Source of the DNA: an uncultured Bdellovibrionales bacterium
GTDB lineage: Bacteria > Patescibacteriota > Minisyncoccia > Moranbacterales > UBA1568
Reading direction: 5' to 3'
NCBI GenBank assembly: GCA_964398485.1
Contig: CAYNMD010000002.1
Coordinates: forward strand, 7,956 to 71,955
Length of the DNA stretch: 64,000 nt
A program made the position numbers and the translations under genes. How positions within the stretch are numbered: the stretch's first letter is position 1; each line of letters begins with the position of its first letter. Below are positions 1 through 64,000 of the stretch, in pieces. The notes under the pieces were generated by a model. The model was given only the letters and a program-made list of their open reading frames with translations, did no database searches and was not told the origin of the DNA.

Positions 1-356
1 ACGGTCATATTTTTCACCAACTGAAAGAAAAGACTGGCATCAGTTTCTACGGGAATCTTTTTTTCAAGAGCTCGTTTGATATACTCATTTGTCCAAGGAA
101 TACCAGGGGTTTTTACCACCATGTCAACATTGGTAAAATCCTCTGGTCGATGTTGTCCGAGAACATACGTAATACACTTGTATTTCTTAAGTTTTTCCAA
201 AGTTGGCAACAGCTCTTCCCGACTACGGATATCAGTAGCAATAATCTCTCGAGCACCTACCTGGGCCAAAAATTCGATAGCACCCAGTGCTCCACCATTG
301 AGTCCAATACCAAAAACCGTGATACGCTTGCCTTTAAAAAAGTCCTGGTGCAACAT
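1..356 (-). CDS. murD: Mur ligase N-terminal region (UDP-N-acetylmuramoylalanine--D-glutamate ligase-like), partial, continues past window start
   Basis: Minus-strand translation from ATG at 356: MLHQDFFKGKRITVFGIGLNGGALGAIEFLAQVGAREIIATDIRS..., a Rossmann-like N-terminus typical of MurD/MurC. No stop before position 1. Not in the ORF track because it is truncated. Confidence 0.55.
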   Translation of the reverse strand, partial: MLHQDFFKGKRITVFGIGLNGGALGAIEFLAQVGAREIIATDIRSREELLPTLEKLKKYKCITYVLGQHRPEDFTNVDMVVKTPGIPWTNEYIKRALEKKIPVETDASLFFQLVKNMT

Positions 357-418
357 AAGACATTAGCCTAGAGGGCTCTAGCATAGCCGAAAGAAGAGAC
401 CTCTGCAAGTGGGTAGTA

Positions 419-2008
419 TCACCAATGAAACCAGCGCTTTGGTTTCCGATATACCTCCCCAAAACGCTGTCCCGTATAGGTACCATTTTCAATAGCCAAC
501 GCTCCATTAACAAGAAGCGACTCTATTCCCGTAGCATACTGGTACGGGTTCTCAAGTGTTGCTTGGTCTGCAATCTTAGCTGGATCAAAAACAACCACAT
601 CTGCCCGGTATCCTACTGCCAACTTCCCTCTTTTACTTAGTCCAAATTTAGTTGCTGGTTTTCCAGTCATTTTATATACTGCCTCTTCCCAAGACAAAGC
701 CTGTTGACGTCTGACATATTCAGCAAAAATTCTCGGAAAAGTACCAAAATTTCTTGGATGTACCTTGTCCCCGGTTTCTGCATGCTCTTTTGAGTACCCT
801 GATCCATTTGAACTGATAATGGAAAAAGGGTGCTGAATCGCCTTAAGCACATTTTTTTCAGAGAGCGACTCGATCGATACAATAGCCCTCCCCTCACTGG
901 CCATCAAAAGCTCCACTACCACTTCCTCAGGACTTTTGGCATGCAGCTCAGCTATCTCGGCTACTTTATGTCGAGAAAGCATATTGCCCAAACTCGACAC
1001 TGAGATAGTCATCGCGGAGTAATCGGTACTGTTTTTTTGCATTTCTTGAATTACTGCCTTGCGGACCTCAGCATCCTTGAGTCGAGCTAACATAAGCTTT
1101 CGTCCATTTTCAGTAATCCATGTCGGGAGAAAGGTATAGAGCACCGATCCAGTTACTGTATACGGATAAACGTCAAACGAGATATCCAGATCCCCTAACG
1201 CTGCTGCCTCAATAAGATTAAAAACTTCATCCATCAAATGCCAGTTTTCTTTCCCAACTGCCTTGAGGTGTGATATATGAAGAGGGACTTTTGTTTTCTG
1301 AGCTACTGTTATCGCTTCCTCAACTGCCTTAACAAGACCTTCCCCTTCATTCCGAACATAGGTTGCATAAACACCTCTCTCCTCCCCTACGAGCTCTACC
1401 AATTTTAATATTTCATTAATGTGTGCTCCCCGAGCATGTGTGTACAAAAGACCCGTTGAGAACCCGATGGCTCCCACATGAAAAGACTCCTTCAAGAGTT
1501 TTTCCATAAGACGGACCTCTTCATCATGTATTGGTCGTGTCTCATCACGCATTGCTCCACGACGTAGCGTCCCATGACCTACGAGTGTCGCAAAATTTAG
1601 CGCTGGTTTACGCTTTTCTACTGCTCGCAAAAACTCATCCATTGTAAGCCAATTGAAATTCACCGTATCAACATCCGTCCATTTCTGAATAGAGCGTATA
1701 TCCTCCGCTCTCGTAAGCGGTGCCAATGATGCCCCAGAATTACCACCAACTACCGTAGTCACTCCCTGATACAGCAAACTCTCGAGATGAGGATTAGCCA
1801 TCAATGCCCAGTACGTATCAGAATGATTATTAACATCAATAAAACCAGGCGCAACATACTTACCCTCCGCTTCAACAAGACGCTCTGTTGCACCAACAAC
1901 CTCACCAAGAGCTACTATGTGCCCTTCTCGAATACCAATATCACCAGAAAACATCGGTCTTCCAGTGCCATCAATTAGAGTCCCGTGTCGAATGACGACA
2001 TCGTACAT
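419..2008 (-). CDS. N-acyl-D-amino-acid deacylase (D-aminoacylase) family amidohydrolase
   Basis: 529 aa, N-terminus MYDVVIRHGTLIDGTG...GFIDVNNHSD. Metal-dependent amidohydrolase fold; the length and motifs fit the D-aminoacylase family. Confidence 0.65.
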   Translation of the reverse strand: MYDVVIRHGTLIDGTGRPMFSGDIGIREGHIVALGEVVGATERLVEAEGKYVAPGFIDVNNHSDTYWALMANPHLESLLYQGVTTVVGGNSGASLAPLTRAEDIRSIQKWTDVDTVNFNWLTMDEFLRAVEKRKPALNFATLVGHGTLRRGAMRDETRPIHDEEVRLMEKLLKESFHVGAIGFSTGLLYTHARGAHINEILKLVELVGEERGVYATYVRNEGEGLVKAVEEAITVAQKTKVPLHISHLKAVGKENWHLMDEVFNLIEAAALGDLDISFDVYPYTVTGSVLYTFLPTWITENGRKLMLARLKDAEVRKAVIQEMQKNSTDYSAMTISVSSLGNMLSRHKVAEIAELHAKSPEEVVVELLMASEGRAIVSIESLSEKNVLKAIQHPFSIISSNGSGYSKEHAETGDKVHPRNFGTFPRIFAEYVRRQQALSWEEAVYKMTGKPATKFGLSKRGKLAVGYRADVVVFDPAKIADQATLENPYQYATGIESLLVNGALAIENGTYTGQRFGEVYRKPKRWFHW

Positions 2009-2009
2009 A

Positions 2010-3038
2010 CTACTGTCTCGAAGTTGGCCCCAAGAGAAGAGCCATCTCTACTAATCTATTTGAATATCCCCACTCGTTATCATACCATGCAACAATCTTT
2101 ACTAAATCCCCATCAATAACTTTAGTAAGAGAAAGATCAACAATACTTGAATGCGGATCACCAATAAAATCGGAAGAAACTAATGGTTCATTGGTTACTG
2201 CTAACACATGCGCATACCGAGGGTTACGACTAGCCTCAGTTAAAACTGTATTAATCTCCTCTTTCGAGGTTTTCTTCTTCAAAAGAAAGGTGCAATCTGA
2301 TATTGAAACCACCACTGTCGGTACGCGAATGGAAAGCCCATCAAACTTATCCTTAAGTTCAGGCATCACTTGCGTTACTGCAATAGCCGCCCCCGTAGTA
2401 GTAGGTACAATATTTTGTGCCGCCGCTCTTGCTCGCCGTAAATCCTTGTGTGGACCATCTTGGAGGCTTTGATCAGCCGTGTAAGAGTGCACTGTTGTCA
2501 TGAGAGCTTTCTCTATTCCAAAATGCTCATGAATAATTTTTGCTACTGGCGCCAAAGAATTGGTTGTACAAGAGGCATTAGAAATAACTGATTCTCCAGC
2601 ATAAGCATCTGCATTGGCACCAATCAGATACGTCGGGAGAGAATCATCGTCTCCTTTTACTGGTGCCGAAAGAATAACATTTTTCGCTCCAGCACTAATA
2701 TGGACACTAGCTGCGGTTTTGTCAGTAAATCTTCCGGTACACTCCAGTACAACATCTACTTCTAAATTTTTCCACGGGAGCTTAGCTGGGTCTGGTTCTG
2801 CAAATACCTGGTACAACTTTCCATCAACCGAAAGATGATTGCCCTCTATAGAAACAGATTTTCGATAATTGCCATAGGCAGTATCATGAGCCAAAAGATG
2901 AGCAAGTATATTCGGTTCCGTGAGATCATTGATAGCCACCACCTCGAGTTCTGGTTTCTCAAGAGCAATTTTAAATGCTGCCCGACCGATACGACCAAAT
3001 CCATTAATCGCTACCTTAATTTTTTTTGTTTCTGCCAT
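2010..3038 (-). CDS. gap: glyceraldehyde-3-phosphate dehydrogenase (type I)
   Basis: KIKVAINGFGRIGR NAD-binding motif and SNASCTTN catalytic Cys motif. Start trimmed to the internal ATG at 3038 (MAETKKIKV). Confidence 0.9.
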   Translation of the reverse strand: MAETKKIKVAINGFGRIGRAAFKIALEKPELEVVAINDLTEPNILAHLLAHDTAYGNYRKSVSIEGNHLSVDGKLYQVFAEPDPAKLPWKNLEVDVVLECTGRFTDKTAASVHISAGAKNVILSAPVKGDDDSLPTYLIGANADAYAGESVISNASCTTNSLAPVAKIIHEHFGIEKALMTTVHSYTADQSLQDGPHKDLRRARAAAQNIVPTTTGAAIAVTQVMPELKDKFDGLSIRVPTVVVSISDCTFLLKKKTSKEEINTVLTEASRNPRYAHVLAVTNEPLVSSDFIGDPHSSIVDLSLTKVIDGDLVKIVAWYDNEWGYSNRLVEMALLLGPTSRQ

Positions 3039-3051
3039 AAAAATACTTAAA

Positions 3052-3921
3052 TTAAATATCACGCGCCTTTCCAAGGGATCCGAAAAGTTCCATCTTCTTC
3101 TTTACCGCCTCCTTGAAAGCCTCCCTGGCAGGCATCAAAATTTTTCGGATATCCACAGCATCATTTTCTGGCAATGTCTGCCGTAACGTCTCAATAAAAG
3201 CAGTTTTGGTAGCAGTTTCAACATTAAAACAAGCAATACCTTCTTTGATTGCTGTTTTGACCCGGCTTTCTTCCCAATCAGAAGCCCCGTGAAGAACGAG
3301 CGGGAGATCAATATGCTCTCGAATAGCTATAAGACGATCGAAATCAGGTTCAGGTCGTTCTGGAAAACTCCCATGGGCATTACCAATAGCTATCGCCAAG
3401 GTATCTATACCAGTTGCTCGTACATAAGCACCAGCCTGATTCGGGTGAGTCATATATTTATCCCAATCCATATGTTCCGGATCTGTTACTTCTCCTTTGT
3501 AAGGGACATTACCTAATTCACCCTGGACTACTGCACCCTTTGAGTGAGCTTCTTTAACGATCTCTTGCGTCATAGAAACATTTTCTTCATAAGAAAGCGT
3601 CGAGGCATCCATCATAACGGATTTAAATCCAATCGCGAGAGCTTCCCTTACTACTGAAATATTTCTCCCATGATCCAAATGAATCGAGAGCGGGATATCA
3701 GGAAAGTAAAAATCTGCGAGATTTTTTACAAGATGATACATAGCTTGACCACCACTATACTGAAAAGTTTTTTCTGTCATCTGAATGATTACTGGGGAAG
3801 CAGATTCGGCTGCTGCCTCGAGAATAGCTCTGGTCGTCTCAAGGTTGACCGTATTAAAAGCGCCAATAGCATAACCGCCCTTTTGAGCCTGCTCTAACAG
3901 TTTTTTCGAAGAAACAAGCAT
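3052..3921 (-). CDS. fba: class II fructose-bisphosphate aldolase
   Basis: 289 aa, ...GGYAIGAFNTVNLE...IQMTE...LHLDHG..., the class II ketose-bisphosphate aldolase signature. Confidence 0.85.
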   Translation of the reverse strand: MLVSSKKLLEQAQKGGYAIGAFNTVNLETTRAILEAAAESASPVIIQMTEKTFQYSGGQAMYHLVKNLADFYFPDIPLSIHLDHGRNISVVREALAIGFKSVMMDASTLSYEENVSMTQEIVKEAHSKGAVVQGELGNVPYKGEVTDPEHMDWDKYMTHPNQAGAYVRATGIDTLAIAIGNAHGSFPERPEPDFDRLIAIREHIDLPLVLHGASDWEESRVKTAIKEGIACFNVETATKTAFIETLRQTLPENDAVDIRKILMPAREAFKEAVKKKMELFGSLGKARDI

Positions 3922-3923
3922 AC

Positions 3924-4703
3924 TTATGATTCGTGTTTAAAATGATTTTCAGCAAGCTCCATCATTTTTATAATCTCTCGTGGGAAAAGACTTTCCTTCC
4001 CTACGAGTACCCCATCCATCTCTGCTTCCCAAGAAACTGAAGAAAGCGAAACAGCCGTCACTGATCCCCCATAAAGCACCCGAACTCGTTCAGCTACTCG
4101 AGAATTAAAATGTTCTGTAAACCACTTCCGAAGGAACACTTTTACTTGAAAAATTTCTGTGGTTGTTGGTGTTATCCCAGTACCGATGGCCCATCTTGGT
4201 TCATACGCAAGGATAATTTTTTCTGCCTGGAGAGAGGAGATTTCCGTAAAAATACTCTCTAGTTGCCGAAGGAGTATCTCCGACATATCACCTTTATCGC
4301 GCTCCTCTTGAGTCTCTCCGATACAGACAACGGGAGTAAGTCCCATATGAAGTGCAGCATCCATTTTTCGTCGTACAATATCGTCGGTTTCACCAAATTG
4401 ACTCCGTCGTTCACTATGACCAAGAATCACAAAAGATGCTCCAAAATTTTTCAACATGAGAGGTGATATCGATCCTGTACAGGCGCCACTTTTTTCCCAA
4501 TGCATATCTTGGCCAGCCAAGGTGAAATGGGTCGGAAGATGAGTAAACCGCGACAAGTGAACAAATGGTGGGGCTATCACCCCAGCTACTCGCTCAAAGT
4601 GTTTTCCATAGGCAGCCTTGCGTAACTCTGACAAGTAATGGTCCCCCTCTTGCTCAGATATAAGATTCATTTTGAGATTACCCACAACAAGAAAAGGAGA
4701 CAT
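3924..4703 (-). CDS. tpiA: triosephosphate isomerase
   Basis: VGNLKMNL, ILGHSERR and AYEPRWAIGTG hallmark motifs. Confidence 0.9.
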   Translation of the reverse strand: MSPFLVVGNLKMNLISEQEGDHYLSELRKAAYGKHFERVAGVIAPPFVHLSRFTHLPTHFTLAGQDMHWEKSGACTGSISPLMLKNFGASFVILGHSERRSQFGETDDIVRRKMDAALHMGLTPVVCIGETQEERDKGDMSEILLRQLESIFTEISSLQAEKIILAYEPRWAIGTGITPTTTEIFQVKVFLRKWFTEHFNSRVAERVRVLYGGSVTAVSLSSVSWEAEMDGVLVGKESLFPREIIKMMELAENHFKHES

Positions 4704-4708
4704 ATGGG

Positions 4709-5752
4709 CTACACGTGTTCAGCAAGTTTTGATCGAAGATATTCAGCTGCTACCTCCGGTTGAATAGTTGAAAGTTCAATTCCAGTAGCAAGTTCGAGAC
4801 CTGCCCAAACACTCGTGCGCGGCACGATCTCAATATGCCATTGAAAATGGTCAGCATCAGCCCCCGAGGCGGGAGCTGTATTAATGTAAAAATTATAGGG
4901 AGGGTTATCAAGGCCCCAATACAGTGATTGAAGGGCCTTCTGTAATGCCTCAGCACAGGTGAACTTTTCCTCGTCAGTAATTCTTTCAAAATAAGGATTT
5001 GGTCTTTTTCCCACAACCCAAAGCCCAAATGCTACTCGGGAAGCAAACGGAGCAAAGACCACAAAATCGTCATTCTCAAAAACAATTCTCTTCTTGACTT
5101 CTCGCTCATAATTAATCATGAGGGAATACACTCTCTCGTGATGATTCCTATAAAATCGTTCGGCTCCATCGAGAATACTCTTTACATACGGGGCCAAGAC
5201 AGGCAAGGCCATGATTTGAGAATGTGGATGTGCAATAGAAGCGCCTGCTTCTTTCCCATGATTATGGAAAATCTGAATATACTGAATATTCGATTTATTC
5301 ATAAGAGAAAGGTAGCGCTCCTGATAGGCATCAAGAATCTCAGCCACTCTCCAATCATCCATAAGCGCAATATGCTTCTTTGGATCACGAGTAACAACCA
5401 CTTCATGATATCCCACTCCGGTCATAGCAAAATAGGGCCCCTCTTCAAGGGATCGAGCAGAGTGGCCATGAGAAACCGCTGGGTATTTATTTGGGAATAC
5501 ACGCAGACTCCACTCATTTTCACCTGCCTTGTAGATAAGCACGTCCTTCTCTTGCTCAGTCTCTTCAGGGTGCTCAAAAAGACTCGGGCCATTGTCTTCT
5601 TGAGCTCGATCTTTTATCACAAACTCATCAGGTCGCTTTGCTCGACCAGTAGCGATAATCACCCAATCACCCGTTACCAGATCCTGTCGTAATTCTGATT
5701 CGGTTGATTTTTGAGTTGTCTTTTTATTTTCAATTGATATTTGCATGCCCAA
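4709..5752 (-). CDS. galactose-1-phosphate uridylyltransferase-like HIT-superfamily nucleotidyltransferase
   Basis: 347 aa with HNHGKEAGASIAHPHSQI, matching the GalT H-x-H-x-Q active-site motif. Family-level call only. Confidence 0.5.
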   Translation of the reverse strand: MGMQISIENKKTTQKSTESELRQDLVTGDWVIIATGRAKRPDEFVIKDRAQEDNGPSLFEHPEETEQEKDVLIYKAGENEWSLRVFPNKYPAVSHGHSARSLEEGPYFAMTGVGYHEVVVTRDPKKHIALMDDWRVAEILDAYQERYLSLMNKSNIQYIQIFHNHGKEAGASIAHPHSQIMALPVLAPYVKSILDGAERFYRNHHERVYSLMINYEREVKKRIVFENDDFVVFAPFASRVAFGLWVVGKRPNPYFERITDEEKFTCAEALQKALQSLYWGLDNPPYNFYINTAPASGADADHFQWHIEIVPRTSVWAGLELATGIELSTIQPEVAAEYLRSKLAEHV

Positions 5753-5764
5753 AAACTAGGTGAT

Positions 5765-6532
5765 TTAACTAACTTTTGAATCAAGGTAGTCCTTTACGCG
5801 ATATTGATCTGTCATTAATCTCCACTTTGTCTTGAAAAGATCAATCAGCACTTGAATAAAACCATTCGGTCCCGTAAGCGAAACTGTTGATCCTTCTTCA
5901 TTCATCCAACGTACTGGGAGTTGCTTTACTTTAAAACGAAGGGCGTGAGCCAAAGCGATAAGTTCAAAATCAAAACCGAATCGATCCACTACCATACGAC
6001 TGGCGATAGCTCGAGCCGCTTCACCAGTAAGCATTTTAAATCCGCACTGTGTATCCGGATAGGACCAAAGACCAAGAAGAATACGGATAAGCCAATTTCC
6101 ACCCTCCCCCATAATCTCTCGATGACGTGGCTGGTGAACTTGAATAAAAGCCCCCTCAATCTTTCTCGAGCCTATAACTACATCGTATCCTTCTTCAAAA
6201 GCTGGCAGGAAAGTATCCAAATGAGTAATTGAAGTAGACCCATCCGCATCAAGGAATACGCAGTATTTTCCTTTTGCCTCAAGTAGACCCTGACGCACCA
6301 CAAATCCCTTACCGTGATTCTCTGCATTATCAATAACCCTCAGATGTGGAATTTGTAAACTATAATTCCGAGCAATTTCGGCAGTGTTATCAGGAGAACC
6401 ATCTTCAATAACAATAATTTCGTATGTATAGCTTTTACTCTTGAGATAAGCGTCTATTTCAAGAAGATTTCTCCCAATACGCTCACCCTCCTTGTAAGCC
6501 GGAACAATAACTGAAAGAAATGGTGTATCCAT
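5765..6532 (-). CDS. family 2 glycosyltransferase (dolichyl/polyprenyl-phosphate sugar transferase-like)
   Basis: LSVIVPAYKEGERI...VIEDGSPDNT...DADGS GT-A fold DxD motifs; 255 aa. Confidence 0.7.
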   Translation of the reverse strand: MDTPFLSVIVPAYKEGERIGRNLLEIDAYLKSKSYTYEIIVIEDGSPDNTAEIARNYSLQIPHLRVIDNAENHGKGFVVRQGLLEAKGKYCVFLDADGSTSITHLDTFLPAFEEGYDVVIGSRKIEGAFIQVHQPRHREIMGEGGNWLIRILLGLWSYPDTQCGFKMLTGEAARAIASRMVVDRFGFDFELIALAHALRFKVKQLPVRWMNEEGSTVSLTGPNGFIQVLIDLFKTKWRLMTDQYRVKDYLDSKVS

Positions 6533-6600
6533 AACAAAAATAACGGCCAGATAATTCCCGAATTACTCTTTTATTGTAGCACAACATCAGATACCTGTTA

Positions 6601-7035
6601 CTATGTCTTCAGATGACTGTCAAGCCAGTCTTGAAGAAGAATTCTTGCTGATTCAGCATCATCAATTTGTGAAAGTCTTTTTTCTCCCAGAAGAGAGAGG
6701 GTCTGTTGGGCAATTTTTGTCGTAAACATTTCGTTCGTAAAATGAACTGGAAGCCCGGTCACTTGTGCAAGAGAATTCCCAAACTGTTCCGATTCTTTCC
6801 GCCCCTGACTATGATGTTGCTTCGGGATACCGACCACTAAACCGGTCACTGATTCAGTTTCAATAATTTTTTTGATATCACCAAAAATATCCGCTGAATT
6901 TCGTAAGGTTCTATAGGCCACAGCAACTTGAGTTTCTTCATGAGCAAGAGCTAACCCAACCTTAGACTCCCCCCAATCAATGCCTAGATAATTTCCAGCG
7001 ATACCATCAACCATAAGAAAATCACCAGGAATCAA
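6601..7035 (-). CDS. ruvX: Holliday-junction resolvase-like RuvX/YqgF
   Basis: GIDWGESKVGLAL N-terminal RNase H-like motif; about 140 aa. Overlaps the map stop by 14 nt; the true start may be the internal M (MVDGIAG). Confidence 0.7.
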   Translation of the reverse strand: MIPGDFLMVDGIAGNYLGIDWGESKVGLALAHEETQVAVAYRTLRNSADIFGDIKKIIETESVTGLVVGIPKQHHSQGRKESEQFGNSLAQVTGLPVHFTNEMFTTKIAQQTLSLLGEKRLSQIDDAESARILLQDWLDSHLKT

Positions 7036-7807
7036 GAGTTGTCAAAATCTCAGCTCCATTTTTAGTAATAAGCACCGTATTCTCATAATGAGCTGAAAGA
7101 CGACCATCTGCTGTCAAAAATGCCCAGCCATCACGAGCAAGGCGAACTTTATACGTACCAGCATTAATCATTGGTTCAAGAGCGACCACCATACCGGCTT
7201 CAAAGGAAAAATTAGGAAGACCAGAGCCGGTATAGTTAGCAATCTGGGGATCCTCATGAAGTTCATTGCCTACCCCATGACCCACCAGATCTTTTACACA
7301 CTGAAATCCAGCCTGAAGAACCACTGTCTCAACTGCCTCGGCATACTCATTCATCTTTGAACCAGGACGAAGAGTGGCAATACCAGCTTCCAATGCCTCC
7401 TTCACCACTCTCTGAAGACGCTGCGCTTCATCATTCACCGCTCCCACCAGAACTGTCCTCGCCATATCAGTCACCATTCCCTGATACCGCATGCCGATAT
7501 CAAGCTTTACCATATCACCAGATTGGATAATCCGGTCTTCCTGGGGAATACCATGCACTACTTCATCATTAAGCGACACACACAAAGCAGCTGGAAAAGG
7601 TGGGGCGCCCCACTGTTTACCATAGCCTTTAAAAATCGGATCTCCGCCAGTAGCCAGAATCTTCTCTTCGGCTAGATCTCCGAGCATTCTCGTGGTTACT
7701 CCTGGCTGTACAGCCATTATCACCGACCGGAGAATCTCCGCTAAAAGCTTCCCTCCCTGGCGCATCAATTCCTGTTCTGCTTCAGTTTTTATCCACTGTT
7801 TCGACAT
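7022..7807 (-). CDS. map: type I methionine aminopeptidase
   Basis: 261 aa with conserved metal ligands (D, D, H, E, E pattern, GHGVG). Confidence 0.9.
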   Translation of the reverse strand: MSKQWIKTEAEQELMRQGGKLLAEILRSVIMAVQPGVTTRMLGDLAEEKILATGGDPIFKGYGKQWGAPPFPAALCVSLNDEVVHGIPQEDRIIQSGDMVKLDIGMRYQGMVTDMARTVLVGAVNDEAQRLQRVVKEALEAGIATLRPGSKMNEYAEAVETVVLQAGFQCVKDLVGHGVGNELHEDPQIANYTGSGLPNFSFEAGMVVALEPMINAGTYKVRLARDGWAFLTADGRLSAHYENTVLITKNGAEILTTLDSW

Positions 7808-7822
7808 AATAAAACTACAAAT

Positions 7823-8485
7823 CTACTCTGGACGTAAATGTTCAAGAATATACTTGAATACCTTGTATGTTTCCTGATTCCCATCAACTGAAAGCAGATG
7901 ACCAGTTGATTCAAAATAGCGAATAACTGGAAGGGTGTCCTGTCGAAAAATCTGATGTCGTTTTCGAACACCCTCCTCTGTATCGTCGGGACGTTGTGAA
8001 ATATGCCCACCACAATAACGACAAGGCCGCTCGGCATCAATTAAATTTTTCCCTAAAATGTAAGCCCTCTTGCAACCCTCGCAAGAATAGCGTTTGGAAA
8101 TACGCTCTACTGAAACAATCTCAGGCACATCAATAAATATCACTTTGTTCAGTGAACGTCCCGTAGAAGTGATGAGTTCCAGCACCTTCGCAATCTGACT
8201 CTCTCGCCTGGGTATGCCGTCAATAAGAAGACCAACCTCTGTAGGGACCGAGCGAATCGCATCTTCTAGAACAGCAAATACTACTGGATCTGGTACGAAT
8301 TCATGGCGAACATTAATAATCTCATTTACCTGACGACCAAGCTCAGTATCATGCGCAGCAACTGCCCGAAGCTCCGATCCAATATCGATATGAGCCAAAT
8401 GCAGTGAGCTTTTCAATAACTCCGCCTGGGTACTCTTTCCGCTTCCTGCTGATCCAATAAGGATATAGGTATCGTTAATCGACAT
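7823..8485 (-). CDS. adk: adenylate kinase with Zn-binding LID
   Basis: ILIGSAGSGKSTQAELL P-loop; LID with CEGC...CRYCGG. Confidence 0.9.
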   Translation of the reverse strand: MSINDTYILIGSAGSGKSTQAELLKSSLHLAHIDIGSELRAVAAHDTELGRQVNEIINVRHEFVPDPVVFAVLEDAIRSVPTEVGLLIDGIPRRESQIAKVLELITSTGRSLNKVIFIDVPEIVSVERISKRYSCEGCKRAYILGKNLIDAERPCRYCGGHISQRPDDTEEGVRKRHQIFRQDTLPVIRYFESTGHLLSVDGNQETYKVFKYILEHLRPE

Positions 8486-8505
8486 GGAAGATAAAAAGAG
8501 ATGGG

Positions 8506-9777
8506 TTAAAAATTCTCGTAGCTACGCATCATAAGCTGGCTCTGAATATGCTTTACGAGTTCAAGCACTACTGAGACAACAATAAGGATACTCACACCAC
8601 CAATTGATAGAGCCTGAATACCCGTCATTCCTTGCACAACAAGCGGCAACACTGCAATGATTCCCAAGAAAAGCGCTCCGGTAAACGTAATTCGTGTAAT
8701 GATATGAGCCAAATATTCAGCAGTAGAATTGCCTGGCCGAACTCCGGGAATATATCCGCCCTGTTTCTGAAGATTCTCGGATATCTTTACCGGATCAAAC
8801 ACAACAGCAGTATAGAAATACGTAAAGAGAACAACAAGGAAGAAATATAATCCTCCATAGACCCATTGATCTTGAAGAAATGTAGCCACCTTCACTGCTG
8901 CATTAGCTACCGTTGTATTAGTGGACTGGACTAGATAGTTAGCAATCATGGTTGGGATAAGGATCAGTGAAACGGCAAAAATGATCGGGATAACTCCCGC
9001 TTGATTAACTTTTAGTGGGAGATGAGTGGCACTACCTCCATAAACACTGGCCCCGCGAACTCTTTTAGCATAGGCAATTGGGACGATACGCTGCCCCTCA
9101 TTGATAAAGATAACCGCTGCTATAGTGATGAGTCCCAAGCCGAGAAATAAAGCGTAGGTAAAAAACTGAGCCGAATCCCAGGTAGCAAAAAGCCTTGACA
9201 CTCCCGTAGGAAGCGCTGCCACGATACCTGCAAAAATGAGCATTGAAACACCATTCCCGAGTCCCTTTTCCGTAATAAGCTCACCAAGCCACATAAGAAA
9301 AATAGTACCAGCCGTTGCAGAGAGTACAATTACTACCATTAGAAATGGTGTAATTTCATCGAGAATATTCTGTGAACGCAAAAGAGAAATCATACTAAAT
9401 GACTGAAGAGCTGCAAGTGGGATAGTGAGCCACCGTGTATACATATTGAATTTCTGTCGGCCCTGTTCTCCTTCTTCCTTATACAAACGCTCAAGCCTTG
9501 GAAAAATAGTCTGCATGAGCTGCATAATGATTGAGGCTGTAATATAAGGGGCTACACCCAAAAGCACAATGGAAATATTAGAAAGCCCACCTCCTGAAAA
9601 AATGTTCAGGAGGCCTAAAAAAGCATTATCTTCAAATAAACGCTTGAGCTCTAAAACATCCACCCCTGGCAGAGGGATATTCGCTATAAGGCGATAGACC
9701 ACGAGCAAAGCCAAGATAAACAACACTTTCTTTCGAAGATCTGGGGTTCGAAATATTTGGGTGAGCATACTAAACAT
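8506..9777 (-). CDS. secY: preprotein translocase subunit SecY
   Basis: 423 aa, 10-TM profile, conserved SecY motifs; canonical position after rplO. Confidence 0.95.
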   Translation of the reverse strand: MFSMLTQIFRTPDLRKKVLFILALLVVYRLIANIPLPGVDVLELKRLFEDNAFLGLLNIFSGGGLSNISIVLLGVAPYITASIIMQLMQTIFPRLERLYKEEGEQGRQKFNMYTRWLTIPLAALQSFSMISLLRSQNILDEITPFLMVVIVLSATAGTIFLMWLGELITEKGLGNGVSMLIFAGIVAALPTGVSRLFATWDSAQFFTYALFLGLGLITIAAVIFINEGQRIVPIAYAKRVRGASVYGGSATHLPLKVNQAGVIPIIFAVSLILIPTMIANYLVQSTNTTVANAAVKVATFLQDQWVYGGLYFFLVVLFTYFYTAVVFDPVKISENLQKQGGYIPGVRPGNSTAEYLAHIITRITFTGALFLGIIAVLPLVVQGMTGIQALSIGGVSILIVVSVVLELVKHIQSQLMMRSYENF

Positions 9778-9856
9778 AAAGCATAGAAATCAATCAATCA
9801 GAGAGAAACACCCTAATTCTAGGCCAAAAAATGAGGGAAAGCAATGCTTGGGATTA

Positions 9857-9883
9857 AAACAAAAGAGCCCCTTTCACCGGGGC
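9857..9883 (-). terminator. hairpin plus T-run between rplO and secY (possible attenuator/terminator)
   Basis: Minus strand reads GCCCC-GGUGAAA-GGGGC followed by UCUUUUGUUUU, immediately after the rplO stop. Confidence 0.35.
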
Positions 9884-9901
9884 CCCTAGAGATAAGAAGA
9901 G

Positions 9902-10336
9902 CTATTCTTCTACCGATCCACCAGCCTTCTTAACAGCTTCAACAGCGGAGGCAGAAAGATTGATATCCTTGGCAATAACTAACTTCTTCTTGAGTTCACC
10001 AGTTGAGACTACTTTCACCCCAGATCGACGAGCTATCTTCCCAAAAAGCTTCTTCTCGACGAATGAATCAAGGGTAACTTTTTCTCCGTCAGCAAAATGC
10101 TTATCAAGCTGCCGCAAAGTTACAGTAAAGGGCTTCTGATAAATCGACTTGAATCCACGCAGTTTCTTCATGCGCTCTACCAAGCTTGATCGACCACCTT
10201 CAAAGAGAGGATCTTTGTGCTTACCATGAGCACCCTGCCCTTTGGTACCACGACCAGAGGTTGTACCACGCTTTCCACCTCGACCAATTACCTTGGTTTT
10301 CTTCCGCGGTGCTAGTTGTAATTCGTGAATCTGCAT
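9902..10336 (-). CDS. rplO: 50S ribosomal protein L15
   Basis: GRGGKRGTTSGRGTKGQ glycine-rich L15 signature. Confidence 0.9.
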   Translation of the reverse strand: MQIHELQLAPRKKTKVIGRGGKRGTTSGRGTKGQGAHGKHKDPLFEGGRSSLVERMKKLRGFKSIYQKPFTVTLRQLDKHFADGEKVTLDSFVEKKLFGKIARRSGVKVVSTGELKKKLVIAKDINLSASAVEAVKKAGGSVEE

Positions 10337-10346
10337 AAATATACGC

Positions 10347-10943
10347 TTAAGCCTTTACTGCTTCTTTTGACTTCGCTTCAACAGCAGTAGTCTCTGCCTT
10401 TGTTTTTTCTTCTTTTTCTTCTTCCTGAGGAGTATTGATATTCTTTAGCGTAAGGAGAGCCGAAAGCGTTGCTTGAGCCACGTTGAGATTATTGGAACTT
10501 CCAAGAGATTTGGTCACAATGTCACGGACTCCCAAAAGATCCATCACCGAACGAACGGCTCCACCAGCAATAAGCCCCTTACCTTTAACAGCTGGCTTAA
10601 GAAGAACCTTGGCGCTACCATACTTTCCGTTAACCTCATGAGCAATCGTCCCATCAATCAAGGGAACGGTAATGAGATTCTTTCTAGCTGCCGAGAAAGC
10701 TTTCTGGATAGCACTTGAAACATCACCACCCTTAGCTACTCCTACGCCAACCTTTCCTTTACGATTTCCGATAACCAAAGTGGCACGGAAGCGGAAACGA
10801 CGACCACCCTTAACAACGCGTGTCACACGAGCAAGGTTAAGCATCTTCTGATCAAATTCAGGCTTTTCACGACGCTGGTTAGATCGATTACCTCGACCCT
10901 TCCGAGCACCTCCCTTTGCAGAATTATCTTTATTGATTGCCAT
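10347..10943 (-). CDS. rpsE: 30S ribosomal protein S5 (with Glu/Lys-rich C-terminal tail)
   Basis: S5 dsRBD plus C-terminal domain. Only 10 nt from rplO, so there is no room for rpmD. Confidence 0.9.
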   Translation of the reverse strand: MAINKDNSAKGGARKGRGNRSNQRREKPEFDQKMLNLARVTRVVKGGRRFRFRATLVIGNRKGKVGVGVAKGGDVSSAIQKAFSAARKNLITVPLIDGTIAHEVNGKYGSAKVLLKPAVKGKGLIAGGAVRSVMDLLGVRDIVTKSLGSSNNLNVAQATLSALLTLKNINTPQEEEKEEKTKAETTAVEAKSKEAVKA

Positions 10944-10956
10944 AAATATTCTTCAT

Positions 10957-11313
10957 TTAGAACTTGAGACCCGCTTCTCGAGCACCTTCAGCAGCAGCTT
11001 TCACTTTGCCGTGATAACGATACCCTGATCGATCAAAAATTACAGTATTCAGTCCAAGCTTTAAAGCCTTCTCCCCAAGAAGCTTACCAACCGCTTGTGC
11101 TTCGACTACGGTATTCTTTGCTCCTTTTGACAGCTCTCGATAATGAGCCTGGGCTAATGTCTTTCCAGCAACATCATCAATAAGCTGGAGGGATACCCCC
11201 TTCAAGCTTCGAAAAATAGAGAGTCTGGGAATTTCTGCTGTGCCGGATACGCGTGCACGAATACGGACCTTACGACGCAGACGCTGTTCACGAATATTGA
11301 CTTGCTTTTTCAT
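10957..11313 (-). CDS. rplR: 50S ribosomal protein L18
   Basis: 118 aa, basic N-terminus, L18 fold, operon position. Confidence 0.9.
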   Translation of the reverse strand: MKKQVNIREQRLRRKVRIRARVSGTAEIPRLSIFRSLKGVSLQLIDDVAGKTLAQAHYRELSKGAKNTVVEAQAVGKLLGEKALKLGLNTVIFDRSGYRYHGKVKAAAEGAREAGLKF

Positions 11314-11333
11314 AGTTTACTTCAAATTAGCAT

Positions 11334-11873
11334 CTAGGCCGCTCCGGCTTTCTTCCCCTCTTTTCGACGAACCTGTTCCCCAACATAGCGGAAACCCTTC
11401 CCCTTGTACGGCTCGACCGGTTTCTGTTTCCGTACATAAGCAGCAAATTCACCAAGAACCTGTTTATCAATACTTGAGAGAGTAAGCACATTACCCTCCA
11501 CTTTTGCTTCAACCTTCTCTGGCAAGACAATTTCTACTGGATGGGAAAAACCGAGCGCTAAAACAAGCTTCTTTCCAGCAAGGTTCATACGATACCCAAC
11601 ACCATTGAGTTCAAGTTGTTTGGTAAAACCATCCATCACCCCCACAATCATATTACTAATAAGCTTGGCCGTAGTTCCCCAAAGGGCCTGCGCACGTTTG
11701 GTCACACCCTTCTTTTCAACAAAAACTTGCTTGTCTTCTACCTTTAGAGCAACCTCATAATGGTGAGCAAAAGTCAGGGTTCCTTTTGGTCCTTTTACCG
11801 AAAGCACGTTAGCAGAAAGAGAAACTTCGACTTTCTCTGGAACTGCAATGGGTTTTTTACCAATTCTACTCAT
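11334..11873 (-). CDS. rplF: 50S ribosomal protein L6
   Basis: MSRIGKKPIAVP... Start trimmed to the ATG at 11873, which gives a 10-nt gap to rpsH. Confidence 0.9.
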   Translation of the reverse strand: MSRIGKKPIAVPEKVEVSLSANVLSVKGPKGTLTFAHHYEVALKVEDKQVFVEKKGVTKRAQALWGTTAKLISNMIVGVMDGFTKQLELNGVGYRMNLAGKKLVLALGFSHPVEIVLPEKVEAKVEGNVLTLSSIDKQVLGEFAAYVRKQKPVEPYKGKGFRYVGEQVRRKEGKKAGAA

Positions 11874-11883
11874 AAGAAATACT

Positions 11884-12288
11884 TTACCAAACCTGACAAA
11901 TATACTCTCCACCAAGTCCTTTTGCGTAAGCCTCTCCTCCAGTCATTACTCCTTGGGAAGTTGAAAGGACAGCAATACCATAACCATTCTTTACCTTAGC
12001 CACTTCATTTCGTTTTACATATGATCGACAACCCTCCTTACTCACCCGAACAATATCTTGAATTGCTGATCGCTTCTTCGTAAGAGATACCTGTTCGTAC
12101 TTCAAACCAACAACAATAGTTTTCTTTACTCCATCCTCTTCCACATTTACATTCTCCACAAATCCCTCACGAGCCAAGAGGTTGAGGATAGCCAACTTGA
12201 GCTTGGAGGCAGGGACGCGCACCGAAGCAAGCCCTCGCATCTGGGCATTTCGGATTCTCGTAAGCATGTCTGCAATTGGGTCTAACAT
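11884..12288 (-). CDS. rpsH: 30S ribosomal protein S8
   Basis: MLDPIADMLTRIRNA canonical S8 N-terminus. Confidence 0.9.
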   Translation of the reverse strand: MLDPIADMLTRIRNAQMRGLASVRVPASKLKLAILNLLAREGFVENVNVEEDGVKKTIVVGLKYEQVSLTKKRSAIQDIVRVSKEGCRSYVKRNEVAKVKNGYGIAVLSTSQGVMTGGEAYAKGLGGEYICQVW

Positions 12289-12315
12289 AATTTCTTGACT
12301 AATCTACATGAGTGA

Positions 12316-12501
12316 TTACCATGAGGCTTTCCGTACACCAGGCACTTCTCCACGGCTCGCCAGCTCTCGGAAACAAATACGGCAAATGTCGTATCGTCTC
12401 AGATAGCCGTGCTTGCGGCCACAGCGCCAACAGCGCCGCACTATGCGAGTGGAGAATTTTGGAGTCTTCTCCGATCGGGCCATGGTAGATGTTTTTGCCA
12501 T
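12316..12501 (-). CDS. rpsN: 30S ribosomal protein S14, short Zn-ribbon (type Z) form
   Basis: 61 aa with [20 protein letters not shown]. Confidence 0.85.
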
Positions 12502-12530
12502 ACTTCTTTTCTCGTCTAAATAATTCGTAA

Positions 12531-13094
12531 TTATTTCCCTTCTGTCTGAGCCCCTACTGCCTGAAGAGGCACACCGATAAGCTCAAACAATTTTTCACCA
12601 GCCTTTTTATCTTGAGCAGTTGTTACTACCGTAATCTGAAAACTAAAGAGAGTCTGAACCTTTTCTGGGATTATTTCAGGAAACACCATATGTTCTTTTA
12701 CTCCGATCGAAAGATTGCCATAACTATCTACTGAAGAACGGGTAATCCCCTGGAAATCACGCACGCGAGGCAAAGCTACATGGATAAGCCGATCAAGAAA
12801 TTGCCACATTCTTTTACCACGAAGAGTTGTTCGCATTCCCACCTCAAGGCCAGCGCGAGTTTTAAATCCAGCAATAGCCTTCTTAGCCTTCGTAGAGACT
12901 ACCTTTTGACCAGTAATCATCTGGAGAGATTCGCGAATCTCGTTCAGGCGATTCTCCTCTTTCAGGTATTTTCCCACGCCAACATTCACCACTACCCGAT
13001 CAATCTTCGGGAGAGCATTGGGGTTCTTCTCACTCACAAACTTAGCGAGTTCTGGAAGAATTTCAGTGTAACGTTGTTTCGTACGTGATTCCAT
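12531..13094 (-). CDS. rplE: 50S ribosomal protein L5
   Basis: 187 aa, operon position, L5 motifs. Confidence 0.9.
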
Positions 13095-13100
13095 AATACT

Positions 13101-13406
13101 TTAGAGTTGCTTGCCGGATTTCTTACCTACACGAACCTTGGTCTTCCCTTCAAAGGAGTACCCTACACGAGTTGGTTTTCCAGTCTCTTTATCAATCGCC
13201 ATTACCTTGGAAACATGAATTGGGGCTGGCTTTTCTATTCGTTCTCCTTTTTCAGTATTTGATTTGGCTCGGTTGTGTCGTTTTACCAGATTCACTCCCT
13301 CCACCACCACCCGTTCTTCCTGTGGCAAAGCAAGAAGCACCACCCCACGCTTACCGCGGTCTTTGCCTGAGAGCACTTGTACTTGATCACCTTTCTTAAT
13401 CTTCAT
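13101..13406 (-). CDS. rplX: 50S ribosomal protein L24
   Basis: MKIKKGDQVQVLSGKDRGKRG KOW motif. Start trimmed to 13406, just downstream of rplN. Confidence 0.85.
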   Translation of the reverse strand: MKIKKGDQVQVLSGKDRGKRGVVLLALPQEERVVVEGVNLVKRHNRAKSNTEKGERIEKPAPIHVSKVMAIDKETGKPTRVGYSFEGKTKVRVGKKSGKQL

Positions 13407-13416
13407 AGGGAGAATA

Positions 13417-13788
13417 TTACAAAACTTCTGGAGCGAGAGAAACAATTTTTGCGAAACCTTTTTCACGGAGTTCACGGGCTACTGGACCAAAAATACGAGA
13501 GCCCTTTGGATCCTGACCAGAACCATCAATAATCACTGCTGCATTTTCATCAAATCGGATATAAGAGTTGTCCTTACGACGATATGCCTCTTTCTGGCGA
13601 ACAATCACCGCTTTCACTTTATCACCCTTCTTCACCATTCCACGAGGAAGAGCTACCTTCACTGAAGCTACTACAATATCTCCCAGAGCAGCATAACGGC
13701 GACGGCTTCCACCGAGCACCTTGAAACATTCGATGACTTTAGCACCGGTGTTGTCTGCAACAATGAGTCTGGTTTCAGCTTGGATCAT
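13417..13788 (-). CDS. rplN: 50S ribosomal protein L14
   Basis: [17 protein letters not shown] canonical. Confidence 0.95.
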
Positions 13789-13811
13789 ACGGGTAACAAG
13801 AATTCTTCAAA

Positions 13812-14072
13812 TTATTCGGACACTATCACATGGTGTTTGTCTTTGGAGATCGGTCGGCACTCCCGGAAAGAAACCTTCTGGCCAATCACATATTCCCCTT
13901 CATTCACATGCACTTTATACCTTTTAGTAGAAAGATATCGTTTCTGGTATTTAGGATGAGCTTTGAGAGTTTCTACGGCCACCACCAAAGTCTTCTGCAT
14001 GCGGTTGGAAACCACCACACCCGAAAGAGTTGGAGCCTTAGATACCTTTGTTGTAGAATTTTCAGACTTCAT
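13812..14072 (-). CDS. rpsQ: 30S ribosomal protein S17
   Basis: OB-fold S17. Start trimmed to MKSEN at 14072 so it does not overlap rpmC. Confidence 0.85.
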   Translation of the reverse strand: MKSENSTTKVSKAPTLSGVVVSNRMQKTLVVAVETLKAHPKYQKRYLSTKRYKVHVNEGEYVIGQKVSFRECRPISKDKHHVIVSE

Positions 14073-14082
14073 AACGAATGAT

Positions 14083-14286
14083 TTAGCGATTTTCAACCTC
14101 AACACTCTCTTCTGTAGCCAGCGTCTTCAATCGAGCAATATCCCGCCTGAGCTCGCGATACTCCCGATGCTTCTTGGTAGCTCGGGTTGCGATATCAAAG
14201 CGAAGCGAACGGAGCTTCTCAAGATTTTCCTGAAGAGCCTTCTCTCGCTCACCAACTGATTTTTCTCGCCACAATTTCATCTTCAT
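14083..14286 (-). CDS. rpmC: 50S ribosomal protein L29
   Basis: 67 aa helical, operon position. Confidence 0.85.
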   Translation of the reverse strand: MKMKLWREKSVGEREKALQENLEKLRSLRFDIATRATKKHREYRELRRDIARLKTLATEESVEVENR

Positions 14287-14290
14287 AATC

Positions 14291-14710
14291 CTAATGTTCT
14301 TTCACAACAAACTTACTCTTCACCGAAAGTTTATATGCTGCCAATCGCATAGCTTCAGCTGCTACCTTTTCAGTCACTCCATCAAGCTCAAACATTACGC
14401 GACCAGCTGAAACTTTAGCTACGAAATGGTCAGGAGAGCCCTTTCCTTTACCCATTGGGGTCTGTTCACCTTTCTTAGTCACTGGTGTATCAGGAAAAAT
14501 TCGAATCCAAACTTTGCCACCACGCTGAATAAAACGGGTCATAGCACGACGAGCAGCCTCAATCTGACGGCCAGAAATAAGCCCACCTTCGGTAGCCTTG
14601 AGACCAAAGCTTCCAAAAGAGACCTTGTCTCCGCGGGTTGCAATCGTCCCTTTTGGATCGTATCCTCGTTGGACTTTGCGGTGCTTCACTTTTCTTGGCA
14701 TGAGTAGCAT
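14291..14710 (-). CDS. rplP: 50S ribosomal protein L16
   Basis: [16 protein letters not shown] canonical. Confidence 0.9.
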
Positions 14711-14741
14711 ACTCGTTTCTTCTGAATACTATTCTCAGTTA

Positions 14742-15428
14742 TTACTTCGTCGCTTTTGTTTCAGTTTCGGCAGAAACCTCTTTCACTGCAAACTTATCTC
14801 CTTTATAAATCCAAACTTTCACTCCAATCACTCCATAAGTCGTCCTTGCTTCAGCTTTAGCAAAATCAATATCTGATCGGAGAGTGTGAAGAGGAATTTT
14901 CCCCTTTGAAAGCCATTCTCGACGAGACATTTCAGCACCACCCAAACGACCAGAGACTTCAATTTTCATTCCTTGAACATTCTTATTCCCCTCAATTTGG
15001 TCGAGAGTAGTCTTGAGAATTCGACGAAATGGCATACGTTTCTCGAGCTGTTCAGCCACTTGATAAGCAATAAGCATGGCATTCTCCTCAACGTGCTTCA
15101 CTTCCTGGACTTCGACTTTAAGATCAATACGCTTCCCAGCAAAAAAACGTTTCTTGATTACGCGAGTAAGATCCTCGATACCTGTACCGCCACGCCCAAT
15201 CAATACTCCAGGACGGGATGTACGAAGAATAACCCGAATAGATCCTGTGGAACGCTCAATTTCAACACTGGCAATCATAGCTGACTTCCAATTCGAGCGG
15301 ATAAACTCGCGCATTTCTACATCTTTGCGAAGATTCTCTGTATAACGTTTGCGAGCACCAAACCAGCGTGACTGCCAGTCAGTCGTAATGCCCAAACGGA
15401 TACCAGTTGGATTCGTTTTGTGTCCCAT
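14742..15428 (-). CDS. rpsC: 30S ribosomal protein S3
   Basis: MGHKTNPTGIRLG canonical KH-domain S3. Confidence 0.95.
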   Translation of the reverse strand: MGHKTNPTGIRLGITTDWQSRWFGARKRYTENLRKDVEMREFIRSNWKSAMIASVEIERSTGSIRVILRTSRPGVLIGRGGTGIEDLTRVIKKRFFAGKRIDLKVEVQEVKHVEENAMLIAYQVAEQLEKRMPFRRILKTTLDQIEGNKNVQGMKIEVSGRLGGAEMSRREWLSKGKIPLHTLRSDIDFAKAEARTTYGVIGVKVWIYKGDKFAVKEVSAETETKATK

Positions 15429-15433
15429 AGGAA

Positions 15434-15859
15434 TTAATTGGTCGTAGTTGTTTCAGGGGTTACAGCTTTCTTCTTCGCAGTTTTTTTAGCAACAGCCTTC
15501 TGGGGAACCGAAGCAACCACCTTTGGCTTCCGTTCATCCAAAATCATGTGCACCTTTGAAGTTCGCTTCAAAATAGGAGTAGCTGATCCAAAAGCCTTTG
15601 GAGTAAACCGCTTCAGACGAATACCATCAAGCACACGCACCTCAGCTACATACAAATTCTCTTTAGCAAGTTTGAAGTTATTAGTAGCGTTGGCAATAGC
15701 ACTTTCAAGAAGCACTTTCATTGGTTCAGCTGAGCGCTGCACCTCCTGCTTGAGACGAACCAGGGCAGTCTGAACAGGAAGCCCGACGATTGAGTGAGCT
15801 ACCAACCGGACTTTCCGAGGAGCAATGCGCAAATTGTTGAGACGAGCGGTGACTTGCAT
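15434..15859 (-). CDS. rplV: 50S ribosomal protein L22 (with basic C-terminal extension)
   Basis: L22 core plus KKTAKKKAV tail. Confidence 0.85.
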   Translation of the reverse strand: MQVTARLNNLRIAPRKVRLVAHSIVGLPVQTALVRLKQEVQRSAEPMKVLLESAIANATNNFKLAKENLYVAEVRVLDGIRLKRFTPKAFGSATPILKRTSKVHMILDERKPKVVASVPQKAVAKKTAKKKAVTPETTTTN

Positions 15860-15889
15860 ACTTATTTATCGAGCGTCAATCATTCATGT

Positions 15890-16225
15890 TTACTTCTTAT
15901 CACTAGTTTTGGCAGCCTTGGCAGCATCGAGCTCTCGTTGTTTGGCAGCCATTTCTATTTCTTTCTGCATCTTTCCTCCGTGACGGTTAAATTTGCGTGT
16001 AGGAGAAAATTCACCCAGACGATGACCAACCATCTCTTCAGTAACAAGAACCGAAACAAAGTCCTTACCATTGTGCACGCCAAAGGTAAATCCTACCATT
16101 TCTGGAGAGATAACGCAAGCCCGAGACCAAGTCTTAATAACTTCGCGATCTCCAAGCTTCTTTCCTTCGAGCTTTTTCAAGACTCTCTGGTCTACATATG
16201 GTCCTTTTTTGAGACTTCGTGACAT
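15890..16225 (-). CDS. rpsS: 30S ribosomal protein S19
   Basis: [12 protein letters not shown] canonical N-terminus. Confidence 0.9.
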
Positions 16226-16229
16226 AGAA

Positions 16230-17060
16230 TTACTTCTTCAAATGACGGCTCCTTACGATGTATTTATTGGTTCGATGCTTTTTCTTTCGAGTCTTCTTTC
16301 CCATAGCTGCCTTACCCCATGGAGTCTTCGGGTGCATACCCAAAGGCTGCCTACCTTCACCACCACCGTGTGGGTGATCAACTGGGTTCATGGCGGTACC
16401 GCGAACGGTCGGCCGACGATTCATCTTACGAGCTCGGCCAGCCTTTCCGATTCGCTCTGCACTGTGCTCAAAATTCGAAACCTGCCCGAGAGTAGCGTAG
16501 CAATCCTTGGGAACCAGGCGAATCTCTCCAGAAGAAAGCTTGACCTGAGCCATAGCTCCATCAAGAGCCATAAGGGTCGCCTGAGAACCAGCACTTCTCA
16601 CAATTTGTCCACCCTTACCCTTTTCGAGCTCAATATTACAGATAGTTGTTCCAGCTGGAATATTATTGAGCAGCAAACGATTACCTGGAGCTACCGGGGC
16701 CTCAGGACCAGAAACCACCGTATGACCAACTCGCATTTCATGAGTAGCCAGAATATAACGTTTCTCTCCGTCGACATAGCTCAAGAGAGCAATAAGAGCC
16801 GAACGATTTGGGTCCTTTTCCAAGGAAACAATCTTGGCTGGGATACCATGTTTATCCTGCTTAAAATCAACCAAGCGATATCGTCGCTTCACTCCGCCAC
16901 CCTGGTGACGAACTGAGATCTTCCCTCGTGAGCGACCAGCTTTCTTAGGGAGCGGTGCCAAAAGACTTTTCTCTGGAGCACGATCAGTAACTCCCTCTGG
17001 CTTAACAACCGACATAAAACGTCGGCCAGCTGTGTTCTTTTTGTAGACTTTAATTGCCAT
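16230..17060 (-). CDS. rplB: 50S ribosomal protein L2
   Basis: 276 aa, with GGGEGR and HPHGGG motifs. Confidence 0.95.
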
Positions 17061-17075
17061 ACTTCTTGTTCATCA

Positions 17076-17405
17076 TTACAGTCCAGCCTGGAAAAGGGTA
17101 ATTGTCTCCCCTGCCTTCAAGCGAACCACTGCCTTGCGAACCCCACTTCTTTCACCTGTTCGTCGACCGATATTTTTTTTCTTTCCAGGAAGCTTGGTAA
17201 TCGCTACTGATAATACCGTAACACCATAAGCTGCTTCAACTGCTTTCTTGATTTCTGTCTTAGTAGCTTTAGGGGTAACCTGAAATACATACTGGTTCAA
17301 AGCATTCAAAGCATAAGCCTTCTCAGTAATACGAGGGCGAAGCAAGACAGCTGTTGCCAAAGCTTTGTCACGCACTGATTCTTTTTTCGGAGTTGTTGTT
17401 GCCAT
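17076..17405 (-). CDS. rplW: 50S ribosomal protein L23
   Basis: Operon position, size, L23 fold. Confidence 0.85.
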   Translation of the reverse strand: MATTTPKKESVRDKALATAVLLRPRITEKAYALNALNQYVFQVTPKATKTEIKKAVEAAYGVTVLSVAITKLPGKKKNIGRRTGERSGVRKAVVRLKAGETITLFQAGL

Positions 17406-17412
17406 AGTCTAC

Positions 17413-18060
17413 TTATTTCTTCCAAGCCTGAAAGCGGCGATCAAGATCGAGAAGGCCAGCTTTTGTCATAAGCACAAACTCATGATCAAGCAAGTCCTTC
17501 ACGTTCAAATCTGGATGATGCACTACAGAAAGCTTAGGAATATTACGCATAGCAATTGCTTCACGCCCCTCATCTCCCAAAAGACTTACTGCTACTCGCC
17601 TTGGGGCAATAGCCAATGACTTGAGAGCTGCAGCAAAAACTTTTGTCTTCTTCTCTGGTAAAACTACCGTGTCAACAACAACGAGTTTTCCGAGGCGGAT
17701 TTTTTCAGAAAGAGCAATCAGAACCGCTTTCTGTCGCATTTTCCGACTTACCTCACGAACAAAATTTCGTTCCTTAGTTGGTCCAAAAGTTACTCCACCT
17801 TTACGCCAAATTGGGCTCCGCACTGAACCATGGCGAGCACGGCCAGTCCCTTTTTGCTTCCAAGGCTTCTTACCAGAACCAGCTCTTTCAGCACGATCCT
17901 TGGTATGAGCTATTGTCGTACGCAGGTTTCCTGAAAGAACAACATACACCTGATGGAGTAAGGAGTCATTCTTAGGAAGGTCAAACAGACTCTTATCGAG
18001 AGCCACCTCTTCCATTACTTTCCCTTCAAGATTTTTGACAGCAATTGATGACATAGACAT
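17413..18060 (-). CDS. rplD: 50S ribosomal protein L4
   Basis: 215 aa, operon position. Confidence 0.9.
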   Translation of the reverse strand: MSMSSIAVKNLEGKVMEEVALDKSLFDLPKNDSLLHQVYVVLSGNLRTTIAHTKDRAERAGSGKKPWKQKGTGRARHGSVRSPIWRKGGVTFGPTKERNFVREVSRKMRQKAVLIALSEKIRLGKLVVVDTVVLPEKKTKVFAAALKSLAIAPRRVAVSLLGDEGREAIAMRNIPKLSVVHHPDLNVKDLLDHEFVLMTKAGLLDLDRRFQAWKK

Positions 18061-18656
18061 TACTTGACGCTCTTGATTTCAACTATTCGGCCAGCTACTC
18101 CCGGAACGGCGCCTTTCACTGCCAAGATTCCTTCGGTCTCATCAACTAGTACTACACGAAGATTTTTTACCGTGAATCGATCAGCTCCCATGCGACCAGC
18201 CATACGACGACCCTTGATAACGTGTTCTGGAAACGTAGCTCCAATAGAACCAGGCTTGCGGATATCATGTTTGCGACCATGACTCGTCATTTGCCCCTTA
18301 AATCCATGGCGCTTTACCACACCCTGGAATCCCTTGGCTTTGGTTACACCAGTCACCTGAACGAGCTCACCTTCAGCAAACTGAGCTACCGTCAATTTTG
18401 ATCCAACCGGAAAGGATTCGAGAATTTTTGCTTCACCTTCAACCTCAACTGCTCCATCGATACGGAATTCTTTATTGGTAATACGACGTTTGGTCTTTGG
18501 ATGCGCCAACTGCAAAGCTACATAACCATCCTTTTCACGAGTTCGGTGAAGTTTCACTTCATTTCCCTCGCAAGCAAGCAGGGTTACATTCAAAGCAGTC
18601 CCTTCAGCATTGAAGAGAGTGGTCATACCGATTTTTTTACCGAGAAGGAATTTCAT
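18060..18656 (-). CDS. rplC: 50S ribosomal protein L3
   Basis: MKFLLGKKIGMTTLF canonical. Confidence 0.9.
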   Translation of the reverse strand: MKFLLGKKIGMTTLFNAEGTALNVTLLACEGNEVKLHRTREKDGYVALQLAHPKTKRRITNKEFRIDGAVEVEGEAKILESFPVGSKLTVAQFAEGELVQVTGVTKAKGFQGVVKRHGFKGQMTSHGRKHDIRKPGSIGATFPEHVIKGRRMAGRMGADRFTVKNLRVVLVDETEGILAVKGAVPGVAGRIVEIKSVK

Positions 18657-18777
18657 ATGAGTTCGTTCGAGCAGAGAAACCGTGAATGATAAACTTTGAG
18701 TAATTAAAAACTGACTGTTTGGGTTAGCCAGTTTTCGTGACCGGCCCGTTCAGTATCCCGAGAGGGACTTAAACAAG

Positions 18778-19134
18778 TTACATTTTTATTTCAACATCGA
18801 CTCCTGCTGGGAGATCGAGATTTGTGAGATTCTCAATCGTCTTTGCTGTTGGATTGGTAATATCGATGAGTCTCTTATGCACCCGCATTTCGTACTGATC
18901 CCGTGAGTTCTTATGAACAAACGTAGACCGGTTAACCGTCACCTTGTGCATATCCGTCGGGAGGGGCACTGGACCAGTGATCTGAGCACCAGTACGCTCT
19001 GCCGTTTCGACTATCTTTCTCGCGGACTGGTCGATCAGTTTATGATCGTAGGCCTTGATCTTGATACGGATTCTCGTCGATACTTCTTCTTTTTTCTTCG
19101 TAGCCATCGTTGTTGAGTTACTCTTAGTTCTCAT
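18778..19134 (-). CDS. rpsJ: 30S ribosomal protein S10
   Basis: ...[17 protein letters not shown] canonical. The true start may be the internal MATKKK at 19107. Confidence 0.9.
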
Positions 19135-19190
19135 CTCTTGAGAGAACAGTCATGCGGGAGAGATAGCTCCCCCGCACTCAGTTCCATCAA

Positions 19191-20381
19191 TTATTTGAGG
19201 ATCTTGGTGCAAACACCGGCACCTACGGTGCGTCCACCTTCACGAATAGCAAAGCGCATTCCTTCTTCCATAGCCACTGGAGCAATGAGAGTAATCTTGA
19301 GCTTTATCGTGTCACCTGGCATAACCATTTCAGTTCCTTCTGGAAGCACCACTTCACCAGTTACATCGGTAGTACGGATGTAGAACTGTGGCTTGTAGCC
19401 CTTGAAAAATGGAGTGTGGCGACCACCTTCTTCTTTGTTTAGGATATAGACTTCGCCTTCAAAATCAGTGTGTGGGGTAATTGATCCTGGCTTGGCCAAA
19501 ACCTGGCCGCGCTCAACATCTTCCTTCTTGATACCACGGATAAGGAGACCGGCATTGTCTCCAGCCTGGCCACGATCAAGCTGCTTGTTAAACATCTCAA
19601 TACCAGTTACCACTGTTTTGGCAGTATCACGAATACCTACGATTTCAACTTCTTCGTTGATGTTAACCACACCACGCTCGATACGACCAGTAACAACGGT
19701 ACCACGACCCTCAATCGAGAAGATATCTTCGATCGGCATGAGGAATGGCTTGTCGGTATCACGGACTGGTTCTGGGATACGCTCATCGAGGGCAGCTACA
19801 AGGTCAAGAATAGGCTTGGCATCTGCCTCATCAGCAGACTTGGACTCGAGAGCCTTGAGGGCACTACCACGGATAACAGCGGCATTGTCACCATCAAACT
19901 CATACTTAGAGAGAAGCTCACGAACTTCGGCCTCAACGAGGTCAACGAGTTCTGGATCATCCACCATGTCAACCTTGTTGAGGAAAACAACAATATTTGG
20001 CACACCTACCTGACGAGCGAGAAGGATATGCTCACGAGTCTGAGGCATAGGACCATCAGTAGCAGAAACCACGAGAATAGCACCGTCCATCTGAGCAGCA
20101 CCGGTGATCATGTTCTTGATATAGTCAGCGTGTCCGGGACAGTCAACATGAGCATAGTGGCGCTTGTCCGACTCATACTCACAGTGAGAGGTGGAAATGG
20201 TAATACCACGCTCTTTTTCTTCTGGAGCCTTATCGATTTCGTCAACGCCTTTTGGCTTAGCAAACCCCTTCATAGAAAGCACATGGAGAAGGGCTGCTGT
20301 AGTCGTGGTCTTACCATGGTCGACGTGACCGATAGTACCAACGTTTACGTGTGGTTTAGTACGCTGAAATTGCTCTGCCAT
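19191..20381 (-). CDS. tuf: elongation factor Tu
   Basis: 396 aa, [21 protein letters not shown]. Confidence 0.95.
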
Positions 20382-20611
20382 AGTGGTGTATGCGGCCTGT
20401 TTCGCTCCTTGACGAGACAGGTGACGCCTCCCGTTAATGGATAATTGATTACAAAAAATTTTCTATTTCCCAAGCGTTCTTACCCAAAACGGACAAAAAC
20501 AGCTCAGGAAAGCGTCAAGTGGGATGATAGCAACCCAGGAAAATCTTGTCAAGAGTCGATGTTTTGAACAGATATCCAGGACTGGGCCTAAAACGGTCTC
20601 ATAGAGAATCT

Positions 20612-20646
20612 GGATGACCCCACAAATCGATATTTGAGGGTCATCC
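20612..20646. repeat. perfect 9-bp inverted repeat (GGATGACCC/GGGTCATCC) with 17-nt spacer in the fusA-tuf spacer
   Basis: Read directly from the sequence. No T-run on either strand, so it is not a classic terminator. Confidence 0.4.
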
Positions 20647-21065
20647 GTGGTTTGCGATAGCGCAGTCGCTTATCGAGCGCCCAAAGCCTTGAGCAGTTGT
20701 TGCCAGATCGTGGGGACTGCCTCTGGCTGGTTTTCGATGGTAGGCGCAGTAGCCAACATCAGAACAGCGATCATCCCCATCGTAACGATTGCTTTCATCT
20801 TTGAATCTCAAAAAACAGCACATGCTGCTCAAGGATGGTAGCAAAGTTACCACTAACAATCAACACCTTAGAATACGCGGCTTGAAATTCTGCGACACGA
20901 TCCAATTCTTCCTAAGCGCTTCTCTAGATTAGCGCCAGAAGGATAGTTCAGTATTCAATTTTACTATATTAAAATTAGTCTCAGTTTTTTAAATTACTAA
21001 GCAATTTACTATATTCTTTTTTCTTAAAAAGAGTTAGTGATAACTAACTCTCTCTTGTTCAAACT

Positions 21066-21091
21066 AAAAACCGACTCTTATGAGCCGGTTT
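21066..21091 (-). terminator. Rho-independent terminator downstream of fusA
   Basis: Minus strand: AAACCGGCUC-AUAA-GAGUCGGUUU (10-bp stem with one G-U pair) followed by UU. Sits 28 nt after the fusA stop. Confidence 0.5.
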
Positions 21092-21118
21092 CGTTCTTAA
21101 AATTCATCTAAGGAGAAT

Positions 21119-23218
21119 TTACTTTTCTTCCTTGGGAGCGCGAGCGCCCATGATTTCATCAGCGACATTCTTGGGCACCTCAGCATAATGGGCAAATTCC
21201 ATCGAATAGCTGGCACGCCCCTGAGACATCGAACGCATCTGGGTCGCGTAACCAAACATGCTAGCGAGTGGCACCTCAGCACTTACCTCCTTCACTACCG
21301 CCGCTCCCTCGCCACGATCGGTCATTTCTTTGATAATACCGCGCTTGGAGTTGAGGTCACCCACGATATCACCCATGAATTGCTCTGGGGTAATCACCGC
21401 CACTTTCATAATTGGCTCAAGGATCACTGGCTTAGCTCGACGCATAGCCTCTTTGAAAGCCATCGAACCAGCAATTTTGAAGGCAGCTTCTGAAGAGTCA
21501 ACTTCATGAAAAGAGCCATCGTAGACAGTTGCTTTGACATCAACTACTGGATAGCCAGCGAGCACTCCCGTTTTGGTTGCTTCTTCAATACCCTTGTTGA
21601 TTGGCTTGATAAATTCCTGAGGAATAACACCACCCTTGATCTCATCAACGAACTCGTAACCCTTCCCTTGCTCATTGGGCTCGAGACGGATCCAGCAGTG
21701 ACCATATTGACCACGACCACCCGACTGACGAACATATTTCCCTTCGGCTTCGGCCATCATGCGAATGGTTTCACGATAAGCCACCTGAGGACGACCGACA
21801 TTAACCTCGACTTTGAACTCACGACGCATACGGTCAACGATGATATCGAGATGGAGTTCACCCATACCAGAGAGAATTGTTTGCCCACTTTCTTCATCGG
21901 TATGAACGCGGAATGTTGGATCTTCCTCAGAAAGTTTCTTTAAAGCCACACCCATCTTCTCTTGATCAGCCTTGGTCTTGGGTTCGACAGCGATATCAAT
22001 CACTGGCTCTGGAAAAACAATTGATTCGAGAATAACCGGTGAATCCTGATCGCACAGTGTGTCACCAGTCATAGTAACCTTCATACCTACCAGCGCACCG
22101 ATATCACCAGCAGAAAGGTCCTCGATATCCTCGCGATGATTGGCATGCATACGCACAATACGGCCGATACGTTCCTTTTCATCTTTGGTTGAGTTCAAAA
22201 CGTAAGAACCAGCTTTTACCGTACCCGAATATACGCGGAAGAAGGTGAGCTGTCCGACAAACGGGTCAGTGGCCACTTTGAAAGCAAGGGCTGAAAACTT
22301 TTCATTATCATCAGTCTTCCGCTCTACTTCCTTGTCGGTCTTGGGATCAATCCCCTTGACCGCCGGAATATCAATAGGTGATGGGAGATAATCCACCACA
22401 GCATCCAAAACAAGCTGCACACCCTTGTTTCGAAGAGCAGTTCCAGTCATCACTGGATGCAGTTTGACGGCGATAGTTGCTTTTCTGAGAGCTGCCTTAA
22501 GTTCTGCCTCGGAAATCTCTTCCCCGCCAAGAAATTTCTCCGTCAGAGAATCATCCGTCTCAGCGATCTTCTCTACCATCTTGTCACGCCACTCTTTGGC
22601 CTTATCAAGATATTCGGCTGGAATTTCTCCTTCAATAACATTTTCACCCATGTCCCCACTGAAGGTATACGCCTTCATGTTCATGAGGTTGATAAGTCCA
22701 TAAAAATCACCCCGGACTCCCAAAGGATACTGGATAGCCACGGCATTAGGAGTAAGACGATTCCAAATAGAAGCCAGGGCATCTTCAAAAATAGCTCCTT
22801 CTTTATCAATTTTGTTGATAAAACACATGCGCGGCACCTGATACTTCTCAGCCTGACGCCATACAGTCTCAGACTGTGGTTCAACTCCTTCTTTTCCATC
22901 AAATACCACCACTCCACCATCAAGTACGCGGAGAGAACGCTCCACTTCTACGGTAAAGTCTACGTGCCCGGGAGTATCGATGATGTTGATGTGATGATCT
23001 TTCCAATAACAAGTGGTAGCCGCTGAAGTGATCGTAATGCCACGTTCGCGTTCCTGCTCCATCCAGTCCATGGTCGCCTCACCCTCGTGTACTTCACCAA
23101 TCTTGTGCGTGATACCAGTGTAAAACAGGATTCTTTCTGTAGTGGTGGTTTTCCCAGCATCGATATGAGCGATGATACCAATATTGCGATACTTTTCTAC
23201 GGGAGTTTTGCGAGGCAT
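21119..23218 (-). CDS. fusA: elongation factor G
   Basis: 699 aa, [17 protein letters not shown], full five-domain EF-G. Confidence 0.95.
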
Positions 23219-23311
23219 AGGAACAAAAAATTATTATCTCTTTATTGTGAGGAAGCACCCCAAGAGGTGCCTCAACTTACTGTATCAAAGTCTGCTCTTC
23301 TCTAGAAGAAT

Positions 23312-23779
23312 TTAGGCAAAGTGAGCAAAAGCCTTGTTGGCTTCGGCCATACGATGGGTCTCTTCGCGCTTCTTCATAGCAGTCCCAATCTTGTTGGAGG
23401 CATCGATAAGCTCATCGGCGAGCTTCTCAGAAAAAGCCTTCCCTTTGCGATTGCGGCAAGCATCTCGCACCCAGCGGAGAGCCAATACCTGTCGGCGTTC
23501 TCCTGATACTGGGACTGGGACTTGATAGTTAGCACCACCCACACGACGACTCTTGAGCTGAAGGAGGGGGGACACATTCTTTACAGCCTGTTCAAAAACA
23601 CTCATACCACCCTTACCTGTCTTGGCCTGGATGATGTCGAAAGCATCATAGATAAGCTTCTCAGCTACACTCCGCTTACCATTCCACATGATCATCCCAA
23701 TAAAATGACCAATCAGCGGATCGCTAAATTTGGTATCCGGTCTCCATTCTCGCTTATATTGTCGCTTTCTTCGTGGCAT
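23312..23779 (-). CDS. rpsG: 30S ribosomal protein S7
   Basis: 155 aa canonical. Confidence 0.95.
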   Translation of the reverse strand: MPRRKRQYKREWRPDTKFSDPLIGHFIGMIMWNGKRSVAEKLIYDAFDIIQAKTGKGGMSVFEQAVKNVSPLLQLKSRRVGGANYQVPVPVSGERRQVLALRWVRDACRNRKGKAFSEKLADELIDASNKIGTAMKKREETHRMAEANKAFAHFA

Positions 23780-23802
23780 ATCACCTTATAAAATCATCAC
23801 AG

Positions 23803-24219
23803 TTAGTCTTTCTTCTTCTCCTTCTTGGCACCGTACTTTGATCGACTTTGCTTGCGTCCCACACCAGCAGCATCAAAAATCCCGCGAACGATGTGATAGC
23901 GAACACCAGGAAGATCTTTCACGCGGCCTCCCCGAATCATGACAATGGAGTGTTCCTGAAGATTATGGCCCTCGCCTGGAATATAGGCCGTGACTTCCAT
24001 TCCATTAGTAAGACGGACACGAGCAATCTTTCGGAGAGCCGAGTTTGGCTTCTTTGGCGTCATAGTTGTCACCTTAAGGCAAACTCCGCGCTTGAAAGGA
24101 CTATTAGTCTTGGTAATCCGGTTCTTTACGGTATTGGTAACAAAAGTCATCGCCGGAGATTTTGACTTGCGGCGAGTGGTCGAACGAGGACGCTTGATGA
24201 GTTGATTGATGGTTGACAT
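23803..24219 (-). CDS. rpsL: 30S ribosomal protein S12
   Basis: ...[10 protein letters not shown]... canonical. Confidence 0.95.
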
Positions 24220-24344
24220 GTGAAAAAAAGAAAGCTCGGTTAGACAAACAAAAAAAGACGGTCTGTCGCTGTGGAGCCAGTCTAGAGGAAACCTCCCTGT
24301 CTGTCAAGGACCAATCTCTCGATTTCAAGCAGAGGCACTCCTCC

Positions 24345-25067
24345 CTAAAAAGTAAGATTGAAGAAAAAACCAAGAACCGTAGAAATAAAGGTGCTAATGG
24401 GACCAGGGACGAGAAGAACGATAAATAGGAGGAGGAAAAAACCATACCGCTCGAGCATGAGCTGAGTTTCTTCGGATACCGGGAAAAGAGAAAAAAGAAT
24501 TTTTGAACCATCCAACGGTGGGATCGGGATGAGATTGAAACAGCCAAGAACAACGTTCCAGAAGATAACAAGTAGCAACAGTCCGAAAAAAATACTTGGG
24601 AATGATCCTGCAATACTCTCAGCAAGTGCACTAAAACGATCGAGAAACGCCCCGCTACCACCAATCACACCGGAAAAACGGATCAAGATATCCTGCTTGA
24701 CCAGAGAGGAAAGAGGTAGAAGAAAAGCTAAGACAGCAGCAATCAGTGCCATAAGAAAATTGGACGCCGGACCAGCAAGTGCTACCTTGAGACTCCCCCA
24801 TTTTTGATCGCGTAAATTATACGGATTGTAGGGAACTGGTTTGGCATAGCCAAAAGCAAACCCCGTCGTAAAAACAAGAAGAGCAGGAAGAATCACCGAG
24901 CCAAAAGGATCAATGTGACTCCAGGGAGACAGTGTGAGTCGGCCAGCGTACTTGGCCGTCAAATCACCCAGCCACAAAGCCACTACACCATGCGATACTT
25001 CATGAATAATGACTGAATACACGAGGGTGAAGAGATAAAATCCGGCGAGAATAAGTTCATTGGTCAT
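24345..25067 (-). CDS. site-2 protease family (peptidase M50) membrane metalloprotease
   Basis: HEVSHGVVA HExxH in a TM helix; polytopic, 240 aa. Confidence 0.7.
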   Translation of the reverse strand: MTNELILAGFYLFTLVYSVIIHEVSHGVVALWLGDLTAKYAGRLTLSPWSHIDPFGSVILPALLVFTTGFAFGYAKPVPYNPYNLRDQKWGSLKVALAGPASNFLMALIAAVLAFLLPLSSLVKQDILIRFSGVIGGSGAFLDRFSALAESIAGSFPSIFFGLLLLVIFWNVVLGCFNLIPIPPLDGSKILFSLFPVSEETQLMLERYGFFLLLFIVLLVPGPISTFISTVLGFFFNLTF

Positions 25068-25176
25068 AAGAAAAATAGGACGTACACTTTAGGGGCTTGC
25101 CAAGACCATCATAGCATGCTAGACTTTGTTCGCTAAGTACTTGCCCATTGGGGCAGTTTTTATTCAGAATACTTCT

Positions 25177-25353
25177 ATGAGTCGCGTCTGCCAACTTACC
25201 GGCCGGGGTACCCAAACCGGTAACAAAATTAGCCATTCCAAGCGTCACACTCGTCGCACGTTTGCCATCAACCTCCAGACTAAACGTATTGGTGGTATGA
25301 AGCTCCGTCTTTCAACACGAGCTATTCGCACCTTGGCTAAAAGCACTGCCTAG
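25177..25353 (+). CDS. rpmB: 50S ribosomal protein L28
   Basis: [34 protein letters not shown] matches the canonical L28 N-terminus (MSRVCQ.TGK...GN..SH..N.TKRRF.PNL). 58 aa, one of the few plus-strand genes. Confidence 0.85.
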
Positions 25354-25380
25354 CAGCTAATTTGTTTGCTCACATGAAAC

Positions 25381-25404
25381 AATCCCCGTCTTGGGGATTT
25401 TTTC
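25381..25404 (+). terminator. Rho-independent terminator after rpmB
   Basis: AAUCCCC-GUCUU-GGGGAUU followed by UUUUU. Confidence 0.6.
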
Positions 25405-25517
25405 TTGACTTTTTTTAATGGCAGGAGCATCCTGTCATGGTTGGTCGTACTACCTAATCTGACACTTGATAAAAGGTCAAGGAAAGATTCCGTAGCGTGA
25501 TCACATTCAGTTCCTTC

Positions 25518-25535
25518 GGGCGTAACGCCCATTTT
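25518..25535 (+). promoter_or_regulatory. short leader hairpin plus U-run about 35 nt upstream of the 25570 gene (possible attenuator)
   Basis: GGGCG-UAA-CGCCC then AUUUU. An AAGGA ribosome-binding site lies 7 nt before the ATG at 25570. Confidence 0.3.
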
Positions 25536-25569
25536 CATCACTCTCCTACAACGCAGACAAGGATACCTC

Positions 25570-26196
25570 ATGAGCGAAGTTGTGTCTCTCGAATCGCAAA
25601 CCACCGCCGTGGTTCCTTTCATTTCATACTTCTGTGGTGACTGGAAACTCCACGCCTTCGCGAACGCACTCGACAACTTGTCGCCGTGCCACCGTGAACG
25701 CCGACTTGGCGGTGGTTTCATCTTCCGTATCAACCAGACAGCGCTCCTCGAGTTCGATGCCATCGTGAATGGGTTCAGTACTGCACGCTTCGAGCACACG
25801 ATCATCTTTACCCACACTGGATGCCTCGCACTGCGTGATTGCAACTACTTCGCTGGACTCAGGCAAAAGCGAGAAGCTCAATTCTCTCCAGATCATGCCG
25901 GGGAGATCGCTTTCAACTCAGCTGTCCTTAAGAAGATTCGTTTCCAAACACAGCAGCTCCGTTCCCCCATCATCTGGCACTTCGGTATCGTGGAAACCGA
26001 AAAGGTGATCGATATTCGTCCCGACTCCTCTCTGGACGAGGTCCTGAGTGCTGTGATTTGGCCATTTGGACCGCCACCGCCAGAGGTGCTACAAGGAAAG
26101 ATTCGTCACGAGCGACTTGGACCAATGAACCAATCAACTCCTGGTCGGTACCAACCTGTCACTGATTGCGGACACGACAATGCTCTCACGGCCTGA
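25570..26196 (+). CDS. hypothetical protein, divergent beta-carbonic-anhydrase-like fold
   Basis: 208 aa. GGGFIFRINQTA aligns to the beta-CA FV.RN.GN motif and TIIFTHTGCLA to the I.ICGH..CG motif (HxxC). The first Zn-ligand motif is non-canonical (CGDWK). Good RBS. The antisense ORF 25350..25844 has junk composition. Confidence 0.5.
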   Translation: MSEVVSLESQTTAVVPFISYFCGDWKLHAFANALDNLSPCHRERRLGGGFIFRINQTALLEFDAIVNGFSTARFEHTIIFTHTGCLALRDCNYFAGLRQKREAQFSPDHAGEIAFNSAVLKKIRFQTQQLRSPIIWHFGIVETEKVIDIRPDSSLDEVLSAVIWPFGPPPPEVLQGKIRHERLGPMNQSTPGRYQPVTDCGHDNALTA

Positions 26197-26225
26197 CAGT
26201 TCTGCCATGATTGAGGAGTGATCCA

Positions 26226-26269
26226 GGACGCCCCTCCTTCAACGCGAGGAGGGGCGTCCACAATTTTTT
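26226..26269 (+). terminator. strong Rho-independent terminator after the 25570..26196 gene
   Basis: Perfect 12-bp GC-rich inverted repeat GGACGCCCCTCC/GGAGGGGCGTCC with a 10-nt loop, followed by ACAATTTTTT. Confidence 0.6.
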
Positions 26270-26303
26270 GATACTAAATTTTAGTTTGGTAATTCCCATC
26301 CCT

Positions 26304-27353
26304 ATGCCACTCATGAAAGAAGTTCTCAAACTCAATGAACTCCGCAGTCGAGAGTTTTCCTCACCAGCAGCTCATGATGCTCGAGCTCTTTATCAAAGCC
26401 AGCACCCGACCAATATTCTCGTCTTCAAATGTATGGATGGTCGTGTCAACCTTCCTCTTATTACCGGTATTCCCATGGGAATACTTCGGCCTTTTAGAAA
26501 TATCGGGGGAAAATTCACTCTCGGTTACCCCTACCTCGGCCGCCTCGTTCTCGACGCCAAGGAAGCAGCAATCCGTGAAGGAAGAGCGACGCTTGCTTTT
26601 TGTACCTACCATTTCTCCAAAGGAAGTGAACATCGTGGTTGTGCTGGACATGGTTATGATACTGTCGCTGCTCGCAAAGGCGCCGCTGTACTCAAAGAAG
26701 AGTTTGAAACTATTTTTGGTCACAATAATCCAGCCATCTCAGCTATCGTTGTAGGTATCGAAACCGATGAAGATGCTCTCACCTTCTGCAACACCCATGA
26801 GAAGCATGATTTTTCTATTGCTGACCATGTAGATGACAGCGATGATGAAATACGACGCGGTCTTCGCACGCTCTATCCTAACATGGAAACCCGAGTACTT
26901 AATGACCTCATGCCTCTTGCTCTCGGCAACCGAGATCATGTCGCCCGGCTACGTCGTGAAGGAAGGCCAGTTGCCGAGCTTGTTCATGGTGAAAATATTA
27001 TCTGTGTCGGACGTGGTTTTGATTGGCTTCACATGCCTAATCGGGCTCTCATCATTGGACCCTACGGCGATGCAGTTCAAACTTGGCGTGATGCAGTTCG
27101 AGTGGCAGGGAATATCGTTCTGGATAATTTCAAAAAGAAACGCGTTCCTAAAGCCCATGGGGCACTCCTTCTTGTCTCTGCTCCCTATTCAGATATGAAC
27201 GAGCGTGAACTTGCTATCGCCAAGGTAGGATATTTTACCACTGTGGCTAGTACTGTCCTTGCTCCTGTTGCTAAGAAACTCCGGCTCGAGATGCTCACAG
27301 GGGTCACCGATATGACTACCATGAAATTTCACCAAATAAAACTCAACTCATAA
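26304..27353 (+). CDS. beta-carbonic-anhydrase-like domain protein with about 150-aa C-terminal extension
   Basis: C-M-D-G-R (the CxDxR Zn-ligand/dyad motif), R-P-F-R-N-I-G-G 23 residues later (beta-CA FV.RN.GN) and EH-R-G-C-A-G (HxxCG) with beta-CA-like spacing. Start taken at the ATG at 26304 (MPLMKEVL); the longer track ORF from 26211 runs through the upstream terminator. Confidence 0.55.
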   Translation: MPLMKEVLKLNELRSREFSSPAAHDARALYQSQHPTNILVFKCMDGRVNLPLITGIPMGILRPFRNIGGKFTLGYPYLGRLVLDAKEAAIREGRATLAFCTYHFSKGSEHRGCAGHGYDTVAARKGAAVLKEEFETIFGHNNPAISAIVVGIETDEDALTFCNTHEKHDFSIADHVDDSDDEIRRGLRTLYPNMETRVLNDLMPLALGNRDHVARLRREGRPVAELVHGENIICVGRGFDWLHMPNRALIIGPYGDAVQTWRDAVRVAGNIVLDNFKKKRVPKAHGALLLVSAPYSDMNERELAIAKVGYFTTVASTVLAPVAKKLRLEMLTGVTDMTTMKFHQIKLNS

Positions 27354-27370
27354 ATTTCACGGCCAATCTA

Positions 27371-27404
27371 AAACCGCCCAAAAGGGCGGTTTTAGATTAT
27401 TTTT
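27371..27404. terminator. bidirectional Rho-independent terminator between the beta-CA-like gene and tRNA-Pro
   Basis: AAACCGCCC-AAAA-GGGCGGTTT, flanked by an A-run on one side and a T-run on the other. Confidence 0.6.
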
Positions 27405-27405
27405 G

Positions 27406-27476
27406 TCGGGCTGCCGGGAATTGAACCCGGGCTACATCCACCCCATGGACGCGTACTACCGTTATACTACAGCCCG
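27406..27476 (-). tRNA. tRNA-Pro (anticodon GGG)
   Basis: Hand-folded 71 nt: acceptor CGGGCUG/CAGCCCG, U8-A9, D-stem GUAU/GUAC, anticodon stem CGUCC/GGAUG, loop AUGGGGU (U33, G37), T-arm CCGGG-UUCAAUU-CCCGG, discriminator A. No encoded CCA. Confidence 0.8.
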
Positions 27477-27479
27477 CTG

Positions 27480-27977
27480 TACTTATTTTGAACAGAGTGA
27501 GCATATCAGGATTTAAGATAAATTGAAAGACCGGCCTGGGGATCGCCCGTTGGTCGGTCTCGTGACTGCTGGGGTTCCGGCAGCTCGGTTGCGGCTCAGC
27601 CTGATTCAGGCCTGCTGCGAAGTGCGGTACTCGTAACGGTGCTGCCCGTCGTGACGGACGCCCTCCGTATGAGTACCAGTGGCGTAATCGGTGATATGCA
27701 CAACAGCAATCACCTTTGGTTGATTGGATCCCGCAACTGGAGTGGCGGGGGCGACAGCGGGTTGAGCCTTGTCAGTTTGACCTAGCCCCAACACTTCACG
27801 AATTTGCCTTAGCACGATGTGCTCCTCATTTGATGATTCCAAAACCACTACAGCCAAAGCTTTGGTGGCACTACTTACCTCAAGGAAATACTTCCGAGAG
27901 ATAAAAATATTCTATACCTCTTCTCATTTTCTGCAAGGGGGATATGCAAAAGCCCCTCAAGTGAGGGGCTTTACAAG
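27480..27977. other. GC-rich (about 58%) roughly 500-nt segment with no convincing ORF; candidate structured RNA or decayed gene
   Basis: Local GC is well above the neighbours. It contains a 9-bp hairpin (AGACCGGCC...GGTCGGTCT, 27524..27556). The only ORF of 60 aa or more (27606..27857, minus) starts with TTG and has no RBS. Confidence 0.25.
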
Positions 27978-28586
27978 TTACTCGAGAATACCGTCGAGAT
28001 TTACATCGTAGAGGATTTGTTCCTGAACGAGACGATACTTGAGAATATCTTCTGGACTAAACCAGATCGGGATCTCGCGGAGCGCCTCTTCTGGACTATC
28101 TGAACAATGGACGAGATTTCTCACGGCACGATTGTCGATCGAAGACAGCGCATACGAGTCGACGGTCAAATCGCCACGAATCGTACCTACATCAGACGTT
28201 GTTGGCTCAGTACCACCAACAAGCTTTTTGACGATGGCTACTGATTGATTGCCTTCTACTACAAAAGCAAGGACTGGACCAGAGGTGAAGAAATCAACAT
28301 TACTCTTGATAATATCTTTACCATACTCCATTGCCTCTTTCTCAATAGGAAGATTTTGCGCCTTGCGGTCATCAACAATACGTGTCCCCTTTTTCATGAA
28401 CCACTCATCGTCTTTGTTGTAATGCTTCCAGCACTGATCTGCTGTAGGAAGAAGCATCTTCATAGCCACAAATTTGAGGCCGGTATTCTCAATCCGCGAG
28501 ACGATAGTTCCCATGAGAGAACGTTGGATAGCATCAGGCTTCAAGATAACCAGCGTTTGTTCTTTCTTGGGATGAGCAATAGCCAT
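27978..28586 (-). CDS. ndk: nucleoside-diphosphate kinase with insertions and about 40-aa C-terminal extension
   Basis: LVILKPDAIQR...NLVHCSDS (NxxH[GC]SD active-site His) in a 202-aa protein, against typical NDK of about 140 aa. Confidence 0.75.
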   Translation of the reverse strand: MAIAHPKKEQTLVILKPDAIQRSLMGTIVSRIENTGLKFVAMKMLLPTADQCWKHYNKDDEWFMKKGTRIVDDRKAQNLPIEKEAMEYGKDIIKSNVDFFTSGPVLAFVVEGNQSVAIVKKLVGGTEPTTSDVGTIRGDLTVDSYALSSIDNRAVRNLVHCSDSPEEALREIPIWFSPEDILKYRLVQEQILYDVNLDGILE

Positions 28587-28718
28587 ATGCTTGGTGCGCT
28601 AAAAATGAATCTACAGTTTTAATATGACACGAAATATTGATAAAAACAATATTCCGCTTGCCTGAAAGAGTATACCCTCTCCGAGAGATTCAGTCAATGA
28701 TCCGTAGACCAAGATACT

Positions 28719-29594
28719 CTATTCAACTTCTCGAGCGCAGCTCTCTTGATCGACTACACAAACATACGTAATTGAACCCTCTTCATCTGTGCGCAGTGAA
28801 ATAATCTGACGCTGAGCAAGACGTTCCAAAACTTGAAAAGCTGGATGTCCATAATTATTTTCCCCCACCGAAAGAATCACCTCTTTTGGTCGCAAGAGAT
28901 CAAGCCAAGCATCGCTCGTTGAAGAAGCGGAACCATGATGAGCAGCTTTGAGAACTTCAACTGGCTGAACTGTAGGGAGAAATTCCTCCTCATGAGGTAA
29001 ATCTCCGGTAAAAAGAAAATCAGTTTTGCCAAAAGTGAAACGAGTAACAATACTCCCTTCATTGGAACTCAGATCTGGAGCCAATGGCAACTCTTTCGGA
29101 TAAAGAATCTCGAGACTCCCTCCGTGACGAAGATGGAGTGACACCCCTGCCCTACCGGGAACATCATGCTGGATTCCGAAACGTTTGAGGGCTCTCTTGA
29201 GAAGGACGAGATCATCTGTTGTTTTTTCAGTTGTTTCAATTTGAGAAAATCCAGTCTCAATAAATTGACCGATCTGATATCGCTCAAATAATGTTGGTAG
29301 GCCACCAATATGATCAGTATCCGGATGAGTCGCTATTACCACCTCAATGGTTCGATCGTAAAAAGGTATCTTTTCTCCGAGAGCCGCTAGCAGCACGGAC
29401 CCGTCACGGCCACCATCAATAAGTACTTGTTCATGACCTGATTGGATAAGTATCGCATCTCCTTGACCTACCGCGAGAAAAGAAACGGTGGTTTGCTGAT
29501 CGTGCTCCCATACAAGAAAAAGCTGCACCCCAAGAAGAAGAGCTACCACTAAAAGACTAGCGAGAAGAACGCGAGTAATCCAGGCGAAGTACAT
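28719..29594 (-). CDS. comEC: ComEC C-terminal metallo-beta-lactamase-fold domain protein (split comEC, 3' part)
   Basis: N-terminal TM helix, then GQGDAILIQSG...HPDTDHIGG MBL motifs. Overlaps the upstream ORF by 38 nt in a different frame. Confidence 0.7.
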   Translation of the reverse strand: MYFAWITRVLLASLLVVALLLGVQLFLVWEHDQQTTVSFLAVGQGDAILIQSGHEQVLIDGGRDGSVLLAALGEKIPFYDRTIEVVIATHPDTDHIGGLPTLFERYQIGQFIETGFSQIETTEKTTDDLVLLKRALKRFGIQHDVPGRAGVSLHLRHGGSLEILYPKELPLAPDLSSNEGSIVTRFTFGKTDFLFTGDLPHEEEFLPTVQPVEVLKAAHHGSASSTSDAWLDLLRPKEVILSVGENNYGHPAFQVLERLAQRQIISLRTDEEGSITYVCVVDQESCAREVE

Positions 29595-31026
29595 AGGTAA
29601 AAAAAGACTTTCGACTGTACCATACCCCGATGGCTAGGACAAGCCCCCAACACCAGAGAAAATACTCATTCGGATATACCCCCTCAAGGGTGGCCCAAGA
29701 AAATTTAGCCAGAAACTCAGCTATCCCCAACACCACCATTAGGAAAAGCCACGTTGGGAATAAGAAAAGTGGAGCAAAAAATGGGACTAGCGAACCAATA
29801 CACACGAGGAGAATGCCTGAGAGCATGGCCGCTGGAATAAGCGGGAGAACGAGAGTGTTCGCAATCGGACTAATGAGACTAATAGTTCCAAAATGAAAGG
29901 CAAGAATTGGATCCACAAATAAGCCAATAACTGCCGTTGAAAGCGGGAGAGTTATGAACGATTGCCATCGCTTCAATCGATGAAGGAATATTTCTATCCA
30001 AGGCACTGCCACTGCGAGAGCAAGCGTCGCCATCAAGGAGAGTTGAAAACCAACATCATAGCGCACCATCAGCGGATTGGCTATCGCCATTCCCACACCC
30101 GCTAACACTAATCCATGAAGCATCTGGTTTGGCCGTCCCAAAAAATAAGCGGCCGTAACTATCCCCGTCATAAGTGCTGCTCGCAAAGAAGCCGCTGAAA
30201 TATCTATGAGACAAAGAAACATAGCAATGCCCAAAAGTGCAATCACCACAGCTGTCTTTCGCCAAAAACCAACCAAGAGAGCGAGCATCAGAAAGGCCGA
30301 TGCTACCAAAGTCATGTTGTATCCGGAGACAGCCACCACATGAGAAATCCCTGCCCGACGAAAATCATCACTGAGAGAAGAAGGTAAGGTATGATCACCA
30401 CCAAGGAGCAGGCCCTGAAGGAGACCACTCGCTGGTTCTGGAAGAAATTTTTTTATCTCCTGACGAACTGATGATTGCCAAAGAAAAAGTCTAGCACGCC
30501 AAACTGATACCTGAAAAACTCCCTCTTGTATAACAGCAGTGTCACAGACATAGACAATATTACGCGTTACCAAAAAACGAGCATAATCAAAATGAACATC
30601 AAAATTTTTTGGCCGCTTGAGAAGACATTCCAGGTGAATGCTCTCTCCTGGAACTATTTCTAGAGTGCGCGAAGCCCGCACTAAAATGTCTCCTCCAACC
30701 GACTCGCCTATTGGTCTGACCTGAAGCGGAAGGTACCATCCTCGAGCAGGTTCTACTTTCACTACTAAAACCGTACGATTAAAAGATACTTCTTGAGGAA
30801 GCTCATCGACATGAGTAAGGGTTCTGAGAGCAAATTCATACCCACCAGCCAATGCCAAAGCAACGAGTACAACTCGAATCGTAAAAGAAGGCCCTATCAT
30901 ACGGAGACCCGCAATACCGACAGCGAAAAAAATGAGGAGAATTGACCACAGAGTTTCTCTAGGGGTATTCACAAGAAGACACCCCAAGAGATAGCCTGTA
31001 CCAACCAACAAAAAATAAGCGCTCAT
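29557..31026 (-). CDS. comEC: ComEC/Rec2 competence membrane channel domain protein (split comEC, 5' part)
   Basis: 489 aa polytopic membrane protein with the competence-domain profile. Ends 38 nt into the MBL-domain ORF. Confidence 0.7.
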   Translation of the reverse strand: MSAYFLLVGTGYLLGCLLVNTPRETLWSILLIFFAVGIAGLRMIGPSFTIRVVLVALALAGGYEFALRTLTHVDELPQEVSFNRTVLVVKVEPARGWYLPLQVRPIGESVGGDILVRASRTLEIVPGESIHLECLLKRPKNFDVHFDYARFLVTRNIVYVCDTAVIQEGVFQVSVWRARLFLWQSSVRQEIKKFLPEPASGLLQGLLLGGDHTLPSSLSDDFRRAGISHVVAVSGYNMTLVASAFLMLALLVGFWRKTAVVIALLGIAMFLCLIDISAASLRAALMTGIVTAAYFLGRPNQMLHGLVLAGVGMAIANPLMVRYDVGFQLSLMATLALAVAVPWIEIFLHRLKRWQSFITLPLSTAVIGLFVDPILAFHFGTISLISPIANTLVLPLIPAAMLSGILLVCIGSLVPFFAPLFLFPTWLFLMVVLGIAEFLAKFSWATLEGVYPNEYFLWCWGLVLAIGVWYSRKSFFTYVLRLDYSRSSR

Positions 31027-31100
31027 TGCTCTCTATCTCGAATTAGCTACACAAATCACTCTCTCGCAATGAGTTTTGTTTTGGTGAAGTGACGAAAAAA

Positions 31101-31556
31101 TTAATCTTCGTCAAATTTTTCGAGCACTCGACGAAATCCACGGGCACTACCAAATGACTGATAAACACTCGCAAAACGGATATAGGCCACCTCATCAATA
31201 TCTTTGAGTTTCTGGAGTACGATGGTGCCAATATCACGACTTTTGATCGTATTTTTTTTGGCCCGCTCAGCAATGGTGTACTCGATAGAGCCAAGAAGTC
31301 GTTCGAGCTCTGCCTCTCCGAAAGGACGCTTTTCGAAAGCCTTACGGATACCTGCTTCAATTTTTCTCCGTTCATAAGGTTCGTGACGGCCATCCTTCTT
31401 TTCTACCCGCACCCGAAAGAGTTCCGCCTGTTCATAGGTAGAAAAACGAGCCTGGCACTCTTGGCACTCTCGCCGACGCCTCACTGCCCTTCCCTCGAGC
31501 GTTTGGCGGGAATCAGTTACAACGGTATCGTCATGGTTACAGAATGGACAGCGCAT
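31101..31556 (-). CDS. nrdR: transcriptional repressor NrdR
   Basis: MRCPFCNHDDTVVTDSR...ECQECQARF Zn ribbon plus ATP-cone; 151 aa. Confidence 0.9.
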   Translation of the reverse strand: MRCPFCNHDDTVVTDSRQTLEGRAVRRRRECQECQARFSTYEQAELFRVRVEKKDGRHEPYERRKIEAGIRKAFEKRPFGEAELERLLGSIEYTIAERAKKNTIKSRDIGTIVLQKLKDIDEVAYIRFASVYQSFGSARGFRRVLEKFDED

Positions 31557-31619
31557 AGATGTTGACCTCTACTCTAGCAAAAGTAGTCAAAAAGGAAAGT
31601 CCCCCTGGATCAGCCATAA

Positions 31620-34070
31620 TTAGGCTGGAATATCTGCCTCAGTAAAAGTAACTACTGCTCCATCAGTCAGATTCCCCTCAAGGAGGCGTTTGACGGTAGC
31701 ATCTTCTACCATGTCGGCGATGTACCGATTAATAGAACGGGCACCGAACTCTGGTTTATAACCACGCTCGATAATTGTCCGAATAGCTCCCGGAGTAAAA
31801 TTCATGGTAATCTTTTTTTCTCGGTAGAGCTTCGCTGTGAACGCCTCCAATTTTAGTTTGGTCACTTCTTCCATTTCCTCATTGGTAAGCGACTGAAACA
31901 AAATAACTCCATCAAAACGATTGAGAAATTCTGGGCGAAACAATCCCTCAGCAATAATCTTATCAATAAGCTCATCTTCAATATCAGAAAGCGACTGGCC
32001 ATGTGAAGTCATCTCATGAATAAAACTTGCTCCAGCATTGGAGGTGGCAATAACAATCGTATTTCTGAAATTAACTCTGTGACCAAATCCATCAGTAACA
32101 AAACCCTCATCGAGAATCTGAAGGAAAAGGTCAAGCGCTCTCGGATAAGCCTTTTCGAGCTCATCGAGCAGCAAGATAGAATACGGATGCTCTTGGATAA
32201 GAGTCGTCATCCGACCTTTGACATTGAGCTCGGCTGAGCCGATAAGTTCAGCTATAGACTGAGGCGTCTGAAACTCACTCATATCAAGCCGTACCATCCG
32301 CTCCTCATCACCAAAGTATACGGCCGCAAGTGTCTTGGCAGTCTCCGTTTTTCCTACCCCTGTCGGACCCAGAAAGAGAAAGGAACCAATTGGCTTCTTG
32401 TCATTTCCAAGACCAGCTCGCACCTTGCGAAAAGCTTCAGCTATTTGTTTAATGGCTTCTTTTTGACCAATAACTCGTTCATGCAAAAGTGTCTCGAGGT
32501 TGAGAAGCTTCTCTTTCTCTTCTTGTGTCGCCTCACCCATAGGGATACCTGATTTCGCTTCGAGAAAGTCCTCCACAGTCGCATGAGTAATAAACGGGAG
32601 ATCCGGATGTTTCTCCCAATACACGAGCACCTCTTGGGCCAAATCGATAGCTCGCTCAGGAAATGGTCGCTCCCAATTGTAGCGCTCTGCTGAATCATAA
32701 ATTTTGTGAAGCGCCTGAATGGTAAAAACGGGACGCTTAGACTCAAGCGATCGAAAAATATCAAGCAAAATAGACAGTACTGCTTCCTGGTTAGGCTCTG
32801 GTACCTGAATAGCTTCAAAATACTTGAGTGCTGGAATTTGATGCTGGCCAATCGTGTGATAGGCCTCACTTGTCATAAGTCCAATAATACGACAGGTCGG
32901 ATAGGGCAAATATTCGTGCAATACCTCGGCCATCGCGAGATCACTCGTTGGATCGAGATACAGTTCAATGTTTTCGATAACCAAAATGACGTTCCCGGCA
33001 TACACCGCCTGATTGAGAGCGTCACGCAAGAGACTCTTGGGATCAATTCCCTGACTCCGACCATCGGAAATAAGTTGCCCGAGATCGAAAAAAACAATTC
33101 TCGCATCACCAATAGCCTGGTCAGCGTATGTATTTTCCCGAATTTGTTTGGCCAGAATATGAATCAGTGAGCGTTTCCCAATACCAGGATCTCCTATAAG
33201 AATGGCGCTGCTTTCTGTTGGTCGACTGAGTGTGAGAGCCAGCATCTCCAAGAGAGATTCACGGCCAATCGATTCATGATCACGATAATTCGAAAAGTCC
33301 CCTTCGGAGAGATCGGTCACATACCGATCAAGGTGAGGGGTATAGGCATATTTCCAGTGTTTCCCAATACGTGGAGCACGCCTCAGGTGAGACCAATCCC
33401 AAAAACGTTTTTCTTCTTGAATCTTTTGATAACGTTCCCCTTCCAATTTCCAGGCCTCATCATACAGAGTAGGATCAATGTTCTGTTCCAGAAGAAAAGC
33501 TTCTCGAGCTTCTTTGGATCGAAAGAGTTCGGAAGAAAAACTTTTGGGATGAAGTCCAAGCCGCATAACAACCCGTTCTCGCCACGGCGCTCGTTCTGGG
33601 GTGAGGGTATAGTCTGTGTGCCGCCGCGTATGATCACGCCAGCCAAAGAGTGCGGTGATAACTATAGACAAAGAAAATGTAAACAAAATACCACCCGTGA
33701 TTGGTCCAAATTTCATCCCTAATACAAATGCTCCACCCAAAACTAAGAGAGGTGCTATCACCGCAACGCTCGCTAAAAATACCGCCACCATCAAAGTAAA
33801 AAGTACCAATATGAGACCAGTTACTACGACTATGGAACGGACGATGCTCCCCAAGAGACGGACCACGAGATTATTGGTGAACGCTTCCAGCCACAACACC
33901 GGATGGAATCCTCGCCAGGTGTCATGACTCACGTCTCGCTTCCACGGTGAAAAAAGAGTCAGTAAGAGCTCGAAAATATTGAACCGATGTGCGGTATAAC
34001 GGACAGCATTACCAGCGATCCGAAAAATACCCACAATACCAGTTGTGTAGTACCACAGAAAAAAATGCAT
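31620..34070 (-). CDS. ClpB/ClpC-family two-domain AAA+ ATPase with N-terminal transmembrane segment and degenerate D1
   Basis: D2 is canonical ClpB-like (GPTGVGKTETAK; ILLLDELEKAYPRALDLFLQILDEG...FRNTIVIATSN). D1 Walker A reads GDPGIGKRS and Walker B VIENIE, both degenerate. The N-terminal 150 aa are hydrophobic (several TM helices). The track ORF runs to 34244; the likely start is MHFFLWYY at 34070. Confidence 0.7.
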   Translation of the reverse strand: MHFFLWYYTTGIVGIFRIAGNAVRYTAHRFNIFELLLTLFSPWKRDVSHDTWRGFHPVLWLEAFTNNLVVRLLGSIVRSIVVVTGLILVLFTLMVAVFLASVAVIAPLLVLGGAFVLGMKFGPITGGILFTFSLSIVITALFGWRDHTRRHTDYTLTPERAPWRERVVMRLGLHPKSFSSELFRSKEAREAFLLEQNIDPTLYDEAWKLEGERYQKIQEEKRFWDWSHLRRAPRIGKHWKYAYTPHLDRYVTDLSEGDFSNYRDHESIGRESLLEMLALTLSRPTESSAILIGDPGIGKRSLIHILAKQIRENTYADQAIGDARIVFFDLGQLISDGRSQGIDPKSLLRDALNQAVYAGNVILVIENIELYLDPTSDLAMAEVLHEYLPYPTCRIIGLMTSEAYHTIGQHQIPALKYFEAIQVPEPNQEAVLSILLDIFRSLESKRPVFTIQALHKIYDSAERYNWERPFPERAIDLAQEVLVYWEKHPDLPFITHATVEDFLEAKSGIPMGEATQEEKEKLLNLETLLHERVIGQKEAIKQIAEAFRKVRAGLGNDKKPIGSFLFLGPTGVGKTETAKTLAAVYFGDEERMVRLDMSEFQTPQSIAELIGSAELNVKGRMTTLIQEHPYSILLLDELEKAYPRALDLFLQILDEGFVTDGFGHRVNFRNTIVIATSNAGASFIHEMTSHGQSLSDIEDELIDKIIAEGLFRPEFLNRFDGVILFQSLTNEEMEEVTKLKLEAFTAKLYREKKITMNFTPGAIRTIIERGYKPEFGARSINRYIADMVEDATVKRLLEGNLTDGAVVTFTEADIPA

Positions 34071-34209
34071 GGGTGTTGATATGTCTTTGTTCTCATTGTA
34101 CCGCCCGGCCCCTCTTTGGGGAAGCATATCGAAAAAATTCTCATACGTTTTCTTTATAAAAAATCTTGCCGGAGGCCCTCGCGTAGAGAACCCCCGGCAT
34201 AAACACCAC

Positions 34210-35229
34210 TCAGGCAGCTGCCTGAAAAAGTGGCATCTTTTCAAGTATCGGGATCATACGACCCATGTCGCCTCCCCGACGATAGCGCAAGTCATCCAGC
34301 TGCCACACTCCATCCTCTCTCGATGGCAGGGTTTGGATCGCTCCATCACAGTCGTTGTAGACCGGACAGAGCTTTGGCATAGCCGTCACCTTGTAGCACC
34401 GAGTACAGCTCTGATTACCCCGGAACCAGATGGCATGCGACAACTCGACGGGAGAGATCCTCAGTCGTTTGACCACTCGGCACAAGAGCTTCCGAATGAT
34501 CGACCCCAGCTGCTGGTTTTCGATCACTCCCGTCCCATGCACGATCCCTGTCGAAATCACGAACCGCATGACGTGCACATCGACAGGAAAGGCGTCCTCG
34601 GGCATCTTGATGACCCCACGCTCGGCTAGGTAGAGCGCGTAGAGTGAACTAATCTTGGCCCCAAACCCCGGCAGCGGATCCCCGCTCGGGAATTGATCCT
34701 TGAAAACGAGGATGTCTTCGATGGGAGTTGTGTTCCCCAGCTTGAACATTCGTCGTGGATCGCCCCCAAAGTCATTGAAAAGCGTCTGGGCACAGCGGGG
34801 CCAGTACCGAGCCGAGTCACGAGGACAGCCGACCTTGTATTGACGCAGGATCTGTTCGATCTCTTCTGGAGGGATACCAATCACGACTGGCAAGTAGAGC
34901 TCTGGGTGCTCGTGCCACATGACTGCGTGACTCGCGTATACAGCATCGCTCAACTCACGCCGATCGGTCATGGTGGCAAAGAAGATCCACTGCTGCCAGA
35001 GCCGACTCCCTCCTTTCACACCCTTGGGAATATGCTTCCACTGGACTGCGTCACGCTCTCGGACGATGGGTCCCGAGCGGAAGGCATTGTAGAGACGGGC
35101 CATCACTTCACATGCCCGCTCCTCATCGACCTCGATGTCATAACGAGCAGTTTGATATTTCACGATACCTCCCGATAACAAGAATGGCTGGTGGTAATAC
35201 AGGGAGTTCTCCATGCTTCCACCAGCCAA
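34210..35229 (-). CDS. HhH-GPD superfamily DNA-glycosylase-like protein with C-terminal four-Cys (putative Fe-S) cluster
   Basis: LPGFGAKISSLYALYL (helix-hairpin-helix) followed by PVDVHVMRFV (Endo III-like catalytic Asp context) and C-x2-C-x9-C-x5-C near the C-terminus. 339 aa with an about 150-aa N-terminal extension. Local GC about 55%. Confidence 0.55.
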   Translation of the reverse strand: MAGGSMENSLYYHQPFLLSGGIVKYQTARYDIEVDEERACEVMARLYNAFRSGPIVRERDAVQWKHIPKGVKGGSRLWQQWIFFATMTDRRELSDAVYASHAVMWHEHPELYLPVVIGIPPEEIEQILRQYKVGCPRDSARYWPRCAQTLFNDFGGDPRRMFKLGNTTPIEDILVFKDQFPSGDPLPGFGAKISSLYALYLAERGVIKMPEDAFPVDVHVMRFVISTGIVHGTGVIENQQLGSIIRKLLCRVVKRLRISPVELSHAIWFRGNQSCTRCYKVTAMPKLCPVYNDCDGAIQTLPSREDGVWQLDDLRYRRGGDMGRMIPILEKMPLFQAAA

Positions 35230-35265
35230 TTCACACGCAGTACACTCGTGCCAATGTTGACAAAC

Positions 35266-36366
35266 CTATCGCCCAGCAACTCGACTGACCGCTTGCCTCG
35301 CCTGCATTGCGCCCCGTGCCCCTCGCAAACCATCGACGATCTGTGGCGCCAGCTGACTAGCCACGTCGAGCGTCCGGGTAACGGCTGCAGCAGCTGCCCC
35401 ACTCGCCACTCGTTCCACACCACCCTCGGTATGCAGACGAGCAACGATACGAAGTTGTTGTTCACCTGCTCGAACGGTTGTTTCAAGCTCCTTCGCAGCT
35501 GATTGTTTTGCACCATCAAGAGCATCTTGAATGGAAAGGTCGAACATCTCACCTTGCCCTTGTAGGACACAGATTTGTTCGCTTACCCAGGCAGCAGCCC
35601 GTTTAGCCGTCTTGTACTGAGTGACAAGCACATAGGCGAGATGCATCAACTCTGCCTCATCAAACGGCTTCTCTGCTTCGATCCGTGCCTCTTGGAGGCG
35701 AGCCAGTTCACAAAGCAGTGCGTAGGCAATTCCCTTCTTGAACTGATTGTTGGGTAACACCAACTCTTGGATTCGAACTGGCAATGCCGTAAAACGGATC
35801 GAGCGGCGCACTGCTTCCGGCTTTTTTCCGAGGCTGCGAGCAAACCTAGCAAGAGGCATTTCTGGATTCTTCTTTTTGGCCTCACGCCAGAAGAGCGTGA
35901 TGAAGCGCGCCTCTTCGTCCGGCGGTACCTCCTCATGGACATTCTCGTGATACTGCATGAGGAGCGCTTGCGAGAACGAGCTTTCGAAGTGCAGCCTGGC
36001 ATAGAAGGTATCCAGACCGACAAGCTCCACTGCCTTGAAACGGCGGTGGCCAGCTACGAGGAAAAGATGAAATTCTTCACCCTGTTCCTGGATATAGGTT
36101 GGAATAAACTGCCGGAGTTGATAGTTCGTCCCCCACATCGTGTTGATGTTCTGGATGTAACTAAGCGCAGCCCTTCGCTTAAGTGCTACGACGAGCCCAG
36201 GTGTATGTTGACCCATCGCACTGATACTGTCCGCAAGCTCATTCAAGCCATTCTGCGACATAGTTCGGCGCATCTGATGTAGTACGCCAATACACGTTCG
36301 TGGCAGATTTACGTCATATGTCCCCTTTGGAGGACGCGCAGCCATCTTCTTCAGACTGATTTCCAT
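35266..36366 (-). CDS. orphan ParB/Spo0J/Noc-family protein (ParB N-domain with GHRRF box plus HTH)
   Basis: LNELADSISAMGQHTPGLVV...FHLFLVAGHRRFKAVELVGL (ParB box GxRRxxA, with E replaced by H), then ALLMQYHENVHEEVPPDEEARFITLF...ARSLGKKPEAVRRSIRFTALPVRIQELV (HTH region aligning to Spo0J). Ala/Gly-rich C-terminus. No parA nearby. Confidence 0.65.
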   Translation of the reverse strand: MEISLKKMAARPPKGTYDVNLPRTCIGVLHQMRRTMSQNGLNELADSISAMGQHTPGLVVALKRRAALSYIQNINTMWGTNYQLRQFIPTYIQEQGEEFHLFLVAGHRRFKAVELVGLDTFYARLHFESSFSQALLMQYHENVHEEVPPDEEARFITLFWREAKKKNPEMPLARFARSLGKKPEAVRRSIRFTALPVRIQELVLPNNQFKKGIAYALLCELARLQEARIEAEKPFDEAELMHLAYVLVTQYKTAKRAAAWVSEQICVLQGQGEMFDLSIQDALDGAKQSAAKELETTVRAGEQQLRIVARLHTEGGVERVASGAAAAAVTRTLDVASQLAPQIVDGLRGARGAMQARQAVSRVAGR

Positions 36367-36469
36367 GATACCCTCCTTGGACCTGAAAAAATTGTTAAGA
36401 CAACGATGGTTTACTGTAGCAAGAAAAATGGGCGTCGAAAATATTGCCCATTAGTCTTATTTATTGCAT

Positions 36470-36505
36470 AAAAAAAGCGCCGTCCAAGAACAATGCCTGG
36501 ACGGC
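36470..36505 (-). terminator. Rho-independent terminator after the CheY-like gene
   Basis: Minus strand: GCCGUCCA-11 nt loop-UGGACGGC followed by GCUUUUUUU. Confidence 0.6.
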
Positions 36506-36535
36506 AATTGGGTCGATACCCAGGGAGACGGTCAG

Positions 36536-36991
36536 TTAGTCCCAGGGTTCAGCTTTCCCCGTCAGATACGTAGGGGGAGATCCCTCCAGAATCCCCTGCA
36601 CCTTCTCCTCGAGCGTGGCCTTGTTGAAGGGCTTCACGATGTACCCCGCGGCACCGCTCTGCGCTGCCAGGACGATGTCCTCCTTGCGTGCTTCGGCCGT
36701 AACCATCAAGACCGGCAGATGCCTCAGGCTCTCGTCGGCCTTGATGGCCTTGAGCAGCTCGAAGCCGTTCAGGTTGGGCATGTTGATGTCGGTGATGACG
36801 AGGTGAAAAGGAGCGTTGAGCCGAAGCTTGCTGAGAGCCACCGTACCGTCCTCAGCCTCTTCGACAGTGCCCACCCCCATCTCCCTGAGAAGTCCGCAAA
36901 CGATGCGACGCATCGTGGCGTAGTCCTCAACGACAAGGATTCTGAGACTATTGGTAACAAGGGGGAGTTTCACGAATACCTCCTGCGACAA
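36536..36991 (-). CDS. standalone CheY-like response-regulator receiver domain
   Basis: LRILVVEDY (acidic pocket), ITDINMP (phospho-accepting Asp), MVTAEA (Thr/Ser), YIVKPF (Lys). 151 aa with no output domain. About 58% GC. Confidence 0.75.
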
Positions 36992-37061
36992 AGAAAGAGC
37001 TGTGTGCTCTTGGTGAAAAATCTGTGTCCGCTTGCGGACAAACTACCCTATCACGCTCATC

Positions 37062-37088
37062 CCCCACCGTCAAACCAAAACCCGAGGG
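37062..37088 (-). terminator. Rho-independent terminator after ftsZ
   Basis: Minus strand: CCCGAGG-UUUC-CCUCGGG followed by UUUUGGUUU. Confidence 0.55.
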
Positions 37089-37123
37089 AAACCTCGGGTC
37101 AGATCACTCACTAAGTTTTACGC

Positions 37124-38371
37124 CTACTTCTTCATCTTGCGACGGATAAAGGCCGGGATTTCGAGGTCCTCTTCCTCCACAATATCTTTGGATTCCTGTC
37201 GGAGAGTAAAGCTCTTGGGCTGAATCTTCTCTTCGATAATCATCGGGGTAGGCTCGATTTTTCTTGTTGGGAAAACAATGTTGTCTTCTGGCTCTTCCTC
37301 AGGGGCTTCGTCACGCTCCTGTGAAATACGGATAGGCGCAGCTGGTGCAGCATTCATCGCCGAGCTTATAGTAGACTTGGCTCGATTGACGAGACCAATG
37401 GGAAGTTCATTCTTGTTGCTATCAAAGCCAGTTGCCACCACGGTAATCTGGACTTCGCCTTTTCGAATCTGTTCGTCCACCACGGCACCAAAGATAACTT
37501 TAGCATTAGGATCGATGGTTTCGGTAATAATCGTAGCAGCCTCATTGATCTCGAGCATGGAGAGGTCAGATGAACCAGAAATATTGAAGAGTACTCCTTT
37601 GGCTCCATCGATAGAGAGTTCAAGCAGCGGACTATTGATTGCTGCCCGAGCCGCTTCGGTAGCACGGTTCTCACCACTTGCTATACCGATACCCATAAGA
37701 GCCGATCCAGAGTCCTGCATAATCGCTCGCACATCAGCAAAGTCGACGTTGACGATACCCGGCTTGGTGATGAGGTCAGAAATACCCTGAACACCTTGGC
37801 GAAGTACATCGTCGACAATGCGGAAAGCACTGATGAGCGTCGTCTTACGATCAATAATAGAAAGAAGTTTGTCGTTGGGAATAGTAATAAGCGTATCGAC
37901 ACGGTCCTTGAGATTATTGAGACTCTCTTCGGCAATGGCGCGACGCTGTGAACCTTCAAAAGCAAATGGGCGAGTCACCACTCCTACGGTGAGGGCACCA
38001 AGTTCCTTGGCCGTTTCAGCCACGATAGGTGCCGCTCCCGAACCCGTACCACCACCGAGGCCACACGTGACAAACACCATATCAGCTCCTTTGAGGACTT
38101 CTTGGATTTCATCACGATTTTCTTCGGCTGCCTGACGACCAATCTCTGGATTCATACCAGCGCCCAGTCCTTTGGTCAAATTTTTTCCAATATGGATTTT
38201 TTCCTGCGCCTTGGAGTGATGGAGAGCCTGCGCATCAGTATTGATCGCCACAAATTCGACACCTTTAATTTTGGCATCGATCATCCGAGAAATAGCGTTA
38301 CCGCCCGATCCTCCAACACCGACGACTTTAATTTTGGCAAAGGTTTCGATGTCGGGTTTGATTTCAGCCAT
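37124..38371 (-). CDS. ftsZ: cell division GTPase FtsZ
   Basis: [10 protein letters not shown] tubulin signature. Start trimmed to [21 protein letters not shown] at 38371. Confidence 0.95.
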
Positions 38372-38600
38372 AAGAGTGCGGCGGAAAGCGTCAATTAGAG
38401 TGTATATAAAGAGTAGGCAAGAAAGCTCATCTCCCGAATCTCTCGAAAGAGATATCTCACCCGCTCGATGAACCACTTTATCATGCGAAGAGAGGCCATG
38501 TCAATCCCGCAAAATTCCACCAGAAAATGGCGAAAAGCGCTAGGGCAAGGGAAAAATCAGCCATAGGAATAGGTGCGGTAACTCTCTTTTCCTCTCTTCT

Positions 38601-39866
38601 TTATGGCAAGAAACGTTTGAAAAGTTGCTGTGCTTTCTGGAAACCATCTTTCATCTGCTCAGGCATCGCATCAAAAATTTTGGCAGCATCACGGAGGCCC
38701 TTGTGCGCCTGTGTCCCCTCCTCCAAAGCAAGAAAGAGAAGACCGACCATCGTTGCAAAAGCTGGACCATCTACTTGATCAAGAATACCACCGAGTGGTT
38801 TGGGATAACCGATCTGAGCTGGGAGACGAAGTTTTTTCTTTGCAAGATCAACAAGTCCCGGAATGAGAGCTCCACCTCCCGTGAGAATAACCCCCGCTGG
38901 AAGAAGCGCTTCGCGATTGATGCTTTTGAGCTCGAGATTGACGTAGTGGAGAATTTCTTCCAGTCTCGCCTCAATCACCTCAGCAATATGATGGCGCGAC
39001 ACCGTGTCATTTTCTTGGGAATCAAAATCCGAGAGATCGATTTCTTCTTTTTTATTAACCTCACTCGGGACAGCGTGACCATACTCTCGTTTGATCGCTT
39101 CGGCAACATCGATCGAAGTCCGAAGGCCAATAGCAATATCATTGGTTACATGGACCCCGCCCATCGGAAGCACTGCGAGATGGAGGAGATCTCCATCTTC
39201 AAATACCGAGAGCGTTGTAGTACTAGCACCAAGATTGACCACCACCACTCCGAGCTCTTTTTGCTTGGGTGAAAGGACTGCCTCTGCTGAAGCCAAGGGT
39301 TCTGCTATAAAGTGATGCGAGCCAATCCCCGCCAATTCGAGACTTCTCGTGAGATTCTTAAGATGATTGCTTGCTGTACCAATAACAAGAGCAGACACTT
39401 CGAGTCTTACTCCTCGCAAACCTATCGGATCCTTGATATTGGATTCATCATCCAGACGATAAGACTGGGGTACTACGTGCAAAATTTCTTTATTCGGTGA
39501 AAGAACCGTTCGGGACTGTGTTTCTTCTACCAATCTTTCGAGATCCTCTTCGGTTACCTCACCATCTGACTTGCCTACTGCCACCACTCCCTGGGTAAGA
39601 AGTGAGAAAAGTTCTGTTCCTGACACCGAAGCCGTGACATGATCCGCTGGAACGCCCGCCATATGCTCAGCTGCCGAAAGGGCAATGTGCACTGTCTTGG
39701 CCACCTCTTCTGGCTGGACAACAATACCTCGACGTATCCCAACAGAAGGTGCTGTACCCACACCAATAACTCGAGGGATGCTTCCATCTCTCGGCACCTC
39801 AGCAATCACCGCTCGTACTGTAGCGGTGCCAATATCTAGTCCAACAATCGTATTTTTTTTCGACAT
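38601..39866 (-). CDS. ftsA: cell division protein FtsA
   Basis: IVGLDIGTATVRAV actin-like fold. Start trimmed to MSKKNTIVGLDIGT at 39866. Confidence 0.85.
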   Translation of the reverse strand: MSKKNTIVGLDIGTATVRAVIAEVPRDGSIPRVIGVGTAPSVGIRRGIVVQPEEVAKTVHIALSAAEHMAGVPADHVTASVSGTELFSLLTQGVVAVGKSDGEVTEEDLERLVEETQSRTVLSPNKEILHVVPQSYRLDDESNIKDPIGLRGVRLEVSALVIGTASNHLKNLTRSLELAGIGSHHFIAEPLASAEAVLSPKQKELGVVVVNLGASTTTLSVFEDGDLLHLAVLPMGGVHVTNDIAIGLRTSIDVAEAIKREYGHAVPSEVNKKEEIDLSDFDSQENDTVSRHHIAEVIEARLEEILHYVNLELKSINREALLPAGVILTGGGALIPGLVDLAKKKLRLPAQIGYPKPLGGILDQVDGPAFATMVGLLFLALEEGTQAHKGLRDAAKIFDAMPEQMKDGFQKAQQLFKRFLP

Positions 39867-40004
39867 ACAAAGAAAACTCTTCCCCAACTTACGCAGCAAT
39901 GAGTGCGAGGGGTGCATGCGCATTATTATACCACTACACAAGGCGATCGGTGTAGTGTTCTCAAAAAAGAAGAACTCTCTCACTATTCATCCAACCCTCC
40001 GCCT

Positions 40005-40382
40005 CTATGAATACAGCCAAATTGCTTTCCAAATATACGGCCAGAAAATATACATGCCTACAGCGAGAGCAGAGAGCGAACCGAGAAGCACTGATCCTGC
40101 GACAACATCCTTCACTACTTTGACGTACGGATGCACACGAGGCTTGAGGAGATCTAAAAGTCTTTCGAAAGCCGTATTGATAAGTTCGAGTGAAAGAATA
40201 AATCCCACCAGGAGAAAAATAACCGCCTGTTCTACCGATGACAACGGTAAAAAGAAAGCCAGTCCAAGCGCAGCAATAGCCAAAACGATTTCAATCTGAA
40301 AGTTACGTTCCTCCCGGAAAGCATAACGGATACCAGCGAGAGCATGCCGCAAGCTACGAGCAAAAGTCTTGAGAAACATCAT
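40005..40382 (-). CDS. dgkA: diacylglycerol/undecaprenol kinase family (DgkA)
   Basis: 125 aa, 3 TM, ...NTAFERLLD...VKD..AG DgkA motifs. Confidence 0.7.
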   Translation of the reverse strand: MMFLKTFARSLRHALAGIRYAFREERNFQIEIVLAIAALGLAFFLPLSSVEQAVIFLLVGFILSLELINTAFERLLDLLKPRVHPYVKVVKDVVAGSVLLGSLSALAVGMYIFWPYIWKAIWLYS

Positions 40383-40470
40383 ACGATTTTTATATTTCCT
40401 AGTGAGTACACAAGAGAAAGTCTTCTTTCTTTTTGGACGAACGACGGAATTCCAAGCGCTGTGATGACGC

Positions 40471-40938
40471 TTATTTTTTTTCTAATGGGGCGAACTGATC
40501 AGTAATTCTATCCTGAAGAGTAAACATCTCTTCTTCATGGTCAAAACCCAAGAGATGAAGCACACCATGAGAAAAAACATACATAAATTCCCTCTCCCAT
40601 GATACACCATCTTCTTTGGCAGAACGATCAATAAACGGGTGAGAGAGAACAAGCGTACCAAGATCGAGAGTTGCCGATTGAGCAAGTTTGACACTCTGTC
40701 TACTCTCAAAATCACCAAAGGAGAGCACATCTGTTGGTTTGTCCTTACCCCGATAGGTTCGATTCAGTTCTTGAATCTCGCGATCATCTACAATCGCCAC
40801 TTCCAGCCGAACCCCCTTACCTTTTCTTTGGAAAACTGTTGGAAAGGCCGCGAGACAAGTAGCTTTCACCACCTCTCGCAAGATATCTTCGCTGAGACGA
40901 GGAGGGAGTGCCGAGGCTAGCGACAAAATAACCCGCAT
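40471..40938 (-). CDS. ybeY: rRNA maturation RNase YbeY
   Basis: HGVLHLLGFDHEEE metal-binding motif; 155 aa. Confidence 0.85.
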   Translation of the reverse strand: MRVILSLASALPPRLSEDILREVVKATCLAAFPTVFQRKGKGVRLEVAIVDDREIQELNRTYRGKDKPTDVLSFGDFESRQSVKLAQSATLDLGTLVLSHPFIDRSAKEDGVSWEREFMYVFSHGVLHLLGFDHEEEMFTLQDRITDQFAPLEKK

Positions 40939-40940
40939 AT

Positions 40941-41399
40941 CTACTGAGCCGCAAGACGTTTGGCCACTACCTCGCGAACAAGATTGCCATCTGCTTGACC
41001 GGCGCTCTCTTTCATTACCGCTCCCATAATCTTGCCCATATCTTTGGCAGTTACTGTTCCAAGATCACTCAGGATACGGTCGACCATCGCTTCGGTCGCT
41101 TCCTGTGATAAGGTAGTCGGGAGATAGGGAGAAAGGAAAGCGAGCTCGGACTCTTCTTTGGCGACGAGATCAGCTCGGCCACCAGCTTTATATTGTTCAA
41201 TACTATCCTTGCGCTGCTTCACCAATCGCTTTACTACTTCCTGTACTTCAGCATCAGTAAACTCAGCTACCGGTTTTCGTTTTTCAATAGCCACATTTTT
41301 GAGAGCGCTCTGAAGAAACCGAAGGGTATCACGCTTTTCGGTAGCGCCAGTTTTCATGGCATCTTTAAGCTCTTCGTTGATATCAGTGATAAGCGACAT
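40941..41399 (-). CDS. yqeY: GatB/YqeY domain protein
   Basis: MSLITDINEELKDAMKTG...RDTLRFLQSALKN YqeY signature. Confidence 0.75.
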   Translation of the reverse strand: MSLITDINEELKDAMKTGATEKRDTLRFLQSALKNVAIEKRKPVAEFTDAEVQEVVKRLVKQRKDSIEQYKAGGRADLVAKEESELAFLSPYLPTTLSQEATEAMVDRILSDLGTVTAKDMGKIMGAVMKESAGQADGNLVREVVAKRLAAQ

Positions 41400-41485
41400 A
41401 GAAAAATATTGAATGATGACCTTGCTTTATGGTTGCATGATGTAGCAAAAAAGCCAATCAGGCAACCATTGGGCTAAGCAGCCAT

Positions 41486-41734
41486 TTAGATACGCTTCTT
41501 GATGTCGCGGAGAGCATCTTCGTCAAATTTCCCAAGCTTCTTGAGCTTATCAATTTCTTTTCTGATTTTGACTTTGTAGAGAGCCTCATCCCGGCGAGCC
41601 GACTTACTCTTCTCGAGTGTTCGGTAGCGCAGTTTTCTTACCTGACGCAAGACACCGCTCTGCTGGACACGACGCGAAAACCGCCGAATGAGACTTTCGG
41701 TCGTTTCCTTCTCTTTCCGTTTGATGTGAATCAT
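41486..41734 (-). CDS. rpsU: 30S ribosomal protein S21 (with Lys-rich C-terminal tail)
   Basis: MIHIKRKEKETTESLIRRFSRRVQQSGVL...RYRTLEKSKSARR matches the S21 pattern (IKVREnEsfe.AlRRFkR.cek.Gvl..vr.R..yEKpS..RkR). Confidence 0.8.
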   Translation of the reverse strand: MIHIKRKEKETTESLIRRFSRRVQQSGVLRQVRKLRYRTLEKSKSARRDEALYKVKIRKEIDKLKKLGKFDEDALRDIKKRI

Positions 41735-41755
41735 AGAGACCTCCTTTCTGTAGTA

Positions 41756-42079
41756 CTAACCACCCATGAGATGGAGGTGGAGATGAGGAACTTCCTGCCC
41801 CCCTCCTTCGCCTACATGGATAACCAGCTTATACCCTTTTTCCGAAATTTTCAAGTCCCGAGCGATATCTCGTGCAACCCGGAACATCTTCCCTACGATA
41901 AGTTCGTCCCCGTCCGCCATCTCAGCAATCGAAACGATACAACGCTTGGGGACAATCAACAGGTGTACTGGGGCCTTGGGATGAATATCATCAAAGGCCA
42001 TAATCTCCTCATCCTCATAGCGAAAAGTTGCCGGAATCTCTCGATCACGAATTCTCTCAAACACTGTTTTCATACACAA
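41756..42079 (-). CDS. HIT-family (histidine triad) nucleotide hydrolase
   Basis: VPHLHLHLMGG histidine triad; 107 aa. Confidence 0.8.
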   Translation of the reverse strand: MCMKTVFERIRDREIPATFRYEDEEIMAFDDIHPKAPVHLLIVPKRCIVSIAEMADGDELIVGKMFRVARDIARDLKISEKGYKLVIHVGEGGGQEVPHLHLHLMGG

Positions 42080-42082
42080 ATT

Positions 42083-42481
42083 TTATACCTCAGATTCCAA
42101 TTTTTGAAGTTTCGCTTTAGCAACAGCAAGTCGCAAGATGTCTGGATTTTTTTGTGAGTCCCGCCTTAAACCTGCACGATACACCTCTTTGTCCCATTCA
42201 TTCTCAGGAACCAGACCAGTTAATTCACGGGCCATTTCTGTTTGCTGTCCTTCCAAAGATAAGGCATCGAAGCGAGCAAGAGGACCTGTCCACGTACGAA
42301 TTTGCTCCTCCAACCGACCAATTTCTCCTTTCAACTTTTCTATCTGCTCTTCTCGTGTACCGATATCAATTGATTGCTGTTGCTGGAGAGCATCAATAAT
42401 CTTCTGGCCTCGCTCGTCCAATGACTTCTTTGAGGCAGTAGTTACAGCTCGCAGACTATTGAGATCAAATCGCTCACTCAT
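42083..42481 (-). CDS. hypothetical coiled-coil protein
   Basis: 132 aa, heptad-rich (EEQIEKLKGEIGRLEEQIR), no recognisable motif. Tightly packed between HIT and hisS. Confidence 0.4.
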   Translation of the reverse strand: MSERFDLNSLRAVTTASKKSLDERGQKIIDALQQQQSIDIGTREEQIEKLKGEIGRLEEQIRTWTGPLARFDALSLEGQQTEMARELTGLVPENEWDKEVYRAGLRRDSQKNPDILRLAVAKAKLQKLESEV

Positions 42482-42499
42482 ACCTTCTTTGCCGATTTC

Positions 42500-43993
42500 T
42501 TACTCCTTTTCTTTCTCCTTCCCCTTCTCTTTCCCTTCTTCCTCATCTTCATCATCATCTTCGAGCTTGGGAAGTGGAAGTCCATTGGGACCCATCAGTG
42601 CCTGATTCGCCTTGAGCAGTTTCTTCACTGCGTCGGTCAGTTTTTCTTGGACCACTGTTTCCTGAGTACCCGAAACCATATCCTTGACGATCGCCGTACC
42701 ATCAAGTACTTCTTTCTGACCAAGAATAATCGTGATCTCTACCCCTAGCCGATTGGCCACGCGGAGCTGACTCTTGAGTGTACCGCGACCAAAAGATTCA
42801 GCCACTAGGACGCCATTCTTCTCAAGATCAGAGAAGAGACGGAGACTTTTCTTCTTGGCCATAGCACCAAGCTGTGCCAGAAAGACACGTGGTTTTGGTT
42901 CAGTGTATGGCTTTACCTGAGTACGCTTCATTTCGAGAACGATGCGATCGATACCAAGCGCAAAGCCAATAGCTGGAGTAGGTTCACCGCCCAAAGATTC
43001 TACCAATCGATCATAACGACCACCACCACCGAGTGAATAGTCTTTGCCATTTTCGTCAGTGGAGCGGATCTCAAATACTGTTCGAGTATAATAGTCGAGA
43101 CCACGCACCAGCCGCGTATTGATAGAGTACGGCAGCTCGAGTTCATCAAGATACTCTAAGAGATGCTTGAAATGGTCACGTGATTCCTGATCAAGATAAT
43201 CAAGTGGCTGCGGTGCATGAGACATCACCTGGATGGTTTTCTCATCCTTGGAATCCAAAAGCCGCAAAGGATTGGTAGTGATACGTTCTCGATCCTCCTG
43301 ACTGAGTCTATGCTTCTGTGACTCGAGATAACGGACCAGGACCTTCTCGTACTCACGACGTGACTCTGGCGTACCGATAGAGTTCACCTGGAACTCGATA
43401 TTCTTGAGTCCCAATTCTTTGACTACTCGGTAAGCGAGCTGAATAACCTGAGCATCGAGAATCGGGTCCTCTTCACCAAACACATCAAAGTTCGCTTGGG
43501 TATGTTCCCGATAACGACCTTCTTGGGGCCTGTCATAACGGAACAGTGATCCATAAGAGAAGAGCTTGATTGGTTTGGGGAGAACTCCCATTCCATGCTC
43601 GATATAGGCTCGACAAAGACCAGCAGTCATTTCTGGACGGAGTGCCACCTTGTCCCCGCCTCTTGTGTGGAAGAGATACATCTCTTTGTCGATAATATCA
43701 GTCCCCTCACCGATAGAACGGAGATAGAGGTGGGCATATTCCACCATCGGAAGATCAATGCGCCTATATCCATACTCATGCTGAGCATGTGACAGCACTC
43801 GTCGTACCCGCTCCCAGTATGGCTGCTCATCCGGAAGAATATCTCTCATTCCCCGGAGAGCCTGGAGGAGCATCTCCTCTTCAACCGGCGCTGGGGTACT
43901 GACTTTTTTTACCAATGCCTTCTTCGTCACTTTCTTTTCTTTCGTCTTTTTGTCAGTCACTTTCTTGACTGTCTTCTTAGCTGCTTTCGGCAT
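42500..43993 (-). CDS. hisS: histidyl-tRNA synthetase with Lys-rich N-terminal and acidic C-terminal extensions
   Basis: Class II aaRS motifs (LRGMRDILP..., FHTRGGDKVALRPE..., YYTRTVFE, GGGRYD) plus anticodon-binding domain. N-terminal KKTVKKVTDKKTKEKKVTKK; C-terminal DDDEDEEEGKEKGKEKEKE. Confidence 0.9.
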   Translation of the reverse strand: MPKAAKKTVKKVTDKKTKEKKVTKKALVKKVSTPAPVEEEMLLQALRGMRDILPDEQPYWERVRRVLSHAQHEYGYRRIDLPMVEYAHLYLRSIGEGTDIIDKEMYLFHTRGGDKVALRPEMTAGLCRAYIEHGMGVLPKPIKLFSYGSLFRYDRPQEGRYREHTQANFDVFGEEDPILDAQVIQLAYRVVKELGLKNIEFQVNSIGTPESRREYEKVLVRYLESQKHRLSQEDRERITTNPLRLLDSKDEKTIQVMSHAPQPLDYLDQESRDHFKHLLEYLDELELPYSINTRLVRGLDYYTRTVFEIRSTDENGKDYSLGGGGRYDRLVESLGGEPTPAIGFALGIDRIVLEMKRTQVKPYTEPKPRVFLAQLGAMAKKKSLRLFSDLEKNGVLVAESFGRGTLKSQLRVANRLGVEITIILGQKEVLDGTAIVKDMVSGTQETVVQEKLTDAVKKLLKANQALMGPNGLPLPKLEDDDEDEEEGKEKGKEKEKE

Positions 43994-44032
43994 AGACGTA
44001 AAGTTTACTGCTAGATAATTACAAAATTATTC

Positions 44033-44674
44033 TTAGTAGAGAGAAGCCCTGCTCACCGGCCAAGCCCTGAGGAGCACTCGCCCAATGAGATCCTTGCGAT
44101 GAATCGGTCCAAAAGCTCGAGAGTCATAGCTAAAGGATCGATTGTCCCCCATAACAAAGTACTCATCCTCATCAAGAGTAATCTTGGTCATATCGCTCGT
44201 CTTCACATTTTTAGCAAGGTAGGCACTTTCATCCAAAGCATATCCCTGATGGTGTACCTCATTGAAAATATAGACAATGCCATCTTTGATGGCGACTGAT
44301 TCACCCGGAAGAGCGATGACTCGTTTGATATAGTACTGCTCCGGATTTTTTGGATAACGAAATACCACCACATCCTGACGGTCGAGATCACGAAACTGTT
44401 CTACCGTGCCAACACCTGGAATTTCGGTATGCTTGTACCCAAACTCATTGATGATAAGATACTCTCCATCTTCAAAATTTGGTTCCATAGAAGCTCCCTG
44501 CACAAAAAACGGTTGGAACAGGAAGACCCGAATAGGTATAATGATAACGATAGCCAAAGCTATCACTTTTACCATCTCAAAAAAGAGTGCTGAAAGTGAG
44601 AGGTATTCCTCATTTTCTGGGCCAGTAACAATAGGCACTGGTTCTTTGCTTTCAACCATAGAAGGCTTTGGCAA
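44033..44674 (-). CDS. lepB: signal peptidase I (S26)
   Basis: TM anchor then VQGASMEPNFEDGEY (catalytic Ser box) and ...YFVMGDNR... (GDNR box). Confidence 0.85.
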   Translation of the reverse strand: MPKPSMVESKEPVPIVTGPENEEYLSLSALFFEMVKVIALAIVIIIPIRVFLFQPFFVQGASMEPNFEDGEYLIINEFGYKHTEIPGVGTVEQFRDLDRQDVVVFRYPKNPEQYYIKRVIALPGESVAIKDGIVYIFNEVHHQGYALDESAYLAKNVKTSDMTKITLDEDEYFVMGDNRSFSYDSRAFGPIHRKDLIGRVLLRAWPVSRASLY

Positions 44675-44765
44675 TCAAAAGATAAATCCCCCCCAGGATA
44701 CCACGAAAAATATCCGAAATCAAGAGTAAGTTTTCCCCTCAAACAAGCCATTTTTAGCAAAAATC

Positions 44766-46241
44766 ATGCATCCAGAGCCACGTCGCTTCTCTCTTGGGAC
44801 ATCTAACCTCACTGAAGCATCAAACCCTTCCTCAAAACGCCCTTTCCTGCGATGGCTTTTGTTGGGGATCAGTTTTTTCTTCATGGCTGCGTTGGGCGTA
44901 GCCGTTATCTTTGGGGTTCGTTTCACTCAGGCGCTCCAATTTGAAAATACTCCTATCTCATTTTTTGAAGGCATTCGTCTTATCGGAAGCAGTGTCTTCG
45001 CTCATCCAGAAGAAGTAAAAGGATATCGAGATGGACGCATCAACATCCTTCTCATGGGCCGAGCTGGGAAACGCTATCCAGGCAAGAATCTCACCGATAC
45101 GGTCATGGTACTATCGCTCGAAACCCAGTCAAAGAAGGCAGCCCTCCTTTCTCTCCCTCGTGACCTCTTAGCTCCAATCCCCGAAACGAATAACTCCGTC
45201 AAAATTAACACCCTCTATCAATACGGCCTTCTAAGTGGCGATGGTGCTGAACTCATCAAAAAAAGCGTTGGCACCATCACCGGGTTACCAATTCACTACT
45301 TCGCCACTATCGATTTCGATGGTTTCGAAAAAGTTATAGATACCCTCGGTGGTATCCACATCGAAGTACTCCGTGACATACGCGATACGAGATATCCTGG
45401 ACCCAACTATAGCTATGAAACCTTTGAACTGAGGAAGGGCTGGCAGACACTCGATGGAAAAACAGCGCTCAAATATGCTCGTATGCGCCATGATGATCCA
45501 GAAGGTGACTTCGGAAGAGCCAAAAGACAACAGCAAATTCTTCAGGCTGTTCGTGAAAAAACTCTCTCTCTTCCTACTATTCTCAATCCAGTTATCCTCA
45601 CCGGCCTCCTCGAAGATCTTGGGGAAAGCGTTGATACTGACATTACTCCAGAAGCGGCCAGGTCACTGCTTCCGCTTGTCGAAAAAATTGATGCCAAGAC
45701 CGTCACAACCGTCGTTGTCGATGCTTGGAAAAAAGAGAGTCTCCTCCGAGTAGTCCATATCGACACCCCTACTGGCCGTGCCTTTGCTCTCTCACCAAGA
45801 AGCGGTACCTGGCAAGAGATACAATCACTCGCCAAGAATATCTTTGAGAGTGAGCTCATGAACAAGCGTCGTGATGAAATCATACGTGAGGCAGTCTCAA
45901 TCCTCGTTGTCGTCCCGCCTGAACAAGCCTCTACGGGTCAAGACCTCGTTCAAGACATCAATGACACATTCCCTATCAAAAAAATCCAATTAAAAACATG
46001 GCCTGGGCTCGGGGCAGCAACCGAAGACATGCTCATTGGCTCAACACAAACCAGCATCTACACTATCGATAGCCTCATCGGACGCTACGATTTGAAATTC
46101 ACAGAAACATCGCCGACAAATCTCCCGGCTCATTTCCCCACGGCCGACCTCGTGATACTGTATACACAGAAGGATATCCCTGGGCTCATTCATGAAATCC
46201 CACCCGAAGAATTAGGAGATTTTGCTGAGCCAGAGTTCTAA
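44766..46241 (+). CDS. LytR-CpsA-Psr (LCP) family cell-envelope phosphotransferase
   Basis: N-terminal TM, then INILLMGRAG...DTVMVLSL...LSLPRDL LCP-domain signature; 491 aa. Confidence 0.75.
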   Translation: MHPEPRRFSLGTSNLTEASNPSSKRPFLRWLLLGISFFFMAALGVAVIFGVRFTQALQFENTPISFFEGIRLIGSSVFAHPEEVKGYRDGRINILLMGRAGKRYPGKNLTDTVMVLSLETQSKKAALLSLPRDLLAPIPETNNSVKINTLYQYGLLSGDGAELIKKSVGTITGLPIHYFATIDFDGFEKVIDTLGGIHIEVLRDIRDTRYPGPNYSYETFELRKGWQTLDGKTALKYARMRHDDPEGDFGRAKRQQQILQAVREKTLSLPTILNPVILTGLLEDLGESVDTDITPEAARSLLPLVEKIDAKTVTTVVVDAWKKESLLRVVHIDTPTGRAFALSPRSGTWQEIQSLAKNIFESELMNKRRDEIIREAVSILVVVPPEQASTGQDLVQDINDTFPIKKIQLKTWPGLGAATEDMLIGSTQTSIYTIDSLIGRYDLKFTETSPTNLPAHFPTADLVILYTQKDIPGLIHEIPPEELGDFAEPEF

Positions 46242-46312
46242 TGTACTCCCCTATGTCACTCCTGTCTCGACTATTCCAGTCAACCAAATCATCAACTCCT
46301 GTTTCCTCTGAG

Positions 46313-46861
46313 ATGAATACTGTTTTTGTTATTGGACTTGGCAACCCTGGGAAAAAATACGCCCATACCAGACACAATTTCGGCTGGCTCACACTCGATG
46401 CGCTGCACATGGAGTGGCAAGCCAGTGAATGGCATCAAGAAAAAAAATTCCAAGTAGAAGTAAGTGAGGCTCTTTTGCAAGGAAGAAAGATTCTCCTCGT
46501 TAAACCCCAAACGTTCATGAATAATTCCGGCGAGTGCGTCCGGGCCATTCTCGGTTTTCACAAAGCACTCCCCAAAGATATCATCGTGCTCCATGATGAA
46601 GTTGACATTCCTTTTGGGAAAATAAAAACTACGGTTTCTTCTCGAGCGGCCGGCCACAATGGTGTCAAAGATATCATCGACAAACTCGGTACCCAAGACT
46701 TCTGTCGCCTTCGCCTCGGAGTAGGTAAATCAGCCAATCCGCATATCTCCACCGCTGACCATGTTCTCCAGAATTTTTCACCCGAAGAGGAAAAAGAGCT
46801 CCCTCACCTCTTTGAACAAATTGAGTCACTCCTCAAAGAGGTCCTGAATCGTTCAGAGTAG
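46313..46861 (+). CDS. pth: peptidyl-tRNA hydrolase
   Basis: MNTVFVIGLGNPGKKYAHTRHNFGW canonical Pth N-terminus. Start trimmed from the longer track ORF at 46241. Confidence 0.85.
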   Translation: MNTVFVIGLGNPGKKYAHTRHNFGWLTLDALHMEWQASEWHQEKKFQVEVSEALLQGRKILLVKPQTFMNNSGECVRAILGFHKALPKDIIVLHDEVDIPFGKIKTTVSSRAAGHNGVKDIIDKLGTQDFCRLRLGVGKSANPHISTADHVLQNFSPEEEKELPHLFEQIESLLKEVLNRSE

Positions 46862-47036
46862 AGTTGTATAAAAAATGATTGAGCCCCGTTTCCTTTCGGA
46901 TTCGGGGCCCGTGCTTCATGCGGCGTTGCCGCGGAAGCAATTGATGACCTACTGGGTCAGCCGGCGGTGGCTCCCGCCTCGGCCGGTGACACATTGGTCA
47001 GGTTCACATCAGGCTCGTTGTGGCAGACACAGCCAT
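46862..47036. ncRNA. candidate structured small RNA (family unassigned) in the pth/rplY convergent spacer
   Basis: About 60% GC against about 47% background, with no ORF. Nested GC-rich helices include GUCA(G)CCGGC...GCCGGUGAC enclosing GGUGG-CUC-CCGCC, and a GCGGAAGC GNRA-type tip. Strand is undetermined. Confidence 0.3.
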
Positions 47037-47063
47037 ACAAAAAAGACCCCGGATTTCGGGGTC
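47037..47063 (-). terminator. Rho-independent terminator after rplY
   Basis: Minus strand: AGACCCCG-AAAUC-CGGGGUCU followed by UUUUUU. Confidence 0.6.
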
Positions 47064-47086
47064 TCTTTGAGACGTTTTGAGGAAGA

Positions 47087-47761
47087 TTATTTCTTCTCTT
47101 CTTTCTTCTCCCCTTCAGCAACTGGGGTTTCCTTCACTACACCCTCTACCTTGGTCACATCCATCTCTACCTTCTCGTTGAGAGCCTCCATTTCAGCTTC
47201 GGTACGAGGAGCAGCGACGGTAGCGACAATAGTTTCAGCATCATCAAGAAGCTCGACTCCCTGAGGAAGGACAATATCTCCCACCTTGATAGCATCATCA
47301 AACGTCGCGAGCTTTGAAAGATCTACCTGAAGAGCATGTGGGAGATCGCTTGGCAAACATTTGATCTTCACCTCTTCAAGAGAGCGGATCAACACTCCAG
47401 AAAGAGCCTTGACTGCTGCTGACTCACCCACAAACTCAAGTGGTACATCCGTTTCAATTTCTTCTTTCATGTTCACCTGATAGAAATCGACGTGAAGAAA
47501 ACGACCAGAGAGCGGGTGAGTAGCTACATCCTGGATAAGAACGTTCACTGGTTTCTTGCCCTCTAGGGAAAGCTCGATCAGGGTACTCTCACCAGCTGTC
47601 TTTAGTGCTCGGGAAAAATCCAAATAGTTCACTGAGAGGGTTACTGGTTCTACATCATGACCGTAGAGTACAGCGGGAATAAGATCATTCTGACGAAGCG
47701 CTTCGAGAGCCTTGCCAGTTTCAGTACGTGCAGTCACGTTGAGTTTCAAAGCAGTGGTCAT
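47087..47761 (-). CDS. rplY: 50S ribosomal protein L25 / general stress protein Ctc
   Basis: MTTALKLNVTARTETGKALEALRQNDLIPAVLYG canonical L25 N-domain plus Ctc C-domain; Glu/Lys-rich tail. Confidence 0.85.
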   Translation of the reverse strand: MTTALKLNVTARTETGKALEALRQNDLIPAVLYGHDVEPVTLSVNYLDFSRALKTAGESTLIELSLEGKKPVNVLIQDVATHPLSGRFLHVDFYQVNMKEEIETDVPLEFVGESAAVKALSGVLIRSLEEVKIKCLPSDLPHALQVDLSKLATFDDAIKVGDIVLPQGVELLDDAETIVATVAAPRTEAEMEALNEKVEMDVTKVEGVVKETPVAEGEKKEEKK

Positions 47762-47816
47762 AAATAAATACTTGAGTTACCAGAAATTATATTGAATAAA
47801 CAGTGACTTGGTTATC

Positions 47817-48152
47817 TTACATGGATTCTATAAGGGTTTCTACTGCCCCATTTCCCTCCTTGAGTTTCTGATGCACTACCAGTACATCATCTCGAGAAAG
47901 TGGTTCTGCTTTGAAAAACTGCTTCGCTTCACTCTGTTCCAAATCTGTCAGCACTCCCATGGAAACGGCCCCTACGGGAGAGAGAGACACATACACCAGA
48001 CTCGAAGCATGACAAGATTCACACGTAATATGGAGCGTCGAGCGCTTCTCTTCTTGACCAAGAAGCAGCATTTTGGCTGGTCGATACTCTTTATTACAAA
48101 CCGGGCAATGAATGAGTGACTTCAAATTGTCGAGGAGGGGCTTCATGAGCAA
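47817..48152 (-). CDS. hypothetical Zn-ribbon protein
   Basis: 111 aa; CPVC...(21 aa)...CESC four-Cys ribbon near the N-terminus. Sits 55 nt upstream of rplY. Confidence 0.4.
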   Translation of the reverse strand: MLMKPLLDNLKSLIHCPVCNKEYRPAKMLLLGQEEKRSTLHITCESCHASSLVYVSLSPVGAVSMGVLTDLEQSEAKQFFKAEPLSRDDVLVVHQKLKEGNGAVETLIESM

Positions 48153-48410
48153 GATTTGTACAAGGACAGTCTACCAAAAGCTCCCAAGAAAAGGAATTTT
48201 TGAGTAGCACCAGTGTAACAAGAAATACGACTTCCGTCAATAAATAATAGGAAGCTCCTTCTCTAGACTACCCCACCCAGATTCAGTATCAACTAGATAC
48301 CTGGCACCACCCCAGATATACTGCGTAATAAAAAACGATGCCACCCTCGGAAGTTCTCCAAGTGCGGCATAAGTGCTATCACTATTTCCTCGACCGTCTA
48401 TAGGTCAGTC

Positions 48411-49253
48411 TCACCGAACAGAATGTGCCCGGGGAATACCGACCAAGTCCCGCAACTTGTTGAAAGCTGCCATGTCGGTTGATGGCCCCTCAGTTGCTCC
48501 GCGTTCTCCTGTCGGTTGATAACTCCAGTAATTCTGGTACAACACGAGAAACGCTTCCATCACCGGCCGAAGCGCACCATTCATCCGAGCTGTTTCCAAC
48601 ACCTCACTCAGCACCTGTTGAGCGCCCGGGTGAAAGGTCTGGATCGCCTGCCAGACGTCATGGACTGTCGTAGGAGATACTCCTAGATCAAGGTGGCTAG
48701 CACACCAAGAAAGACTAGCTCTTTCAGAGGGAGTATCCGCCGGAAGAACTGTCTCCTGAAATATCTGGAGAGCCGACAAGAAGGGCTCTGTGTTACCGGC
48801 AGGTATGAGAGTGATCCCTCCAGATCGGATCAGTCCCGAGCAGTGCTCCATGGTCTGACCATCCGGAAGAACGTACTGAAAGAACATGCTGGTACCAGCT
48901 TCGAAACATCCCACCGGCCGACGAATTCCATCGGCCTCCTGAAAATAGCTTGCCACCCGTGGCACTCGAAGAAGGGAATCCCCTTCACGCCGAACTACTA
49001 CCACAACATCGTGAAGCGATGGCGGACTTACCACCATCAGCTCGTAATAGCCGTCGTTTTCCGTAACCACTTTGATTAGGGTACGCTCCCTAAGAAGATG
49101 GGGTCCAAATTCATGGACAGAAAACAAATCCAGATGTTGTGAAGACTGCACGTTTCGCAGGCCAAGATCAAAAGTCACTGATGCTTGATGAGCGGGCGCT
49201 GTCACTGAAGCCATTGTTTCCTCCTGTTCAACACTAAAACAAGCCTCTTCCAA
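48411..49253 (-). CDS. hypothetical protein (280 aa)
   Basis: Long ORF with protein-like composition, local GC about 52%, no recognisable motif. The alternative start MASVTAP is 13 codons in. Confidence 0.4.
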   Translation of the reverse strand: MEEACFSVEQEETMASVTAPAHQASVTFDLGLRNVQSSQHLDLFSVHEFGPHLLRERTLIKVVTENDGYYELMVVSPPSLHDVVVVVRREGDSLLRVPRVASYFQEADGIRRPVGCFEAGTSMFFQYVLPDGQTMEHCSGLIRSGGITLIPAGNTEPFLSALQIFQETVLPADTPSERASLSWCASHLDLGVSPTTVHDVWQAIQTFHPGAQQVLSEVLETARMNGALRPVMEAFLVLYQNYWSYQPTGERGATEGPSTDMAAFNKLRDLVGIPRAHSVR

Positions 49254-49380
49254 AGAGACCGACTGAATTCAAAGAACCATATCTTTATACTATATAAAGA
49301 TATTTATGTCAATACCAAATCAATACCCTCAAATGCCAACCATACTCAAAGGAAAGAGGGTTGTACAGTCTTGAATGAAT

Positions 49381-51450
49381 TTAGACGTCCAAGTTCTTTA
49401 CGCCCTTGGCATGAGTCTGGATAAAACGGCGGCGTGGTTCGACTTCATTACCCATAAGGACATCGAAAAGACGATCGGCTTCCTCAGCATCGTCAATCGA
49501 AACCTGGAGCATAACCCGATTATCAGGATTCATCGTCGTCTCCCAAAGCTGATCTGGGTTCATTTCACCGAGACCTTTGTATCGCTGAATATTGATACCG
49601 GCGACCGTCTCAGTCCCCTCGCTCGGCGCTTCTCCTTCAACGAGAGCACCAGCTACTGCTTCATTGGTACTCGTCTCAACCGCCTTTGCCTGTTTGGCTT
49701 GCTTTTCTTTTTTTGTTGCTTCAGCCAAAGCCTTCATTTCTTCAACTACGCGCAGTTTCTCATCTTCGTTATAGACATAACGAACCGTCTTCCCCTTCTG
49801 GAGTCGATAGAGTGGTGGCTGAGCAATATAGATATGTCCACCCCGAACGAGTTCTTCAAAATAACGGTAGAAAAAAGTGAGGAGCAGCGTTCGGATATGT
49901 GAACCATCAACGTCGGCGTCGGCCATGATAATGATGCGGTGATAGCGGAGGCGAGAAATATCAAACGTTTCACCAATACCCACTCCGAGGGCGATAATAA
50001 TAGGCTTGAGAGTATCTGACTTCACCACTTTATCAAGCGACGTTTTCTCGACGTTTACAAGTTTCCCCCGCAGCGGCAAAATAGCCTGAAATTCACGGTT
50101 TCGTCCCTGCTTGGCCGAACCACCAGCAGAGTCTCCCTCTACGATGTAGAGTTCGCTCCGACTCGCATCTTTACTTGAACAATCAGCCAATTTTCCTGGG
50201 AGTGTCATTCCTTCCAATGCACCTTTTCGGATGACGGCATCCTTGGCTGCCCGAGCCGCAATGCGAGCCCTCACCGTGAGGAGACACTTCTCGACAATTC
50301 CCTTGGCATTGGCTGGATGCTGCTCGAGATACTCGGTAAATGCTTCAAAAACAACTGTCTGAACAATACCGCGTACCTCGGAGTTATTCAGCTTATCCTT
50401 GGTCTGTCCCTCGAACTGAGGATTGGCGAGCTTCACCGAAACGACAGCCGTCAATCCTTCTCGAAGATCGTCAGCCGTAAAAGCTCCTTCTTTTTCTTTA
50501 ATTAAATTTCCTTTCTTGGCGTAATCGTTGAGCACTCGAGTCAGGGCCATCTTGAGGCCAGTAACATGTGTCCCTCCACCAGGATTAACGATGTTATTCG
50601 CAAAGGCAAAGAGGTGTTCCTTGAAACCATCCGTGTACTGGAGCGATGCCTCGACATAGATCCCATCTACTGTTTTCTCAACATAAAATGGCATCTGGTT
50701 TTTTACTTCCTTGCCACGATTGAGGAATTTCACAAAAGAGATAATTCCTGAATCGAAGTAAAATCCATGACGAATTGCTTTATGCTCATCGGCCGGTGTT
50801 ATTACCTGACGCTTATCTTCGCAAGTAATCCGGACACCCTTGGTGAGGAAAGCCTGAAAACGAAGATACTCCAGAATTTTATTCCAACTGTAAGTAATCT
50901 CGGGAAAAATTTCTGGATCAGCCTGAAAAGCAACGGTCGTACCGGTACGATCAGATTTACCAATAGGCTTCACGTCTGCTTGGGGCTTACCACGCTTGTA
51001 TTCCTGAAGCCACACCTTACCCTGTCGCTCTACGGTTACTTTGGTATGTACTGAAAGAGCATTCACCACGGAAACACCTACACCATGCAATCCTCCAGAA
51101 ATTTTATAGCCGTCACCACCAAACTTTCCACCTGCATGAAGTACCGTGAGCACTGTTTCCAAAGTTGACTTCTTCGTTTGAGGATGGATATCAACAGGGA
51201 TACCGCGACCATTATCGATCACTTCTATCCAATTATCAGGCAAAAGGCGAACCGTAATATCGGTACAATAGCCGGCCATCGCCTCATCAATAGAGTTGTT
51301 GACCACTTCCCAGATAAGATGGTGGAGCCCTTCAGTCGAGGTGCCACCAATATACATACCAGGACGCTTCCGTACTGGATCTAGTCCCTCCAAGACTTGA
51401 ATTGAATGGGCACCATATTGTTCCTTATTCTTTTTGCTCTCTGTTGCCAT
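49381..51450 (-). CDS. gyrB: DNA gyrase subunit B
   Basis: GHKL ATPase, Toprim (EGDSAGG) and C-terminal domains. Start trimmed to MATESKKNKEQYGAHSIQVLEGL at 51450. Confidence 0.95.
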   Translation of the reverse strand: MATESKKNKEQYGAHSIQVLEGLDPVRKRPGMYIGGTSTEGLHHLIWEVVNNSIDEAMAGYCTDITVRLLPDNWIEVIDNGRGIPVDIHPQTKKSTLETVLTVLHAGGKFGGDGYKISGGLHGVGVSVVNALSVHTKVTVERQGKVWLQEYKRGKPQADVKPIGKSDRTGTTVAFQADPEIFPEITYSWNKILEYLRFQAFLTKGVRITCEDKRQVITPADEHKAIRHGFYFDSGIISFVKFLNRGKEVKNQMPFYVEKTVDGIYVEASLQYTDGFKEHLFAFANNIVNPGGGTHVTGLKMALTRVLNDYAKKGNLIKEKEGAFTADDLREGLTAVVSVKLANPQFEGQTKDKLNNSEVRGIVQTVVFEAFTEYLEQHPANAKGIVEKCLLTVRARIAARAAKDAVIRKGALEGMTLPGKLADCSSKDASRSELYIVEGDSAGGSAKQGRNREFQAILPLRGKLVNVEKTSLDKVVKSDTLKPIIIALGVGIGETFDISRLRYHRIIIMADADVDGSHIRTLLLTFFYRYFEELVRGGHIYIAQPPLYRLQKGKTVRYVYNEDEKLRVVEEMKALAEATKKEKQAKQAKAVETSTNEAVAGALVEGEAPSEGTETVAGINIQRYKGLGEMNPDQLWETTMNPDNRVMLQVSIDDAEEADRLFDVLMGNEVEPRRRFIQTHAKGVKNLDV

Positions 51451-51463
51451 ACACGATAATAGT

Positions 51464-51847
51464 TTAGCGTCTAAAGGATAGAATACGTCGACAAGTAAGT
51501 TCAATAAGAAGGATGAACACAAAACCGAGGCAAGCTGCCCACCATGTTAGTACTCGCCAATACTGCGCTGCGAGTACGAGGGTAACGAATAGGGCCAAAA
51601 GCCCCCCTTGCCTCAAGGCGCTCCCCTGATAAGAAGCCGTTCGGACTTCTCCTAAAAATCGTAAAGCAAGGCTCGTAAGCAGGAGGTAGATCGTGCTTCC
51701 ACATAAAAGGAAAATCACCCCGAAGACCAAGGCAATACCCGCACGGTTGAGTGTATCCGGGTCTACCGCTACCCCCACCGAGAGTAAAAAGCAAAATGAA
51801 AGCACTAAAACTAGCCAGCTCGCAATACGTGTCAGACGAAGGTACAT
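51464..51847 (-). CDS. hypothetical small membrane protein (4 predicted TM helices)
   Basis: 127 aa, strongly hydrophobic segments. The competing overlapping frame (51501..51851) is low-complexity. Confidence 0.35.
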   Translation of the reverse strand: MYLRLTRIASWLVLVLSFCFLLSVGVAVDPDTLNRAGIALVFGVIFLLCGSTIYLLLTSLALRFLGEVRTASYQGSALRQGGLLALFVTLVLAAQYWRVLTWWAACLGFVFILLIELTCRRILSFRR

Positions 51848-52005
51848 ACAAAGGGTGAAAAATAACTAGCTACCCTCCCTCCTATGGTACAGGTTTTTCC
51901 ATGAGCTGACAAGTCAATTTATGGCTTGTAAAAAGCAAAAAATGAGCGATTTACTGCTCATTTACTGCCCATAGTCACGTTAGAAGGATGCCCTCAAAAG
52001 TGTCC

Positions 52006-52563
52006 CTACGCACGGGAAACATACTCTCCCTTTTCCGTGTTTACTATAATCCGGTCTCCTGTTTTAACAAAAAGAGGGGTAGTCACCGTAAGACCCGTTT
52101 CTAGAGTAACCACTTTGTCCCCACCCGAAGCAGTATCGCCCTTGATCCCCGGAGGAGCATCTGTCACGAGAAAAGTCATCTTTATTGGAAGTTCAACATT
52201 AATCGGCTTCTCATTCCACTTGAGAATAGTCACTTCTGTACCATCTACTAAATAATTAGCACTGTCACCGAGAATATCTCCCGACAGGGTAAACTGTTCA
52301 TAACTCTCCATATCCATAAAAGAATACTCTTCTCCTTGATGATAGAGGTACTGCGCAGTTGCTCGGCTCACTTCAGCCTCATCAGCCATCTCTGCCCCCT
52401 TAAAAGTGTAGTCAATAATAGCACCATTTAAGAGATTCTTGAGCTTGGTCCGAAGGACAGCTCGCTGGGGACCAGTTTTAGAATGCTGATACTCAAGCAC
52501 CAGGTGTGGCTCATCACGGAAGATGATTTTCTTACCAGTTTTGATTTCTGTAAGAGAAAGCAT
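52006..52563 (-). CDS. efp: elongation factor P
   Basis: 185 aa, KTGKKIIF...KOW and two OB domains, canonical. Confidence 0.9.
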   Translation of the reverse strand: MLSLTEIKTGKKIIFRDEPHLVLEYQHSKTGPQRAVLRTKLKNLLNGAIIDYTFKGAEMADEAEVSRATAQYLYHQGEEYSFMDMESYEQFTLSGDILGDSANYLVDGTEVTILKWNEKPINVELPIKMTFLVTDAPPGIKGDTASGGDKVVTLETGLTVTTPLFVKTGDRIIVNTEKGEYVSRA

Positions 52564-52643
52564 AGTAATTCGAGGAGATCATCAAGAAGAGTATCGTAAG
52601 GATATCCCCTATCCTTCTTGATTCTCAAATCTTTTATTCTGAT

Positions 52644-52859
52644 TTATTTAACCGTGTAGGGAACGAGGGCCATGTAACGAGCACGCTTGATAGCCTCAAC
52701 TAAATGCCTCTGCTCTCGAGCAGTAAGTCCAAATCGCTTTGGAGGATAAATCTTTCCTTGTGAGTTTAGGAAACGACGAAGAAAATAGGCATCTTTGTAG
52801 TCTACCTTAGCTAACTTCTTACGGGATGTTTGATCAAGTGTCATAGAAACAAAAATCAA
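52644..52859 (-). CDS. rpsR: 30S ribosomal protein S18
   Basis: DYKDAYFLRRFLNSQGKIYPPKRFGLTAREQRHLVEAIKRAR canonical. Confidence 0.85.
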   Translation of the reverse strand: MIFVSMTLDQTSRKKLAKVDYKDAYFLRRFLNSQGKIYPPKRFGLTAREQRHLVEAIKRARYMALVPYTVK

Positions 52860-52877
52860 TAAATTACATACATTACT

Positions 52878-53351
52878 TTAGAACGGAACATCTTCTATCT
52901 TTATTTCCTTCTCATCATCGAGATTGATGGTTGGGATTTCTTCATCCTTCACTACGGGCGCTGCCTTGGCTGGCGTAGACTGGACAGAGGGACGACCGGC
53001 ACCACTACTCGATCCTTGGCCAGCAGCTCTACTCCCCAGCTGCATCGTCTCGCCAACAATTTCTACTGCCTTACGCTCAACCCCATCTTTACCGGTATAA
53101 GTCCGTGTTTGAAGCCGTCCTTCGACATAACACTCCTGGCCCTTGGTCAGGTATTGACCAGCAACCTCTGCAAGCTTTCCCCATAAAACCACCGTATGAT
53201 ATTCAGTCTTCTCTTGTCGCTGTCCGCTCTTATCGGTCCAATAGTTGTTTGTTGCCATCCCGATTGTGGCTACCGATTGACCCGATGGAGTACTTCTTAT
53301 CTCTGGGTCACGAGTAAGACGACCAACGAGGATAACTTTATTGACGTTCAT
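52878..53351 (-). CDS. ssb: single-stranded DNA-binding protein
   Basis: MNVNKVILVGRLTRDPE OB fold, Gly-rich linker, acidic C-terminal tip ...DVPF. Confidence 0.85.
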   Translation of the reverse strand: MNVNKVILVGRLTRDPEIRSTPSGQSVATIGMATNNYWTDKSGQRQEKTEYHTVVLWGKLAEVAGQYLTKGQECYVEGRLQTRTYTGKDGVERKAVEIVGETMQLGSRAAGQGSSSGAGRPSVQSTPAKAAPVVKDEEIPTINLDDEKEIKIEDVPF

Positions 53352-53434
53352 ATGAGTTAGATTTTATGGGTTAGAATACTTGAGTTTCACAAGCCCACTA
53401 CTCTGTGCAATTACTCATTCCTCTCACCAAACGA

Positions 53435-53974
53435 CTAGATATCCAAAACCTGTGAAAGCTGCTTATCCATTTCTTCTTTGGTCACTGTCTTCTCAGCTTC
53501 TGTTGGAGCCACTGGCTTCGGAGGAGCGGAAGCAATAAAGTTTGGGTCATGTTCAGCTGCCTGACGATCTTTGCGCAGAGAGCGTCCGTTGCGAGCTTCT
53601 TTACGATTATATTCAGATCGTTCAATTGGCTTCAGCTCTGGCAAATCATCAGCCCGGAGGAAAAGCGCTCGAAGGACATCCTTAGAAAGACTGATCTTCC
53701 GAGTGAAGTAGGCGATAGCATCGCCCTCTGCGTTTTGCTTCTCAAAATCTTCACCAACAAGTTCGCTTTTATCGGGAAGCGTAAAACGACGAGCGACATA
53801 AAACCCTCGCGTCTCTCCCTTAATTTCATAAGCAAGACGACGCTTGTCAGAAGTCTCGGGAGCCAAAAACACACCTCCCCGCTCCTGAACAAGAGCCTCG
53901 ATTTCGGTGCGAATCCGTGGCAACTCAGCTTCTTTCGTCTCACCAACCAGATAGAACAATTCGTACTCACGCAT
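53435..53974 (-). CDS. rpsF: 30S ribosomal protein S6 (with C-terminal extension)
   Basis: MREYELFYLV canonical S6 N-terminus. Start trimmed to the ATG at 53974. The rpsF-ssb-rpsR order is conserved. Confidence 0.8.
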   Translation of the reverse strand: MREYELFYLVGETKEAELPRIRTEIEALVQERGGVFLAPETSDKRRLAYEIKGETRGFYVARRFTLPDKSELVGEDFEKQNAEGDAIAYFTRKISLSKDVLRALFLRADDLPELKPIERSEYNRKEARNGRSLRKDRQAAEHDPNFIASAPPKPVAPTEAEKTVTKEEMDKQLSQVLDI

Positions 53975-54202
53975 ACGTAAATAGTACTTAAAACCAATTA
54001 ACTTTCCTTGTCTTAAAAAGACGAGATCTTGTAAACAAAAAACCAGCCACAAAAGATAAAGTCGGCTGGACGATGCTGCGTTCCTATCTCCCAACCTCTC
54101 TCTAAAAGGGGGAGCGGGACCGCTATGGACTTCATCAGTTGTGCCAAGAGTCTACCAGAGTTTGTTTTTTCTGTCAACTCGAGAAAAATACCAAGTTATC
54201 TC

Positions 54203-55480
54203 CTAGCTAAAGAGCTTCTTATAATTCTTGGCCCAATAGACAATTCCAGAGTAGTAGTGGTTGTTGAAATTACCGAGATAATTGATAGAAGCCCTGCGGA
54301 TGACCGATTCCTTATCCGACGTAGCTCCTGCTTTACGAAGCTTGAGAGCCATCGCCATCACCCCATCAGTAAGATTCCATGGATCAGGATTCTTGTGGCC
54401 GGTCTTTGATCGAATTTCTCCTTCATACCCCCGCCATACATCAGACATAAACTGAGCTACGCCCATAGCTCCTCCCTGACCAATATAGTTTGGCGAACAA
54501 GATACCTTTTTATTCTTATTGTATCCAAGCTCATCAACAATTTCATAAAACATATCTCTTCTCTTATACAAAAGATTGATGGAATTTTTGTACTTACTCC
54601 CATACTTTTTGTACCGAGCAACAGAAACCTTTTCTACCTCTTTGTACGTACACTGGCCCGTATTGGCCCCGAGGTTGGTTTCCATCTTTAGAAAGCCATA
54701 GAGCACTCCTTCTGGTACGCCAGTTTTATCACTCGCATACTCAACCGCTTCACGAATATCTTTAGCGTTATACGATTTCCCCGTAAGAACAGAGAGGTCT
54801 CCTTGGAGTTCCTTGAGCTCTTTTTGAAGTCGGCTAATAATTTTTTCCTGTTCAGCGACATCACCTAGGACCTCAGCTCTGTCAGAAACAAGTTCCTGCT
54901 TCTGTTCTGTCTTGGTTTCAAGCAATTCCTGATGATCAGCCTTAGCCTCTTCTAAGGCAATTTTTTCTGTAGCTGTTTCCTGTTGACGACTCTCAAGAGA
55001 ATCAAGGAGATCACCAATTCTCTCCTTCACCGACATCAAACGATCTGGATGATTGATGAGGCTCGTAAAATTATCTTGAGAGAAAAGAAATTCCGGCACC
55101 GTAGCATAGCCCTCGTAATAGAGGTCCTGAATGAGGCCAGTAAGAAGTGCTCGCTCTTCTGCAATTTTAGCTTCCAGGAGCTCTATTTCGGCGGCTTTAC
55201 GCTCGATAGTATTTTCTGCCTGCTTAATCTTTATCTGAGCCTCAGCAATTGCTCGTTCAGTCTGCGAAAGGGATGAGCTCAGAGCCTTTACTTCCCGTTC
55301 GAGAGCTGTTTTCCTCTCCTCGGCTCGTTTGAGCTTCTTCTCAACGTCAGAAATATCATCTTTGATATCATCGACATTCTCAGCGGCAGAAATCTCTCTT
55401 TCGGGATACAACAAAAACCATCCTCCTACAAGAAAAATACTAGCCACTAAAATTTTTAGAGTATGTGTTTTTGTCTGCAT
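54203..55480 (-). CDS. secreted coiled-coil protein with C-terminal lytic-transglycosylase (lysozyme-like) domain
   Basis: N-terminal signal/TM, about 250 aa of heptad repeats, C-terminal ...GFLKMETNLGA...AMGVAQFM... resembling the SLT catalytic-Glu region. Confidence 0.55.
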   Translation of the reverse strand: MQTKTHTLKILVASIFLVGGWFLLYPEREISAAENVDDIKDDISDVEKKLKRAEERKTALEREVKALSSSLSQTERAIAEAQIKIKQAENTIERKAAEIELLEAKIAEERALLTGLIQDLYYEGYATVPEFLFSQDNFTSLINHPDRLMSVKERIGDLLDSLESRQQETATEKIALEEAKADHQELLETKTEQKQELVSDRAEVLGDVAEQEKIISRLQKELKELQGDLSVLTGKSYNAKDIREAVEYASDKTGVPEGVLYGFLKMETNLGANTGQCTYKEVEKVSVARYKKYGSKYKNSINLLYKRRDMFYEIVDELGYNKNKKVSCSPNYIGQGGAMGVAQFMSDVWRGYEGEIRSKTGHKNPDPWNLTDGVMAMALKLRKAGATSDKESVIRRASINYLGNFNNHYYSGIVYWAKNYKKLFS

Positions 55481-55501
55481 AGAGGAAATCCCCTATTACC
55501 A

Positions 55502-56509
55502 CTAACCTTCGAGCTCTTTTACTTTCTTCCAAACTGCCTTCTCAATTTCCTTGCCTATTTTGTTGTTTTCTTTGAGGAAAGTTCTCGCTTGTTCGCGGCC
55601 CACCCCAAGCTTCACCTCGCCAAAGAAATGAGAGTTACCTTGTTTCTTAATGATTTCGTATTTCAGTCCGGTATCAAGAACATCGTCAGCCCACGAGATG
55701 CCTTCATTGTACATAATGAAGAAACTCGTTGTTTTGAAAGGAGGAGCCACCTTATTTTTTGCAATCTTCACGTTGACCTGATTACCCACAACCTCTTCAC
55801 CTTTCTTTACCTGCGCGCTCTTCCTTACCTCTACCCGAATAGAGGAATAGAATTTGAGCGCATTACCACCTGTAGTTGTCTCGGGATTCCCAAACATCAC
55901 CCCGATTTTCATGCGAAGCTGATTGATAAAAATAACTACGACATTGCTTTTGGCAATGATCGCCGTCAACTTTCTTAGCGCCTGAGACATAAGCCTAGCC
56001 TGGCGACCCACATGTTGGTCACCCATTTCCCCTTCAATTTCTGCTTTTGGCACCAGGGCAGCAACTGAGTCAACCACCACAACATCTACAGCATTTGAGC
56101 GGACAAGTGTCTCGACAATATCGAGAGCCTGTTCTCCTGAATCTGGTTGAGAAATGAGCAAATTATTCACATTTACACCAATACGCTTAGCATACTCAGG
56201 ATCAAGTGCGTGCTCAGCATCGATAAATGCAGCCACCCCTCCGGCTCTCTGGGCGTTGGCTATAGTATGAAGCGTGAGAGTGGTCTTTCCTGATGATTCT
56301 GGACCATACACCTCAATAATACGACCTCGAGGCATTCCTCCGATACCCAGAGCGATATCAAGAGAAAGTGATCCGGTCGGAATAGCCTCGACATCCACTT
56401 TACGGACATCACCAAGCTTCATGATCATCCCCTCGCCAAACTTCCCTTTAATCTCATCAACAATCGCATCAATGCTCTTCTTGGTATCACCTGACTTCTC
56501 CTTTGGCAT
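55502..56509 (-). CDS. recA: recombinase RecA
   Basis: 335 aa, GPESSGKTT Walker A, L1/L2 loops, canonical. Confidence 0.95.
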
Positions 56510-56533
56510 ACAACAGACAATAATAATTACGAA

Positions 56534-57502
56534 TTACTGAGACAATACACCTGTTTTTATTTTTTCAAGCTCTGCTCTACCATACGTAACCTCTCCTTCT
56601 TCGGAGGATGGCAAAGGCAGTATCACCTCTCCAACCTGAAGACTAAGTAGCTGGACGTCCGTAGAGGCGATCTTCAGACGATCCTGGACCCGAAACTCCT
56701 CTTCTTTTCCCTTATCCCAAGGGCCATTCCATACTACCACACCGTCTGCCTCAAGCGTTACCTCCTCAATCGCTGCCTTAGCTAGCACCCTCACTGCAAT
56801 AGCCTCCAATTGAGGCATTGCTACCGCAGCGTTATTTTCTATTGTCAGAACCACTTCTTTGGTTTTATCAAATCTGTTGGTAGCAGCCACCTTGAGTATA
56901 TTTGACCCTGGCTGAAGAGTAATTTTTTCCTGGAAAGCACCTCCGGCATCAACAAAAACTGGCTCACCGTTGAGCGATATCTGAGCGCCAAGATCTGTTT
57001 TACCAACCACTACAACACTTCCCTCACTCACTACTTGCCCAGGTGTTGGCGTCGTAATCACCAAATGAGGCTCAGCTACAAACGCACGAAGCTCACTAAA
57101 TAAATACCAGAATGTTCCAAAGAGGATAAGGGCTATCGCGGTGAAAAGAACTGTCCTCGGAGTTATCACCCACGCCTTTCCCGAGACCAATGATTTTGGC
57201 TCTGGCTTAACCTCTTCTTTCCCAAGATGTTCCCTAATGTGTTTCTCTTTATCATAAAGCTTGATAAAGGCGTCATCCTCCAAACCAAGATATCGTGCAT
57301 AGCTCCGTAAAAACCCACGAACATAGACTTCTGCCGGGAGATCTCGATGATCCCCACTCTCCAGCGCCTCAAGGTACTTCACCTGAATACGGGTTGCTTT
57401 GGAAATATCAACGAGACTCATTCGATACTGAGATCTTAATTTAATAAGTTTCTCTCCGAGAGTGAGAGACTCTACTTTTTTTCGAATGAATCCATCGGTC
57501 AT
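56534..57502 (-). CDS. rodZ: RodZ-like cytoskeleton protein (HTH-XRE plus TM plus periplasmic domain)
   Basis: N-terminal HTH (LGEKLIKLRSQYRMSLVDISKATRIQVKYLEALE), single TM, C-terminal beta-rich domain. Confidence 0.6.
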   Translation of the reverse strand: MTDGFIRKKVESLTLGEKLIKLRSQYRMSLVDISKATRIQVKYLEALESGDHRDLPAEVYVRGFLRSYARYLGLEDDAFIKLYDKEKHIREHLGKEEVKPEPKSLVSGKAWVITPRTVLFTAIALILFGTFWYLFSELRAFVAEPHLVITTPTPGQVVSEGSVVVVGKTDLGAQISLNGEPVFVDAGGAFQEKITLQPGSNILKVAATNRFDKTKEVVLTIENNAAVAMPQLEAIAVRVLAKAAIEEVTLEADGVVVWNGPWDKGKEEEFRVQDRLKIASTDVQLLSLQVGEVILPLPSSEEGEVTYGRAELEKIKTGVLSQ

Positions 57503-57603
57503 AGCTATAAAACCCGTAACTAATAAGAATTAAGCATAGAGAATAACCCCTTGGTCGTCAAACGGGACAATAGGCTGTAGCACCCTCGTAAACCAACTGA
57601 ATT

Positions 57604-60027
57604 TTATGCTTGCCACTTATCACGAGCTGCCTGATCAGCCAATGGATCATCTCCGTACTGAGGAACGGCACTCCCCTCTCCCTCACGAGGGATAAGGACC
57701 GTTCGACGTTTATTTTCTTCAATACTAATCACTCCTCGTTCCTCAAGAAGATCGGTAATTCTTGCTGCTTTCGGATAGCCAATCTTGAGGTGTCGCTGAA
57801 GATAGGTTGTTGATACCTTCTGAGTCCGAATGACCAAGGCTTTGGCTGCATTGTAAATAGACTCATCATCATCGCCATCCAGTGGGGTATCCAAATCAAT
57901 CGGGGCAGCGTCAGTCTCACTCGGAGATTTTTTTTCATTACTACCACTGATGTCTTCACCAATTTCATCCCATCCTTTTTTAATTTTCTGATCTACAATA
58001 AAATGAACTACCTTTTTCACTTCATCCTCAGATACATAAACTCCTTGAATACGCTGGAGATTCGAAGCTTCTGCAGAAGAATACAACATATCCCCTTGTC
58101 CCAAAAGTTTTTCTGCTCCACCGGTACCAAAAATAGTACGTGAATCTATCTGAGTCTTCAGTTGAAAAGAAATACGGGCTGGAATATTAGCCTTGATAAG
58201 CCCAGTAATCACATTGACTTCTGGGCGCTGCGTCGCGAGTACAAGATGGATTCCCACCGCACGTGCTTTTTGTGCCAAACGAACAATAAGACCTTCAACC
58301 TCTTTGCCGTGAGCCATCATAAGGTCCGCCATTTCATCGATAACGATAACAATCTGAGGAAGTCTCTCTAGAAATTCTTCTGTCGTCGTGTTGGTATCAG
58401 GATTGAAGATCTGTTTCTTTTCGCCTCGGAGCATCTTCTCACGATACGAGAAGAGATCTCGTGACCCCACCCCTTCCAAAACCTTGTACCGCCGTTCCAT
58501 TTCTCCCAAAGCCCATTTAAGAGCATTGACTACCTTGTGACTATCCACGATAACATCGGTTTTGAGGTGGGGAATATTACGATACAAGGATAATTCTACT
58601 CGTTTCGGATCAACCAGTATAAGCTGCAAATCCTCAGGTGAATTCTGGTAAAGCAGAGAGAGTAGAAAAGTATTTACACAAACACTTTTTCCAGAATTGG
58701 TAGCACCAGCAATCAAAACATGTGGCATTTTGGCAAGATCGGCAAAGATCATCTTTCCAGAAACGTCCTGACCAAAGATCAGTGTCAAATTGGAAGCCCG
58801 ACTCCGGAATTCTCTCGACTCAAGAAAATTACGTAGTCTCACCATAGCTTTCGTCTTATTGGGCACCTCAATACCAATCAATGATTTCCCTGGAATTGGA
58901 GCTTCGATACGTACCTGGTGAGCCGCCAAAGCAAGGGCGAGATTATCATTGAGCGCTGTAATTCGAGACAGCTTCACCCCCACTGCTGGACGAAAAGTAT
59001 ACTGAGTAACCGTTGGCCCTTGCTGTACCTCGCCTGGTTCCACTTCAATACCAAAATACTTGAGAGTACGAATAATAATATCCTGATTTTGAGCGATATC
59101 CCCACCCTGGCCATTCTCCTGAGAAGCCGCTAAAAGTTCGAGTGGTGGAAGCTCCCAACGCATTGAAACTCTCGGTTTTTTTGGTCGAATAAACGCAGGG
59201 ACAAGCACTGATTCATCTTCGGATGGATCCGGAGAAGCAGAGGGCTCTGCCCCCTTTTCGTCTACATCATCACCTACAAAGCGAACCTTAGTAATGTTTT
59301 GTTCATCAAGAGCATCCAGAGAATCCTTCTTATCATCGCCCACCTCTTGTTGATGTTCTTTCTCATGATCAAAGACTTGCTCCAAAGAAAGATGGTCTGA
59401 GTCTTGCTTCTCTATCGAAAGCGCAGCCGTCTCCGGAATACCAGAAATAGCCCCATCTGAGAGAGAGGGTTCGGGATTGGTACGAAAAAAGCGCGATCGC
59501 ACACCTTGCAAAAAATGATATAAAGACACATTAAAGGCAGCAATTACCCCTATAGCAAAAATGGCGAGTAAAACTACTGTACTAGCTACTTTTCCCATCG
59601 CACCATTAAGCCCAGCAACAAGTGAATAACCCAAGAAACCTCCGCCAATGCCATCAAGGGCAGCTTTCTTGAGTTCTCGATTGCTATCCCCAAGAAAAAG
59701 ATGTGAGAGACCAAGGACTGCAATATAGGCCAAAGCGAGAGCGATATACCTTATGACATCCTGAAAAGTCGTCTCCCGATGCCGAAAGAGCATCACTCCA
59801 ACCAAGGCAAACAATGGGGGTAACAGCCAACGACTCCATCCAACAGCAATTCCGAGCCATTCATCAATAGTAACTCCGAATATTCCTGCTTGATTAATAA
59901 AACTGAGAAAGAAAATAATAGCGAGCGTAAAAAAACAAATAGCCCATATACCTCGCTTGGCTTCAGAACCTAAAAAAGGCTTTCCTTCAGTTGCATTTTT
60001 TTCCTCATCTTTTTTCTTGCGTCCCAT
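57604..60027 (-). CDS. ftsK: DNA translocase FtsK/SpoIIIE
   Basis: N-terminal TM domain, linker, motor (GATNSGKS Walker A; ...VIDEMADLM Walker B), C-terminal gamma winged helix. Confidence 0.9.
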   Translation of the reverse strand: MGRKKKDEEKNATEGKPFLGSEAKRGIWAICFFTLAIIFFLSFINQAGIFGVTIDEWLGIAVGWSRWLLPPLFALVGVMLFRHRETTFQDVIRYIALALAYIAVLGLSHLFLGDSNRELKKAALDGIGGGFLGYSLVAGLNGAMGKVASTVVLLAIFAIGVIAAFNVSLYHFLQGVRSRFFRTNPEPSLSDGAISGIPETAALSIEKQDSDHLSLEQVFDHEKEHQQEVGDDKKDSLDALDEQNITKVRFVGDDVDEKGAEPSASPDPSEDESVLVPAFIRPKKPRVSMRWELPPLELLAASQENGQGGDIAQNQDIIIRTLKYFGIEVEPGEVQQGPTVTQYTFRPAVGVKLSRITALNDNLALALAAHQVRIEAPIPGKSLIGIEVPNKTKAMVRLRNFLESREFRSRASNLTLIFGQDVSGKMIFADLAKMPHVLIAGATNSGKSVCVNTFLLSLLYQNSPEDLQLILVDPKRVELSLYRNIPHLKTDVIVDSHKVVNALKWALGEMERRYKVLEGVGSRDLFSYREKMLRGEKKQIFNPDTNTTTEEFLERLPQIVIVIDEMADLMMAHGKEVEGLIVRLAQKARAVGIHLVLATQRPEVNVITGLIKANIPARISFQLKTQIDSRTIFGTGGAEKLLGQGDMLYSSAEASNLQRIQGVYVSEDEVKKVVHFIVDQKIKKGWDEIGEDISGSNEKKSPSETDAAPIDLDTPLDGDDDESIYNAAKALVIRTQKVSTTYLQRHLKIGYPKAARITDLLEERGVISIEENKRRTVLIPREGEGSAVPQYGDDPLADQAARDKWQA

Positions 60028-60034
60028 AGAGTTC

Positions 60035-60760
60035 TTAGGATTTTTCTTGCTTATGTACTTCTGGCATCGAAACTATGTCTGCTGCCATTTGTTGAGCTGC
60101 TGGTAGATCAAAGTTATTATCCAAAGCCCACTGTATCCTCCGTTGATATTCCGCCCACTCATTCTGAGATGCGGCTAATTTCTCTTCCAAAGTTTCAATA
60201 CCTGCCTCAAGAGTCCTTCGGATATCACTACAACGATTTTTGTAAGTTGCTAGCCCCTCTCGGGCTATCATGGTAGCAAGCATTTCTTTCCAAGTATCAA
60301 AATCTCGCCGCTTACTGTCCACACTCACCATCTGATGCGCCGCGTTATCCAAAGAATCTTCAAAAGCTGCAACATCTCCCTGCGTACGAGACAGGTCTCT
60401 CTCTAGAGCCTCGAGAATCATCTGCATGGAATATATCTCACTCCTCCTACGCCTCTTCTCCTCTAACTCTTGCTGCAATTTCTCAAGCTCTTCATAGTAA
60501 GCTACACCCTTACCCCTGGTTTCGCTTGATACCAACACATTTTCTTGACTAGGTAGCACTGGTGATTGTTGCTCGATAGTGCCAGACACCTCTCCTAGCT
60601 TTTCTCCTCCCCCAACCGATTGGCCAAATCCCACTGCTCGATGCATATCAGCAAGAATTCTCCCAGTTTCAGTTGCGTACCTACTACCCGGTGCACCAAA
60701 AGAGGGGGCCGGTGGCTCTGTTGGTTTCGCTGGACTTAATATTTTTTCAAGCCAAGACAT
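60035..60760 (-). CDS. hypothetical coiled-coil protein
   Basis: 241 aa, Pro/Gly-rich N-terminus then heptad repeats. Sits 8 nt downstream of ftsK. Confidence 0.4.
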   Translation of the reverse strand: MSWLEKILSPAKPTEPPAPSFGAPGSRYATETGRILADMHRAVGFGQSVGGGEKLGEVSGTIEQQSPVLPSQENVLVSSETRGKGVAYYEELEKLQQELEEKRRRRSEIYSMQMILEALERDLSRTQGDVAAFEDSLDNAAHQMVSVDSKRRDFDTWKEMLATMIAREGLATYKNRCSDIRRTLEAGIETLEEKLAASQNEWAEYQRRIQWALDNNFDLPAAQQMAADIVSMPEVHKQEKS

Positions 60761-60836
60761 AAAAAAGAAATAGGGGCTACCCTCCTCTATTGTACGCTGC
60801 TTTCTTTACCCAAGGCAAACTCAAAAAAATTCTGTT

Positions 60837-61061
60837 TCATTCTTCATTAGAATCAGACTCCTCATCATCAAGGAAAGCAAGCAACTCCTCAGTCAACTGT
60901 TCAAATTCTCGAGCAGATTCTTCCAATGAATCATCAAGTTCTTTCTGCTTTGATTCGTTTGTCAGTCTCGCCTCTAACAAACGCTTGTCTATACTATCAA
61001 GCCAGAGGTCGGTCTCATCTCGATGAGAGGCTACTTGATGAACGTCTGCAGGAGTACTCAT
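60837..61061 (-). CDS. hypothetical small acidic protein
   Basis: Track ORF 60837..61172 overlaps the upstream gene by 104 nt. Trimmed to the internal M (MSTPADVHQ...), 74 aa with a very acidic C-terminus (DDEESDSNEE). Confidence 0.3.
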   Translation of the reverse strand: MSTPADVHQVASHRDETDLWLDSIDKRLLEARLTNESKQKELDDSLEESAREFEQLTEELLAFLDDEESDSNEE

Positions 61062-61068
61062 AGGAGAT

Positions 61069-62016
61069 CTATTCCATACCAACTGGCCGACGCATTGGTG
61101 GCCGAAGTCGTAATGGTCGCTTTTCAACTTTTTTCTTCTTTTTCTGACCTGTAATTGGATCGAGTGACTCATCGAGACGAGACACTCCTAGTAAAGGAAC
61201 TTTCTTTTTCTCAAGCACCTTACTCACATCCTTGAGATCCCAAATACGGCCACGTGTTTTATCAAGCTTTCTTTCTAAGCGTAAAATTTGATCTGCTTTG
61301 AGCTGAGCCTGCATCGCTGCCAAACGCCCAGCTGCTTCCAAATCATTTTTAACTCGCCCCCTCTTTTCGAGACGCCACTTGTGAGCTGTTTCCTCATTTA
61401 TTTTTTGGAGAGCCTCATACTCGATTTGAAGCAGTTTCAAACGGTCAATCATTTCCCTTTCAGTTGTCTGTAAAAGCAAAGATTCTGCCTGATTGGCAGC
61501 AAGCTTTTTATTTAGAGGACCATTAACCCGATCAATCACCGCATTTGCCTTGACCTCATGATCTTTTTGGAGAGTACGAATACGTCCAAGTCGGTCTTTC
61601 TTTTCTGATACCTTCAACGAAAGCGAGGTATGCCGCTCTCTTTTCTTTTCTATCTCTTCACGCAAAGTAGTGAGTACTTTCTCAGAAACACTACTCTCCA
61701 GTACACTCAGTAACGCTTCTTTTTCCTTGAGAGACCTTTCCGCTTCCTCTAGTTCAATCCGGGCTTGCTTCGCCTTAATACTTATCTTATTGTACCTTGC
61801 ATCAGCCCGCATAACCGCCGAATCAATATCTGCCGTCTCTAACCGATCTCGAAGCATCCGTACTCGATCAAAAATTCGTCCCACAGGACCGACCCGATCC
61901 AATCTTTCTATTCCGGTATTTACCACTGAAGCTGCACCATCTATTGCCCGTTTATTCGCCGCCTCAATACGAGAAGTCAAACTAGGTTCTGAGGAAGAAT
62001 CAATTGGAGTAGACAT
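61069..62016 (-). CDS. hypothetical coiled-coil protein with basic C-terminal tail
   Basis: 315 aa of heptad repeats ending GQKKKKKVEKRPLRLRPPMRRP. First gene downstream of rpoC. Confidence 0.4.
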   Translation of the reverse strand: MSTPIDSSSEPSLTSRIEAANKRAIDGAASVVNTGIERLDRVGPVGRIFDRVRMLRDRLETADIDSAVMRADARYNKISIKAKQARIELEEAERSLKEKEALLSVLESSVSEKVLTTLREEIEKKRERHTSLSLKVSEKKDRLGRIRTLQKDHEVKANAVIDRVNGPLNKKLAANQAESLLLQTTEREMIDRLKLLQIEYEALQKINEETAHKWRLEKRGRVKNDLEAAGRLAAMQAQLKADQILRLERKLDKTRGRIWDLKDVSKVLEKKKVPLLGVSRLDESLDPITGQKKKKKVEKRPLRLRPPMRRPVGME

Positions 62017-62249
62017 CTGAAGAGCTTCTCTGCCTGAACGTTCTACACCAGGGACTACCGCTAAGATCGGGTCCTACTCACTTTTAGAATTAACCTCCTC
62101 TGTCATCCTTTGCCGAGGAGATTCGACAACAGCCCCTTCCATAGAGTCAAATATTCATTTCTTTACCATTCCATTATAGCCCACTTAGGATGAAGCAAAA
62201 ACAAAACACCCCAGAATTGGGGTGTTTTGAAGAAAGGAAAGAGAAACGA

Positions 62250-64000
62250 TTAGGCTTCATCCTCACCCACTCGGTATCCAGTACCGGCTGGAATGAGACG
62301 GCCAATAATAACGTTTTCCTTAAGACCACGCAGACGATCCTCTTTGCCTTGAACCGCAGCATTAATGAGCACACGAGCGGTTTCCATAAAGGAGGCAGCT
62401 GAGAGGAACGACTCTGTCGAGAGAGCTACCTTGGTGATACCAAGCACCATCGGCTCACCAGTAGCAGGATTTCCCTTATCAGTCGTTGCTTCTTCATTCG
62501 CTTCGAGGAATTGGTCCTTCTCTACGATATCTCCAGGAAGGAGCATAGTATCTCCCGGATCAGCCACTCGGATACGTGAGAACATCTGGCGGATGATCAC
62601 TTCGATATGCTTATCATTGATACCTTCACCCTGGCTGGCATAGATCTCCTGAATCTCTCGAATAATGTATCGATGCACTGCTTCAAGACCCATTACTTCG
62701 TGGAGCTTCTTGAGATCAACATGTCCCTCAGAAAGCACCGATCCCTTACCAACAAGATCACCCACTTTTACCTTCACCGCGGCATTGGCTGGTGCCGAAT
62801 ACTCATATTCTTTCTTGTCATTTCCCAAAACAGTTACTTTCACGACTTTGGTTTCTTTGACAATTGACTTCACCTGACCCTCCAATTCAGAAAGGATAGC
62901 TTCCGTCTTCGGAGTACGGGCTTCAAATATTTCTTCAACACGAGGGAGACCTTGGGTAATGTCAGAACCAGCTACACCACCAATATGGAAGGTACGCATA
63001 GTAAGCTGAGTACCTGGTTCACCGATAGCCTGAGCAGCCACCACCCCTACCGAGGCGCCAAGTTCAACCAAGGCATTGCGACCGAGATCAAGACCGTAGC
63101 ACTTGCGGCATACTCCACGACGAGATCGACAGGTAACAAGGGTGCGGATCTTTACTTGAGGGATACCAAGTGTTTCGATCTCTTTTGCCTGAGCTCTTGA
63201 GATAAGCTCACCCTTCTTGGTAATAACCTCTTTAGTCTCTGGATGCTTGATTGCCTCAACAGTTACACGACCCTCAACACGTGAAGCAAAGGAAACACCT
63301 ACTTTATCAGAATCTTCACGATAGAGATAGGCTCCCTCAGCATCACCACAGTCCTCATCACGAACAATAATATCCTGTGACACATCAACCAAACGACGAG
63401 TTAGGTATCCAGCAGTAGCCGTACGGAGAGCGGTATCAGCCATACCCTTACGAGCACCGTGAGTTGAGATGAAATACTCAAGTACGTTGAACCCTTCCTT
63501 GAAACAGCTCTTTACAGGAAGTTCGATGGTTTCACCTGTTGGCCCAGCCATGAGACCTTTCATACCAGTCATCTGCACTACTACCGATTCGCTACCACGA
63601 GCCTTGGAGTACACCATTGAATACACTGGGCCTTCTTTGTCGAGAGAATCACGAACTGCATCAGTAATCTTGTTCTTGGCATCGTTCCAGATCTCGATGA
63701 TTCGATCCTTGCGCTCATCGTTGGTCAAAAGTCCCATATTGTACTGGTCCTTCACAAGAGTCACTTTCTCTTCAGCGGCAGCCATAATTTCTGACTTCAC
63801 TGCTGGCACCTTGAGGTCATCAATACCCCAGCTAATTCCCGATTTGGAAACAGCCTTAAACGAAAGATCTTTGAGACGATCAGCGAAGAGAGCTGCTTCA
63901 TCCTGACCCATCTTCTCCAGAATACGCGCCATGAGAGCCTTGAGGTTCTTCTTCACCATCTCTTCGTTCACAAAGCGGAGTTCTGTTGGGAGAATATCAT
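62250..64000 (-). CDS. rpoC: DNA-directed RNA polymerase subunit beta' (3' portion; 5' end beyond window)
   Basis: Conserved beta' C-terminal regions are present. The reading frame stays open through to position 64000. Confidence 0.9.
   Translation of the reverse strand, partial: DILPTELRFVNEEMVKKNLKALMARILEKMGQDEAALFADRLKDLSFKAVSKSGISWGIDDLKVPAVKSEIMAAAEEKVTLVKDQYNMGLLTNDERKDRIIEIWNDAKNKITDAVRDSLDKEGPVYSMVYSKARGSESVVVQMTGMKGLMAGPTGETIELPVKSCFKEGFNVLEYFISTHGARKGMADTALRTATAGYLTRRLVDVSQDIIVRDEDCGDAEGAYLYREDSDKVGVSFASRVEGRVTVEAIKHPETKEVITKKGELISRAQAKEIETLGIPQVKIRTLVTCRSRRGVCRKCYGLDLGRNALVELGASVGVVAAQAIGEPGTQLTMRTFHIGGVAGSDITQGLPRVEEIFEARTPKTEAILSELEGQVKSIVKETKVVKVTVLGNDKKEYEYSAPANAAVKVKVGDLVGKGSVLSEGHVDLKKLHEVMGLEAVHRYIIREIQEIYASQGEGINDKHIEVIIRQMFSRIRVADPGDTMLLPGDIVEKDQFLEANEEATTDKGNPATGEPMVLGITKVALSTESFLSAASFMETARVLINAAVQGKEDRLRGLKENVIIGRLIPAGTGYRVGEDEA

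Follow-up and report, generated by a model that had tools for sequence, protein, structure and literature searches.

A CsoSCA2-type beta-carbonic anhydrase gene and a small upstream neighbour with a predicted beta-carbonic-anhydrase-like fold and a structured leader RNA

In the 64-kb window (the whole stretch of DNA that was analysed) nearly all of the long open reading frames (ORFs) lie on the minus strand, and the present locus is a plus-strand block in which rpmB is followed by two genes that had been read, from the sequence alone, as divergent tandem beta-carbonic anhydrases (beta-CAs) next to a tRNA gene. The locus raises the questions of what these two genes encode, whether they are related to each other and whether the block was acquired as a unit at the tRNA. 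All of the features described in the sequence-only reading, namely rpmB, the two genes, a terminator (hairpin and T-run) after each of the three and the tRNA-Pro gene, were found and are listed in Table 1. Its statement that this is one of only two places with plus-strand genes is roughly right, the other clear plus-strand block being at positions 44766-46861. The source genome is a probable member of the CPR/Patescibacteria. The explanation which we favour, and consider reasonably probable, is that two genes of the beta-CA superfamily lie in the block and are transcribed separately, one encoding a CsoSCA2 and the other a small putative zinc-binding partner equipped with a leader, and that this pairing recurs in other genomes.

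Table 1. Features of the plus-strand block and the adjoining tRNA gene (nucleotide positions within the window; aa, residues of the gene 2 protein)
Feature	Position	Strand	Details
rpmB (ribosomal protein L28, 58 aa)	25177-25353	+	Pfam PF00830 Ribosomal_L28 5e-17; TIGR00009 1.6e-17
Terminator-like hairpin and T-run after rpmB	25381-25409	+	Hairpin 25381-25399
Promoter-like sequence directly upstream of leader	25405-25433	+	TTGACT, 17 nt, CATCCT; inferred, read from sequence
Structured leader, ~66 nt, imperfect hairpin	25439-25504	+	Covariance model, 11 loci
CU-rich box GUUCCUUC	25510-25517	+	
Short GC hairpin GGGCG-UAA-CGCCC, then U-run	25518-25530	+	Element spans 25510-25540
Gene 1 (208 aa), small beta-CA-fold protein, "HT[DG]C/WHFG" type	25570-26196	+	
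Strong intrinsic terminator between gene 1 and gene 2	26226-26269	+	Hairpin 26226-26259; 14-bp stem, 10 GC pairs, T-run
Promoter-like sequence before gene 2	26268-26295	+	TTGATA, 16 nt, TAATTC; inferred, read from sequence
Gene 2 (349 aa), CsoSCA2-type beta-carbonic anhydrase	26304-27353	+	Likely start ATG 26304
Gene 2, two N-terminal helices	aa 1-35		
Gene 2, catalytic domain	~aa 36-195		Putative site C43, D45, R47, H103, C113
Gene 2, degenerate second beta-CA domain	~aa 196-349		
Terminator after gene 2	27365-27404	+	Hairpin 27365-27398; 15-pair stem, T-run
tRNA-Pro(GGG)	27405-27476	-	ARAGORN; Rfam 57.6 bits

The gene 2 protein matched the Pfam model PF20686 (CsoSCA_cat) with 29.9 bits (E 4.8e-7), above the gathering cut-off of 21.5, and CsoSCA chains in the PDB at E values of 2.7e-5 to 1.2e-4, including a weak C-terminal stretch. 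Its AF2 model (pLDDT 94.5) superposed on the CsoSCA structures 2fgy, 9g4t and 8thm when compared with Foldseek (E approximately 1e-15, TM 0.73-0.78, approximately 385 columns aligned). These profile, PDB and structural matches bear out the earlier placing of gene 2 in the beta-CA superfamily; more narrowly, it is a CsoSCA2, a member of the compact, non-carboxysomal CsoSCA family. The homologue search yielded more than 1,410 sequences, and in an alignment of 100 of them residues C43, M44, D45, G46, R47, H103 and C113 were invariant. The motifs originally picked out, CMDGR (residues 43-47), RNIGG (65-69) and the GCAG of HRGCAG (110-115), were indeed the right catalytic ones. In the alignment with 2FGY, H103 (of YHF) and C113 fall on the His and Cys of its YHFS...GCA segment; the zinc ligands of 2FGY we take to be Cys173, His242 and Cys253, with H103 and C113 corresponding to the latter two. 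On this alignment H103 is the predicted His ligand of gene 2; among the homologues it is invariant, and H110 (of HRGC) is conserved in fewer than 90%. The C-terminal part of approximately 150 amino acids, which had been described as a domain of unknown function, is the defunct second beta-CA domain of CsoSCA, and no conserved Cys/His ligand set was seen in residues 196-349 of the 100-homologue alignment.

A bioinformatic study (Sutter, Kerfeld and Scott 2022, PMC9164163) described CsoSCA2 proteins as non-carboxysomal homologues of CsoSCA and reported them from CPR phyla, Moranbacteria among them. Gene 2 itself shows no difference from that description: it likewise lies outside a carboxysome locus, has an N-terminus cut to two short helices (approximately 35-40 amino acids) and combines one putatively active with one defunct beta-CA domain, all catalytic residues being kept. 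With the carboxysomal CsoSCA proteins (2FGY, 9G4T, 8THM; TIGR02701) gene 2 has in common the two-domain fold, CxDxR and a His/Cys-ligand segment that aligns directly with their YHFS...GCAGHG. Identity to these proteins is, however, only 16-18%, and gene 2, with its catalytic Cys at residue 43, has neither their N-terminal domain of approximately 144 amino acids nor their Rubisco-binding peptide. The genes of the carboxysomal proteins also lie in a cso operon, together with those for shell proteins, CsoS2 and Rubisco, whereas gene 2 does not. An assignment of gene 2 as a carboxysomal CsoSCA proper was rejected on the missing long N-terminus and cso operon and on a TIGR02701 score of 35.6 bits against an equivalog cut-off of 241. 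No Rubisco large-subunit signature was found in the 64-kb window, nor were carboxysome genes found at this locus or on near-identical contigs.

Gene 1 matched none of the Pfam and NCBIfam models, and its proposed kinship with beta-CAs did not emerge from the Pro_CA (PF00484) HMM, which gave no match up to E 10; within the gene 1 family only 2 of 14 members matched Pro_CA, the best at E 0.02. Only 14 relatives were found among 1.84 billion representatives, in 14 clusters with identities of 30-43%. The plus-strand frame of gene 1 is a genuine gene under purifying selection and not a chance ORF, because its divergence from an 82%-related contig (L001) is biased to the third codon position (36, 19 and 116 differences at positions 1, 2 and 3); 85 of the codon changes are synonymous and 42 non-synonymous. 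Within the 64-kb window the pattern C-x-D-x-[RK]...H-x-x-C occurs only in the ORFs of gene 1 and gene 2.

Structure prediction did give gene 1 the expected beta-CA-like fold, in a confident AF2 model (pLDDT 87.4, pTM 0.80) for which all of the top 50 Foldseek matches in the PDB were beta-CAs or CS2 hydrolase (probability 0.84-1.0), with modest TM values of 0.33-0.46 against beta-CAs. The family profile matched only two PDB chains, both small beta-CAs (5ztp and 3las), and HMMER aligned the family motifs CxDxRL and HTDC to CMDARL and HHTDCG of these enzymes. The gene 1 motifs are CGDWK (residues 22-26), GFIFRINQ (50-56) and IIFTHTGC (78-85); in the family H82 and C85 do not vary, at least 90% of members keep C22, and D24 is also conserved. 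The first Cys motif had been regarded as displaced, but C22 and H82 are 60 residues apart, and the Cys-to-His spacing of canonical beta-CAs is approximately 60 residues. As modelled, gene 1 therefore has a beta-CA-like fold with a Cys/Asp...His-x-x-Cys zinc-site signature and, because this site (C22, D24, perhaps K26, H82 and C85) is retained, it probably binds zinc.

The pocket of gene 1 departs from the canonical one. Four residues after the Cys, the window and L001 proteins have Lys (CGDWK) and most other members Arg (CGDPR, CSDTR, CCDPR and others), so that gene 1 of the window lacks the Asp-Arg dyad (C-x-D-x-R). Canonical beta-CAs have Gly-[AG] after the second Cys, where gene 1 has Leu-Ala, and their pocket motifs R-N-x-[AG]-N and H-x-x-C-G are replaced in the gene 1 family by R-x-R-x-G-G and HTDC-A/L-A. 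The description of gene 1 and gene 2 as tandem paralogues finds no detectable basis in hhalign, which gave a probability of 3% and aligned only the CxDxR...GG stretch.

The slot upstream of CsoSCA2 is filled either by the gene 1 family or by a second unannotated family ("HWPC"), in which Cys, Asp, His and Cys are invariant and which gives weak Pro_CA and beta-CA matches. The motif register is common to both families, yet the sequence link between them is weak (hhalign probability 17%). Among related loci whose upstream sequence was usable, ten had a partner, four of gene 1 type and six of HWPC type, the exception being L095, which has a transposase in the slot. The tandem pair is conserved in part: a partner adjoins CsoSCA2 in 17 of 53 well-flanked loci, in tandem, convergent or divergent orientation, and approximately two thirds of such loci are without an adjacent partner. 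The CsoSCA2 neighbour at L070 is a true Pro_CA_2 member (1.4e-20), and CsoSCA2 is missing from the 2.7-kb contig of L097, a distant partner homologue. With the small Cab-type beta-CAs (1G5C, 3LAS, 1YLK and 5ZTP; Pro_CA/Pro_CA_2) the partners have in common a size of approximately 170-210 amino acids, an alpha/beta core and, in both families, the C-x-D-x-R...H-x-x-C register; the HTDC of the gene 1 family resembles HHTDCG of 3LAS. They differ in that neither family reaches any Pfam cut-off, that R-N-x-[AG]-N is replaced by R-x-R-x-G-G or H-x(4)-G-G and that extra C-terminal elements (WHFG...WPFG) are present, in addition to the Lys of gene 1 and the missing Gly after the second Cys in the gene 1 type.

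The leader that precedes gene 1 occurs before partner genes of either type, in 11 loci altogether, and consists of the helices P1 (UGGUCG/UGAUCA), P2 (CUAC/GUAG) and P3 (AAUC/GAUU) with a variable tip. Of 19 pairs counted over these 11 related sequences from one CPR clade, 5 were compensatory, with 96.7% of cells paired, a result equalled by 0-2 of 500 shuffles. The covariance model also detected the leader before L097, which lay outside the training set (E 3e-7). The window copy folds with a z-score of only -1.15, and a search of the window region and six related loci against Rfam 15 (4,227 families) gave no match up to E 1. A CU-rich box of the same kind is present in 11 of 11 leaders; its UUCCUU has two complements, AAGGAA within the leader and AAGGA (25559-25563), the Shine-Dalgarno sequence, and the short GC hairpin and U-run behind it covary in L001, L002 and L098. 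Box and hairpin together could possibly act as an expression platform. A conserved, covarying structure from the predicted transcription start, pairing options for the CU-rich box and a terminator hairpin at some loci are also features of riboswitch and attenuator 5' leaders; in contrast to these, the present leader falls outside all Rfam 15 families and is represented by its 11 examples in a single clade. It is unlikely, in our estimation, that the leader is a new riboswitch or attenuator class serving an undescribed pair of beta-CA-fold families, perhaps sensing inorganic carbon, pH or zinc, with the partners and CsoSCA2 forming a two-component inorganic-carbon module of CPR bacteria in place of a single housekeeping CA.

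The terminator after rpmB is conserved in L002, L089/L090 and L098, and the TTGAC box of the promoter-like sequence before the leader is aligned in all leaders reaching that far, although this promoter was absent from the output of a consensus promoter scan because its -10 match is weak. A hairpin and U-run equivalent to the terminator between gene 1 and gene 2 was present in 10 of 10 tandem loci examined, followed by a TTGATA box in L088 and L089 and by TCGATA in L098; the promoter-like pair before gene 2 was not reported by the scan. Given the strong terminator between them, co-expression of the two genes is not implied, and the conserved separate terminators and promoters suggest differential control of both.

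The tRNA gene and a raised local GC content had been put forward as possible signs of integration. GC is raised in gene 1 (0.534, GC3 0.574) and rpmB (0.514) but not in gene 2 (0.475, against 0.462 for the whole window). The composition of gene 1, the GC3-rich partner genes at every locus and partner alleles that are unalignable between genomes with 95%-identical CsoSCA2 proteins would all suit a horizontally acquired island inserted at tRNA-Pro. Against this, relatives repeat the order S7-S12-M50 peptidase-rpmB-[partner]-CsoSCA2-tRNA-...-ndk-MBL-ComEC-NrdR, with a tRNA at the same place in L002, L088, L090, L091 and L094 (identified as tRNA-Pro(GGG) in the window alone); the composition of gene 2 is ordinary, no integrase or repeats were seen among the Pfam-annotated neighbours, and the look of exchange is limited to the partner cassette. 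The tRNA is thus a conserved syntenic neighbour and not an island boundary, and rpmB, which precedes the partner gene in L002, L088 and L090 though not in L001 and L092, is a syntenic neighbour outside the module. For the block as a whole the island is largely refuted, and we regard it as highly improbable. Very little probability is likewise given to gene 1 being an unrelated small alpha/beta protein or a mis-called ORF that mimics beta-CA motifs. Its lack of Pfam and NCBIfam matches, its TM-scores below 0.5 and the placing of the partner gene on the opposite (wrong) strand by gene callers in L001 and L002 would be in keeping with mimicry, but the codon-position pattern favours the plus frame, homologues exist in 14 clusters, the top structural neighbours are uniformly of beta-CA fold and the sole two PDB profile matches are beta-CAs aligned exactly at both zinc motifs.

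A somewhat unlikely alternative is that gene 1 and the HWPC partners are non-catalytic proteins of beta-CA fold, either a subunit docking on CsoSCA2 or a sensor of bicarbonate/CO2 or zinc. The dyad Arg is Lys in gene 1 and is absent from most HWPC members beside more distant CsoSCA2 (CADGD, CGDAD, CSDCD, CPDGF), adjacency to CsoSCA2 recurs in varied orientation, and Sutter et al. (PMC9164163) remarked that CsoSCA2, being compact, may no longer make the homodimer contacts and could assemble into different complexes. The invariant Cys, Asp, His and Cys of both families are nevertheless what an intact metal site would need, and stoichiometric co-expression is hard to square with the conserved terminator and the separate promoters. 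It is quite unlikely that gene 1 is a beta-CA-fold enzyme with other chemistry, hydrolysing COS, CS2 or another small heterocumulene while CsoSCA2 processes the CO2 released, even though CS2 hydrolase (3teo, 3ten) is among its fold neighbours, the pocket motifs of its family are strongly diverged and a dedicated regulatory leader would fit a conditionally needed activity. To our knowledge, characterised COS and CS2 hydrolases keep the canonical beta-CA sequence features, unlike gene 1 with its missing Pro_CA match, and nothing in the neighbourhood of gene 2 (S7, S12, M50 peptidase, L28, NDK, MBL, ComEC and NrdR) points to sulfur or cyanate metabolism.

On the favoured reading of two separately transcribed beta-CA-superfamily genes, gene 2 would be a cytosolic fused pseudo-dimer with one active zinc domain and one degenerate domain, most likely interconverting CO2 and bicarbonate for a small-genome bacterium without carboxysome genes at the locus. 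Gene 1 would be a small single-domain protein, its family being one of the two, unannotated and highly divergent, that fill the slot beside CsoSCA2, and may be a second, conditionally expressed zinc enzyme or subunit with CO2/HCO3- or a similar small molecule as substrate; its expression could be set by the 5' leader hairpin, either by attenuation or by a switch that involves the CU-box and the Shine-Dalgarno sequence. Since CPR genomes are tiny and nonetheless keep two CA-superfamily genes and a regulatory RNA, inorganic-carbon handling or related small-molecule chemistry is suggested to matter to these bacteria.

CsoSCA2 is widespread, and the CsoSCA2 papers found contain no biochemical or other experimental work on it; in one of them (PMC12646314) it serves as an outgroup only. 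The authors who described CsoSCA2 raised the questions of what makes beta-CAs of such deep divergence so common and of whether other complexes form, and their paper mentions neither a leader RNA nor a conserved small gene next door (PMC9164163). The present locus offers a handle on this protein in the form of a recurrent small neighbour with an intact-looking zinc signature, two unannotated families swapping in one slot, a dedicated structured leader RNA before the small neighbour and conserved separate terminators and promoters. It was also observed that the partner genes are both GC3-rich and, in L001 and L002, called on the wrong strand, which may be part of the reason why few relatives are present in protein databases.

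Two genes of the β-carbonic anhydrase (β-CA) superfamily lie side by side in the plus-strand block at window positions 25177-27404, which bears out, in outline, the core idea of the sequence-only reading. The family of the second gene, CsoSCA2, is already known; what is new and testable is the recurrent adjacency of two partner families to CsoSCA2, and the leader RNA dedicated to these partners. The block holds three plus-strand genes (rpmB, gene 1 and gene 2), nearly all long ORFs of the window being on the minus strand, and each is followed by its own hairpin and T-run, as had been stated. The raised local GC also described was found over gene 1 (0.534; GC3 0.574) and rpmB only, and not over gene 2 (0.475, against a window mean of 0.462).

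Coordinates of features in the window and in related loci or contigs (L numbers)
Feature	Location	Strand	Remark
rpmB	window 25177-25353	plus	clear L28 gene (Pfam, NCBIfam)
Hairpin and T-run after rpmB	window 25381-25399	plus	
Promoter-like pair	window 25405-25433		before leader
Leader copies	window 25439-25504; L001 5134; L002 2789; L007 106; L088 2042; L089 4167; L091 1320; L092 4076; L094 2058; L097 1442-1509; L098 113-185		
CU-box and hairpin	window 25510-25540		after leader
Gene 1	window 25570-26196	plus	208 aa
ORF opposite gene 1	window 25350-25844	minus	
Hairpin and T-run after gene 1	window 26226-26259	plus	
Partner/CsoSCA2 terminator	window 26226-26259; intergenic regions of L001, L002, L007, L088, L089, L091, L092, L094, L098		
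Gene 2	window 26304-27353	plus	349 aa; ATG at 26304 most plausible start
Hairpin and T-run after gene 2	window 27365-27398	plus	
tRNA-Pro(GGG)	window 27405-27476	minus	
tRNA-Pro to ndk	window 27480-27977		~500 bp
HWPC-type slot ORFs	L002 2929-3543; L089 4278-4919; L092 4191-4829; L094 2181-2846; L098 247-873		
HWPC partners, distant CsoSCA2 loci	L017 5136-5711; L018 1394-2032; L019 5133-6044; L020 3405-4031; L024 3265-3837; L025 5090-5701; L035 1487-2065; L050 2950-3720; L051 5109-5693	minus	convergent/divergent to CsoSCA2
HWPC partner, distant CsoSCA2 locus	L037 49-723	plus	convergent/divergent to CsoSCA2
Wrong-strand public gene calls	L001 5233-5673; L002 2857-3504	minus	
Pro_CA_2 neighbour	L070 491-922	plus	upstream of CsoSCA2
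CMDTR...THERC neighbour	L032 2926-3849	plus	upstream of CsoSCA2
Transposase_mut gene	L095 321-1229		upstream of CsoSCA2

Gene 2 matched the Pfam CsoSCA_cat profile at 29.9 bits (gathering score 21.5), and scored 35.6 against the NCBIfam equivalog for carboxysomal CsoSCA, far under its cut-off of 241. In a phmmer search of the PDB, CsoSCA chains alone were retrieved at E < 0.001; YHFSKGSEHRGCAGHG of gene 2 was aligned to YHFSTSDPTHSGCAAHG of 2FGY, and a second, weak match fell in the C-terminal half. More than 1,410 homologues were present in the protein database, the majority being either unnamed or "hypothetical"; those with names belong to Moraniibacteriota, Kaiserbacteria, Paceibacterota, Minisyncoccia and one Desulfobulbaceae MAG. 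In an alignment of 100 sequences C43, M44, D45, G46, R47, H103 and C113 were invariant; H110, the His previously picked out, fell outside the columns conserved at ≥ 90%. The confident AlphaFold2 model (pLDDT 94.5, pTM 0.91) shows two alpha/beta domains behind a pair of N-terminal helices, and its best structural matches in the PDB were three CsoSCA structures (E ~1e-15, TM 0.73-0.78, ~385 aligned columns), followed by 1ddz, a duplicated red-alga β-CA, and, further down, by ordinary single-domain β-CAs mixed with low-TM metal-binding proteins.

CsoSCA homologues outside carboxysome loci were named CsoSCA2 by Sutter, Kerfeld and Scott (PMC9164163), who described an N-terminus cut down to ~40 residues in two helices, one active and one defunct domain, and the retention of all catalytic residues, in a family known from Moranbacteria and other CPR phyla and called unstudied; the one later paper found to name the family used it solely as an outgroup (PMC12646314). 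As its profile scores, invariant residues and model fit the description in PMC9164163, gene 2 is CsoSCA2, a member of a known family. The sequence-only reading was correct in placing it in the β-CA superfamily, while the C-terminal domain, there said to be of unknown function, is explained within CsoSCA2. No Rubisco signature was found in the window, nor any carboxysome gene among the Pfam-annotated neighbours.

Gene 1 is a coding gene under purifying selection, as its plus-frame ORF differs from the 82%-related contig L001 at 36, 19 and 116 sites by codon position. When 1.84 billion representatives were searched exhaustively with phmmer, 14 proteins were returned, and a word-indexed protein search found only gene 1 itself. 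With the family alignment the word-indexed search gave just 5 proteins; with a narrower one, the related-locus search gave one genome locus (L007) and the JGI metagenomes zero loci. Conserved in the family are C22, D24, H82-x-x-C85, A87 and R101, with C-x-D-x-R in most members and CGDWK in the window and L001 proteins. Against all PDB sequences the family profile matched two chains only, both small β-CAs: 3las at the HHTDCG motif (E 0.19) and 5ztp from CMDARL through HHTDC (E 2.5, a sub-threshold score). The AlphaFold2 model, built from the 14-sequence alignment, was confident over residues 11-185 (pLDDT 87.4, pTM 0.80), and all of its top 50 Foldseek matches in the PDB were β-CAs or CS2 hydrolase (probability 0.84-1.0), at modest TM-scores of 0.33-0.46.

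We conclude that gene 1 has a β-CA-like core and a probable Zn site. It lacks two marks of β-CA membership, a match to the profile and the dyad Arg. The earlier description of gene 1 as β-CA-like is upheld by fold and Zn-site signature and not by a Pro_CA profile, since Pfam and NCBIfam gave no match at E up to 10; for gene 1, as for the HWPC family described below, any function more specific than that of a probable Zn protein with this fold is inferred. The two genes had also been taken for tandem paralogues, a view that was not supported, as hhalign of the two families gave a probability of only 3%.

Among relatives fetched by their CsoSCA2 proteins, the slot directly upstream of CsoSCA2 contained a small, Pfam-less plus-strand gene (the partner) in all but one. 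CsoSCA2 of L002/L003 shares 95% identity with the window protein, and the flanks of the rpmB-CsoSCA2 slot are conserved there; the slot ORF could not be aligned with gene 1, yet has AICGDGRR and IHHWPCARG. The gene-1 type occupies the slot in the window, L001, L007 and L088, and this second, HWPC type in L002, L089/L090, L091, L092/L093, L094 and L098. The exception is L095, in which a Transposase_mut gene lies upstream of a 71% identical CsoSCA2, with neither partner gene nor leader.

As the gene-1 HMM had zero matches in 80 metagenomic CsoSCA2 loci, their ORFs were scanned for C-x-D...H-x-x-C, which uncovered the HWPC family; 23 of 1,166 ORFs carried the motif, most directly adjoining CsoSCA2, up- or downstream and on either strand. 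The Cys, Asp, His and Cys are invariant in this family. Two members gave sub-threshold Pro_CA matches (5.9e-5 and 0.047), the best PDB match of the profile was the β-CA 1ddz at the H-x-x-C-G motif (E 0.022), and hhalign aligned the gene-1 and HWPC families with their motifs in register, though weakly (probability 17%, E 0.0014). Both families represent undescribed and highly divergent branches of the β-CA fold. HWPC-type partners at more distant CsoSCA2 loci are convergent or divergent to CsoSCA2, not tandem; their Cys, Asp, His and Cys are retained, but C-x-D-x-R has often lost its Arg (CADGD, CSDCD, CGDAD). Among the 53 distinct CsoSCA2 loci that had ≥ 800 bp of flank on each side, 17 had an adjacent partner, a count that takes in deliberately chosen relatives and HMM seed sequences.

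Other β-CA-like neighbours, upstream of CsoSCA2, were a true Pfam Pro_CA_2 protein (1.4e-20) in L070 and, in L032, a 171-308-aa ORF that carries CMDTR...THERC and is unmatched in Pfam. A DUF5701 neighbour (L096) and an MBL-fold neighbour (L011/L013) were rejected as partners, being outside the partner families. The ENA contig ERZ17987007 (L005), considered as a second context of an identical gene 1, was rejected because it comes from the same genome. A 1-base deletion in this otherwise identical contig, probably an assembly error, splits CsoSCA2 (window 26304-27353) into calls of 146 and 91 aa and gave rise to the spurious short cluster members P0139, P0140 and P0143.

Partner genes were GC3-rich at every locus (0.57-0.76, above their genomes), with long ORFs open on both strands. 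The high GC3 probably explains the wrong-strand public calls in L001 and L002, and such calls may help explain the near-empty family in protein databases.

At every locus a TTGAC box was found upstream of the partner gene, and a ~66-nt element, the leader, lies ~30 nt past it, with the sequence GGUUGGUCG...AAUCUGAC-[variable hairpin]-AAGGAAAGAUUYCGUAGCGUGAUCAC. RNAalifold folded it as a single long imperfect hairpin, and in an independent MAFFT alignment (n=11) 96.7% of cells pair, with compensatory changes at five pairs. The observed values were reached by 0-2 of 500 shuffles on four of five measures, and the observed count of further pair types by 29 of 500; in slid controls pairing dropped to 25-43%. 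A covariance model built on nine copies added two, in L098 (71 bits) and L097 (35 bits, E 3e-7). The latter precedes a gene-1 relative with 27-30% identity, whose neighbours are an SLT-domain gene and a RecA-like ORF, on a 2.7-kb contig from which CsoSCA2 is absent; this indicates that the element goes with the partner gene and not with CsoSCA2.

No match to the leader was found in Rfam or in viral contigs, and neither the 64-kb window nor the other 80 loci contained a second copy. A leader peptide was rejected, as the ATG at the leader start is absent in L088, L092 and L094. Downstream of 11/11 leaders is a CU-rich box, which reads GUUCCUUC in the window and whose UUCCUU is complementary to the leader-internal AAGGAA and also to the Shine-Dalgarno sequence. 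Four of the leaders have, in addition, a covarying GC hairpin with a U-run, and in four others a U-run directly follows the element. By analogy, this region may serve as the expression platform of a riboswitch or attenuator, which it resembles, and the leader is a candidate new cis-regulatory RNA.

The block had further been proposed as a tRNA-adjacent island. This idea fails, because relatives share the order S7-S12-M50 peptidase-(rpmB)-partner-CsoSCA2-tRNA-...-ndk-MBL-ComEC-NrdR and the composition of gene 2 is ordinary. The slot, bounded by the conserved leader on one side and the conserved terminator on the other, holds two unalignable gene types, HT[DG]C/WHFG (that of gene 1) and HWPC, even where CsoSCA2 is 95% identical; the partner cassette alone appears to have been exchanged between lineages, in what looks like replacement via recombination in the conserved flanks. 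That terminator, a strong hairpin and U-run between partner and CsoSCA2, was found at 10/10 tandem loci, kept as a structure with a stem sequence that differs per locus. Several of these loci have a TTGATA-like (-35-like) box downstream of it, and from both features the two genes look to be transcribed separately. Between tRNA-Pro and ndk, the window has a raised GC of 0.52 and short ORFs only, with no Rfam match; in relatives (L001 and L004) this gap carries differing short unannotated minus-strand calls of 80-113 aa.

Follow-up and report, generated by a model that had tools for sequence, protein, structure and literature searches.

[quoted passage not shown] These proteins, Dag1, Dag2 and their relatives, are recognised by fold only and are found as exchangeable cassettes in variable regions, namely as single genes in Vibrio integrons. 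Fe-S HhH-GPD glycosylases of the EndoIII/Nth type (D. radiodurans EndoIII-1 and EndoIII-3; E. coli Nth, 2abk) are about 210-250 aa long, with a Lys-Asp spacing of 18 and a C-terminal C-x6-C-x2-C-x5-C site. Qng1 (DUF2419; 7ugk, 7u07), an N-glycosidase of queuine salvage, acts on a mononucleotide with no DNA-binding partner, and a beta-hairpin is inserted in its HhH (PMC9881137). Brig1 has a UDG fold, unlike the enzyme described here (PMC11078745). On the side of possible partners, ParB, Noc and KorB are CTP-dependent clamps, and in Dpd, which modifies DNA with 7-deazaguanines, the ParB-like DpdB stands beside DpdA, a TGT-like enzyme that breaks N-glycosidic bonds.

Here we describe a locus on the minus strand of a 64-kb stretch of DNA (the window), in which an HhH glycosylase-like gene (A) lies downstream of a gene for a ParB/Noc/KorB-like protein (B) and a cheY-type receiver gene (C).

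An accessory GC3-rich cargo between ftsZ and a clpB-like gene

The three genes proposed in the first-pass annotation at 34210-36991 are open reading frames on the minus strand (34210-35229, 35266-36366 and 36536-36991), with the starts of A and C now revised. The most likely start of A is the GTG at 35163, which is preceded by GGGAGG and gives a protein of 317 aa, as long as its homologues (the longest frame begins at 35229). For C, whose longest frame begins at 36991, alignment with the related locus L006 points to the GTG at 36973, preceded by AGGAGG; identical contigs carry the same call, a protein of 145 aa. Terminator-like hairpins follow ftsZ (37100-37079), C (36506-36478; 11 pairs, 7 of them GC, with a T-run, kept in L006) and A (34199-34167), the first two of which had already been noticed in the first pass. 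The same search found no terminator-like hairpin at the B-A junction. The spacer between B and A (35164-35265, minus strand) carries the RBS of A and a conserved hairpin (GGCTGGTGG...CCACCAGCC), and its stem is preserved by RNAalifold across six B-A loci with diverged B alleles, with both-sided changes at 5 of the 26 predicted pairs, all pairs counted. The CheY-type receiver gene is monocistronic and B and A form an operon, which makes two transcription units in the locus.

In 1-kb windows, GC content is 0.527-0.548 at 34-37 kb and 0.41-0.50 in the remainder of the window; for whole genes it reaches 0.557 in A, 0.536 in B and about 0.58 in C. GC3 is 0.654 for A (+3.9 sd), 0.534 for B (+2.0 sd) and 0.757 for C (+5.6 sd), against a mean of 0.415 (sd 0.061) in the 64 other ORFs. 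GC1 and GC2 are normal in all three genes, so the excess is a codon-level signal and not an amino-acid effect. Furthermore, the alleles keep a GC3 of about 0.55-0.70 across most of the genomes carrying them, and the cargo is therefore conspicuous only where the GC3 of the host is low.

The stretch had been taken for an island that breaks up a conserved neighbourhood. The composition anomaly holds down to the codon level, but a one-off insertion does not agree with the relatives, because every relative fetched has the slot filled with related cargo, in the gap between ftsZ and the clpB-like gene or between ftsZ and nrdR; all these relatives were reached by way of homologues of A or B, and an empty slot could therefore not appear among them. 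Collectively, these results show a fixed slot in the chromosome of a Patescibacteria genome, between ftsZ and the clpB-like gene, that is occupied here by accessory cargo rich in GC3. The gene comEC lies 3 kb from the locus.

An HhH enzyme, a diverged ParB-type protein and a receiver

A (34210-35163, minus strand) is a member of the HhH base-excision superfamily, with invariant Lys and Asp residues at the catalytic positions and four invariant cysteines. The Lys lies in the HhH hairpin LPGFGAK (34651-34671; K192 in the 339-aa frame, or K170 counted from the true start) and the Asp in FPVDVH (34573-34587; D217, or D195 from the true start), and the invariant C-x2-C-x9-C-x5-C (34348-34407; C275, C278, C288 and C294) is a putative metal site. 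EndoIII is the sole sequence match of A in the significant range: the hairpin with its Lys, and the Asp after it, correspond residue for residue (LPGFGPK...FPVDVH against LPGVGVK...FPVDTH), and both have a C-terminal four-cysteine site. In contrast to EndoIII/Nth, A has a Lys-Asp spacing of 25 and another cysteine spacing, is longer, with a conserved N-terminal extension (motifs MTDRRE and YWPRC), and is a mobile cassette behind a gene for a ParB-like protein or for X325, an orphan protein described below. We found no match of A to any Pfam (HhH-GPD included) or NCBIfam (Nth, MutY and AlkA included) model at E <= 1. A is thus not an ordinary orthologue of Nth, MutY or AlkA, and the first-pass view of it holds: an HhH/Asp glycosylase core whose cysteines are spaced unlike those of Nth. 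Some members of the family carry the label "endonuclease III" at JGI, and distant A-like proteins without the cysteine tail are fused to thymidylate kinase.

The A and B families comprise 54 and 37 clusters, respectively, and a family-range HMM search returned 837 representatives at E <= 1e-3. The clusters have few source names, nearly all of them Patescibacteria lineages; the A family is unannotated and seen only in Patescibacteria. No relative of A or B was found in the viral contigs searched, and no PADLOC model matched A, B or X325.

B (35266-36366, minus strand; 366 aa) begins with an NTPase-type domain, which is followed by an HTH domain and, at the C-terminus, a helical region. Its profile scores (ParB_N 21.5 bits, TIGR00180 45.7 bits) are both under the cut-off; among PDB sequences it matches Spo0J (6sdk) at 1.5e-5, and the best Foldseek matches of its AF2 model (pLDDT 81.7) are Noc (7ol9/7nfu), ParB-CDP (7bnk/6sdk) and KorB (8qa9), with E values of 5e-8 to 1e-6. 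B is thus a diverged protein of the ParB/Noc/KorB type, sharing the N-domain and HTH fold and keeping most of the nucleotide-binding signatures (the box I Gln, the Gly and two Arg of box II, and the Glu-Asn of box III). It differs from these clamps in box II, where the canonical GERR is GHRR (36040-36051, minus strand), the Glu being His in most members of the family (alignment A2, 36 sequences) and retained in some distant ones (L032/P0090, L040). It also differs in box III (ENxHE against ENLQRE), in the unrelated long helices of its C-terminal 150 aa and in the lack of a ParA, no ParA-type deviant Walker A protein being encoded in the 64-kb window. The fold, the altered arginine box and the missing partner agree with what had been read from the letters alone. 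B is also found without A, for example adjoining an SMC_N protein or ArgRS, and may therefore have a function of its own.

C (36536-36973, minus strand) is a full single-domain receiver, scoring 95.5 bits with Pfam Response_reg and 161.6 bits with the NCBIfam CheY model NF007901, whose equivalog cut-off is 189. The equivalents of D57, T87 and K109 are present, in line with the phospho-acceptor residues previously assigned, and its motifs MVTAEA and GYIVKPF are, we presume, almost those of E. coli CheY. It differs from CheY in its first acidic pair, which is E-D, and in its variable presence in the slot. C stands immediately 5' of B in the window, L006, L010, L033 and L034, and it is missing or differently placed in the close relatives L004, L007, L008 and L041; between positions 30 and 41 kb of the window we noted no gene for a kinase or for chemotaxis. 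The idea of the trio as a conserved system is at odds with this placement and with the separate transcription unit of C.

Partners of A and gene-by-gene exchange

The gene upstream of A nearly always encodes one of two proteins that are unrelated to each other, usually X325 and alternatively B. X325, whose gene overlaps that of A (often by about 35 nt), was found upstream in all 20 of the genome-collection loci (L007-L029) with a readable non-B upstream gene, and at least 14 X325 matches are on contigs equal in size to one with an A match. B partners A in the window, L004/5, L006, L010, L033 and L041, and does so convergently in L022/L032. In a neighbour-joining tree of A, the B partners fall at five separate positions among X325 partners, and this recurrence, one case of which is distant and convergent (L022/L032), makes it plausible that B and A are functionally linked. 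The pairing of a ParB-like protein with a glycosylase-like enzyme stressed by the first-pass annotation thus survives as a recurrent adjacency, but not as a rule, given that X325 is the predominant partner, that B occurs without A and that their alleles reassort. Elsewhere the neighbours of X325-A are housekeeping genes (ArgRS, TrhO-like, SmpB, RRF, MreB and PriA), and the X325-A neighbourhoods of other lineages showed no genes for restriction, methylases or nucleases.

Comparison of related strains reveals exchange of single genes. Between L033 and the window, ftsZ (99.8%), the clpB-like gene (98.5%) and A (97%) are nearly identical and B is only 63% identical; in 100-nt windows, identity is 53-80% across the replaced segment, gene B (35169-36466), and almost every flanking window is at 95-100%, with exceptions in the cheY stretch 36765-36567 and a 1.06-kb insertion. 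This insertion (at 37076) is shared by L033 and L041 and holds two small ORFs, one weakly PadR-like. L041 has a B that is 100% identical and an ftsZ that is 99.6% identical, together with an A of 76% and a clpB-like gene of 58% identity. For L006 it is the body of A that is replaced, in a segment that starts about 50 nt into the gene and ends at the terminator (34199-35114): blastn aligned 37077-35114 at 91.5% and 34199-28001 at 87.5% but left the part between them unaligned, and B and NrdR are 96% and 100% identical against 52% for A, whose body is unalignable. Conversely, L045 shares the A cassette of RBS, ORF and terminator (34156-35172) at 97.0% DNA identity in flanks that are about 68-82% identical (about 77%), and there the cassette has an X325 gene before it and nrdR after it. 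The terminator hairpin of A (34167-34199, minus strand; 14 pairs) moves with the cassette, as it is kept 3' of A in 10 loci regardless of the next gene, with 4 compensatory pairs.

A is therefore a single-gene cassette, made of an RBS and conserved 5' coding leader, the ORF and a conserved terminator hairpin, that is exchanged between genomes. The slot is a recombination hotspot in which genes are swapped singly between related strains. B and A alleles reassort independently, and the receiver, B and A are not one fixed system. Free reassortment, together with the replacement of B by the unrelated X325, argues against a tightly co-adapted B-A complex. The exchange could merely reflect high natural transformation in the host group, with comEC close by.

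Possible roles of the exchanged enzyme

We tentatively favour, at somewhat less than an even chance, that A is a DNA glycosylase/AP-lyase which is brought to DNA by a DNA-binding partner and serves in conflict with foreign DNA and not in core repair. Under this hypothesis, A would flip out and excise a non-canonical base from DNA and, by forming a Schiff base with its Lys, would nick the strand. The partner encoded upstream would load on DNA and bring or license A; here it would be B, which is probably a clamp gated by nucleotide and altered in its hydrolysis, and C may be co-resident cargo, possibly regulating B, and not a core part. A precedent by description is that of the Dags, likewise unannotated HhH glycosylases with a Lys-Asp pair in exchangeable cassettes; they differ in being single integron genes, whereas A has X325 or B as a partner and its slot in the chromosome lacks the features of an integron. 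The absence of PADLOC matches and the plain housekeeping neighbours of X325-A weaken the foreign-DNA reading.

These same observations, with the empty result in viral contigs, would suit a housekeeping role, which we consider possible and rather improbable: A would be the base-excision glycosylase/AP-lyase of these reduced genomes, replacing Nth or working beside it, with X325 or B as an accessory DNA-binding factor and the shuffling due to the high overall recombination of naturally competent Patescibacteria. Its EndoIII-like fold, Lys/Asp pair and C-terminal cysteine cluster, the JGI label, the location of the pair amid housekeeping genes in every lineage and the finding of no protein with Nth-type cysteine spacing in the 64-kb window are all consistent with such a role. 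For a core enzyme, however, one would not expect A alleles that are 52-76% identical where the strain flanks are 88-99% identical, or 97% identity across genomes with flanks of about 77%. The GC3 is also foreign to the host genome, and a pattern scan of 185,579 species genomes gave just 23 loci, a lower bound.

Alternatively, B could be the functional centre, a ParB-family clamp for chromosome organisation or of the nucleoid-occlusion type near ftsZ, possibly CheY-controlled, with A a neighbouring cassette. The ParB/Noc/KorB fold with its retained box residues, the recurrent position of C directly 5' of B, the occurrence of B without A and the convergent placement, in another lineage, of B homologues and a 736-aa SMC_N protein would all fit. 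We nevertheless judge this unlikely. The nucleoid-occlusion or segregation role proposed in the first pass is weak because B adjoins ftsZ in one lineage only, and the close relatives L007, L008 and L045 have X325 and no B in the same slot. A swap to a 63% identical B allele between near-identical strains is odd for a chromosome organiser with cognate sites, no parS-like repeat was seen, and the independent recurrence of B-A adjacency in a different arrangement (L022/L032) also speaks against A as a mere neighbour.

A Qng1-like N-glycosidase that acts on a free modified nucleotide or nucleoside (e.g. queuosine-5'-phosphate or some other scavenged nucleotide), for base salvage in bacteria unable to make nucleotides and not on DNA, is more doubtful still. 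A resembles Qng1 in length and Lys/Asp pair, and strands at 22-35 and 230-237 of its structural model recall the Qng1-specific beta1/beta6 sheet (PMC9881137), a small extra sheet tying the N-terminus to the strand past the catalytic Asp; the thymidylate kinase fusions and the tRNA-related neighbours of A in one lineage (ArgRS, TrhO-like, SmpB) point the same way. Identity to Qng1 is 12%, however, and A has no Pfam match; its HhH is unbroken where the inserted beta-hairpin of Qng1 blocks the DNA cleft, it alone has the four-cysteine site, typical of DNA-binding members, its sequence match is to EndoIII, and its alternative partner is a DNA-binding ParB. Finally, Dpd-like modification of the cell's own DNA, with B an NTPase partner like DpdB and A exchanging or inserting a modified base like DpdA, is very improbable: a ParB-like protein beside an N-glycosidic-bond enzyme had invited the analogy, and A is structurally near the 7-deazaguanine-recognising Qng1, but A has the HhH fold and not the TGT TIM-barrel of DpdA, DpdC is missing, preQ0 synthesis genes are absent at the locus and in relatives, no PADLOC Dpd model matched and, as X325 can replace B, B is dispensable.

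Taken together, the enzyme family of A and its gene-by-gene swapping behaviour are undescribed. Alleles shuffled gene by gene, codons of foreign composition and a patchy distribution suggest that A may be a defence-associated glycosylase of Patescibacteria rather than an enzyme of universal housekeeping repair.

Gene order and codon composition of the slot

Between ftsZ and a clpB-like gene (ftsZ and nrdR in some relatives), the window holds three minus-strand ORFs at 34210-36991, namely a CheY-type receiver (cheY), a diverged ParB-like gene (B) and a gene for a helix-hairpin-helix (HhH) N-glycosylase-like enzyme (A). We found that this feature is real and that it is undescribed in the libraries and literature searched. 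Homologues of A measure 317-322 aa and begin at the residue matching the GTG at 35163; because this start and its ribosome-binding site (GGGAGG-tatc-GTG) fit the homologue N-termini, A runs from 35163 to 34210 (317 aa), while its residues are numbered here on the 339-aa ORF. The receiver gene most probably starts at GTG 36973 (AGGAGG-tattc-GTG), giving the 145 aa called in identical contigs.

Terminator-like hairpins lie on the minus strand 3′ of ftsZ (37100-37079) and of the receiver (36506-36478), both already recognised in the first-pass annotation, and 3′ of A (34199-34167). None was found between B and A, and the terminator positions therefore define one transcription unit with cheY only and a second with B-A. 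The clpB-like ORF (31620-34244, minus strand) has a probable true start near 34070 (homologues are 816 aa), so that its overlap with the 3′ end of A results only from upstream extension of the ORF. Its product lacks a Clp_N domain. About 230 aa at its N-terminus form a hydrophobic region, and only one AAA+ module is strong (AAA_2 and ClpB_D2-small).

The high GC content reported for this region on first reading holds in 1-kb windows, with 0.527-0.548 at 34-37 kb versus 0.41-0.50 elsewhere. The third codon position (GC3) reaches 0.654 in A, 0.534 in B and 0.757 in cheY, compared with 0.415 +/- 0.061 in 64 other ORFs. GC1 and GC2 of the three genes are ordinary, and we therefore reject amino-acid content as the source of the excess. 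Slot genes are likewise GC3-richer than their flanks in three of the related loci fetched for comparison (L001-L045): in L006 (cheY 0.73, B 0.56 and A 0.57 versus 0.36-0.44), in L033, and in L032 (B 0.42 and A 0.40 versus 0.27-0.32). In L001 and L004, where the background is already 0.55-0.67, they are unremarkable. Since the excess sits in codons and appears only against a low-GC3 background, it marks a foreign or recombinant origin.

Elsewhere in the window, GC3 is raised to 0.57 and 0.56 in two plus-strand ORFs at 25570-26196 and 16071-16916, the latter of which may be spurious and antisense to a real gene. The minus strand carries nearly all long ORFs of the window. With the exception of a single 1-kb window, GC skew is negative throughout, and the sole tRNA is tRNA-Pro(GGG) at 27405-27476.

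A divergent glycosylase-like enzyme and its alternative partners

The domain calls made from sequence alone for cheY, B and A are borne out by folds, motifs and profile matches, as is the reading of the GHRR box of B and the C-x2-C-x9-C-x5-C cluster of A. The receiver matches Response_reg with 95.5 bits over positions 1-111 of 111, and the CheY equivalog with 161.6 bits, which is under the 189 cut-off; its translation contains the phospho-site residues ITD(57)INMP, MVT(87)AE and VK(109)PF.

The AF2 model of A (pLDDT 90.3) has the two-lobe helical fold of the HhH-GPD superfamily, with the HhH followed by a Gly/Pro-rich loop and the catalytic Asp, and its Foldseek matches include EndoIII, archaeal Ogg, MutY and Qng1. 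Nevertheless, A is not an orthologue of Nth, MutY or AlkA, an identity that would have counted against the first reading: against Pfam (HhH-GPD, PF00730) and NCBIfam (Nth, MutY, AlkA, Ogg) no family was reached at E <= 1, and a single-sequence search found no match in Pfam, NCBIfam, PHROGs, PADLOC or PDB (phmmer). Only the profile of the A family reached EndoIII (E 0.03), aligning LPGFGPK...FPVDVHVQRF of A with LPGVGVK...FPVDTHVHRV of D. radiodurans EndoIII-1. In this alignment the invariant K192 and D217 fall on the catalytic Lys and Asp of EndoIII, and the Lys in the HhH hairpin is the predicted signature of a bifunctional glycosylase/lyase. Thus the fold and the invariant K192/D217 place A in the HhH base-excision superfamily with a bifunctional signature.

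Four cysteines (C275, C278, C288 and C294) are invariant in the family and form a putative site that may hold Fe-S or Zn. Their spacing, C-x2-C-x9-C-x5-C, differs from the C-x6-C-x2-C-x5-C of the [4Fe-4S] ligands in Endonuclease III (Nth). The N-terminal extension also carries invariant residues, including T88, D89, H101, Y112 and W143.

Qng1, which recognises the 7-deazaguanine base (PMC9881137), is the closest structural neighbour of A by model comparison, and the tie to 7-deazaguanine is suggestive only. The features specific to Qng1/DUF2419 that close the DNA cleft are a beta-hairpin within the HhH and a C-terminal tail into the active site. As judged from strand positions, the model of A has a beta1/beta6-like sheet (strands 22-35 and 230-237) and no strands in 179-190, the HhH hairpin, and its C-terminus is of low confidence.

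At 90% identity the A family falls into 54 clusters. Run against 1.84 billion representatives, its HMM matched 77 proteins with E <= 1e-30 and 837 with E <= 1e-3; the distant ones are devoid of the Cys tail, and a few have sub-threshold AGOG matches. When a single genome for each species was scanned with a sequence pattern, 23 A loci emerged. They go under the names Kaiserbacteria, Moranbacteria, Saccharibacteria, Gracilibacteria or Lloydbacteria, and a handful bear automatic labels such as “Bdellovibrionales” that we regard as unreliable. Named clusters of A or B are few and nearly all are Kaiserbacteria, Minisyncoccota or “Patescibacteria group” MAGs, with two entries labelled Undibacterium; no viral relatives of A or B were found in IMG/VR.

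For B, the AF2 model (pLDDT 81.7) retrieves Noc, ParB-CDP, KorB and Spo0J structures in Foldseek at E 5e-8 to 1e-4, HMMER aligns residues 103-205 to B. subtilis Spo0J (6sdk), and the protein combines the ParB N-terminal domain fold with an HTH DNA-binding domain, as in ParB, Noc and KorB. Its scores remain below the curated cut-offs of PF02195 (21.5 versus 26.3), TIGR00180 (45.7 versus 58.45) and TIGR04285 (26 versus 315). The family counts 37 clusters at 90% identity, and across 36 members Q53 of box I (SIxxxGQxxPG), G106 and R109 of box II (VAGHRRF(K/R)A versus the canonical GERRxRA), and E141 and N142 of box III (QYHENVHEE, family ENxHE, versus the canonical ENLQRE) are invariant. The box II Glu is replaced by His in most members, while two more distant ones keep GERR. 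Hydrolysis of CTP by ParB CTPases involves the box I Gln and the box II Glu. Structures of the M. xanthus ParB mutants Q52A and E93A are available in the PDB. We infer that B may bind nucleotide with altered turnover. Consistent with the earlier description of B as an orphan, no ParA-type KGGxGK[ST] protein was found in the 64-kb window, the gene tables inspected for related loci show no ParA either, and the locus has no parS-like palindromic repeat family.

We found that the three genes do not always travel together. In the window, L006, L010, L033 and L034, the gene just upstream of B is the receiver; L004, L007 and L041 lack it, and in L008 its place is downstream of A. The receiver does not belong to a conserved trio. 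The slot of L010 has two separate receiver genes (L010:7127-7588 and L010:3100-3495), several ORFs with no match and no clpB-like gene. The pairing of B with A, proposed on first reading, stands in part: their adjacency recurs, with B upstream of A in the window, L004/5, L006, L010, L033 and L041, and the two genes being convergent neighbours in the distant lineage L022/L032; but the main partner of A is another gene and B often occurs without A. The cheY-B-A trio is not a fixed system.

The usual partner, X325, encodes an orphan protein of about 325 aa (L007:7061-8038, L001:7049-8026 and 18 other loci). Among L007-L029 it is immediately upstream of A in 20 of the 20 loci with a readable non-B upstream gene; in the remaining three, B is upstream (L010) or convergent (L022), or the sequence is cut just upstream of A (L029). 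X325 makes up an unannotated family with 49 clusters and has no Pfam or PDB relative; in at least 14 clusters the contig is of the same length as that of an A match. A cryptic ParB identity was rejected (hhalign probability against the B family, 0.1%), and a resemblance of positions 203-294 to the RNA-polymerase delta N-domain was not significant (E 0.14-0.5). The X325 and A genes commonly share about 35 nt, and in the majority of members the X325 protein terminates in a conserved E-[CIV]-P-F. Because the last X325 codons overlap the A start in another frame, the overlap is dual-coding, with the X325 C-terminus (...E-C/I-P-F) and the A N-terminus (M-R-x-T-x-A-R-F/Y) conserved in two frames and the ribosome-binding site of A lying within the LER(K/S) codons of X325. 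In a neighbour-joining tree of A, the B-partnered genes occupy five separate positions among the X325-partnered ones.

Where B precedes A, the spacer (35164-35265, minus strand) contains a hairpin (GGCTGGTGG...CCACCAGCC, then a T-rich stretch) that is common to six loci whose B alleles have diverged. It might work as an attenuator, mark a site of processing or bind a protein. B without A adjoins a weakly nucleotidyltransferase-like protein and ArgRS in L002/3 and L038. The 275-aa neighbour of B in L002 (Y275) was considered as a short A and rejected, having no BLASTP similarity and a weak nucleotidyltransferase match. In L030, L031 and L035-L037, from another Patescibacteria lineage, B without A is flanked by RNase R on one side and, on the other, by a convergent SMC_N protein of 736 aa (L030:7227-9437), which also scores on the PADLOC mad3 and LmuB models and may be a chromosome-organisation or a defence-type SMC.

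Gene-precise exchange of cassettes

The unusual element of the locus is gene-precise cassette exchange. Compared over 100-nt segments, L033 matches the window at 95-100% identity almost throughout, the exceptions being 36466-35169, which is exactly gene B (53-80%), 36765-36567 inside cheY, and a 1.06-kb insertion at 37076. Its proteins are 99.8% identical for ftsA and ftsZ, 97% for A and 98.5% for the clpB-like gene, with B at 63%. L041, which has no cheY, shares ftsZ at 99.6% and B at 100%, with A at 76%. Its clpB-like protein is only 58% identical despite the near-identity of ftsZ, so that the variable zone extends into the clpB-like gene; this gene is missing at the slot position in L045 and L010. 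L006 aligns over 37077-35114 (91.5%) and 34199-28001 (87.5%) with nothing aligned in between, where the body of A is replaced by a 52%-identical allele.

The reverse pattern is found in L045, whose ftsZ, nrdR and ribosomal genes are 76-78% identical in DNA to those of the window, while the segment 35172-34156, which comprises the ribosome-binding site, A and the terminator, is shared at 97.0% identity. There the A segment is preceded by an X325 gene and directly followed by nrdR. The terminator hairpin after A is kept in 10 loci, whichever gene follows, and four of its pairs show compensatory changes; the ribosome-binding site and first ~50 nt of A are also conserved. This conserved 5′ leader and terminator coincide with the breakpoints seen against L006, and we infer that the conserved ends serve as homology arms for replacement by homologous recombination. 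Judged from this slot alone, it is a hotspot of recombination in which the exchanged cassettes have the size of single genes.

The slot is not a classical integrative island: no tRNA was found at its borders, no flanking direct repeats and no Rfam elements at the slot, and no integrase among the ORFs and gene tables examined. Furthermore, integron cassettes are marked by attC-like sites, whereas the A cassette ends in a coding leader and a terminator hairpin. In near-identical strains, the extra 1.06 kb at 37076, from the ftsZ terminator to cheY (L033:4230-5286; L041:1527-2412), contains two GC3-rich ORFs of 124 aa (no match) and 125 aa (weakly PadR-like). Apart from weak PadR matches and the second receiver, Pfam and PADLOC were uninformative on the extra slot cargo of L010, L008, L006, L033 and L004.

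Possible functions and relation to known systems

The locus combines known kinds of parts in new versions: the HhH subfamily has a new Cys signature and is extended at the N-terminus, the ParB-like family carries GHRR, and the partner family is an orphan. PADLOC-DB v2 gave no match for A, B or X325, only a weak SduA match for the receiver and only generic AAA+ matches for the ClpB-like protein; this library dates from 2023 and is older than the Dag glycosylases. “Dag” designates unannotated HhH-superfamily glycosylases with a Lys-Asp pair that defend Vibrio and E. coli against phages with 7-deazaguanine DNA (bioRxiv 10.1101/2025.10.29.685425), and Brig1 is a further glycosylase defence (PMC11078745). 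Our literature search found no paper connecting HhH-GPD with ParB-like proteins.

Our tentative reading, which we regard as a fair possibility rather than a probable one, is that A is a glycosylase/AP-lyase brought to DNA by B or X325 in conflict with foreign DNA. A would act on DNA in this way because it has an uninterrupted HhH, the catalytic Lys/Asp, a C-terminal Cys site like that of DNA-binding members of the superfamily, and DNA-binding partners, and B or X325 would bring or license it there. Allele replacement, recent interspecies transfer, foreign GC3 and patchy distribution suggest that a conflict role fits better than core repair. The lack of defence-model matches, the free reassortment of B and A alleles and the existence of B on its own count against a role in conflict, as do the housekeeping neighbours, which around X325-A are ArgRS, TrhO-like rhodanese, SmpB, RRF, MreB and PriA. 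A plain repair role of A, with which such neighbours would agree, is unlikely given the replacement and transfer just cited.

A more specific form of the conflict reading is speculative and, taken whole, rather unlikely: a Patescibacteria-specific two-gene system in which a swappable sensor, either the orphan X325 or a nucleotide-gated ParB-type clamp, would load on DNA that is foreign or modified and there guide a Qng1/EndoIII-like metal-cluster glycosylase/lyase in excising non-canonical bases (for example 7-deazaguanines), enzyme and sensor being diversified by single-gene cassette exchange via the short conserved ends (coding leader and terminator hairpin) in naturally competent cells.

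That B is instead a chromosome or division factor with A as a bystander would suit its occurrence beside an SMC_N protein and sits poorly with the recurrent B-A adjacency; we consider it quite improbable. A nucleotide-salvage role for A is more doubtful still: two distant A-like proteins (P0217 and P0234), which hold no Cys tail, are fused to thymidylate kinase, and this hints that part of the wider A superfamily is in nucleotide metabolism, while A itself has the C-terminal 4-Cys site. Finally, Dpd-like DNA modification is barely credible, as DpdA has the tRNA-guanine transglycosylase fold whereas A has the HhH fold, no DpdB, DpdC or preQ0 genes occur in the flanks, and neither A nor B has a PADLOC Dpd match.

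Patescibacteria have minimal genomes in which few lineage-specific genes have an assigned role. A represents an enzyme family recognisable by fold only, with a new Cys signature and two unrelated alternative upstream partners, one of them ParB-type. Should these partners bring the enzyme to DNA, a ParB-family module would be used here in a new way, and glycosylase-based defence or repair would have a new two-component form. With small proteins, predicted catalytic residues and natural allele sets, the locus is amenable to testing, and, with the function proposed here, it is relevant to research on Patescibacteria, DNA glycosylases, ParB-family proteins and defence systems. Whatever the function, the slot is a clean natural case of single-gene replacement through short conserved ends, which spans strains and genomes of ~77% identity and bears on the diversification of episymbiotic, naturally competent bacteria.
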